A stretch of 64,000 nucleotides of DNA from Eledone cirrhosa (Eukaryota): contig OZ024742.1 in NCBI GenBank assembly GCA_964016885.1, forward strand, positions 322,462,001 through 322,526,000, given 5' to 3'. This document shows, piece after piece, positions 1-64,000 of the stretch. The notes beneath the pieces are model-generated. The model had not been told where the DNA came from and did no database searches. It saw only the letters and a list, made by a program, of their open reading frames with translations. The first letter of the stretch is position 1; every line of letters starts with the position of its first letter. The position numbers were made by a program, and so were the translations under genes.

Positions 1-65
1 AATACATACATTTAACAAATGAGACCGTAAAGGCATAAATACCAGTAAATGTCTTTACAAGGTAT

Positions 66-270
66 TTAAATTGATAATGCCCTTCTCAGAACATGGATAG
101 TGTCAGTCAGCACTATTTTCTGTATCTCTTGCACAGATGGCTTTACAGATATCTGATCCAAATATTTTTCAGTTCCCTTTTTTCTCATTTGAAGTGCACT
201 GACTACCACTGGTATTGTATAGGCTGTAAGATACCACATTTTATCAATTTCAGTTATCAGATCTTTAGCA
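66..270 (-). mobile_element. 3' relic of a restriction-like-endonuclease (REL) non-LTR retrotransposon (R4/Dong/NeSL-like C-terminus)
   Basis: ORF 66..293 reads DLITEIDKMW...TIPVVVSAL...KYLDQI...QEIQKIVLTDTIHVLRRAL*. This matches the 'DL..EI..MW....IPVV.GALG...L....I.EIQK..L..T..ILR..L' C-terminus of REL-type non-LTR ORFs. Confidence 0.7.
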
Positions 271-279
271 TCAGACACT

Positions 280-582
280 ATGCTTTGAAGCATAGTTATG
301 GCCCTTATGTTTTGAGTTCAAATCCTGCTGAGGTTAATTTTGCCTTTCATCTTTACAGGGTTGATAAAATAAAGTACCAGTAATGCACTGAGGTTGATTT
401 AATCAACTTTCCCCTCCCTCCAAAATTATTGGCCTTGTTCCTAAATCAGAAACCATTATTATTTCTGAGTTTGAATCCTGCCGAGGTTACCTTTGCCTTT
501 TATCCTTTCGGGGTCGATTTAATCGAATCTCGCCTCCCCACCAAATTGTTGGCCTTGTGCCTAAATCAGAAACCATTGTTAT
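280..582 (+). mobile_element. Two tandem partial copies of tRNA-derived SINE family A
   Basis: Both carry GAGTT(C/T)(A/G)AATCCTG (B-box-like), TTTGCCTTT..ATC.TT..GGG.TCGAT and the end GGCCTTGT.CCTAAATCAGAAACCATT. Confidence 0.75.
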
Positions 583-729
583 TATTTTTATAGAAATTGT
601 TTTAAATGAAAAATCTTAGAAATTATCATCATCAATATGGCCAATTGTAATACAACAAAATGAGTCAATATTGTGTCAAGTTAAATATTTTACACTGCTA
701 TTAATATTTTCTTATTTATAATTTATGTT

Positions 730-1178
730 GGTGCCATAGTAAAATGCACTCAGTACACTCTGTAAAGTAGTCAGTGTTAAGGATATCCAACTGTAGAAAC
801 CATGCCAAGAATAGAGGATTCTTTAGTTGTGCCAAGGACATGACACTCCCTAGTGCTGGTGTCATGATAATATACATCCAATACACTTTGTAAAGTGGTT
901 GGTGTAAGGAAGGGCATCTAGCTGTAGAAACCATGCCAAAATGTGTAGAGGATTCTTCAGTTGTATCAAGGAACTGACAACCTCTGTAGAGCTGATGTTA
1001 CAATTAAATACATCCAGTATACTCTGTGAGGTGGTTAGCATTAGGAAAGGCAAATATAGAAACCAAGCAAATATGAAATGTATCTGGCTAAGACATGGTT
1101 CCTCGAACCATCTAAAACAGTAACTCCAATTAAGTACTTAGTCTGTAATGATTTGTCCAACCAATGCCAGCATGGAAA
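730..1178 (+). mobile_element. Degenerate tandem fragments of SINE family B / RTE 3'-UTR-derived repeat
   Basis: Three copies of 'GTGGTTGGTGT.AGGAAGGGCATC.AGCTGTAGAAACC', ending in CCA.TGCCAGCATGGAAAAACAGATGTAAA. Confidence 0.7.
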
Positions 1179-1195
1179 AACAGATGTAAAATAAT

Positions 1196-1380
1196 TGTTT
1201 CTACTTTAGGCACAAGGCCAGCAATTATCCAGTGCATTACTGGTACTTTATTTTATCGACCCCGTAAGGATGAAAGGCAAAGTCAACCTCGGCGGGATTT
1301 GAACTCAGATCGTAAAGGGACGTAACTATGCTGGAAAGCATGGCGTCCGACCCTCCACCGATACTGCCAATCCACCGTCC
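1196..1380 (-). mobile_element. Young SINE family A copy with 17-bp target-site duplication
   Basis: TSD AACAGATGTAAAATAAT at 1179-1195 and 1381-1397. Near-identical by eye to the + strand copy at 42687-42870. Confidence 0.85.
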
Positions 1381-1789
1381 AACAGATGTAAAATAATGAT
1401 AATTATTAAGTGTTGCCGAATTATTACTACTACTACTCTACAATAAAATTCCACTCATTATTACTAGTTGTTTTTTTTTTTTTTTTGTATTTTCCTCCAC
1501 ACTTCTGGAAATCACATAACAATTGGTATGTAACTAGATACATAGACACACAAACATGCAGAGAGAGAGAGAGAATGCACACTGTGATATACAATTATGG
1601 AAAATTGGACAGGCATCAAAATAATTTCATTTTTTCCTCCTCCAACATGATAGTTGTTCAGTATAAGGGTTTCCATATTTTTTATGTTTTCATTGATACT
1701 TTTCGGTTCCCACTATTTTTTTCAGAACATTTTATTTCAACAATTAGCTGCTATTTTTAGCTGTCTAGATATTTCTACAGTTTAGCAAT

Positions 1790-2020
1790 CTCTCTCTCCT
1801 CCTCTCCCTCTTTACCTTCTCACACTCTTTACCTTCCCTCTCCCCCCTCTCAACCTTTTATCTCCCCTCCCTCTCACTATTCCCCCCCCTCTCTCTCTCT
1901 CTCTCCATCATTATCTCCCTTACTCTCTCCCCCTATTCTTCTCCTTTTCTTCTCTCTCTCTCTCTACCGTCACTCTCTCACGTTCTTTTTCCACCGTCTC
2001 ATTCTCCCCCCCCCCCCTCC
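1790..2020. repeat. CT-rich polypyrimidine low-complexity tract
   Basis: (CT)n and C runs with almost no G. Confidence 0.85.
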
Positions 2021-2424
2021 ACACTTTTCACAAATCTTCTGTGTTATGTTATCTTTGTAGGTTTCGGTATTGCCCACATTTTAGCTATATTTCCAATAAA
2101 ATTGCCATTCCATCATATTTCACTGATGCAATGATAAACCTACCTCTTCTCTTTCACAATTTAAATCCCAAATTGTCTCTAATATATATATATATATAGT
2201 GGTTGTGTAGGTATCACAACAAAAAGCATCCAGTGCTCACTGTAAATGAGGTTGGCATTAGGAAGGCCATCCAGCTGTAGAAACAAGCCAAAATCGGTTC
2301 TGTATGAGCAAGACATTGCTCACAACAGGACAACTCGTCTAACTCATGCCAACATGGAGAAATGGCTATAAAACGATAATGATAATGATTTTTACTATAT
2401 ATATATAATATTACTCTGAAAGTA

Positions 2425-2815
2425 TAGTAGCTAGAATGAGAACAAGATGGAAAAAGTTCAGGGAGCTTTAATACCTTTGTTGACAACAAAAGGTTTCTCT
2501 CTACTAACAAAAGGGTTGCTATATGATGTATGTGTGCAAAGTACCATATTGCATTGAAGTGAAACGGGTGCCATAAGTGCAGAGAATATGCAAAAGCTAG
2601 AGAGAAATGAAACGAGCATGCTTTGATGGATGTGTTGTTAATGTGTATGAATGGCGAAGCATAGATGAGCCAACAGTGAAACTTACAGAGAAATCAAATG
2701 TCAGGTGCAAGAGAGAAGACTGCGCTGGTATGACCATGTGATGTGTATGGATAATAATCATTGGGTGAAGAAGTGTAAAGGAAGTAAAGGGAAAGAAGGA
2801 AGACCTAGGCAGAAA
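2425..2815 (+). mobile_element. Old, degraded RTE LINE ORF2 3' fragment
   Basis: GTAGCTAGAATGAGAACAAGATGGAAAAAGTTCAGGGAGCTT and MQERRLRWYDHVMCMD...GRPR are homologous to [17 protein letters not shown]...ERRLRWYGHVMRM...GRPR of the young RTE at 18.9 kb. Confidence 0.8.
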
Positions 2816-3079
2816 TGCTCAATGTGGGGAATCTGTGAGGAAGACCTGTCCAGCTCGTGCAAGCATTCAGCTGAAAAAAAAAGGATTGATGGAACTCTTC
2901 AGTTCAAAGGCATGGGAATCTTCCTAGTGCTGGTACCACAATAAAGTGCATCCAGTACACTCTATAGTGTGTGGCGACATGTGTGACACTTGGCCCCTGG
3001 TCTGCCAGATAGGTCAGTAGCTCCAACCAAATAATGACTTGGTCTGTGATGACACATCCAACCTTGCTAGCAGGGGAAA

Positions 3080-3440
3080 TTCTTCTTCTTCTCCCACTTA
3101 TTCCTGAGAGGGTCATGGGGGCAGAGTTCTCAAAACTCTTTCCAGCGGGTCCTGTCAGAAGCAACCATCTCCAGCTGATCAGGCTGGATCCCCAAGCATG
3201 ACTAGCCAAGCTGGAGAAGTAGTGGCTCTACCTGGAGTGACTCTCTGATCTCTGAGTTACGCACTTTATCAAGTAACATTACTCCAAAGACCCTTCGGAG
3301 GAATTCTATTTTGGCTCCTTGTATACATGATCGTATTCTTTTGGTTGTTACCCAAAATTCATGACCATATGTAAGGGTTGGCATGAAAACCGAATTGAAT
3401 ATAGCAAGTTTGGCTTTTACGCCTACCTTCCTTCTGATTA
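3080..3440 (-). mobile_element. 3' fragment of a second RTE-type LINE family with a (GAA)n tail
   Basis: MPTLTYGHEFWVTTKRIRSCIQGAKIEFLRRVFGVMLLDKVRNSEIRESLQVEPLLL is a typical RTE post-RT region. The 3' end is ...CTCTCAGGAATAAGTGGGAGAAGAAGAAGA; the same end occurs on + at 13308-13447. Confidence 0.75.
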
Positions 3441-3948
3441 CTGAATACTGAAACAGGGAAAATGAATGTTAAAATTACGATATATAAATATGTGGTTCAG
3501 ATTGTTTGGGGAAAGGCAGTACAATGAAACTTAAGAATAAAAGAGTGTAAACAGACTGCCGTCAATACACACACCGTCATCATTGCCATCATTTTAAGTC
3601 AGATTTTAATTGTACTTTTCTACTGTCGATAGAAGTTGACAAGTAAATTTTACTTCTTGAGAAATTGAGCTCAGAACCAGGAGATATCAAGCTCAGTGTA
3701 CTATACAAGTTAACTCACTACCGTTTGAGCTATCTGTGCCCTACTGTGTGAGTGTGTATGTTTGCATATATCAATGACACGCACGCACGCACACACACGC
3801 ACACACACACGGGTGTGTGTGAATTATACACACATAAAATACACATACAAATATGAAGCATGCATATAGAGAGAGAGCATGGAAAAGCAGTGGCAAGATG
3901 ATGATTATGATATGTATGTATATGAAACATAAATAAAAATACATATAA

Positions 3949-3981
<33 letters not shown>

Positions 3982-5710
3982 TTTATACAAACCTATATAG
4001 TGTGTATAAACAGACACACACACACACACGCATAGTGCCGTTGTATGCCAAAGTTTATTGACTGTTGTACTGTATTATCTACAGCAAGCTGATTAGGTGT
4101 TTTATGACAGTTGAGTCTGTCATTAACAAAGATAGGATCTAGAGTTAATTGGCTGCTTAGATTGGATAATGTTTCTCGGATAACGAGGACAGTTGTGGGT
4201 GGATGGGTGGTGGGAGGAAGATGATCTGTGGGAGAGGGGGAAATGAGTATGAGAGTTTGGAGATGAATAGAGAGATGTGTGTGTGAGAGAGAGAGGGATG
4301 CAATCGATATGAGAGAGGTGAGTGGGTTTCATAGTGATGATGGCCTATTCACATTTCATAAGATTGGCAGATAATTTACGAGTTGTGAATTATTTGAAAA
4401 ATTTTCCAACTTTCTAATATAATGGTGTGAGTGCTGGTGGTAAGGTGTTTGTGTGTGGTTGTTGCGGGGGTGGTGATGAAGGTTGTAATTGCATGTGATG
4501 GTGGTGATGGTTGTATGTGATGATGGAGGTGTTTGTGTATTATGATGGTGAGGATGGTAGTAGTAGTAGTGATGGGTTAGGGTTGCATGGGATAGCTGCA
4601 GTGTGCATGGTGATGGCGGTGATGATGATTGTGGTATGGGTAGTGGTGTTGGTGAGGTGGCAGAATTTCAAAACTTTAAAGGTGGTAATTAGAATGTTTC
4701 CTGTGTTAAACAAAATATAAATTATTTTTTTTAGTTGTTTTTGTTTTTCTTTTCTATTAGTTATGAAAAATTGGAATATTTGATACCATATATAAATTTA
4801 CAAAGGTGGCGAATTGGCAAAATCTTTGGGGCATCAAACTACTTTGTGGCATTTGATTTGGTTTCTTGCATTTCAAGTTCAAATACTGCTGAGGTCAATT
4901 TTGCCTTTCTTCTTTTGGGAGTAAATAAGATAAAGTATCAGTCTTGTGTGGTGGTGTGGTAGAATTGTTAGAGCATTAAACAAAATGCCTTGCAATCATT
5001 TGTTCTAACTCTGTGCATTCTAAGTTCAAATCTTACTATCCATTATTTGGCTGGTAAACTTAATCTGTTGCCTGGTTTAACACAATTTGAGTTTTGGAGA
5101 CCATTAGTATTGTTCACTCTGTTGCAAACATGCCAGCCAGGTTCCTAGTTTGAAGATTGTTTCATTCCTCCTGACTAAATATTAAAAAAAAATATCTACT
5201 TAATACTGACTTGGAGTTAAACAATGACTTATCTGGCAGTTTTTGTCAAGCTTTTTTTTCTACTTTGAAAGATATCTTCCTCTCTTCAGTCTCAGAAAAC
5301 CTGAACAAGTAAAGGGGGTCATAGATACTAACCATACCTCACTGTCTAAATAGTAAAAATAGAAAAAAAAGTTGAGCAATTGAAGCAGTTGAATAAGTTA
5401 TCTTATTTGTCTGGAATCAGTATGCTTACTTTTACTTGCACTTGTGTCAGTATTCACCCAGAATTAGTGTTAAGCTGGCAGTATATCCACAGCATCACGA
5501 ACAAAGGTCACTTGTGCACTGCGATTACTGACATTCAATGTGGGTACTGTCAGTGAAACATGATTCCAATGGTGGACACCATAGATGCTGGCTCCAACCA
5601 ATGTATCCATAGCTTTGTGAACAGCGCCTATGTACAACAATCACTGATGTACAACAAAGATATTGTGAACAGAGCCTGTCCATGTACAAGTCAATAGTCC
5701 CTACAAGTCC

Positions 5711-6789
5711 TTAACTCTTCTGATACCAAATCTGTCGGAAACTGTCTTGGTCTCTATGATACAAAACTGTTTGTTTTAAAGTGTTTATATCTCTCTAAAA
5801 ACATTTTCCACCATATTTTATGTGAGAACCTTAGTTGTGTTATATTAAAATGATTAGCTTATTAATGAGAAAGTTAGTTATATTACTAAATTCCTCCAAA
5901 TTCTTGATCATTTTCACAATGATTTGAAAATTATAGATTGTCTTTCATAAGAAATATAGTGATAAAGGTTTAAGCATTTTTATTTATCTAAAAACCTTCC
6001 ATCATAATTTTATGTAAGAACATTCCAAACAACAGATAATTAATATGAAAGTTAGATTACTAAATTCTTCCAAATTATTATTTTCAAAATTATTTGAAAA
6101 TCAGAGGCAGTGTGTTTCATGAGAAATATGGTAACAAAAGAGTTAAAATTGTATATATCCATCTAACAACCTTCCATCATAATTTTATGTAACATTTGTT
6201 ATGTGAAGGTGCATGGCTTAGTGGTTAGACCATTGGGCTTGCAATCAAAAGGTTGTGAGTTCAATTCTCGGACCAGGTGATGTTTTTTTCTTGAGCAAGA
6301 CACTTTATTTCACATTACTCCAGTTTACTCAGCTGTAGAAATGAGATGATTGGACTGGGGTCCCTATCATTCCACTGCAAAGTGGTCGTGGAGGTGCCAT
6401 GGCAAAAAAAGCACCCAGCCCACACTGTAAAAGTGGACGTGTAGGCACTACGGAAAAAAAGCACCCAGCACTCACTGTAAATGAGGTTGGTGTTAGGAAG
6501 GGCATTCATCTGTAGAAATCAAGCAGAAATCAAGCAGAATCAGTTCCCGTATGAGGAAGACAAGGTCAGCCGACCGGACACTGCTCACAACAGGACAACC
6601 CGTCTAACCCATGCTAGTGTAGAAGAACAGACATAAAACGGTGATGATGATGATTTGTTATGTTCTGAAATACAGATAAATAATGAGAAATTTATATAAC
6701 TGAATCATTTCAAATTTTTTATTATTTTCAAAAGATTTGGAAATTACTGGTAGTGTCCTTCCTTAGAAATATGGTAATCAAAGGTTTAA
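5711..6789 (+). mobile_element. Cluster of piggyBac-type MITE copies (one complete, two partial tandem copies), the last interrupted by a SINE
   Basis: TTAACTCTTCTGATACC start; recurring end motif AGAAATAT(A/G)GT.A..AAA.G.TTAA at ~5973, ~6146 and ~6789. Homologous to 37645-37894. Confidence 0.6.
6205..6652 (+). mobile_element. Full-length tRNA-derived SINE family B with (TGA)n tail and 11-bp TSD
   Basis: A box TGGCTTAGTGG, B box GAGTTCAATTC, CORE-like CTTGAGCAAGACACTTTA and RTE-like 3' end. TSD ATTTGTTATGT at 6194-6204 and 6653-6663. Confidence 0.85.
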
Positions 6790-8095
6790 TGATGTTTCAT
6801 CCTGCTGTGTGTCTAAGCTTTACCATCACTGGCATAGTGGAGCATGTGACAGTGATGATGATAAGTATGTGGGTGATGATGATGTTTATTTCTGTACTTT
6901 TTCATGTTGTTGGTGACACATGTTCTTATATAAATTACAAAAACATGTAGGAAAAAAAATTGCTAACCCTTTCGATATCAACCTGTTTGAGACCACTCCT
7001 GCTCTTACGATACAGAACCTCCAATTTGAAAGTATCTAAATTTGACCCTTCTATCATCTTGCTGATCATTTGTCTGTCTTTACATGCTAACATGAATTAG
7101 CTGAGTCTTACCCATTACAGCTTCCCTTCACTTGTCTCTTTCCTTCATCTCCTCCTCTCTGAAGTTCAGTGTCCTGAGATCAGCTCCTACCATCGCTGCT
7201 TAGGTTTCACTTGGTCTTCTTCTTCTGCAGCTATCATTTAACTGGAGCTTTTTTCATCCAATGACCATCATCCATACAAAATCCTTTGCAATATTTAATT
7301 AGGGCTCTTTACATTTTGAGTTAAAATCCTACCATGCTCAACTTTGCTTTTCATCCTTTCAGAATCAATAAAATAAAGTACCTGTCAAGAACTAGGAGTC
7401 AATATAATTGATTTCCCCTTTTCCTAAAATTGGTAGCCTTGTGCCTAAATTAGAAACCATTATTTGGTTGCTGTTGATGGTGATGCCATTCATAGATGAG
7501 TTGTCATTAACAACTGTTTCTTCTCTCTCTCTCTCTCTCCAGCAGCAATATGAATGACGTGCAGTATATATTACGGTGTAGACTTGGTGACAGCAGCAGC
7601 TGTTCTTGTGATGGTAGTGTAGTAGTTGTGGTGGTGGTGGTGGTGTTGGGGGTAGCATTAGTGACAGTGGGGGTGGTTCTATTAGTGCAGTGGGTGGTGC
7701 TGGTAGTTACTGGTGACTATCCTTGTAGAAATGTTAATAAAATGTTGTCAGCATTGCTTGATGCATATTATGGCTCCACTGTACATATACATTATTTGTT
7801 TGTAATGTGTGTGATTGTGTGAATGTGTATGTATGTATATGTGATTTTGTGTGTGACTGTATGTGTAATTGTCTTTGTGTGTGTTTCTTCTTATTTTTTC
7901 TATGTGTGCATATGATTCTGTGTGTGGTGTGTGTGTGTGAAAGAATCCCTTATAAAATTTCCCAAAAGCACTGAACTCATGCCTATATTTTACAGATAAT
8001 CACAGAACCTTGATTTTAATAAGACATCAAATGATACAAATATTATTTTAGAGCATTTATTCATAAATTAAGATAGACATAGACTTTGAAGTTTT

Positions 8096-8328
8096 ATTAA
8101 CTCATCAACATACTTTTAATGAAATGTATTTCAATTAATTTTGAAAATAATTAAGAATTTCCAGGATCTTAGTAAAATAACTAACTTTTCACTATTAACA
8201 AAGGTTAACATAGAATTACATTGGAAGGTTTTAATGTAAATATGGACACTTTAAACTGGAATTTGTTTTTTTTTTGTGTGTCAAAGATCCTAAAGTAATA
8301 ATGGGCAGATTTGTATGAAAAGAGTTAA
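8096..8328 (-). mobile_element. piggyBac-type MITE copy (degraded)
   Basis: TTAACTC...AAAAGAGTTAA boundaries; interior is the reverse complement of the 5711/37645 family. Confidence 0.5.
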
Positions 8329-9044
8329 GACATGTTATCTTGCAGAACTCCACAATTTTGTTGTGGAACTCTGAAATGTTTTCCCAAAACCCTAAAAAAT
8401 GTTCACTAAACCCTAGAATTTTTCATAGAACCTACTTTGCTAGGTGTTCATTTGAGTAAAAATCAATTGTCACTTGGAATTAAATCTATTTTTTTATATT
8501 GAAACTGGAGCAACTACTGGTGACTAAATAGTTGAAAGGTTGTATCTTCTCCAACCCATTTGGTTTGATCCAAGCAGCTGTGAGACACCATTTTCGAAAA
8601 CACAGTATGAAGAAGCCTGTCTATTTCTCACTCTCTTTGGTTCTCTTAATTCATTCCTCCCTCTCTCTCTCTCCCCCCTTATGGTGAATATTAAACAACA
8701 ATTGACACCAGATTTCAATGAGTGAATTAGAGCAAAAACTGACAAAATATATATAGAGACAAAAAAAAAAGAAATACATATAGAAAATCAATTTTGACAA
8801 GCATTTCTATCGAGATGACACAAATTATAAAAAGATTGATTGGTTTGGCATTCTTATTATTCCTGCTGTTGTTGTTATTAGCAATGATGGGTTAGAAGAA
8901 TTGGTAATATCTGAATGCCTTGCGGTATATGTTCTGGTTCTTTACATTATGAGTTCAAATCCTGCCACGGTCAATTTTATCTTTCATTCTTCTTGGGTTG
9001 ATAAAAATAAAGTATCATTTAAGTACTAAGATCTAAAGTCTGTC

Positions 9045-9297
9045 TTAAGCCAGAAGACTGGTGCTTATCCCGGTTTCATGGCATGAAGCAACTGAGAGTA
9101 CAAGACCCCCCCCTCCCCTTCCTGGACAAGATGCCAAAACCCCCAGCTATTGCTGGTACTCATTTTCATCTGAGTATACTGGAACAATGGGAAATGAAGT
9201 GTTTTCCTCATGAACACATGCGACCCAACCCAGGAATTGAACCCACAACATTATGATCATAAGTCCAACACCCTTAGCACTAGGCCATGTGCCTCCA
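9045..9297 (-). mobile_element. tRNA-derived SINE (CORE-like body)
   Basis: Reverse strand starts GGAGGCACATGGCCTAGTGCTAAG...GGGTTCAATTCCTGG...CTCAGATGAAAATGAGTACCAGC. Confidence 0.75.
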
Positions 9298-11102
9298 CAT
9301 TTAAGTACTAAAGGATGTCAATTTAATTGATTACCCTATTCCCAATAAAAAATATTTCTGGTTTTGTGTCTACATAAATTATTAGAATGGTAGATTGGCA
9401 GAATCATTAGAGCATCAGACAAAATGTCTTGTGATATTTGTTTCAGCTCTCTATGTCTAAAACACCCTACCTAAAGTCAGTTTTATATTTCTTCCTTCTG
9501 GTTTGAAAATATAAAGTAACAATTAAGTACTGGGGTTGGTTTAATTGACTTGCCTTTCCTCATAGATTGCTGACCTGTTCTGCATAAATAAGAAAACGTT
9601 ATTATGAGCTGGGGTGGATTGACAGAATTGTTAGAGTACCTGAAAACTCAGTTACTTAATGTCAATGAAACCAGGATAAACTCCGGCTAAACATTTTAAA
9701 GCCATGTTCTCTGTTAAGGGTTAGCCTTGAAGACCCTATGATAGTCTTTTTAATGGAGTACTTGCGGTAATCTTTTGCTGTCAGATGCCCTTTCTGGTAC
9801 TAACCGCTTTAGTCGACTCTTAAGACATGCAGGGATATGGTGTACCGATCCTAAACATGGATACACTGTACCCATATAGAATTAAATGTTATTATAGGTC
9901 AGATGTATGCATATATCAGCAATAATATGCCATATGTGTTTGTATATCTATGCATATCTCCATCTGTAATTCTTTAAAGATTTACACACAGTGAGCTTCA
10001 TATGCAAATGCACAGATATGTATACAAACACTAAACAGATACATATGTAATAATGAATGGGGAAGTGGATGGTGAAAGGTTTATGGAAAAGAGAGAGGAA
10101 ACAACATTCTAAGATGTAGGTGTATGCGCATATCTGTTTATATTTACACACAGATATATAATTTTAATCAACCATAATACACCATATATGTTTATATTTA
10201 CACATCTCCATCGGTATATCTTTAAAATTTACACATACAAAAACATACGTACACATCTACACATACATACATTTATACATACAATCCATTTCCTACCGCA
10301 GTCATGTTGCTACAATATGTCAGAATGAAGTTGTCATGAGTGACACGAAAAAGGAGGGATTCATTTGACACTTACAATACAATAGTTTAACTTTGATGAA
10401 TAATGTATTCAGTTGGGGTTATTCATATGGTTACTGCTTTGAAGTTTTACACACACACACGCACACGCACGCGCACCAGTATCTAATAGATGTCACTGAC
10501 CTCTCAGATGTCATTCACTCTGCATCTGTTTACATAGATGTTGTATCATGGCACCAATATTAGAGAAGTTTTTATGACTTAGACATTACTGAAAAGTCCT
10601 CTCGAACCTTTGTTTGGCAAGTTTCTATGGTTGGATGCCCTTCCTATCACCATTTTACTGAGTGTACTGTTGCATTTAGAGTGTCACCAATACTAGAGAG
10701 ATTGTTAGTTATTGACTTAACTTATATATATATATATATAAATTCATACGCATGCTCACACACACACACACACACACAATCTTGGTGTATATGCCATACC
10801 AATCTTGGAACCATAAATTAAATACATTCAGCATTATTGTTGTCATTACTGATGGCACAGATCCACTAGTATGTATAAAGTTCATTGTGAAACTGTCAAC
10901 ATGTGTGTATACTGTGATTAATATTGCACTGGATAGCAAACCAATAACATTACCATAGTAACAGCTGTTGTACTATGTCACTAAGTTCAATAATTTAATT
11001 TATTGAACTATATAAACTAAATTGAGTTCAATAAACTAGTTTTGGTTGCTTCATTCAGACCACATGTTGCTAAGGGCTGTTGAGAAGTCATGTTGTTACA
11101 AT

Positions 11103-11371
11103 CAGAAGTGTATCTATGGTATGCTAAGCATGACACATGCCATGGGCGTCACATGGACTTGAAGCACATTCTATTAAAGTCAAATAAACCTCGTCAGAGA
11201 TTGAAATAAGAAACTTTTTTCAAATGTCTGATCTGTCTCTGTCATGGGTGAGAACACTATGGTGGCTGGATCATTACACCATTAATATAAATTATTAGGC
11301 CCATACAGTGCTGGGCAGGGACGCAATTTCACAACTTGCGATAGGTGCTATTTCCCTTAACTATGCTTCTG
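11103..11371. mobile_element. hAT-type MITE (269 bp) with 8-bp TSD
   Basis: Imperfect TIRs CAGAAGTGTATCTA / rc CAGAAGCATAGTTA (10/14). Flanks are GTTACAAT (11095-11102) and TTTACAAT (11372-11379). Confidence 0.65.
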
Positions 11372-12654
11372 TTTACAATCATTTAACTTTGTTCTATAAA
11401 TCATTTGGCTTAGTGGCTTGAGTGTTGGGTTTACATTTGCAAGGTTGTGGGTTCGATTCACAGACCAGGTAGTATATTGTTCCTCTCCCCCCTCAGCTGA
11501 AAAATATGAATGGCAGCAGCTGGGATTTAACTTTGTGATAGACTGTTGTCCTGTCCTCCAGTATCTATTGATTAATATCTCATGAAACCATGATAAGCTT
11601 CTGAGCTTAGGACCAATTTATACTTTCCTTTCATTTCTATATTTCTAATGAAAGGTAATTAATTTTATTAACCTGCTATTTGGAACATAACAAAATTTTT
11701 TTTTAATATAAAATTATGATGTAAGGCTTTTACATAAGTATATTTAAAATAAAGTTTTGTATCATACAACCTGGTAGTTAGGTAACGAAAGGGTCAAAAT
11801 ATATCTGAAGGATTCATACCTACTTAATCTAAACTATAATAAAGTAAGGAGTGCGGGACTGCGTACAGTTTATTTCTTTTAATCCAGTTAGTAAAATAGG
11901 TTGGATTACTTTGAATAAATAATGAATTAATATTACATAATTTATGTACTAAATTTCGTAAATATAAATAATTTAAAATTGACTTTTCAAAGTTTCAAAT
12001 TTTTACACTTCCGGTATATTGTCGCCACCACCACCACTTCAACTACCATATATATAGAAAGAGAGAGTTTGTGATGAGAGAGATAATGATTATAATTTTC
12101 TACACGCTGACGCGTATGATTGTACACATACATACATCTATATGTATGAGCATATATATAATCGCGCAAACACAAACTTATAAAAATACACGCTCACGGA
12201 CATACATTCAGATAAATACACATACTTTCACACGTATACATTTACACAAACACACATTTACACAGACACACACATACAGTCATGATAGCGTTCGGTGAAT
12301 TGGAAATGGGAGGGTAAAACAAGTATAACGTTTTATTTATTAACAACATAGTTTAACTCTTTTGTAAAAAAAAAAAAACATTTGTATAAAAATTTAATAT
12401 AATGCTTACAGAACGAAAACACAAACAAATATAATATATACAAAGGAAAGGAAAACGAAAACAAAAAGAGAAAAAAGCACAAGCACGTAATGCACACATC
12501 TAAGACCACATATGCTGGATAATGTAGTTAGCTAACAGAACACGGTATTTTAGGATGTTGTTCCGTTCAGCTGCGGATGCTGTAGCTCTCAACCCTTACT
12601 GCTGCATCCACGATGTGGGAAGAAGAAAAAGAGTCACTAACTGTGATGTCCCAT

Positions 12655-13080
12655 TCACACAAACACACACATACTTTCACACAAACACACACATACTTTC
12701 ACACACACATACTTTCACACAAACACACACATACTTTCACACAAACACACACATACTTTCACACAAACACACACATACTTTCACACAAACACACACATAC
12801 TTTCACACAAACACACACATACTTTCACACAAACACACACATACTTTCACACAAACACACACATACTTTCACACAAACACACACATACTTTCACACAAAC
12901 ACACACATACTTTCACACAAACACACACATACTTTCACACAAACACACACATACTTTCACACAAACACACACATACTTTCACACAAACACACACATACTT
13001 TCACACAAACACACACATACTTTCACACAAACACACACATACTTTCACACAAACACACACATACTTTCACATAAACACAC
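12655..13080. repeat. 22-bp minisatellite (ACACAAACACACACATACTTTC), ~19 near-perfect copies
   Basis: Seen directly; it produces the 22-aa periodicity of ORFs 12555 and 12613. Confidence 0.95.
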
Positions 13081-13307
13081 ATACAGTCATGATAGCGTTC
13101 GGTGAATTGGAAATGGGAGGGTAAATATTTATTTATTAATAAGTTTAACTCTTTTTTTTTTTTTTTTTTTTTTTAAACTCATTTGTATAAAAATTTAATA
13201 TAATGATTACAGAACGAAAACACTAACAAATATAAATACACAAGCACGTAATACCCACATCTTAGACCACACATAACAATATGCAGGCGAAAGAATGGAT
13301 AACATTC

Positions 13308-13447
13308 ATGAGCTTGGCTGGTCACGCTTTGGGATCCAGCTGGATCAGTTAGAGATGTTTGCTTCTGACAAACTCGCTGGAAGGAGCGTTTGAGAAGGAC
13401 TCTTCCCCCACGACCCTCTCAGAAATAAGTGGGCGAAGAAGAAGAAA
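13308..13447 (+). mobile_element. 3' terminus of the (GAA)n-tailed RTE family
   Basis: Reverse-complement homologue of 3080-3210, ending AATAAGTGGGCGAAGAAGAAGAA. Confidence 0.7.
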
Positions 13448-14589
13448 ATGTTGTCAATTTACTTTTCAATTTACGTATATATATTTGCGAATAATACCAA
13501 TATGCACACTACATATGCTAGGAGAAAACCGCTCGAGGGTGGTTTTTCTGCTAGTATCTATAAGAATCTGTTATTGTTTAGGTCCATATCTGCCCTGTTT
13601 TAACAGACATATGATCATACCTTACTTTTAGCAGTATCTAGAACTACTTCACTCTTTTTTGAAATGGTTGGGATATGTAGCTGTTATTTCTAGCGGGTTG
13701 AGTGACCACATTGGACAGAATTTTCCAAACTTTTCAGATTGGCAACTCACTTTTTAAAAATAAAATTATGCATGATACATTAACTTTTGATAGTGACACA
13801 AAATAAAAATGTATGATGACATGTGGCTTAGTGGTTAGTGTTGGCTTCACAATCATACATTTTTTGGACCTAATCTCTGAATTTTGTAGCATGTTGCTCC
13901 AATCTACTCTTCTGAAAAGGGGTACTAACAACAGGAGCTAGGTTTAACTTTGTAACCGATTGGTGTCCCATCTTATATTCTCAACCACTTAAGGCCAATT
14001 AAAACCAATATAAGCTCACATTTATGCAGTTCATGCCAACATAGAACAGATGTAAAATTGACGTATAAAATATATCTTGTGTCACCAGTAAACAAGTAAT
14101 TGTACACACAGATAGCAGACCTCAAATGTTTTAGAAATTGACTTAATTTCATGCTACACCTAGTAATTATTAGTGATACTAAAGTGTTGCAGCACACAAT
14201 TCAGAAACCTCTAATGTAGTGTCCTCATCATCCTCATCATTGCCACCATCACCATCACCATCACCACCACCACCCCTATCACCATCACCAATTTTCCATG
14301 TTTTCCATGCTGGTTTGGGTTGAATGGGTTATTACAGACCAAGTCAATACTTAATTGGAGTTACTGTCTTAAACAGACGGGTCAGGAGGCTTCTTGAATG
14401 TTTCATTTTTGGTATGGTTTCTGCAGTTGGAGGCCTTTGAAAGGATAGGTAGGTTTATCACCTATAGCAAGTCAAAGGGTACATTATCAAGTGCAAAAGT
14501 TACCAAAATTCCCTTTTATCCTTTACATGTATAGCCATCACAACACATTTCTTCTACCTAAAATGGCACATACAATTTAGTTGTGGTTA

Positions 14590-14900
14590 GCCCAGGCTAG
14601 AGCCTGGACTATGGCGACAAAGTTCCTTTCCAACACTTCTCTGTGCCTTGTCATCATCAGTTTCTGGATAGGCTCCAGGTAAGTATCCTGCTTCAGCTTG
14701 TCAATGTATCTGACATGATGACCACCACACTTTCCTCACTCTGTGCTAAAGTGAATCCTACAGGACTAGGCTTTCATGATTCTTCTTAACAGCTGTTGCC
14801 TTGCTTTTATTTTTTTCTTTAATGTTAAATTAGCATAGAAATTTCGTGTGTGGTATATTTGGGTCTCTTTCTTCTTGTTTATATATTTCACATAGACATA
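14590..14900 (-). mobile_element. Highly degraded LINE 3' relic (RTE/RTEX-like)
   Basis: Minus strand reads YIDKLKQDTYLEPIQKLMM, resembling the 'Y.DQL..DT....L...M' C-terminus of RTEX-like ORFs. Confidence 0.4.
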
Positions 14901-15093
14901 GTTTTAGCACTGACTACCTGTTGGGTCATTGTATGCTCACATTGATTAAAGATCTTCCTTAGACAAATTGAAATTCTACATACTGTTGTTGGTACAAACA
15001 AGAGAAAAGAACAATCAACACAATGTGGAAGTTGGGTATATTTAACTCTGCACTACCAGCAGTTTCAAAATGAAAGCAAGTCTAAGTCATCAG

Positions 15094-15293
15094 NNNNNNN
15101 NNNNNNNNNNNNNNNNNNNNNNNNNNNNNNNNNNNNNNNNNNNNNNNNNNNNNNNNNNNNNNNNNNNNNNNNNNNNNNNNNNNNNNNNNNNNNNNNNNNN
15201 NNNNNNNNNNNNNNNNNNNNNNNNNNNNNNNNNNNNNNNNNNNNNNNNNNNNNNNNNNNNNNNNNNNNNNNNNNNNNNNNNNNNNNNNNNNNN
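15094..15293. other. Assembly gap (200 N)
   Basis: Exactly 200 N, a placeholder-like length; true distance unknown. Confidence 0.98.
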
Positions 15294-15509
15294 CATCAGA
15301 TAAAATAGGAGAACATGATATGAAGGCTAAAAAACACTTGTGGATAGTGCAGTTTTAAAGCAACATATGAAAAGTAGTTTTAGATTGATGTGTGATATTG
15401 GGAAAAATATTTTATTTAGAGAGGGGGGGTGGAAAGGATGAAAAAAGAGGGAGGAGATGAGAGTGAAGGTGGAGAGGGAGAGATGGGTGATAGAGAGAAA
15501 GAGATAGTT

Positions 15510-15531
15510 TTTATATATATATATATATACA

Positions 15532-15579
<48 letters not shown>

Positions 15580-15610
15580 TATATATATATATACAGTATA
15601 TATATATATT

Positions 15611-15641
<31 letters not shown>

Positions 15642-15650
15642 ATATATACA

Positions 15651-15693
<43 letters not shown>

Positions 15694-15745
15694 TATACAG
15701 TATATATATCTATATATATATATATATATATATACAGTATATATA

Positions 15746-15785
<40 letters not shown>

Positions 15786-15800
15786 TATACAGTATATATA

Positions 15801-15836
<36 letters not shown>

Positions 15837-15907
15837 TATACAGTATATATATCTATATATATATATACAGTATATATATCTATATATATATATACAGTAT
15901 ATATATC

Positions 15908-15939
<32 letters not shown>

Positions 15940-15973
15940 TATACAGTATATATATCTATATATATATATATAT
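15510..15973. repeat. (TA)n microsatellite with TACAG interruptions
   Basis: Seen directly. Confidence 0.95.
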
Positions 15974-16427
15974 GGTGGCTGCCAACTCGTTTTCGAGTAC
16001 GGCCACTACTTTATATCCATGTAGGAGAACCCCTACCGATGCGCTGAACGAGTGTGACTTTTTAGTCCAGCCAGCTTGAAAACTCTGGTACAAACACTAC
16101 ACTTGTGACAATTATTGACACATGGTGCTGTGCCCATGGTACCATGTGACGACAAGTGCAGAGAGATCTCCAGATATAAAGCAATGCCTGTGCCGTGAAG
16201 CTTTTATAGTGAGCAAAGGCACTGCACAAGGCCAGTCCCACTCTCTTAACCAAGATGATATTTACCAAAAAGAAGAACAAGTCAACATCATTGGATATCA
16301 TCAGGGTTGCAGGTGTTATATCAGAGTTTTCCTTCTCCTAGAATTCTGCCTTGACAAAGGCTAAGGGGTCATCTCTCCCGGTGATTTTGGATGGCCATTG
16401 ACTCTTAAGAGCTCCTTTGCCCTTTGA
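15974..16427 (-). mobile_element. Non-coding hairpin-ended retroposon, copy A (5'-truncated)
   Basis: Shares its left end GGTGGCTGCCAACTCG with three other copies; the right end varies; (TA)n flanks on both sides. Confidence 0.7.
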
Positions 16428-16619
16428 TATATATACATACATATATATATACATACATACACATACACATATACGTACATACTCACATACATACATACAT
16501 ATATACGTACATACATATATACATGCACACATACATACATACATACATACACACATACGCACATACATACATACATACATACATACATACATACACACAT
16601 ATGTACATACATACATGGT

Positions 16620-17182
16620 GGTGGCTGCCAACTCGTTTTCGAGTACGGCCACCACTTTACATCCATGTAGGAGAGAACCCCTACCGATGCACTCTGGTAC
16701 AAACACTACACTTGTGACAATTATTGTCACAGTGCTGGGCCCATGGTACCATGTGACAACAAGTGCAGAGAGATCTCCAGATATAAAGCAATACCTGTGC
16801 CGTGAAGCTTTTATAGTGAGCAAACGCACTGCACAAAACCAGTCCCACTCTCTTAACCAAGATGATATTTACCAAAAAGAAGAACAAGTCAACATCATTG
16901 GATACCATCAGGGTTGCAGGTGTTATATCAGAGTTTTCCTTCTCCTAGAATTCTGCCCTGACAAAGGCTAAGGGGTCATCTCTCCCGGTGATTTTGGATG
17001 GCAATTGGCTCTTAAGAGCTCCTTTGACAGGTTTTGTTTTTAGTCCTGCAGGATGTCCAAAGTCACCCTCCTCACCAAGAAACCTTGGTGGGGTTGCCAG
17101 TTTAGTCGCCAACGACCCGACCATGGGACAGGTTGTACTGGGATACATGTTACCAGTAGCACCAACTGGTGACCTGACATAA
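16620..17182 (-). mobile_element. Non-coding hairpin-ended retroposon, copy B (longest)
   Basis: Colinear with copy A except for a ~40-bp internal deletion; extends ~155 bp further to the right. Confidence 0.7.
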
Positions 17183-17416
17183 CATATATATATACATACA
17201 TATATATATACATACATATATACATATACATACATATATACATATACATACATATATACATATACATACATATATATATATACATACATATATATATACA
17301 TACATATATATATAAATACATATATATATATAAATACATATATATATATAAATACATATATATATATAAATACATATATATAAATACATATATATATATA
17401 TAAATACATATATATA

Positions 17417-17448
<32 letters not shown>

Positions 17449-17604
17449 CATATATATATACATGGTGGCTGCCAACTCGTTTTCGTACATATATATGTAT
17501 GTATATATGTACATACATATATACATACATATATATATATATACATATATACATACATATATATATACATACATATATATATACATACATATATATATAC
17601 ATAC

Positions 17605-17655
<51 letters not shown>

Positions 17656-17756
17656 CATACATACATATATATATACATATATATATATACATACATACAT
17701 ATATATATACATACATATATATACATATATATATATATATACATACATATATATAC

Positions 17757-17787
<31 letters not shown>

Positions 17788-17810
17788 CATAGATACATAC
17801 ATATATATAT

Positions 17811-18191
17811 GGTGGCTGCCAACTCGTTTTCGAGTACGGCCACTACTTTATATCCATGTAGGAGAACCCCTACCGATGCGCTGAACGAGTGTGACTTTTC
17901 AGTCCGGCCAGCGACTTGAAAACCCCGGTACAAACACTACACATGTGACAATTATTGACACATAGTGCTGGGCCCATGGTGCCATGTGACGACAAGTGCA
18001 GAGAGATCTCCAGATATAAAGCAATGCCTGTGCCGTGAAGCTTTTATAGTGAGCAAAGGCACTGCACAAAGCCAGTCCCACTCTCTTAACCAAGATGATA
18101 TTTACCAAAAAGAAGAACAACAACAAGGAGAAGGAAAACTCTGATATCACACCTGCAACCCTGATGATATCCAATGATGTTGACTTGTTCT

Positions 18192-18197
<6 letters not shown>
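17811..18197 (-). mobile_element. Non-coding hairpin-ended retroposon, copy C, with inverted 5' segment
   Basis: 18127-18197 is the reverse complement of the sequence at 16268-16338 in copy A. Confidence 0.75.
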
Positions 18198-18228
<31 letters not shown>

Positions 18229-18278
18229 TATACAGTATATATATCTATATATATATATATATATACATATATATACAG

Positions 18279-18312
<34 letters not shown>

Positions 18313-18318
18313 TATACA

Positions 18319-18357
<39 letters not shown>

Positions 18358-18417
18358 TATACAGTATATATATATATATACATATATATACAGTATATAT
18401 ATATATATATACAGTAT

Positions 18418-19884
18418 ATCATCATCATCATCATCAGGTTTAGCGTCCGTGTTCCACGCTTGCATGGGTTTGGACGGGGGTTTTCCCACTTGAGGCAAGA
18501 GTGGTTGTCTTGCTCGCATAGGACTGTCTGGCGGGTTTTCTACAGTTGGATGCCCTTCCTAACACCAACCACATATACAGTGTGGGGCTGGGAGGTTTTT
18601 ACCGTGTTGCCTACACGGCCACATTACAGCGTGGACTGTCTGGCGGGTTTTCTACAGCTGGATGCCCTTCCTAACACCAACCACATTTACAGTGTGGGGC
18701 TGGGAGGTTTTTACCGTGTTGCCTACACGGCCACATTTACAGCGTGGACTGTGTGTTTTTTTGTCGTGACACCTACACGATCTCATTTGTTTCGGCCTGG
18801 ATGTTGTGGGACCAACATAACTGTACATTGAAAGGGGCGGTGTGGATGGGGTGGAGGTGGTGGGACGGGGGGGGTGTTTTGATAGAGATGCCTACTGACT
18901 GTAGTAGATTTTTACTTTGTATTTAGGTAAGGCGGGTCTTCTCTATTACTGAGTACCGCCAAAGGTCTCGGTCCAGTGACATTGTCTTGGAGAGGTGTAA
19001 GCGTGTGAGGTCGGAATTTATCAGCTCGTCCCATGTTTTTCTGGGTCTGCCTACTCCGTGGCTACCGTCTATCTTTATTGCCCTGCACTTTGTTATACAG
19101 CTGTCGTCTTTCATGCGCATCACGTGACCGTACCAACGTAGCCTTCTCTCGAGTAAACAACATCTGATCCCTCTTATTTCTAATTTTTTCCTTAGTTCGT
19201 TTATGCTTTGCCGTTCACGTATATTACTATTGCACATCCAGCCGAGCATGCAAGCTTCGTTCCTCTCTAGTCTGCGTATATCCTCTGCACACAATGCCCA
19301 GGTCTCACTGCCATGCAGCATTGCTGTTCGTATGCAGGCATCGTATAACCTGCCTTTCATTTTTAGGGAGAACCCTCTAGCGGCTAATAGTGGTATAAGC
19401 TCTCTGAACTTTTTCCATCCAGTTCTGACTCTAGCTACTGTACTCTCAGAGCACCCTCCCCCACTGCTGATTTTGTCACCCAGGTAACGGAAGCTGTCCA
19501 CTATTTCTATAGAACCCTCTGCGCAGTTGAAGGAGCTAGTATTTTGTGGGCACTTGCTGCTACTTATTGCACCAGAGCACCGGCCACATGTAAAATCTAT
19601 GTTCTTAGTTAGCTTACCTGTGATCCCACTACATCTTTTATGCACCCATACTTTGCATTTGGGACATAAAATGGAGTTTCTACCTACGCCTTTCCTACAC
19701 ACTGAGCATGGCCATTTCCCAGATGGGACTGCCGCCATATTTTCTTTCCTACAAACTAGAACTTTTGTCTTAGCCAGGTTAATTTTAAGGCCTTTTGATT
19801 CTAGGCCGTGCTTCCATGTTTGGAATTTCTTCTCTAGTTCGGTCATTGATTCAGCTATGAGCGTTAGATCATCTGCGTATAGGA

Positions 19885-19885
<1 letters not shown>
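18418..19885 (-). mobile_element. Young 5'-truncated RTE LINE (RT C-terminal half, 3' UTR and (TGA)n tail) in (TA)n
   Basis: Uninterrupted frame LYADDL...[12 protein letters not shown]...FRYLG...LHGSETW...RRLRWYGHVMRM...GRPRKTW with stop at 18923. The CATCATCAT tail abuts TA repeats. Confidence 0.93.
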
Positions 19886-20914
<1,029 letters not shown>

Positions 20915-20916
<2 letters not shown>

Positions 20917-22306
20917 TGTAAATCTCAAATACGTAAATGTTGGGTCTAACCACCCCATCTCTATAATTAAATCTATCCCTAAAAATATTTCCCTTAGAAT
21001 CTCGGGTCTATCTTCTAACATACAAGTATTTAAGGAACACGCCGAGTACTACGATAACGCCCTTAGTAAAGCAGGCTACCTCAACAAAATAGAGTACATA
21101 GATGGGAACAATCAAAACACCCAAAATAAATCCCACATAGGTAGATATAATAACACAACACCAAACCACACTTACTACCATAGTATGCACACCAGTAAAC
21201 CAACAAACAAAACTAATAGAAAGCGATGCAAAGAGTACTTATGGTATAACCCCGAATACAATAGCTCCATTAGTACAAATTTACCAGTACTCTTCTTTAA
21301 AATAATTAAAAGACATTTTCCCACATCACACAAATACCACAAAATCCTAAACCCTACCACTATAAGACTGTCATACTCTACAGCGTTAAACCTTGAACAA
21401 CACATAAAAAAGATCAATACTAGAAGGTTAAACGAAAACACTAAGAACTTAAGTACAAAGAACCCCAAAAAAACAGTAGACAATACACTACAGAACATAA
21501 ATAAACCACACCTAAGTTCGTCCGCAATACTACTCCAGAGAAAACCCAACGTACACAACTGTAACTGCACCTATCCTGACAACTGCCCCCTCGGCAATAA
21601 CTGCCTGGAAAAAAATATTATTTATAAGTGTACCATTAAATCCGGAGGCAACGAGTGGTATTACGTGGGATCAACGGCAACATCGTTTAAATCTCGATTG
21701 TATAGGCATTCTTACTCAATAAAACACCAGAGCCAAAGAAATGTAACAACTTTAGCAGAGAAAGCTTGGACGCTCAGGGATAGCAATCAAAAGTTTACCC
21801 TAAAATGGGAAAAATTAGCTAAAACCCAAAGCTTTTCCAGGAGCCAAAATTTCTGCAAATTGTGTAATCTTGAGATTTATTACATAATCACACACAAGAA
21901 GAAACTGCTGAATAACAGAATTGAACGAACATTATTCTGCCGTCACAGAACTAAAACCCTTTTTTCCCACTACAAGCCGAATATTACATAAAAGAGGGAC
22001 ATCCCCCAACTATATAAACCTTAATCTAGTTAGAAAAATATAAAAACAATCTCTTTTCAACATATATTAATAACCTTAAATTACCATACTAATAATGAAA
22101 AGATATGCTGATGAGAATAGGTACAAATATGCGATAATGAATGTGTCTAAAAACGTCCATAAGTATGTATATATATGTGAAAATGTATATAAATAAGTAA
22201 ATATATATATATGTTTGATGTGTATAGTTAGATGTAAGTGTATTCATGTATTAAAGTGCTTATATATATATATATATATGTGTGTGTGTATATGTGTGTA
22301 TATATG

Positions 22307-22347
<41 letters not shown>

Positions 22348-23088
22348 GTATATGTATGTATGTATATATATATGTGTATGTATGTATGTGTATATGGATG
22401 TGTATGTATGTGTATGTGTGTACACATGGACTAGAGTATGTATGTATATATGTGTGTGTCTATACGTGTGTATATATAAAGATAAGTTGAGTATGAAAAT
22501 GTATACACATGAGCGCGTATGTATGTACATGAATACATGTGTGTATATATATGTGTATGCATGTGTATATATATGTAAGTATGAATATGTGAATTGTGAG
22601 TATATGTATTTTGTAGAGGTGTGCAAATATATTTGTGTGTGAATGCGTGGGTGAAAGAATACGTACACTTGAAAGAAAAATTTAAGTCTGAATGTTAAGT
22701 GCAAACACAAAACCAACCACGCATATCTTTACTATCTCTAATCCTTCTATAGATTTAGAAAAATAACCAATAATATATTCTATAAAAAATGTCAAAACAA
22801 CAGATGGGAATCTAATTAATCACTGCCACCAAGAATTCTCACTGCTATCGAAAAACCACTCCTTCAACTATTCTTCTAACAACTTCACCCCTTCCTCCTA
22901 ATATTCTCTATAAAAACTAAATAGGTCCTCAGTAATATTATTCTGATGAAATGACAGTAAACAATAACATTGAAATATTGAATGTCTGCATAACTAAAAG
23001 TTTGTAGATAGCTGTTTTAGGTTATGTAACTGTTATAGAAACACGTGTCAATAAATTCCTTTCAACTAAACTGTATCCATTCAAATCT

Positions 23089-23091
<3 letters not shown>
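20915..23091 (+). mobile_element. 5'-truncated Penelope-like element (RT thumb/linker, C-terminal GIY-YIG endonuclease, ~1.1-kb 3' region)
   Basis: Open frame to the stop at 21991: [44 protein letters not shown]...YYVGST..FKSR..RH, CKLC..E, LLN.R.E...CRH. Both ends abut (TA)n. Confidence 0.9.
22938..23054 (+). ncRNA. Candidate type-I hammerhead ribozyme in the PLE 3' end
   Basis: Stem I TTATT(22938-42)/AATAA(23050-54); CTGATGA at 22943-49; stem II ATGACAGT/ACTGTTAT; GAAA at 23038-41; palindromic stem III ACACGTGT; GTC at 23047-49. Confidence 0.7.
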
Positions 23092-23173
<82 letters not shown>

Positions 23174-23245
23174 TATATATATATATATATACAGTATATA
23201 TATATATATATATACAGTATATATATATATATATATATATATACA

Positions 23246-23293
<48 letters not shown>

Positions 23294-24861
23294 TATATAT
23301 ATATATATATTGATGAGTGAATTGTTGTTTAGCCCCAGGTCATCCATGATCTACTTCTGATCAAACCCATTCTAGCTCACCATCCTATCTTTTCCAAGTT
23401 TATGTATGACTACATTATCCAAAGGGTACATTGTTTTTGTGTACTCTCTTGGGGTCGATAAAATAACTAGCAGTACTGGGGTCAATTTCATCAGTTAATT
23501 GATTGCCTTTCGTTTATATTAAAATCAATAATTTTATGTTAATAAGACAAGCACCATCACAATAGAATTACTAAGCTGGTTAAAGTAATATTTTTTTTTT
23601 ATCATTGATTAAACTTTAATAGAATCAGCTGAATGAAAGAGCCTTTATGTAGTCATTCAAATTACTTGAAATGTCAGTCAAATGTCCCTGAAACCATGCA
23701 TTACTGTTATAAAAATATTAGGGTACATTGGATAACACTGTTTTATTTATATACCATGTAAATTAGTTGGTGATCGAACAGAGGCAATATAGAGTAAAGA
23801 GGAATTTTTAGTCTTGCCAAGGACATGACAACTTTGCTGGTGCCATAATAAAATGCACCAAGAACAACATGTAATCAAACAGCAACAATGTAGGATAGAG
23901 ATTGTTTAATCTTGTTGTGACGTAACAATTTCTCTAGTGATGGAATGGCCACAGATGGAGTGTCTTTGATCTTAGGTTTGTTGGATCAGAGCCGAGCTAA
24001 GGTTAAACAACAATTTTACTAGAATATCGTATGGCCTTTCTTTTGGTAGACCAAAGAAGTGATTCCTTATGTGTATGTTTGTGTCTATGTATGTTTGTGT
24101 GTGTGATTGACCTTATAATGTTTGAACTTGATTGCTAGATTCAAGAATAGTCCAGACTTTATATCTTTGAGTGCAGTCAGATTGTCTCTTATGAAGAAAC
24201 ATATTCAAACATAAGACTGACAAAAGATAGAGGTGTTTAACTGATCCCATTGACCTCAGCACTTGGCTGATACTTATTTTATTGGTCCTAGAGAATACAA
24301 AAATACAGGAAGGACACATTAGATAATGTAATTTTTGTATCTTAGTAGTCTGTATGCTGTGTAATCTTCTTGGGAACAACTGATTAGATTAGCAAATGTG
24401 TTCTCTGATCTTGAATGCAGTGTGTGGGTGTGTGAACACATGGCTGACTGATTAATAAGTTTCCTTTGCAATCATGAGGTGACCTGAGTGAAATTGGATT
24501 GATGGTAACCCATTGGATGAACTGTCAATAATTCAAATGTCCAGCCTTATCACACTGCCATGCTGGTGTTAAGAGTACATATCTCTGTACATATGTCTGT
24601 GGAATACTACTTCTGTGACTTGTAGCAGCCCATCTTTATGCTTGCATTCATTTAACCTTATTGATATTAAATTGCTTAAAACTGATCCTGGTTTGTTATA
24701 GAAAACTGTTTATTTTAAATTGGTTATATTTATCTAAACCTTTCATCACAATTTTATGTTATGTTCTAAACATCAGCTTAATAATGAGAAACTTAGTTAA
24801 ATAACTAAATCTCTCCAAATTCTTCATTTTATTCAAAATAATTTGAGCTAGCATTAGAAAT

Positions 24862-25330
24862 GCAGTGTGATTTGAAGGAGATTTGGCAGCTATCTCTTAC
24901 AGGCTGGTCGACCACAATAAGATCCTTTCTGTGGCTCGTATTATCCAGTCTGCAGGTATGTTTTCCTGTGAATTGAGGTAGATTTGGTTGCTATTTCTAA
25001 CTGATCAATCAACCTCATAGGACTCTTTTATGGGTCCTATCAGCCAGTCAGAAACACTTAACTGGTAGGGATTTGAGGGAAATTTGGCTGTTATTTCTGA
25101 TCATTCAACCTGATATGGGCCTATTTTGAGGCTCCTACCAGCTTGTCCACAACCATGTAACAGGGTGGGATTTGAGGAAGATTTGGCTGTTATTTCTTAC
25201 AGGAAGTTTGATGTATGGAGGGTTGGAATATGATCAACCCCATTAAGCTGTCTGGGGTTCTATTAGCCAGTCTTCAAGGTGGAGTACAGAGTGATTTGAG
25301 GGAGATTTAGCTGCTATTTCTAACAAGGAG
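24862..25330 (+). repeat. Five degenerate tandem copies of a ~90-130-bp unit
   Basis: GATTTGAGG.AGATTTGGCTG.TATTTCT recurs at ~24869, ~24970, ~25070, ~25169 and ~25293. Confidence 0.75.
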
Positions 25331-25519
25331 CGTTTGACAGACAGTGGTACTGATGCAATAATTGTATTACATAGACCAAGTTAGATAATCAGTTGTTACA
25401 TTATGAAGATGGGGGAGGTGGGAATCAATGATGATTGTACTGTCATGTTATTGAGTGAAAGATCAATCAATTGTTGTTGCCAATCACCTTGGTAACCACT
25501 TATATTGTTGCTGCTGCTA

Positions 25520-28330
25520 CAGTTACTACAACTATTACTGCAACAACCACCACCACTACTACCACCAATTCCACCACTACTACCATCAATTCCACCACTA
25601 CTACCACCAATTCCACCACTACTACCACCAATTCCACCACTACTACCACCAATTCCACCACTACTACCATCAATTCCACCTCTACTACTACCAATTCCAC
25701 CTCTACTACTACCAATTCCACCTCTACTACCACCAACTCCACCTCTACTACCACCACCACCATTACTACTACTACTACCACCACCATTACTACTATTACT
25801 ACCACCACCACCACTACTACTAGCCAACACCACCACTACTACTATTGCTACCACCAGTACTCCTACCATGACCACCACTACTATTACCACCACCACTGTT
25901 ATTACCACCACCACCACTGTTATTACCAACACCACCACCACCACTGTTATTACCAACACCACCACTGCTATTACCAACACCACCACCACTGTTATTACCA
26001 ACACCACCACCACCACCACTGCTATTACCAACACCACCACCACCACTGTTATTACCAACACCACCACCACCACTGTTATTACCAACACCACCACCACCAC
26101 TGCTATTACCAACACCACCACCACCACTGCTATTACCAACACCACCACCACCACTGCTATTACCAACACCACCACCACCACTGTTATTACCAACACCACC
26201 ACCACCACTACTATTACCAACACCACCACCACCACTACTATTACCAACACCACCACCACCACTGCTATTACCAACACCACCACCACCACTGTTATTACCA
26301 ACACCACTACCACCAACACCATCGCCACCACCAACACCATCGCCACCACCATCACCACCACATCGCCACCACCAACACCATCACCACCACCAACACCACC
26401 ACCACTACCAACGCCATCACCACCACATCGCCACCACCAACTCCATCACCAACTCCATCGCCACCACCAACACCATCACGACCACATCGCCACCACCAAC
26501 ACCATCGCCACCACCAACACCACCACCACCACCAACACCACCACCACTACCAACACCATCGCCACCACCAACACCACCACCACCACCAACACCACCACTA
26601 CTACCAACACCATCGCCACCACCAACACCACCAACACCACCACCACTACCAACACCACCACCACCACCAACACCACCACCACTACCAACACCACCACCAC
26701 TACCAACACCACCACCACTACCAACACCACCACCACTACCAACACCACCACCACTACCAACACCATTGCCACCACCAACACCACCACCACCACCAACACC
26801 ACCACCACTACCAACACCACCACCAACACCACCACCACTACCAACACCATTGCCACCACCAACACCACCACCACCACCAACACCACCACTACTACCAACA
26901 CCATCGCCACCACCAACACCATCGCCACCACCACCGCCACCACCAACACCACCACCACCACCAACACCACCACCACCACCAACACCACCACCACTACCAA
27001 CACCACCACCACTACCAACACAACCACCAACACCACCACCACTACCAACACTATCTCTACCACCAACACCACCACCACCACCACCAGCAACACCACCACC
27101 ACCACCACCACCACCAACACCACCACCAACACCACCACCACCACCAACACCACCACCACTACCAACACCACCACCACTACCAACACCACCACCACTACCA
27201 ACACCACCACCAACACCACCACCACTACCAACACCATCGCCACCACCAACACCACCACCACCACCAACACCACCACTACTACCAACACCATCGCCACCAC
27301 CAACACCACCACCACCACCAACACCACCACCACCACCAACACCACCACCACCACCAACACCACCACCACCAACACCACCACCACCACCAACACCACCACC
27401 ACTACCAACACCACCACCACTACCAACACCACCACCAACACCACCACCAACACCACCACCAACACCACCACCACCACCAACACCACCACCACCACCAACA
27501 CCACCACCACCACCACTACCAACACCACCACCACTACCAACACCACCACCAACACCACCACCACTACCAACACCACCACCACCACCAACACCACCACCAC
27601 CACCAACACCACCACCACTACCAACACCACCACCACTACCAACACCACCACCAACACCACCACCACCACCAACACCATCGCCACCACCAACACCACCACC
27701 AACACCACCACTACTACCAACACCATCGCCACCACCACCACCACCACCACCACCACTACCAACACCACCACCACTACCAACACCACCACCAACACCACCA
27801 CCACTACCAACACCATCGCCACCACCACCACTACCAACACCACCACCACTACCAACACCACCACCACTACCAACACCACCACCACTACCAACACCACCAC
27901 CAACACCACCACCACTACCAACACCATCGCCACCACCACTACCAACACCACCACCACCACCAACACCACCACCACCACCACCAACACCACCACCACCACC
28001 ACCAACACCACCACCACCACCACCAACACCACCACCACCACCAACACCACCACCACCACCACCACCACCACCACCAACACCACCACCACCACCACCAACA
28101 CCACCACCACCACCACCAACACCACCACCACTACCAACACCACCACCACTACCAACACCACCACCACCACCACCAACACCACCACCACTACCAACACCAC
28201 CACCACCACCACCACCACCACCACCACCAACACCACCACCACTACCAACACCATCGCCACCACCACCACCACCACCACCAACACCACCACCACTACCAAC
28301 ACCATCACCACCACCATCACCACCACTAAC
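25520..28330. repeat. 2.8-kb complex (ACC)n/(ACT)/(AAC) trinucleotide satellite
   Basis: Seen directly; low-complexity ORFs in several frames on both strands. Confidence 0.95.
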
Positions 28331-28797
28331 AATACTGATACTATTGATTATAGTTATTGTTCTTGCAGCCATCCTCTGACATGTGATGGGTGGTGGTTAT
28401 CAACCATCGATGACTACGTGCATATATGTATTTGTGAGGATGTGCATTTGCATACATTTTTCTGTGTGCATGTGCATGTGACTGCATTTGTGTTAATGTC
28501 TGTGCATATGCGTGTATGTTTCCATGCATATGGCCGAGTGTGTGGGCAGTTGCATATATGCATATTCACACAGAAACTGTCATTTATAGATTTTTGTTTA
28601 CAACTTATGACATAGCTGTGTAGTTAAAGAGTTTACTTCGCAACCACATGGTTTCAGGTTCGATCTCATTGTGTGGCACCTGAGACAAGTGTCTTCTACT
28701 AAAGTGGGCCCTACTGGGAAGAGGGGGGGCGTTGAGAAGGTCCAAGGGGGGTGCTGGTGCCGATATAATAGTATATTAAATATCAAATAATACATAT

Positions 28798-29135
28798 GGA
28801 GGCACATGGCTTAGTGGTTAGAGCATTGGCCTTGCAATCGAAAGGTTGTGAGTTCAATTCTCAGACTGAGTGATGTGTTGTTTCCTTGAGCAAGACACTT
28901 TATTTCACATTGCTCCAGTTTACTCAGCTGTAGAAATGAGATAAGGACTAGGGTCCATATCATTCCACTGCAAAGTGGTTGTGGAGGTGCCACGGCAAAA
29001 AAGCACCCAGCACTGTAAATGAGGTTGGTGTTAGGAAGGGCATCCAGCTGTAGAAATCAAGCCACAATCAGTTCCCGTCCCACCCTTGCAAGCAGGGAAA
29101 AAGCGGACGTAAAATGAAATGATGATGATGATGAC
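28798..29135 (+). mobile_element. Full-length tRNA-derived SINE family B
   Basis: GGAGGCACATGGCTTAGTGGTTAGAGC...GAGTTCAATTC...CCTTGAGCAAGACACTTTA...CGGACGTAAAATGAAATGATGATG; colinear with 6205-6652. Confidence 0.85.
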
Positions 29136-29852
29136 ATATATATAAATATGGTAAAATAAAAAATATATAATATTTATTGAATCATAGTATATGTTATATT
29201 ACTTATATATAAATTAACAATTTTATTTATTATATATTATTTACAATTTGCATGTAGGCAGGTCTCTCTGGAAATAGGGTTGGGGGCGCTGAAGGTATTA
29301 TATACCTGTGAGGTAGGGCGGTGACCCAAAACGTTTAAGAACTTTTGTACTATAGCTTCAGTTTGAGCAATGTCTTGTAAGTGAAATTTGATTGACACAT
29401 ACTCTATGGAGGCTTTGTGTTTGTACATATATGTGCAAATGTTTGTACTTTGTGTATGTGTGTGTGTATTCACATTGACACTGCTTAGGCAGCAGGTGAT
29501 GTTTGTTTATAACCTGCTTAAACAATATCGCACAGCTTAGCAGTTCATTAGGGAAAGATCGGTGGAATAAGTACCATAATTTTTCAAAATAAAGTACGTA
29601 TGACATCAGGAAGGGCATCTGACCATAGAATACTGCCTCATAAAGTTTGGTCCAACCCATGCTTACATGTAAAAATTGTTACTACTACTACCACCACTAC
29701 CACCACAACTAGTTTGCAGTAGGGTCAATGTGGTTGTTTAATTTATCTCTCATCAGACTAGAGATTTGCTAATTAAGTCTTTTGATTTTGCTGACATAGA
29801 TTTGCAAGTACTGACTTGCTGCACTCACGCACAAAAATAAACGCACACACAT

Positions 29853-29957
<105 letters not shown>

Positions 29958-30087
29958 CACATACATATGCATATGTGTATACATATTTACATACGCACAC
30001 ATATCTATGCTCACACACATATTTATACATGCACATATATATGCACACATGTATACATATTTACATACACAATGTATGCTCGCATAT

Positions 30088-30148
<61 letters not shown>

Positions 30149-30244
30149 CAAACACATACATACCTGTCATTCTCATGTTTATATATATTATCTCCACCTT
30201 AAATGTTTTTCCACATTTAATTAATTTATTCTTAATTATTAGTT

Positions 30245-30905
30245 TTAGGGTGGTTAATTGGCAGTATCATCTGAACATTGAACAAAATGTTTTGTGGTAT
30301 TTGTTCTGTCTCTTTACATTCTCAGTTCAATTCCTACTGAGGTCAACTCTACCTTTCATCTTTCCAAAGTTGATAAAATAAAGTACCAGTCTTGTATTAA
30401 AATCAACATTAGTGACATTCCCTTATTCCCAAACTTGTGCTTAAACTAGAAACCATTATTATAAGTATTATTATTAGGGCAGTATAAATAAAGTACAGAT
30501 AAAATAAAGTACCAGTAATGTACTGGGTAATTGATGGCCTTGTGCCAAAAGTAGAAACAATTATTATTAGGGCAGTAAGGGCGGTGGATTGGCAGAATCG
30601 CTAGCATCACACAAGATGCTTAGCGGCATAGTTACAGCCTTTTACATTCTGAGTTCAAATCCCGCCGAGGTTAGCTTTGCCTTTCATCCTTACAGGGTCG
30701 ATAAAATAAAGTATCAGTAATGCACTGAGGTCGATTTAATCGACTTTCTCCTTCTCCAAAATTGTTGGTCTTGTGCCAAAATCAGAAACATTATTGGGGC
30801 AGTGAATTGGCAGAATCATTGTAGCAACATTGGACAAAATATGTCATGGTACTTATCCCAGCTCTTTACATTGTGCAGTCAAATCATGCCGGGATCAACT
30901 TTTCC
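30245..30905 (+). mobile_element. Head-to-tail cluster of SINE family A copies
   Basis: About four starts of GG..GTG.ATTGGCAG.ATC and repeated GATAAAATAAAGTACCAGT...AGAAACA.TATTATT ends. Confidence 0.75.
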
Positions 30906-31250
30906 AGAGATACATGAACCCATAATGTGATTCTCAGGGAGATTCAGCATGACACAATGTGTGACAAGGCTGAACCTTTGAATTACAGGCACAGTCCTTC
31001 TTGTATTATAGTGTAATTGGCTGAGTATTTTATAGACATATGTACCCCTTATGGGATTCTCAGGGAGATTCAACATGATCACAAGCTGGTCCTTTGAATT
31101 AAAAGTATAACTCATTTTTTATTTTCTCTGGTTGAGTGGACTGGGGCAATGTGAAATAAAATGTCTTGCTCAAGGACCGATCTGTTGTCAGGATTCAAAC
31201 TCCTGACCTTATGATCATGAGCCAAACAACTGATTTAAGCCACACGCCAT
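30905..31250 (-). mobile_element. tRNA-derived SINE with internal duplication
   Basis: GATTCTCAGGGAGATTCA.CATGA is duplicated (~30929, ~31055); reverse-strand tRNA-like head near 31245. Confidence 0.65.
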
Positions 31251-32059
31251 GCTAAACAACAATGTCAACAACAACATGATGGCAGAAAACAAGAAGAAAT
31301 TCTGAAATGTTGTTAAAAATGTAATTATTTTATTTGAAACACTAACAAGAAGTGGATGTTAATTCTCTTAAGAAATAAATTAACAAAGACTTAACTTAAC
31401 GAATAACATTTTTTCTCCCTCTTGTCGCAAAGCAAATGACTTCAACATAATTTGATCATGTTCACAGTAAAAAGATTTATTTTTCTTTGTGTATATGTGT
31501 GGGTGTGTGTATGTGGGTGTATGTATGGGTGTGTATGTATCAGTGTATGGGTGTGTGCAAGTGTATATGGATATGTATGTGTATACAGATTTACATGTTT
31601 GTTCAGGTATGTGTAAGGGTTTGTGTTAGTGTATGCATGTGTGTACATGTGTGCATAATGATTTTCCAAATTAGAATTCTCCCAGCTATATTCCACTAGA
31701 ATATCACTATATTCAATAAAGTTCTATATAAGCCATCTTTCTGAAGATTTACACCATTCCTAATAAATTTAAATTTTTCCATGAAATGCTACCACAATGC
31801 AACTATAGTTTAGATTATGGCTTTTTAATAATTGAATCATGATTGTTTTAAAATGATGAATTTGTAGAGTTGTTAGAGCAGTGGATAGAATGTGTTGTTT
31901 CAGTTCTTTGTGCTCCTGGTGTCAGCTTGGGGTCAGCTTTACTTTCATCCATCTTTCTAGGATTGATAAAATGATTTCCACAAACATTCAGGTGTTTCAT
32001 GAACTATGTTGGTGAATTCATCAAAGAAACACTTATGGAGGATTTCGGTGATTCACATG

Positions 32060-33300
32060 AAGTACATAATGCATGGTGGTTAAGCATGAATGTAGGATGT
32101 TCCGACTCGACTTTGTGGGTTCCCACCTGTATTATATAACTTTGTCTGTCCAGCCCCACATGTATTGTAACCCCTGTGTTAATTGTATTTCTGTGTGCAT
32201 GCCCATGTGGCCAATAAAGAAATTATTATTATTAGGTGGTTCATTTGCTGTCCACACCTTCTGCATAGAGGATTGGGCATACCATGGCTGATGGTGTACA
32301 GACATGCACTGAGGCTGTGACATCTCCATCATTTTCTTGACAGTGAACAGGTATAGTCTCTGTTCACCAGTCATGTGTTTCCCTAGCTCATCTCCTTGAT
32401 GGAGCTACAGTCCTGGATCAAGCAAAGACAAGGGAATGCTTGGCAACTGAAATGTCATGCGCTCACAGCCCTCTACCAGTCAGCTACTGCGATTGGTGGA
32501 AAATCCACTTTGGCATTTTTTAGAAGATTAGTGGTGAGGAAAACGACAGCATTTTGGGGTCAACTCTGGGTGTTAAAGATGATTAACTAACCACTCTCTT
32601 CTGGAGAAATTTCAACCCACAACTGATGGATAGCTTCCAGAAATCTCTGGCCTGTCTGTGCTACCAGGAGGTAGCACAGGTCTAGATGAGCTCTATAGGC
32701 ATAGAAGTACCGTCAGCTGAGCTTGTCTGAGATGCATGCAGCGTGATGAAACTGTACTGCATGAAATTGTCCAGTGTCCAAGCATTGCTAACTTGTGGAG
32801 CTATGTCAAACAGCTGCTGCTGCATGTAGGACACCCAGCTACCATGAAGATAACCCTGCTATCTTCTTTTAGTCAAGAAGGGAAAGCTGTTTTCATCTGC
32901 CTGAGAGTCATGGTGAAAGAGGTTGTGGTGTGGACGTGGTCGAAAGGGTTAAGGACACTTTCTTATTCGGCAAGATGCTGATTAATTTTTACAAGTTTCA
33001 CTTGAAGAGGAAAAGCAAGGTGAAAAGGGATGTGCTGCCTTCCAGCCAGTTTGTTCAGAGGTGGATGAGTGGCGAGCATGGTCTAAGTGAACAAGCCTGC
33101 GCTGAGTAAACTGGGAGAGGGCACTTGCCCTAGTGGTCAGGGTGCCTGTGGCCTTTCTTTACATGTAACCCTGGGAAGTTTCCCTATATTGGGGAATGTT
33201 CTTTTGTTTTCATATTTTTAAATGAAAAAAAGCTGTATCATCATATGCCATTCATGTTTTCTTCATGTGAACCCTTTGTAGTTCATAAAGAAACCATTAT
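32060..33300 (+). mobile_element. Old degraded Tx1/L1 3' fragments (relative of the 47.5-kb element)
   Basis: ELQSWIKQ...AWQLKCHALTAL...GKST aligns with ELQSWVKQ...AWHIECAQALTAL...GEST (51.9 kb). ETVLH..VQCP...LW is the L1 C-terminal Zn-finger motif. GTGGCCAATAAAGAAA 3' end at ~32220. Confidence 0.75.
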
Positions 33301-33594
33301 TATTTTTATTGCAAGTCGTCACTGCGTTACTGAGCACAGCTCTATGTGCCTTGGGTGTGTGCAGAGTTGTTTTGGGTGTTGTTTCTATTTTATTGAAAGT
33401 ACTCTCTATAATGTGTGTGCAGCACCTATTACTATTATTATTATTGTTGTTGTTGTTAACTGTTCTGTTTTCTGTTGATTATACAGTATATTGATAAGTG
33501 AAACCTCCAATTATCTGAAGGTGCCTCGTTTTATTTTCATTATTATATATCCCTACATATTTACAATTCCTTGAGTTTACATCTTTTTGCTGGC

Positions 33595-33705
33595 ATTGCT
33601 GCTGCTGTTGGTGGTGTTGCTGCTGCTGTTGGTGGTGTTGCTGCTGCTGTTGGTGGTGTTGCTGCTGCTGTTGGTGGTGTTGCTACTGCTGTTGGTGATG
33701 TTGCT
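33595..33705. repeat. 21-bp tandem repeat (GCTGCTGCTGTTGGTGGTGTT) x~5
   Basis: Seen directly. Confidence 0.9.
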
Positions 33706-34999
33706 AGCATTGTTGTTGCTATTGATTTATGAGAGTAGGAAAATTTACTATTAGAAATATTGATTGTTGGCATCTACCATCAGTTACACACACACTCTTT
33801 CTCTCCACCTCTCCCTGTCATTTTAATTTTCTCTCTATATGTATATATATCTTTTAGTCTCTCTCTCTCTCTCTCTCTCTTCACCCATGCAAGTAAGCAA
33901 GATTTTCAAAGCAACACACTGTGTGTGTATATTTCTCAAGAACTCAACTTCCATAATGATAAACACATTCTTAAATCTATCAATAACCTCTTTCCTACTT
34001 ATATCTATGTGTGTTAGCTACCATGTGTATTCAATTATATAAGTCATTTAGTATATCTACCTTATACTGAAGTTTTCCATTGTCCTCCATTCCTAATACC
34101 ATATTTATGGACATAAGATGAATCTGATGTGTGAAAGAGAGAAGACTGTGCTGGTATGGACATGTGATACATATGGATGATGTTTGTTGGGTGAAGAAGT
34201 GCAAGGATATGCCAGTGGAAGGAAGCTGCATTGTTATCATCTTTGTCAACTTCATTCAACCCATACAAGCATAGATGTAAAAGGATATGTATGTGTATTT
34301 GTGTATGTGTTTATTGATTTGATCTGATGGAAGGGGCTGTTTCCATAACCCCCTGGGACCAGTGAGATTCATGTGCCTTGAAAATGATCAAGTTTTTTTT
34401 TGTCTTGTGCTCTAACAATTTTGCCAATACCCCACCCTTAATAATGTCTAATTTAGGCACAAGGCCAGCAATAATTGGCAGGAGGAGAAAGCTGATTGTA
34501 TCAATCCCAGTACATGGCCTAGTGGTTTGGGTGTTATTTACAATCGTGAGGTTGTGAATGCAATTCCTTGACTGGCGTTGTATTGTGTTCTTGGCCAAGA
34601 TACTTCATTGTATGTTGTTTTCCATGATATGACTGCAACCTCGTAGGAAGCCAGCTAAGAAAGTAATGGTGTGAACTATAAACTTTATTTTTTTTACTGT
34701 TTGATCAGAAAGAGAAGAGCAATACCCATAACCGTTTTCAGGGCTTCTGAAACTGGTGGGAGAGAAGGTGAGAGAGAGATTTCCTACAATGAGAGACCAG
34801 GCCTGAATACTTGCAACTGAATGAACTCTACTAAAAGTATCCAAGGGTCATGTCATGGTGTAGTAAAAGGGAACAAATTAAGTCTGCTACCTAAGTTTAT
34901 AGTGTATTGGTTTATCATCAAAAAGATCAAATGTTGATATTCCACCACTGAAACTGTGCTATTGTCCATGGTCAAGAGACTTACACTGTATTTTTTCCA

Positions 35000-35345
35000 G
35001 GTACAGGCATGACTGTTTGCTTAAGGTCTTTTCACAACCATGTGGTTTGGGGTTCAGTCATACTGTACAGCACATTGGGCAATTGTATTCTATTATAGCC
35101 TCATGTTGATCAATGCCTTGCAAGTGAAATTTGGTAGAAAAATGGAGAAACCCTTCATTTATATGTGTAAGTAGATGTGTGTATGCATGAGTGCCTGTGT
35201 TCATGTCCTATATCTTAGCTGTTCAACGAAAAGAGATTGTTAATAAGTACCAGATGTGAAACAAAAAAATTCTGGGAGTGATATGATCAACCCTTCAAGG
35301 CAATGACAGCAATTTCACTGAAACTAGTTAAAAAATAAAAGTACT
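35000..35345 (+). mobile_element. tRNA-derived SINE family C (intact counterpart of the copy split at 42648/44791)
   Basis: GGTACAGGCATGACTG...CACAACCATGTGGTTTGGGGTTCAGTC...TTGATCAATGCCTTGCAAGTGAAATTTGGTAGA. Confidence 0.7.
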
Positions 35346-36391
35346 CAAGTACATACACACACATAGACACATAAAATTTATCAAAATGTTTTTTTTTAAA
35401 TGTCCTTACTATTCTGTCCATCCACTGACCTTGGTTTCTGTGATTCAGACAACGCTGACAATTTGAGGAGAGAGGAACAGTTGATTACACTGACTCCAAT
35501 ATTTGATTGGTACTTTTATTGACCTCAGAAGGATGAAAGGCAAAGTTGACCATGGCAAGATTTGTACTCTGAATGTAAAGAATTGAAACCAAATACTGCC
35601 AAGCAGTTTGTCCAATGCTCTAACGGTTTTGCCAATCTGCTTATAACAACATACTCTTGTGACTGCTTTACACATACACATGTCTGTTACACACATACAT
35701 ATGCACACACACACACACATTCACTCAAACACGCTATTATATAAATTTGATTTCATTAATTTATCAAATTGTATTTGAAATACAAAAAATAAAAGCCCTC
35801 TATCAGTAGTAGGTCTGTCATATATACAAGGAATATTCTTAGTAATCAATGGAATTCTGCAGAGGAGGGGAGATATATGAACAATTTCTCTGTCTGTTTG
35901 TGGTTGGGAATGGTGGTGGGTTTGGAAAGTAAAACCCATAGAAAATTTATTTTTATTTATTTATTTTTTTTTTTTTTCATATTTATTTTAAAAATAAAAT
36001 ATTGAATGAAAAGTTAGTTGCATCAATTAGAATTTTAGGTTAGTGGCACAGATGATTGTTTGTTGGTAGTGTAGTGTGGTTTAGTGGTGTGTTGTGTGGT
36101 TTAGAGGTGTGATGTGTAGTGTGGTGCGATGTGTAGTGTGCTTTAGTGGTGTGTGTGGTGTAATGTGTAGTGTGGTTTAGTGGTGTGTGATGTGTAGTGT
36201 GGTGGTAGTGTAAGGTAGTGGTGTGGTGTGGGGTGATCTGTAGTTTAGTGGTGTATGATGTGTAGTGTGGTATGATGTGATGTGTGGTGTTTAGCTAGTT
36301 GTGTGGTTTGGGTGGGCAGGGGATGTTGTATGATTAAAAGTTAATAACTTTGCAGTAAGTCTTCGAATTTAGAATAATTATCATTATCATC

Positions 36392-36905
36392 TCTGACATC
36401 TTATTGACATCTATCATCCTTATTGACATCTATCATCCTTATTGACATCTATCATCCTTATTGACATCTATCATCCTTATTGGCATCTGTCATCCTTGAC
36501 ATCTGTCATCCTTATTGACATCTGTCCTCCTTATTGACATCTGTCCACCTTATTGACATCTGTCCTCCTTATTGACATCTGTTCTCCTTATTGACATCTG
36601 TCATCCCTATTGACATCTGTCATCCCTATTGACATCTGTCATCCCTATTGACATCTCTGTCATCCCTATTGACATCTCTGTCATCCCTATTGACATCTCT
36701 GTCATCCCTATTGACATCTCTGTCATCCCTATTGACATCTCTGTCATCCCTATTGACATCTCTGTCATCCCTATTGACATCTCTGTCATCCCTATTGACA
36801 TCTGTCATCCCTATTGACATCTCTGTCATCCCTATTGACATCTCCGCCATCCCTATTGACATCTCTATCATTACTATCGACATCTGTCATTACTATTGAC
36901 ATCTT
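36392..36905. repeat. 19/21-bp minisatellite (TATTGACATCT(CT)GTCATCC(C/T))
   Basis: Seen directly; the unit changes stepwise along the array. Confidence 0.95.
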
Positions 36906-37474
36906 TATCATCATCGTTATCACCATCATCATAATCATTGTCATCTTCGTTGTCACTATCATCATCATTGTCGTCTTCATTGTCGTCTTCATTGTCGTCT
37001 TCGTTGTCATTATCGTCATTTACAGTATCATTGTTATCTTAATCTTTGTCATTATCTTTATTACATCACTGTTGTCATCGGAGTTGTCATCTTTTTTCCA
37101 AAGTCTGTTATTTATTTCAATCTCTACTTGTTGAACCACAAAGTTATGAGACATAAATAGAAACAATATATAATGTAAATACAAACATGGGAACATATGC
37201 ACACACACATACATACCCCTACACACACCCATAGATAACTATACACACATACAGAAACACACACAATTCTTTTATACTTTTTATTAGTTTCATTCCCTTT
37301 ATTTTCTGTTCAGTCTTTGTTAAAGAAATATTTTTAAATTGAAAAGAAAATTTTGTTGAATGTCAAAGAACAAAAGAACAGTAGAATAGAGAAATAACAG
37401 TTCCCACACAATTATTTTTGTATTGTGTGTGTAAATCTATTGAGGGGGTCAGAACTGAACTGACTGGTAGGGTC

Positions 37475-37627
37475 TGGGTGGGGGCCTAGGGTGGGAGAAG
37501 AGCAAGAGAGGGGTGGAAGCCTAGGGTGGAGAGGAAGCACCAAGAGGGGTAGAGGCCTAGGTTAGCGAGAAATCACTAAGGGAGGGGTGGGGTCCTAGGT
37601 TGGTGAAGGAGCACCAAGAGAGGGGTG
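37475..37627. repeat. G-rich ~36-40-bp degenerate tandem repeat x4
   Basis: GGGGTG...CCTAGG.T.G.GA..AGCAC.AAGAG recurs four times. Confidence 0.7.
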
Positions 37628-37644
37628 TTTGTTCCCACTGTTAA

Positions 37645-37894
37645 CCCTTTTGGTACCAATCTAGCTGAAACTGGCTCTGGTTCTGTGAAACAAAACCACT
37701 TATTTTAAAGGGATCCTATTCAAATATAAAAGCTTTCCAACATAATGTTATAAAAACCTTTTGGTAAGTTATGCTGCAAATACTATCTTAATAATTAAAT
37801 AATTAATAAGTTTAGTAGAATTAGTAAATCCCTCCAAATTCTTTATTAATTAATTGAAATCTAGTAAGTCATTAGAAATATGGCCATAAGAGGG
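37645..37894. mobile_element. piggyBac-type MITE with TTAA TSD
   Basis: TTAA|CCCTTTTGGTACCA ... TGGCCATAAGAGGG|TTAA, with TTAA at 37641-44 and 37895-98. Confidence 0.75.
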
Positions 37895-38284
37895 TTAAAT
37901 ATGTATATGATGTTGAATAGTAAATATAATAAGAAATTTTTCTTATTTAGTTACTAAGATATATTCTTCCATTAGATTAAAACAACTGAAATTTTAACTA
38001 TAGAAGACAGGAATGCAGAATCAGAAAAAATAGACAGAAAGACTGGCTACAAATTTCTTAAAACTTTTTCCATTTTTCAGCATAAGTAATTCATATGAAT
38101 AACTTTTAATATAGATTGAAGAAGAATGGAATTTAAAATAGGAAAATATAGAGAAAAGAGAAAAAATTAAAATGGGAAGGTGAGGGAATGGCAAGAACTC
38201 TAGTGTCACAGAAAAATTGGGAGGGGGAAGAGGAGGATGAATGGACTTTGGGCCTAGGGTGCAGCAGTAGGTGGGGCTGCGTCC

Positions 38285-38515
38285 CATGGACAAGACCGCA
38301 AAAGTATTCCCGCAGATAATGGCCAGCGATACCCGCTGCAACAGCCGCCCCACTTCGTGGGGGTCCTTCCTCAGATGGGCTGCTGAAGTTCTGATCTTGT
38401 GGAGGAGCTCGACTGTTCAGGGTCCAAGTACGACTGAGGTCTCGATAGCAACCGGTGCGAAAGGAAGCAGTCGGTCAATATGTGAATTGCCATCATTTTT
38501 AACAACACAGGCTCA
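38285..38515 (-). mobile_element. 3' relic of a CRE-like REL-endonuclease non-LTR retrotransposon
   Basis: Minus strand reads FAPVAIETSVVLGP*...DPHEVGRLLQRVSLAIICGNTFAVL, matching 'F.P.A.ET.G..G...QR.S.AI.RGN...VL'. It is a GC-rich island. Confidence 0.7.
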
Positions 38516-38879
38516 CTAGTAAAAGAATAACACAAATACACAATAAAAATTAAATTATATGGAAATTGTATGTAAAATCTATTAAAGGAGAGGGCATATG
38601 AAACTGAACTGGTTGGTAGGGTCTCAGTGAAGCCAGCTGAGTTAGGGATCTGGGTGGAGAGGGCTGTTAGGGATGTTTGTTTTTCTTCTTTGTGTATATG
38701 AGGCACTAATTTGGGTGTGTTTAATTAGTGGATTTTCATGATCACTTGATCACTTACAGATTGATTACCTGTCTTAGCTATAATAAAATGGATAAAATAA
38801 ACACAGTTGTCTAAAGGTATTAAGTGGTGGTGGTGTGTATGTTTGTAGTGGTGGTGGTGCGTATGTTTGTACTACTGGT

Positions 38880-40268
38880 GATGGTGGTGGTTTTTCTAGT
38901 GATGGTGTTGTTGGCTGTGATGGTAGTAATGGTGTTGATAGTTGTGGTGGTGGTAGTAATGGTGTTGTTGGTTGTGGTGCTGGTAGTGATGGTGTTGTTG
39001 GTTGTAGTGCTGTTGGTTGTGGTGCTGGTAGTGATGGTGTTGTTGGTTGTGGTGCTGTTGGTTGTGGTGCTGGTAGTGATGGTGTTGTTGGTTGTGGTGC
39101 TGGTAGTGATGGTGTTGTTGGTTGTGGTGCTGGTAGTGATGGTGTTGTTGGTTGTGGTGCTGTTGGTTGTGGTGCTGTTGGTTGTGGTGCTGTTGGTTGT
39201 GGTGCTGGTAGTGGTGTTGTTGGTTGTGGTGCTGGTAGTGATGGTGTTGTTGGTTGTGGTGCTGTTGATTGTGGTGCTGTTGGTTGTGGTGCTGGTAGTG
39301 GTGTTGTTGGTTGTGGTGCTGGTAGTGATGGTGTTGTTGGTTGTGGTGCTGTTGGTTGTGGTGCTGGTAGTGATGGTGTTGTTGGTTGTGGTGCTGGTAG
39401 TGATGGTGTTGTTGGTTGTGGTGCTGTTGGTTGTGGTGCTGGTAGTGATGGTGTTGTTGGTTGTGGTGCTGGTAGTGATGGTGTTGTTGGTTGTAGTGCT
39501 GTTGGTTGTGGTGCTGGTAGTGATGGTGTTGTTGGTTGTGGTGTTGTTGGTTGTGGTGCTGGTAGTGATGGTGTTGTTGGTTGTGGTGCTGGTAGTGATG
39601 GTGTTGTTGGTTGTGGTGCTGGTAGTGATGGTGTTGTTGGTTGTGGTGCTGGTAGTGATGGTGTTGTTGGTTGTGGTGCTGGTAGTGATGGTGTTGTTGG
39701 TTGTGGTGCTGTTGGTTGTGGTGCTGGTAGTGATGGTGTTGTTGGTTGTAGTGCTGTTGGTTGTGGTGCTGGTAGTGATGGTGTTGTTGGTTGTGGTGCT
39801 GTTGGTTGTGGTGCTGGTAGTGATGGTGTTGTTGGTTGTGGTGCTGGTAGTGATGGTGCTGTTGGTTGTGGTGCTGTTGGTTGTGGTGCTGGTAGTGATG
39901 GTGTTGTTGGTTGTGGTGTTGTTGGTTGTGGTGCTGGTAGTGATGGTGTTGTTGGTTGTGGTGTTGTTGGTTGTGGTGCTGGTAGTGATGGTGTTGTTGG
40001 TTGTGGTGTTGTTGGTTGTGGTGCTGGTAGTGATGGTGTTGTTGGTTGTGGTGCTGGTAGTGATGGTGTTGTTGGTTGTGGTGCTGGTAGTGATGGTGTT
40101 GTTGGTTGTGGTGCTGGTAGTGATGGTGTTGTTGGTTGTGGTGTTGTTGGTTGTGGTGCTGGTAGTGATGGTGTTGTTGGTTGTGGTGCTGGTAGTGATG
40201 GTGTTGTTGGTTGTGGTGCTGGTAGTGATGGTGTTGTTGGTTGTGGTGTTGTTGGTTGTATTGTTGGG
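38880..40268. repeat. Minisatellite of interspersed 30-bp (GGTTGTGGTGCTGGTAGTGATGGTGTTGTT) and 15-bp units
   Basis: Seen directly (GCGAGSDGVV / GCGAV periodicity in the ORF track). Confidence 0.95.
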
Positions 40269-40577
40269 TTATTTTAATAGGAGATAAATGTAGGGGAGTT
40301 GGGTGTGAGGAATGTTTTTCACTACACATTTCATGGTGGAAGGAAACACTATACATACACACACACTATATACACACACACACATGCATATGCCCTCACT
40401 ACATACACATGCTCACGCCACATGCACTCACTACACACACTATACACATATGCATACATGCAAGTGTGCGCACTATACAGACAACCATCAGAAATCTTTC
40501 TTCTGTATGATGGATGTTTACAGGTTTAATGGAATTATTCTGTGAACTGTACAGGGAATTGTCATTAAAGGTGCCAA

Positions 40578-41252
40578 ACCATCACCACCACCACCGTCAC
40601 TACCACCACCACCACCACCGTCACTACCACCACCACCACCACCGTCACTACCACCACCACCACCACCGTCACTACCACCACCACCACCACCGTCACTACC
40701 ACCACCACCACCACCACCACCGTCACTACCACCACCACCACCACCACCACCGTCACTACCACCACCACCACCGTCACTACCACCACCACCACCGTCACTA
40801 CCACCACCACCACCATCACTACCACCACCACCGTCACTACCACCACCGTCACTACCACCACCACCACCGTCACTACCACCACCACCACCACCGTCACTAC
40901 CACCACCACCACCACCGTCACTACCACCACCACCACCGTCACTACCACCACCACCACCACCACCGTCACTACCACCACCACCACCACCACCGTCACTACC
41001 ACCACCACCACCACCACCGTCACTCCCACCACCACCGTCACTACCACCACCACCGTCACTACCACCACCACCACCACCGTCACTACCACCACCACCACCG
41101 TCACTACCACCACCACCACCGTCACTACCACCACCACCACCACCACCGTCACTACCACCACCACCACCACCACCACCACCACCACCGTCACTACCACCAC
41201 CACCACCGTCACTACAACCACCACCGTCACTACCACCACCGACACTACCATC
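40578..41252. repeat. (CAC)n-CGTCACTAC compound repeat
   Basis: Seen directly. Confidence 0.95.
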
Positions 41253-42534
41253 ATCATTAGCATTGCCATAATTAATGTTAGCCCCCCACCCCTGTACACT
41301 TATGAGTGAGGTAGTGAGAGAAAGATGAAATAACTGGAGGCGGTGATTGGATGACATAATATCAGGGGAGATAACTACTGTTGTCATATTTTCCTCCTAA
41401 TGACACATGGTTGTTTAGACACTTTGACATAAAGAAATCATTATCTTAGCTCCAGTACCGAGTGAGAAAATGCCACTGAAGATGAATAAAGATCCTGAAA
41501 TACTAGTGTTTGGTGTACTCACACGGTTACTGAGGTAGTTTCAAAATAATCAGTTTAAAATACCTGTTTATTTTTTTATATACGTCCCTAACCATGCTCT
41601 GTTAGTGTATACTGTTAATATTCATATTGGTATATTGGTATCGCTTTGTATTTCATATAGATAGTGGTGGTAGTGATGGTGGTGTATATATATATGGGGG
41701 GGGGGGGGGTGATGTATGTGTGTAGGGGATGGAGAAGTGGTGGCAGTGATGGAGATACTTTCGTTTCAAAATGAGAATATCAGTTAAGTTAAATTTAAAA
41801 CAGATCTACTTTTGTGGGAAAGGAATAACCCTTGACTCTTGACGGAGTAGTGGCACCGTCCTGACATATGGTGTCTTAGGCATTTTAAACCTGGTGGAGC
41901 CTATTCCTCTCCAGTTCTGAAAACAGCCAATTTTTTTTCAGAGAAGGTTGGGGAATAGCTTTCAGTACTGGACAGGTAATATATCAACCTCGAAAGAATG
42001 AAAGGCAAAGTTGACCATGGCGGTATTTGAAATCAGTGCAGTAAGCCAGAATAAATACAGAAGCATTTAATCCAAACTACTCTGACTCAGTAGAACATGT
42101 AACAATTATATATACTCTTTTCTTCTTTTATTAGCTTTAGTCATTTGATTGCAGCCATGCTGAGGTACTGCCTTTACAATGTATTATGTATATATATATG
42201 TATGTATGTGTGTGTGTGTGTGTAATGAGCATCCAGAGCATTAAATAATTGAACAACATAAAACATCTATCTAGCTGTTGTTGGTTGTTGTCAACATGTT
42301 CATGTCAGTTTTCAACAATCCTTACTATCAACATAAACTATAAACAGCTGCTACTAACCATTCACTCCACTTATATAGCTATGGGATCAATTGTGACAAT
42401 GTAAATAAATAATAGTTTAACACTTTGAGACACATTGGTAGGCTTAGTATTCAAACGTAAAAAAAGGGAAATATATTCTCTATCAACAAAATCAAAATCT
42501 CAATTATAGGAGTTAGACAAAGAAAAGTATATAT

Positions 42535-42648
42535 AGGTGCAGATATGGCTGTTTGGTTAAGGAGCCACTTCACAATCATGTGGTTTAGGGTGCAGTCATG
42601 TTTCATGGCACTGTGGACATGTCATATATAACTTCAAGTCGACCGGTG
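42535..42648 (+). mobile_element. 5' half of a family C SINE split by the Transib-like element (3' half at 44791-44840)
   Basis: Joining ...TCGAC-CRGTG-TCTTTTAAGGGGAATTTGGTAGAC restores colinearity with 35105-35138. Confidence 0.7.
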
Positions 42649-42686
42649 CACATTGCACCTAGAGTGGGAAAATATTATTTTTTAAG

Positions 42687-42870
42687 GGCAGTGGATTGGC
42701 AGTATCGGTAGAGGGTCGGACGCCATGCTTTCCAGCATAGTTACGCCCCTTTACAATCTGAGTTCAAATCCCGCCGAGGTTGACTTTGCCTTTCATCCTT
42801 ACGGGGTCGATAAAATAAAGTAGCAGTAATGCACTGGGTAATTGCTGGACTTGTGCCTAAAATAGAAACA
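42687..42870 (+). mobile_element. Young family A SINE inserted 38 bp inside the transposon end, 13-bp TSD
   Basis: TSD ATTATTTTTTAAG at 42674-42686 and 42871-42883. Confidence 0.88.
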
Positions 42871-43679
42871 ATTATTTTTTAAGTTTTTCCTGTTATTTTT
42901 TATTGTAAATTTTCTGTTGAATAAGACTCTTTAGGAGAATAATAATAAAAAAAAAAAAACAGCTAAAAAGATCGAATCTAAAGAATTTTATGATAATTTA
43001 AAGTTAGTAATTATGCAGTTCTTTTGCACAAAAAATAGTTAACAAAAATCCACAAAATATCTTGAAAAATCATCCATATAAAATATCAAAGCCAATAAAC
43101 CAGAGATTGAACTGGCACTTTTCTGAAAGATAATTTATTGAATTTTAGACATTTGTATCCTGCTAAGTGTAGTTTTTAAAGTAGTTTAACAAAAATCAAA
43201 CAACATTTAGAAATGTAAAAGTTTGTTGTAATGAAATTATTCCATTTTTGCTCTAAGAAAGTTTTCATGGTACTCAATACAATTATACTCAACTGGGCTG
43301 AAATGTTTAATAGAGATATTTAGAGACATTTCATTATCCCAGTGTCTAATTCAGGGTAGTCAGGTGCTTTTGGCACTGTTATGTCTAAAATAGTCTCCAT
43401 ATGATAGGGACTTGATGTTGAGCAATAATTGACATTTAGAAATAATATAGAAGCTTTGCAGTAACCAATACATATGTATGAGAACAGAAAAGATTATACA
43501 TTTTGAAACTGAAAGCATGTATCAGTACAGACTTTTAATCTAATACAGATATAACATTTTCTAGTGCTCCACAAGTTAAATACTCAATATACTCATACTC
43601 AATGTCTATGTAAAATACATGGGGGCAATTTTGCTTTCCTCTAGTGTTGAAATTGAAACATTTTTATGTTTAAGTAACT

Positions 43680-44395
43680 GAGCTGTGTCTATTTCTCCAC
43701 AAATGGAGCAACTAGGGTGAGGTCTATTTTTATGCAATTTCTGGATGAGACATTATAAGCATCCTTTTGAAGATGTCATTAATGTTGTCTTTTAACTGAA
43801 AACTGACGAGATCTTGCAGTTGTTCCGCTCTGGAATGATCTGTTTGTTTCAACTTTCAAATGGATTTTCATTCCATTTCGCAATTGACTGCCCACCATTC
43901 CATTAAAAAAACTTTCCCAGCTGTGAGCACATATTCGAAGGAATGGTGGAATTATAACCACCCATTAGAAGCCTCTTTCATCCAGAAATTAGTTTTTTCT
44001 GTGTAACATTAAATCTATCCCAAATGCCTTCAGTCTGTCAAACCTTACCTTCTTCTCATTCACTGATTGTGACATTGAGGATAACATTGTTCAGAGACAA
44101 TCTCATAATTGTCCTTGTCTTCTTTGTTCAAAATGGGGGAACATATGTTTTGGTAGTTTTTTGGACTGAAAAATTGGTCAGCTAATGGTCCCGTATTAGT
44201 GTTCCCACTTATTCCACTGGGTGAGTCCATTTGAATTCCGGTGATTGACCAGATATGGTCAATCCACTGTTTGGCCTGCTGAACAAACATTTTCAGCTTC
44301 ACTCTGTTTTTTGACTGGCAACCAAATGATACAAAATCTTTTGTGCATAGTATAATGATCAGTTTAAAGTGAAGGACTGAGAAACAATGCAAATT
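43680..44395 (-). pseudogene. Transib/RAG1-like transposase C-terminal half (frameshifts, stops)
   Basis: Ordered motifs: CFSVLHFKL; TGIQMDSPSGISGNTNTGPLADQFFSP; WVVIIPPFLRICAHSW; SIAKWNENPFES*NK; ARSRQFS; DIFKRMLIMSHP; CSICGEI. Confidence 0.72.
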
Positions 44396-46589
44396 TGCTT
44401 TTATGTTTTTGTGGCACTGACCCTGCCTTCACAAAAGTTTTTGTCTTAAAGTTTATCACTGGAAACAAAATTGATGTTATACTGCTGTAGAAAGACACTC
44501 CTTCTCTAAGTATGCCAAATTCATCCCTATGAAGTAATTGATAAAATTTACAAATATAATACATTTATTTTTCTGCCAACCACAAATCACAACAATTAAA
44601 CAATTTTTGCAGCAAATGCCAGAAAAAGAAATCAAGTTATATCTTCAAAATTAAATGCGTTCTTTGAATAGTTTTAACTCCATTAGTTGTAGCTTGCCAA
44701 AACACTTCCAACGAGCTATAAATGACTTCTGTTCAATTTATTGTGGAGATATGAATCTATTCCTAAATTTAGCATTCTGGGCAGAATATGCAGTGTCTTT
44801 TAAGGGGAATTTGGTAGACAGAATCTGCAGAAGCTTAGCATATATATATATATATATATATTGTCTATTGGAAAAAGTCCCTTTTATCCTTGTTTGCAAG
44901 GTTCGATGGGTCATCACCGGCTATGCCGATATTTAATCGGTGCTATTGACCTCTCAGATGGGCCAAGAGCTGCGTCTTGTTTACATACATTCCTGAACTC
45001 TGCAGAGTGCACTGGGTGCATTTTATTTTAGTACCAGCACTAAGGATGTTGTCTTGTCTTTGACACACCTGAAGAGTTCTCTTGATTCTTTGGCAAATTT
45101 TCTATGGCTGGATGCCCTTCTTATAACCAAATATTTTACAGAGTGTACTGTGTGCATTTATCATGTAGTTTGCCAACAGTAGAGAGGATGCCGTGCCCTT
45201 GACACAATTCAACCTTTACTTTGGCATGGTTTCTACAGCTTGATGTCCTTTCTTTTCCCAACCACCTTACATATCTTGGCTGTGTGCAGAGGCACAAGGA
45301 GCCTACTTCAAAGGGTTAACATGTGAACCCCATCAGGTACATAATTTTTTTTCCCCAGCTTAAAGTCAAATAATTTTTCAACAGACTTCATTTATATATG
45401 TATGTATTCATGTGAGTGTTTACATTTGTGTCCATGGTTATGTCCTGTTCATTAGTGGTTTGACAAAAAAGAGATCCATAAAATAAGATCTAAACTTGAA
45501 AAAAAGTTCTGGAGTCGATTATGATTAACTAAATCAAGGCAGTACATGTGCATGGCCGCAGTTTAATGACTGAAACCAATAAAAGAATTGTATGTTGTTT
45601 GCATGAGAGAAGATTGTGCTGGTATAGACATGAAATGAGTATGAATGATGATTGCTGAGTGAAGAAGTGCCAAAAGTTGCAAGTAGAAAGAAGCTTTGGA
45701 AGGGGAAAATCAAATAAGTATGACATAAGCAGAAACTACAGCTTACAGGGAGCTGACAAAGGAAAGAGAAAAGTAGAGAGATGTTGTACTAGTGAGGACT
45801 TGTTTAACCTCTGCAAACATAATAGAAATCAGATGTGTCCAAAAGAGAAGATTGTACTGTTACAGACATGTATAACCTGTGATTGATAATCACTGGGTGA
45901 AAAAGTAGCAGGAGTTCCAAATGGGATGAAGCTTTTGAAAAGGAAGACCAAGAAAGACTTTTGTGTAGGTGGTGTAAGTTGACTTCAAGAAATTAGTTCT
46001 CAAAGGAAATGACAAAAAGAAGCATATGGAGAGGACTCGGCTAACCCATGCAAGTATGGAAAAATGGACATAAAAACTGGTGATGGTGATTTCAGTGATA
46101 TGGGGCAGGGATAGAGAGAGCATGTAGTCTTTCACAACTATAAGAATCTTATGTGTCAGACAGATTTGACAGATAAAATAATTGTTTCTGTTGAGGTTCT
46201 TTACTCCTTGTTAAATGCTTCGATTTTGGACTTATCAAAGGATCTTTAGTTGGTGGTGTCTGTTTATTGTCTCAGTCAATATCTGTCTGTATGTGTGTGT
46301 AAGAGGCATATTTGAATGTGATGTATTTGAGCCTACATATGTACCTGTGTGTATGCGTGTGTCTATTAGTGTCAGCTGGTACAAGCAGCAGCTGTCTTCT
46401 GTCCCCACCCCAATCCACTTTCTATCTTTCATCACTTATCTTGATTTTGTGTAGAGAAACACCAGATGAATGATCTCATTCTCTTTCTCTCTCTTTTATA
46501 TACCATTCAATAGAAAAACTTGTTAAATGATTGTGTGTGTGTACATCTATCTATCTGCTTGTCCATCTTTCCATTCATTCATCCGTCTT

Positions 46590-46720
46590 TCCGTCCGTCC
46601 GTCCGTCCGTCCGTCCGTCCGTCCGTCCGTCCGTCCGTCCGTCCGTCCGTCCGTCCGTCCGTCCATCCATCCATCCATCCATCCATCCATCCATCCATCC
46701 ATCCATCCATCCATCCATCT
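46590..46720. repeat. (CCGT)n-(CCAT)n compound tetranucleotide microsatellite
   Basis: Seen directly. Confidence 0.95.
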
Positions 46721-46809
46721 GTCTGAATATATATATTTGTCTCCCTGTCTATATAAATGTGTGTGTGTGTATATATCTATATATATATTTATGTGTATAT
46801 ATATATATA

Positions 46810-47398
46810 TATCATCATCATCATCGTTTAACGTCCATGTTCCACGCTTGCATGGGTTTGGACGGGAGTTTTCCCACTTGAGGCAAGAGTGGTTGTCTTG
46901 CTCGCATAGGACTGTCTGGCGGGTTTTCTACAGCTGGATGCAACTTCCTAACACCAACCACATTTACAGTGTGGGACTGGGAGGTTTTTACCGTGTTGCC
47001 TACACGGCCACATTACAGCGTGGACTGTGTGTTTTTTTTGTCGTGACACCTACACGATCTCATTTGTTTCAGCCTGGATGTTGTGGCACCAACGTAACTT
47101 TACATTGAAAGGGGTGGTGTGACGGGGGCGTATTTTGTTAGAGATGCCTACTGACTGTAGTAGGTTTACTTTGAATTTAGGCAAGGCGGGTCTTTATTAC
47201 TGAGTACCGCCAAAGATCTCGGTCCAGTGACATTGTCTTGGAGAGGTGTAAGTGTGTGAGGTCGGAATTTATCAGGTTGTCCCAGGTTTTTCTGGGTCTG
47301 CCTACTCCGTGGCTACCGTCTATCTTTATTGCCCTGCATTTTTTTTATACAGCTGTCGTCTTTCATGCGCATCACGTGACCATACCAACGTAGCCTTC
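46810..47398 (-). mobile_element. RTE LINE 3' fragment (same family as 18418-19885)
   Basis: Colinear with 18418-19147 but lacks the 112-bp UTR duplication. (CAT)n tail in TA; 5' side ends in (TATC)n. Confidence 0.9.
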
Positions 47399-47450
47399 TA
47401 TCTATCTATCTATCTATCTATCTCTATCTATCTATCTATCTATCTATCTA

Positions 47451-47494
47451 TTATTTGTCCCCTTCTTTTGTGCCCCTGTGGCTAATAAAGAAAT
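47451..47494 (+). mobile_element. Extreme 3'-end fragment of a Tx1/L1 element in (TATC)n
   Basis: TTGTCCCCTTCTTTTGTGCCCCTGTGGCTAATAAAGAAA resembles TTGTCCCACTTTTGATGCCCTGGTGGCAAATAAAAGAAA at 52448-52486. Confidence 0.75.
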
Positions 47495-47495
47495 A

Positions 47496-47532
<37 letters not shown>

Positions 47533-47533
47533 C

Positions 47534-50500
47534 TGGGATAGACACATGTGCTGAGCTCGCTCGGTAAGTTTCGTTTAAATTTATCTGGAAATTGTGAACT
47601 GTAAACTTTCATTTTTGTACCATTTTGTAGAGAGACTGCCAGGTCAAACTTTGATCTGGTCAGTCTCTCAAAATATTCTACGCCTTTAGGCGAAATAGTG
47701 TTTTAAAAATTTAATCTTTAGAAAAATTTCGAAAAATCCTATTTTAATAAAAATGGCTGAAGCATCTTCACCAAAATTCGAAGGAGGAAAGGGGAAGATA
47801 AGCTTACAGCTTCCCCCTGCCACTGTCACAGTAGCAGAGGTCAAAAAGAAAGGTTAGCCAGAGGAAGGATTTTCTCCACCTGTTGACCGACAACTTGACG
47901 TTGCCATGGCAACAACCCAAAGAACCAGCGGCAACAGCAACAACAACAATGCGACGGACGAAAACAACACCAATAACAATAACAACAACAAGACCAATAA
48001 CTGTGATAACAACAACACCACCAACTACAACAGCAACACAAACAAAAAAAATTTCTCCTTCGCTGAGACGGCAAGGAAAACCCTCGACTATCTGCCAGGA
48101 GATATAACCAAAGTGAAGGAGCTACTGACAGATGCCAAAAAATATATAGTGTATGGGGAAAATGGTTCATTCACGATCCATTCCCCCCCGGAACTAAAAA
48201 GCCAGAGACTCCTAAACACTGCCATGTTTAGGACAATCTGGAATAAAAGCAAAAAACCAGCTCAACCATCACAGAGTGAGATAGAGCTGGTTTTAAAAGA
48301 CGTCATGAAGGACATCACCTTCATTTAGAAGGATAGACTCTACGGGAGTCTATCCATTCTCATGAAGAACAGGGACACAGCAGTGAAACTGTCCATCAAA
48401 CCAGTCACATACACCTTCTACCCTACGTACATGGGTAGAAGAACAGAAAACATAAAAATCCACACCATCCTGCCGATTATGGACATATGGTGGGTTTTGA
48501 CAGGTTTCCTGGACCTGGATGATGACACGCTGGTGTCCATGGGAAAGGCATTGGGTGACGCGTTCAGTGGAACGAGCCTCGAACTTGTAGTTCAAATGAG
48601 GCCTGAAAGGATCGCCCAGATCCCTGAACGCGTCATACTGGATGATCAAACTTTCATCAACATTACCGTTGAGGGTAGGCGGCCCTCGTGTTACCTCTGC
48701 GGAACCAGAGGTCACCTGAGGGCTGTCTGTCCCCAACTTAATAAGAAAACCCCAATCCTGCCTACACCACCAACAACTGCACAACCAACACAATCACCAC
48801 AACTACCACTACAAAAACAACCACCACAGCTCAAACCAAAACAAAACAATGTCCAACCCATCCCCCTCCACTCAAAAAACAAAAACAATTTCCAAAACAC
48901 CCGCACCGCAAACACAACCCGAAAATATACCCCTCCCCTCCAACGCGGAAGATGACCCTAGTTCGTCGTCAGACGAGGAGGAGCACTTCCACACAATCAA
49001 AAGAAAAAAAAAACGCACCTCAGACACACAAATGAAAAAAACCCCTCCCCAAAACATAACACTGACACCAACACAAAAGAGCTCACAACAGCAAACAAAA
49101 AACACCACACAAAAACAAAAACATGCATACACATACATAAACACAAGAAACAAAAAACTGTTAAACATTGTGTACAACAACAATCTAATAAAAACACAAG
49201 GGCCTAACTTCACCCAGGCAGGGGATTTGCCCCACTTAAAAATGATTAAGGCCCCACAGGACACCTATAAAACTTTAAAAAACAACTTTAAAGAGGACGT
49301 GGGACCCCCTGCGTCGGGCCCATTAACCGCGTCCTCCTAAAAGACTACCCCACCCCCTCCCCAAACACCCACACAACTCCAAACTCCCCAACCACACAAC
49401 ACACTGATGCCCCTACACCTCCACAAACCACCACCCCACCCAACAACCCATCCCTCACCCTAATGGAAATTGTGCAGCCCGATACCTGGGACGCAGAGAG
49501 GTAAGTGTCTTTTCTCTTCACCACCAACATGGCCATGCTAAGAGTAGGCTGTTTAAATGCGCGTGGCCTGGGCTCAACTTGGAAGCAAGCAATGCTTCTA
49601 AATGACCTCAGGTCACAACGTATAGATGTGATGGTTATTTGCGAGGCCCGGATCAGCAACGTGCAACAGCTGGCCCCCACCTTTGATGACTTTGAGATGC
49701 ACGCATCTCTCTGTCAGGGGGTGGGGTTGTCATTCTGCTGCAAAAACATCTGGGTCTCGCAACACAGATGGTACATTTGGACCCGGAGGGTCGACTAGTG
49801 GTTCTGGACCTTGGCAGTGGTAAAGGCGGAGCGTTTAGGTTGGTAGCCGCCTACGGCCCTTTCGGGTCAATGCGGCCGGACTTCTTCCATCGTCTGGAGG
49901 CTTTTCTAGGGACGTCCCGCTCCTTGCTATTAGTGGGGGACTGGAATGGTATCCTAGATGCACGCTGGGACTACGTAGGGGCCTGTCCCGATAGAGAGGG
50001 GTGTAATAGCCTCAAAGGGTTAATCGGTCGATTTGACCTGGCCGATAGATATCGACTAGATTTTCCGACTGCGCCAACCTGGACTTGGGCAAATCGTAGC
50101 GGATCATCTAGGTCGTACCTAGATAGGTTCTTAGTTAGAATTAAGGATAAGGACTTTTTAAGTTGTCCAAAAATGCGCATGGTTGGCTATTCAGACCACA
50201 AGTTAGTGACCTGCATGGTCAACCTTGACAGAACTCATAGACAGGGACCTGGTTACTGGAAGCTCAACTTGTCCTTACCGGCAAGTTAGGCTTACAGGGA
50301 CCGGATTAGCACTTTAGTTAAGGAGCAGTTGACGGGCGCCATCGTCAACAGCAGGTGGTGGGGATCTCTCAAAAGAGAGATTAGAGTAGTCTCTATAGAA
50401 TTTAGTAAGGAGTTAGCCTCAAATAGAAATAGGAAGGAAAGGGAGTTGGTAGATAGTGTAGAAGAGGCAATTAGAAGCGGCGACGTGGCCAGAGTGCTAG

Positions 50501-52489
50501 CGTCGAGAACGGCCCTGGGCCAGTTCTTCGACACGAAGGCTGCATCGTCCGAAGCAAAATACGTGCTGTGGGAAACGAGGGGACCAAAGCTGTTAGCTGG
50601 GCCCGCGTGACAGAAGCCAAAAGAGGGAGCAGATCCACTATCCGGTCTTTGCGAGACCAGGATGGACGGGTGATCCTTGAACCTAAGCAGATGTGCGAGG
50701 CTTTTCAAAAGCAGTTTGCCGGATTGTTCGGAAGGGGCGGGGAGCCGGTTGGGGATGTGGACTTCGGTCCATACCTCGACGGCCTGCCGCGTCTCTCGGA
50801 CAGGGAGGCGAAGTCCTGTGAGGAGCCGATTTCAGCCGCTGAGATAGAGGACGTGCTGAGCCAATGCGGCAAACGCAAATCCTCGGGTCTCGATGGTCTT
50901 CCATACGAACTATATCTAGCTATGCCGGACTTCTTCCTCGATCTCCTCGAGGCGGTCTACTGCAACTGGCAACAGAACGGGAGAATTCCCTGTGCTGTGA
51001 CCAAGGGCGTAGTCACGCTAGTGAGGAAGGACGAGAACAAGGGGGACGATATAAATAATTTCAGGCCCATAACTCTGCTAAATACAGAGTTACAGATTTT
51101 GGCCAAGGTGCTAGCAAAGAGGTTGGTGCTTGTCGTGGGTAACCTGGTGGGAGATGCGCAGACATGTGCTATCCCGTCCAGGTCCATCCACGACAACCTC
51201 CACCTCATGCGATACATCATAGAGAGGGTTGGGAACGAACCCGTCTTTGGTGGGGCCCTGATCAACTTGGATCAATCTAAGGCATTCGATAGGGTCGACC
51301 ATGGTTACCTGGATGCGGTGCTAGCGGCGGCAGGCTTTGGACCCGTTTTCAGGGGCTGGATCAATGCCATGCACAGCAGCCGCATCTGCTCTAGGGTCAA
51401 GGTGAACGGCTACCTCTCGGAGCCATTCGAAATCGCGCGGTCCATCCGACAGGGGTGTCCTATCTCCCTTCTGTATATAGTGACTCTAGAGCCACTGCTG
51501 CGGAAGTTGGAGTTGTTGCAGGGCATCCCAACCGGGATTGCGGAAAGCGGTGTCAGCCTACGCCGATGACGTAACAGTAATGGTGTCGACGGCCTCGGAA
51601 ATCGGGGCGATCGGCACCTTACTGGAGGAGTACGAAAGGTTTACAGGGGCTAAGCTGAACCGGGACAAGTCGATCGGTCTGCAACTCGGCACGTGGAGGG
51701 GCAGATCGATGCCCTCCGATGGCGTCGTCGGGCGCTGGACGGAGGGCCCGGTGAAGTTGCTCGGGGTCTGGTTCGGACCAGACCTCCAGGTGGAGAAGAA
51801 CTGGGGTGAGGTAACGAACAGGGTGTTTGCACTGACCCAGAAGTGGGCCGAGTGCAAACTGTCCCTAAAAGGTCGTGCGGAGGTGGCGAACACTTTCCCA
51901 GACTCATCTCACTCACCGAGCTGCAATCCTGGGTCAAGCAAATACCGAGAAAACTGGGCGCCTGGCACATCGAGTGTGCCCAGGCGCTCACGGCTCTCTG
52001 GCAGGCGGACCCGGCTGTCAGTGGAGAATCCACCTCATCTGAAAGGACTGAGGTCAGACACCTTTCTCTCTGGCCAACAACTGGTCCGTTTCTTCCGATA
52101 TCATTTCGGAAGAAGGATCAGGATGGAGAGAGAGGTGCTGCACTCCAGCCGTTTTTATGAAAGATGGGTGAAAGTGGCAAGAATGGCCCGTGTGAATGGG
52201 CCTTCACTCTACATCAGACTATAGGTGAGGAAGATGAAAGACCAAGGGAGCACCCCTTCTCTGTGCTCCTGAGGAAAAGGGTTGCACACTTTTTTTCGGG
52301 GGTGTGTGCGACTCCCCAAGGCGCCTCCTCTCTATTCAGGACTTTGTTATAAATTTTATTTTTTGTTATATTTTATTTTATTTTTATATATTGTTATTGC
52401 CTCCTCCTTATTGAGGACGCCTTGTTTTATAAACTACCCCATTGTACTTGTCCCACTTTTGATGCCCTGGTGGCAAATAAAAGAAACAT

Positions 52490-52490
<1 letters not shown>
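47534..52490 (+). mobile_element. Near full-length, frameshifted Tx1/L1-clade non-LTR retrotransposon
   Basis: ORF1 from ~47753 with CCHC knuckle CYLCGTRGHLRAVC. ORF2 from ~49528 with APE endonuclease (LNARGL, VGDWN, SYLDRF, SDH, GPGYWKLN) and RT (FRPITLLN, LDQSKAFDRVDH, RQGCP, YADD). AATAAA at the 3' end, then TA/TATC. Confidence 0.93.
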
Positions 52491-55649
<3,159 letters not shown>

Positions 55650-55650
<1 letters not shown>

Positions 55651-57309
55651 ATCATCATCATCATCAGCGTTTAACGTCCGTGTTCCACGCTTGCATGGGT
55701 TTGGACGGGGTAGTCCCACTTGAGGCAAGAGTGATTGTCTTGCTCGCATAGGACTGTCTGGCAGGTTTTCTACAGTTGGATGCCCTTCCTAACACCAACC
55801 ACATTTACAGTGTGGGTCTGGGAGGTTTTTACCGTGTTGCCTACACGGCCACATTACAGCGTGGACTGTGTGTTTTTTTGTCGTGACACCTACACGATCT
55901 CATTTGTTTCGGCCTCGATGGCGCGGCACCAACATAACTTTACATAGAACGGGGTGGTGTGGATCGGGTGGGGGTGGTGGGACGGGGTGTATTTGTTAGA
56001 GATGCCTACTGGCTGGAGTAGGTTTTACTATATATTTAGGTAAGGCGGGTCTTCTCTGTTACTGAGTACCGCCAAAGGTCTCGGTCCAGTGACATTGTCT
56101 TGGAGAGGTGTAAGTGTGTGATGTCGGAGTTTATCAGCTCGTCCAGGTTTTTCTAGGTCTGCTATTCCGTGACTACCGTCTATCTTTATTGCCCTGCACT
56201 TTGTTATACAGCTATCGACTTTCATGCGCTCACGTGTCCATACCAAACGTAGCCTTCTCTCGAGTAAACAACATCTGATCCCTCTTATCTCTAATTTTTT
56301 CCTTAGTTCGTTTATGCTTTGCCGTTCACGTATATTACTGTTACACATCCAGCGGAGCATGCAAGCTTCGTTCCTCTCTAGTCTGCGTATATCCTCTGCA
56401 CACAATGCCCAGGTCTCACTGCCATGCAGCATTGCTGTTCGTATGCAGGCATCGTACAACCTGCCTTTCATTTTTAGTGAGAACCCTTTAGCAGCTAATA
56501 GTGGTATAAGCTCTCTGAACTTTTTCCAACCAGTTCTGACTCTAGCTACAGTACTTTCAGAGCACCCTCCCCACTGCTGATTTTATCGCCCAGGTAACGG
56601 AAGCTGTCCACTATTTCTATAGAACCCTCTGCGCAATTGAAAGAGCTAGTAGTTTGTGGGCACTTGCTGCTACTTATTGCACCAGAGCACCGGCCACATG
56701 TAAAATCTATGTTCTTAGTTAGCCTACCTGTGATCCCACTACATCTTTTATGCACCCATACTTTGCATTTAGGACATAAAATGGAGTTTCTACCTACGCC
56801 TTTCCTACACACCGAGCACGACCATTTCCCAGAAGGGACCGCCGCCTTGTTTTCTTCCTACAAACTAGTACTTTGGTCTTAGCCAGGTTAATTTTAAGTC
56901 CTTTTGACTCTAGGCCGTGCTTCCATGTTTGGAATTTCTTCTCTAGCTCGGCATTGATTCCGCTATGAGTGTCAGGTCGTCTGCGTATAGGAGTTCCCAT
57001 GGGCAGCCTGTCTTGAACTCCTCTGTTATGGCCTGAAGGGCAATAATAAATAGTAGTGGACTGAGAACAGAGCCCTGATGGACGCCGACTTTTACGCTAA
57101 ACTCTTCACTATATTCGTTGTTAATTCTAACCTTGCTGACTGTTTCTTTATACATGGCTTGTATAGCCCTCACAAGCCATTCGTCAACGCCTAGTTTTCT
57201 AAGAGCCACCAGATAATGGAGCGGGGGACTCTGTCGAAGGCTTTCTCCAAGTCGACAAAAGCTAAGTAGAGGGGTTTACCTTTAGCTAGGTACTTCTCTT
57301 GTAGTTGTC

Positions 57310-57310
<1 letters not shown>
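55650..57310 (-). mobile_element. 5'-truncated RTE LINE copy (frameshifted), both ends in (TA)n
   Basis: RQLQEKY...FVDLEKAFDRVPR...GVHQGSVLSPLLF...LLYADDL, 3' UTR and (CAT)n tail. Confidence 0.93.
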
Positions 57311-62870
<5,560 letters not shown>

Positions 62871-63243
62871 CTAAGAACATAGATTTTACATGTGGCCGGT
62901 GTTCTGGTGCAATAGGCAGCAGCAAGTGCCCACAAAATACTAGCTCTTTCAATTGCGCAGAGGGTTCTATAGAAATAGTGGACAGCTTCCGTTACCTGGG
63001 CGATAAAATCAGCAGTGAGGGAGGGTGCTCTGAAAGTACTGTAGCTAGAGTCAGAACTGGTTGGAAAAAGTTCAGAGAGCTTATACCACTATTAGCTGCT
63101 AAAGGGTTCTCCCTAAAAATGAAGGCAGGTTGTACGATGCCTGCATACGAACAGCAATGTGCATGGCAGTGAGACCTGGGCATTGTGTGCAGAGGATATA
63201 CGCAGACTAGAGAGGAACGAAGCTTGCATGCTCCGCTGGATGT
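62871..63243 (+). mobile_element. Internal RTE fragment in + orientation
   Basis: [14 protein letters not shown]...FRELIPLL...[26 protein letters not shown]. Confidence 0.9.
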
Positions 63244-63259
63244 CAGAACTGGTTGGAAA

Positions 63260-64000
63260 CACAATGCCCAGGTCTCACTGCCATGCAACATTGCTGTTCG
63301 TATGCAGGCATCGTACAACCTGCCTTTCATTTTTAGGGAGAACCCTTTAGCGGCTAATAGTGGTATAAGCTCTCTGAACTTTTTCCACCCAGTTCTGACT
63401 CTAGCTACTGTACTTTCAGAGCACCCTCCCCCACTGCTGATTTTGTCACCCAGGTAACGTAAGCTGTCCACTATTTCTATAGAACCCTCTGCGCAGTTGA
63501 AAGAGCTAGTATTTGTGGGCACTTGCTGCTACTTATTGCACCAGAGCACCGGCCACATGTAAAATCTATGTTCTTAGTTAGCTTACCTGTGATCCCACTA
63601 CATCTTTTATGCACCCATACTTTGCATTTGGGACACAAAATAGAGTTTCTACCTACGCCTTTCCTACACACTGAGCATGGCCACTTCCCGGAAGGGACCG
63701 CCGCCTTATTTTCTTTCTTGTTTTCTTTCTTACAAACTAGAACTTTAGTCTTAGCCAGGTTAATTTTAAGGCTTTTGTTTCTATGCCGTGCTTCCATGTT
63801 TGGAATTTCTTCTCTAGCTCGGCCATTGATTCAGCTATGAGTGTTAGGTCATCTGCGTATAGGAGTTCCCATGGGCAACCGGTCTTGAACTCCTCTGTTA
63901 TAGCCTGAAGGGCAATAATAAATAGTAGGGGGCTGAGAACAGAGCCCTGATGGACGCCAACTTTTACGCTAAACTCTTCACTATATTCGTTGTTAATTCT
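63260..64000 (-). mobile_element. RTE LINE copy lacking its 3' end; continues beyond the window
   Basis: Colinear with 56401-57128 (QGSVLSP, YADD, PHD-like insert). Confidence 0.92.

Follow-up and report, generated by a model that had tools for sequence, protein, structure and literature searches.

A dead Transib-superfamily copy in Eledone cirrhosa and intact relatives with RAG1-like features and a predicted His-ended zinc tail

Described relatives of the element

Among described systems, the closest are the Subgroup I Transibs, defined by Tao et al. 2022 (PMC9435367) as carrying asymmetric ends, the equivalent of RAG1 α11–α12, and a CTT1 tail. These elements, exemplified in ctenophores and Hydra, were proposed in the same study to be possible intermediates between Transib and RAG1L (PMC9435367). 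Asymmetric ends, a CCGHC tail, and the GRP motif are all known in Transibs according to the accessible part of Martin et al. 2023. HzTransib from Helicoverpa zea (6PQN/6PQX), which belongs to Subgroup II, differs in having neither α11–α12 nor a zinc-knuckle tail and in its shorter D-to-E distance; the accessible text of PMC1131882 gives this distance as 206–214 residues in Transib and 253 in RAG1. The RAGL context is treated in the available portions of Martin et al. 2020 and Kapitonov and Koonin 2015. RAGL elements such as amphioxus ProtoRAG possess RAG2L, a zinc-finger region at the N terminus, and the final Cys of the tail, and vertebrate RAG1 is domesticated, RAG2-dependent, and has an acidic tail. 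In molluscs, a genome survey recovered just one Transib ORF (PMC10294476).

A dead, internally deleted Transib copy

The window, a stretch of 64,000 nucleotides from E. cirrhosa, contains a decayed Transib element on its minus strand (Table 1). The majority sequence of the family matched this element in five blastn pieces of 85–95% identity, and the ends and flanks were read directly. Searches with the intact relative P0169 (tblastn) identified the transposase relic with E values of 1.6e-30 and 1.8e-12. The relic is interrupted by frameshifts and stops, and both catalytic Asp residues and the ZnC2 pair have been deleted. The copy is dead and would yield no working protein. Its 5' deletion junction is unlike that of the majority form and continues as in another copy, L070, which makes the deletion an independent one. 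The inserted repeat near the 3' end is a high-copy sequence that also lies within L070 and near many other loci.

Table 1. Features of the Transib element in the window
Feature	Positions	Strand	Remarks
Whole decayed, internally deleted Transib element	42649..44790	minus	2,142 bp including inserted repeat; blastn of family majority sequence against window
5' terminal inverted repeat core, decayed	44773..44790	minus	family ends start CACAGTG
3' terminal inverted repeat core	42649..42666	minus	
5' target-site duplication copy	44791..44795	minus	CACTG, 5 bp
3' target-site duplication copy	42644..42648	minus	CACCG, one mismatch
Transposase relic	43606..44429	minus	about residues 427–711 of P0169; tblastn of P0169 against window
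Equivalent of RAG1 α11–α12, zinc-binding domain	44093..44158	minus	
ZnH2 motif PPFLRICAHSW	43917..43949	minus	first His to Leu in window copy
Catalytic-Glu motif	43843..43887	minus	Glu codon 43855–43857, GAA
C-terminal tail relic	43606..43710	minus	CX2C, broken GH, conserved later His, terminal segment
Unrelated inserted repeat, ~180 bp, near 3' end	42684..42864		gap in element match

The motifs reported by a first-pass annotation, made from the letters alone, could all be read back: SIAKWNENPFES*NK at 43887–43843 with GAA at 43855–57, and, across three minus-strand frames, PPFLRICAHSW (43949–43917), ARSRQFS, DIFKRMLIMSHP, and CSICGEI (43710–43690). The Glu codon corresponds to E627 of P0169 and aligns to the motifs of HzTransib and RAG1, and where the window copy has a stop after ES, 16 of 24 copies read TGG (Trp) and 3 read TGA. 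The annotation had also taken the Trp/ES/NK spacing as that of RAG1. The spacing is real but not specific to RAG1, because E-x-x-N-K is found in HzTransib as well, and the Trp ahead of the Glu motif was rejected as a RAG1 marker because W, Y, or F occupies this position among relatives; neither feature therefore marks closeness to RAG1. Its proposal that one restored base would recreate the tail GH did not hold, as the window copy is three bases short relative to the intact reading and in frame gives CSICGEID-TAQLLKHK.

A dispersed family of broken copies

When the 3.0-Gb genome was searched with a 1-kb query, at least 70 matches were obtained, several per locus. Thirty loci were fetched and 29 aligned; L027 was dropped because its position coincides with that of L020. 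The genome contains at least 29 broken copies, a dispersed family in which at least four distinct deletions occur. Among the genome matches listed, none was an open copy of full length. At 2,668 bp, the majority form bears CACAGTG at both ends; copies are 78–93% identical to it and on average 82% identical to one another (304 pairs). The copies seen here are old and broken, in contrast to the Kodama/Nozomi Transib pair, which according to the accessible text of the preprint is young and has an intact partner (bioRxiv 10.64898/2026.08.26.747230).

Individual copies retain parts that the window copy has lost, such as the region of the first catalytic Asp (L005) or the N terminus (L070), where GKP stands in place of GRP. 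The second catalytic Asp is kept in 13 of 19 copies and the catalytic Glu in 21 of 25. At the ZnH2 site, 11 of 24 copies have the first His and another 11 have Leu instead; the second His is found in 11 of 25, and the two tail Cys residues are kept in 18 of 22 and 17 of 21. Target-site duplications of 5 bp were examined at six loci where both tips were detected automatically: three are perfect, one has a single mismatch, and two have three mismatches. At four of the six, 0–1 mismatch was counted at 5 bp versus 3–5 mismatches at 4 or 6 bp.

By analogy with HzTransib and BbeRAG1L, the parent enzyme would bind two ends, nick and cleave through a hairpin at the heptamer, and insert with a 5-bp stagger. 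Lesions shared between copies suggest that most were mobilized in trans from defective templates and decayed afterwards.

Intact relatives of the transposase

Searches with a single natural fragment of 156 aa found no match in a word-index protein search or in the PDB, profiles of fragments found none in the PDB or Pfam, and a search of the ESM Atlas gave scores of 0.79 only. A profile built from 18 natural fragments of other family copies was then run against 1.84 billion representative proteins and recovered 169 at E ≤ 1e-3; with P0002 as query, 38 proteins were found, P0002 counted in. A functional name was attached to none of the ten relatives looked up. Chance resemblance was rejected on the basis of these 169 proteins together with the stronger match of P0169 to the window (E 1.6e-30).

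The nearest relative, P0169 (711 aa), is 72–74% identical to the family across two long core segments. Full-length relatives in public assemblies are ~710 aa long (702–761 aa), with a catalytic triad that in P0169 is D250/D364/E627. The DDE motifs and both zinc pairs are conserved in 25 full-length relatives, the GRP motif in 21 of these, and the D-to-E distance is 254–264 aa in 24, the remaining one being mis-parsed. Over the ~90 residues ahead of GRP, no conserved Cys/His pattern was detected in the 25 relatives, and helices are predicted there in the P0169 model. These intact proteins bear out the initial reading of a Transib/RAG1-superfamily transposase with a catalytic Glu and a CX2CX3GH tail.

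Placement relative to Transib, RAG1L, and RAG1

A profile of 25 sequences scored 162 bits with HzTransib, 67 with amphioxus BbeRAG1L, and 46–58 with RAG1 chains; against the PDB, the corresponding E values were 1.3e-46 for HzTransib, the best sequence match, 7.2e-18 for BbeRAG1L, and 4.6e-15 to 1.9e-11 for RAG1. These scores assign the protein to Transib rather than RAG1L. Identity is ~16% to RAGL proteins and 16–19% to vertebrate RAG1.

A structure was predicted for P0169 (m6840436834eb, pLDDT 84.5, with 58–77 in the tail part). The modeled fold gave Z scores of 29.3 with HzTransib (2.9 Å over 470 residues), 28.5 with RAG1, and 26.2 with BbeRAG1L (6B40); Foldseek ranked RAG1 first by a small margin, and the Z values tie. 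The model aligns to the RAG1 nonamer-binding domain (NBD) from residue 91, with an NBD-like segment against RAG1 390–460, and to BbeRAG1L up to tail residue 698. The predicted fold thus places the protein in the superfamily without separating Transib from RAG1, and it is the sequence that points to Transib. In the α11–α12 stretch, the clade profile aligns to RAG1 and BbeRAG1L without a gap and to HzTransib with one.

The family shares its DDE motifs and 5-bp duplication with HzTransib. It shares CX2CX3GH, α11–α12, heptamer ends, and the 5-bp duplication with BbeRAG1L/ProtoRAG and other RAGL elements, and, like the recombination signal sequences (RSS) of vertebrate RAG1, its ends start with the RSS heptamer. 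With Subgroup I Transibs it has in common what is likely a single transposase, α11–α12, GRP, a CTT1-type tail as far as CX2CX3GH, and asymmetric ends. The presence of RAG1L features without a counterpart in insect Transibs, as first noticed in the window, was upheld in spirit.

It is very unlikely that the element descends from a RAGL transposon that lost RAG2L, its protein being a diverged RAG1L. The RAG1-length D-to-E distance, α11–α12, the tail, and the NBD-like segment would fit such a descent, and RAG2L loss is an alternative put forward in the accessible text of PMC7204232. By profile score, however, the core is not nearer to RAG1/RAG1L than to Transib, the HzTransib score exceeding that of BbeRAG1L by 95 bits; the MIDGK and GNTN motifs are of Transib type; the N terminus shows neither a RAG1-type Cys-rich region nor a non-core zinc-finger region of the RAG1L kind; and Pfam RAG1 matched only 1 of 7 clade proteins scanned. 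Membership in another DDE family without relation to Transib, for instance Chapaev, hAT, or P, was rejected and has a practically negligible probability: the P element and Hermes transposases do match the fold weakly (Z 11.9 and 7.2), but Transib/RAG1 is by far the best match in both sequence and fold, and the CACAGTG ends and 5-bp duplication likewise speak against it.

We regard it as highly probable that the locus represents a Transib-superfamily element, here in a dead copy with internal deletions, which likely encoded a transposase only and likely belongs among the RAG1-like Subgroup I Transibs. Subgroup I is indicated by GRP, α11–α12, a D-to-E distance of 254–264 aa, and a CX2CX3GH tail taken together; by these features the placement is likely. 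The tree, a quick reconstruction of 52 rows with no outgroup, consists of unnamed relatives, none of them RAG1, RAG1L, or a published Transib. When DNA patterns were used to look for an outgroup from Subgroup II, viral contigs and this genome gave nothing, and genome contigs gave one unrelated hit. In the quick tree, a long branch with full support leads to a clade of 35 rows, away from ctenophore Subgroup I-like proteins, and the family falls in a 20-row clade with an SH-aLRT value of 99.

The long branch, together with ESWNK at the catalytic Glu, sets the clade apart from Subgroup I Transibs, and a separate third Transib lineage beyond both published subgroups, sharing ancestral RAG1-like features, is conceivable although rather unlikely. 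Besides the branch, the clade is only 28% identical by profile to proteins resembling Subgroup I, and its diagnostic words WNK, LIQGD, and LLQGD gave no matches in the supplement text of Tao et al. 2022, whose figures may show the clade. Set against this, the clade shows three features stated for Subgroup I, its AHSWEL motif is common to published Subgroup I proteins, and the tree has no outgroup. Of the idea raised at the outset, that the family lies between Transib and RAG1L, the RAG1L features stood; such a class had already been published (PMC9435367), and by sequence the family is far nearer to HzTransib than to RAG1 or RAG1L.

The C-terminal tail

The relatives carry the CX2CX3GH part of a CTT1 tail, but the last Cys is present in 0 of 20 copies and 0 of the 19 nearest proteins. 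In these 19 natural proteins of the family's clade, a His lies six residues past GH in 17 and seven in 2. The 12-row sister clade has the full CX2CX3GHX4C in 11 of its 12 members. The final Cys, which was at first described as not evident in the window, is missing throughout a clade whose sister clade keeps it, and its absence is not decay. Judging from the sequences compared, the His-ended tail likely arose as a derived form within a single clade, and it distinguishes the family's sub-clade from Subgroup I Transibs. The conservation of the later His suggests that it may bind zinc, and a tail with such a Cys–Cys–His–His site would, by comparison with HzTransib and BbeRAG1L, clamp DNA just inside the heptamer. 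This predicted replacement of the last zinc-tail Cys by His is the only unusual trait of the family.

In the P0169 model, residues 699–711, past the knuckle, align with HzTransib up to its last part (chain residue 497), as read from the range ends only. The model hints at a clade with both tail types, a knuckle and an HzTransib-like terminal segment.

Among the genomic copies, an in-frame GH is present in 1 of 20, and the His six residues past that position in 13 of 19. That the parent without the tail base was itself active, the knuckle being dispensable in this family, is unlikely. Such a parent would account for the 19 of 20 copies missing the in-frame GH, copies with different deletions among them, and for the shifted tail frame, which remains open for ~30 codons; in addition, P0189, P0190, and P0022, which form their own 3-row clade, have no zinc knuckle and intact DDE motifs. 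Other lesions common to the copies suggest trans-mobilization instead, and the tail in its original frame retains 63% identity to P0169, so that the shift dates from the time of amplification or shortly before it.

Element ends and the search for a RAG2-like partner

The two ends share 16 of their first 18 bp and then diverge from each other (7 of 24), whereas like ends match across elements after bp 18 (17–19 of 24). The terminal inverted repeats (TIRs) are thus asymmetric, with end-specific sequence after bp 18 that is conserved between elements; a search of the ends for a common second block at two spacings gave none. Near-identical ends occur in the metagenome locus L053, together with a 5-bp duplication free of mismatches, and L052 has the same 3' end. 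In both the Cys-ended L053 and the His-ended L052, the first 18 bp of end sequence are identical to those of the family. On its metagenome contig, L053:1693–4042 is a non-autonomous relative with internal tandem repeats in place of the 5' two-thirds of the ORF.

In agreement with the first-pass annotation, which saw no RAG2-like partner in the window, no RAG2-like gene was found: 21 frames of the 3' regions of three copies and two relatives gave no Pfam match at all, a result weakened by the decayed DNA, and L052 has no other ORF of 100 aa. No more than 0.9–1.05 kb lies downstream of the stop codon. From the partial elements seen, none of which combines full length, both ends, and an intact ORF, a single gene is likely.

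Other repeats in the window

A fragmented LINE occupies 47858–52224 (plus strand), with a zinc-knuckle ORF1-like part and endonuclease and reverse-transcriptase frames, and appears L1/Tx1-like by eye. Near-identical 3' fragments of an RTE-type LINE reverse-transcriptase ORF lie at 18923–19900 (minus), 56028–56582 (minus), and 62880–63528. An open frame at ~20950–21991 (plus) ends in a GIY-YIG-like endonuclease, suggesting what we take to be a Penelope-like element. Kilobase-scale trinucleotide and (AT)n arrays are found at 25400–28400, 38800–41300, and 53000–63000, and the window contains 200 N.

Meaning of the locus

The class of Transib–RAG1L intermediates is already known, and the His-ended tail is a modest new variant within it. 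Neither the clade nor the His-ended tail turned up among the listed results of searches of the Transib literature, although the tree and alignment figures of Tao et al. 2022 may show either. A bolder reading, which we hold to be unlikely, is that the clade is an undescribed Transib lineage and the closest single-gene relative of RAG1/RAG1L, joining a GRP nonamer-binding segment, RAG2-binding helices, a His-ended knuckle, and possibly an HzTransib-like terminal helix; if this were true, its intact members could directly stand in for the enzyme by which RAG2 was captured.

The Transib locus is itself a dead repeat; what makes it valuable is that it leads to at least 25 transposases of full length (~710 aa). 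These relatives carry features that the accessible part of Martin et al. 2023 ascribes to the ancestor of the RAG transposon. Their tails occur naturally as Cys-ended, His-ended, and absent variants, two of which sit on an identical 18-bp end sequence, and together the relatives and tail variants permit direct tests of the role of the tail and of RAG2 stimulation.
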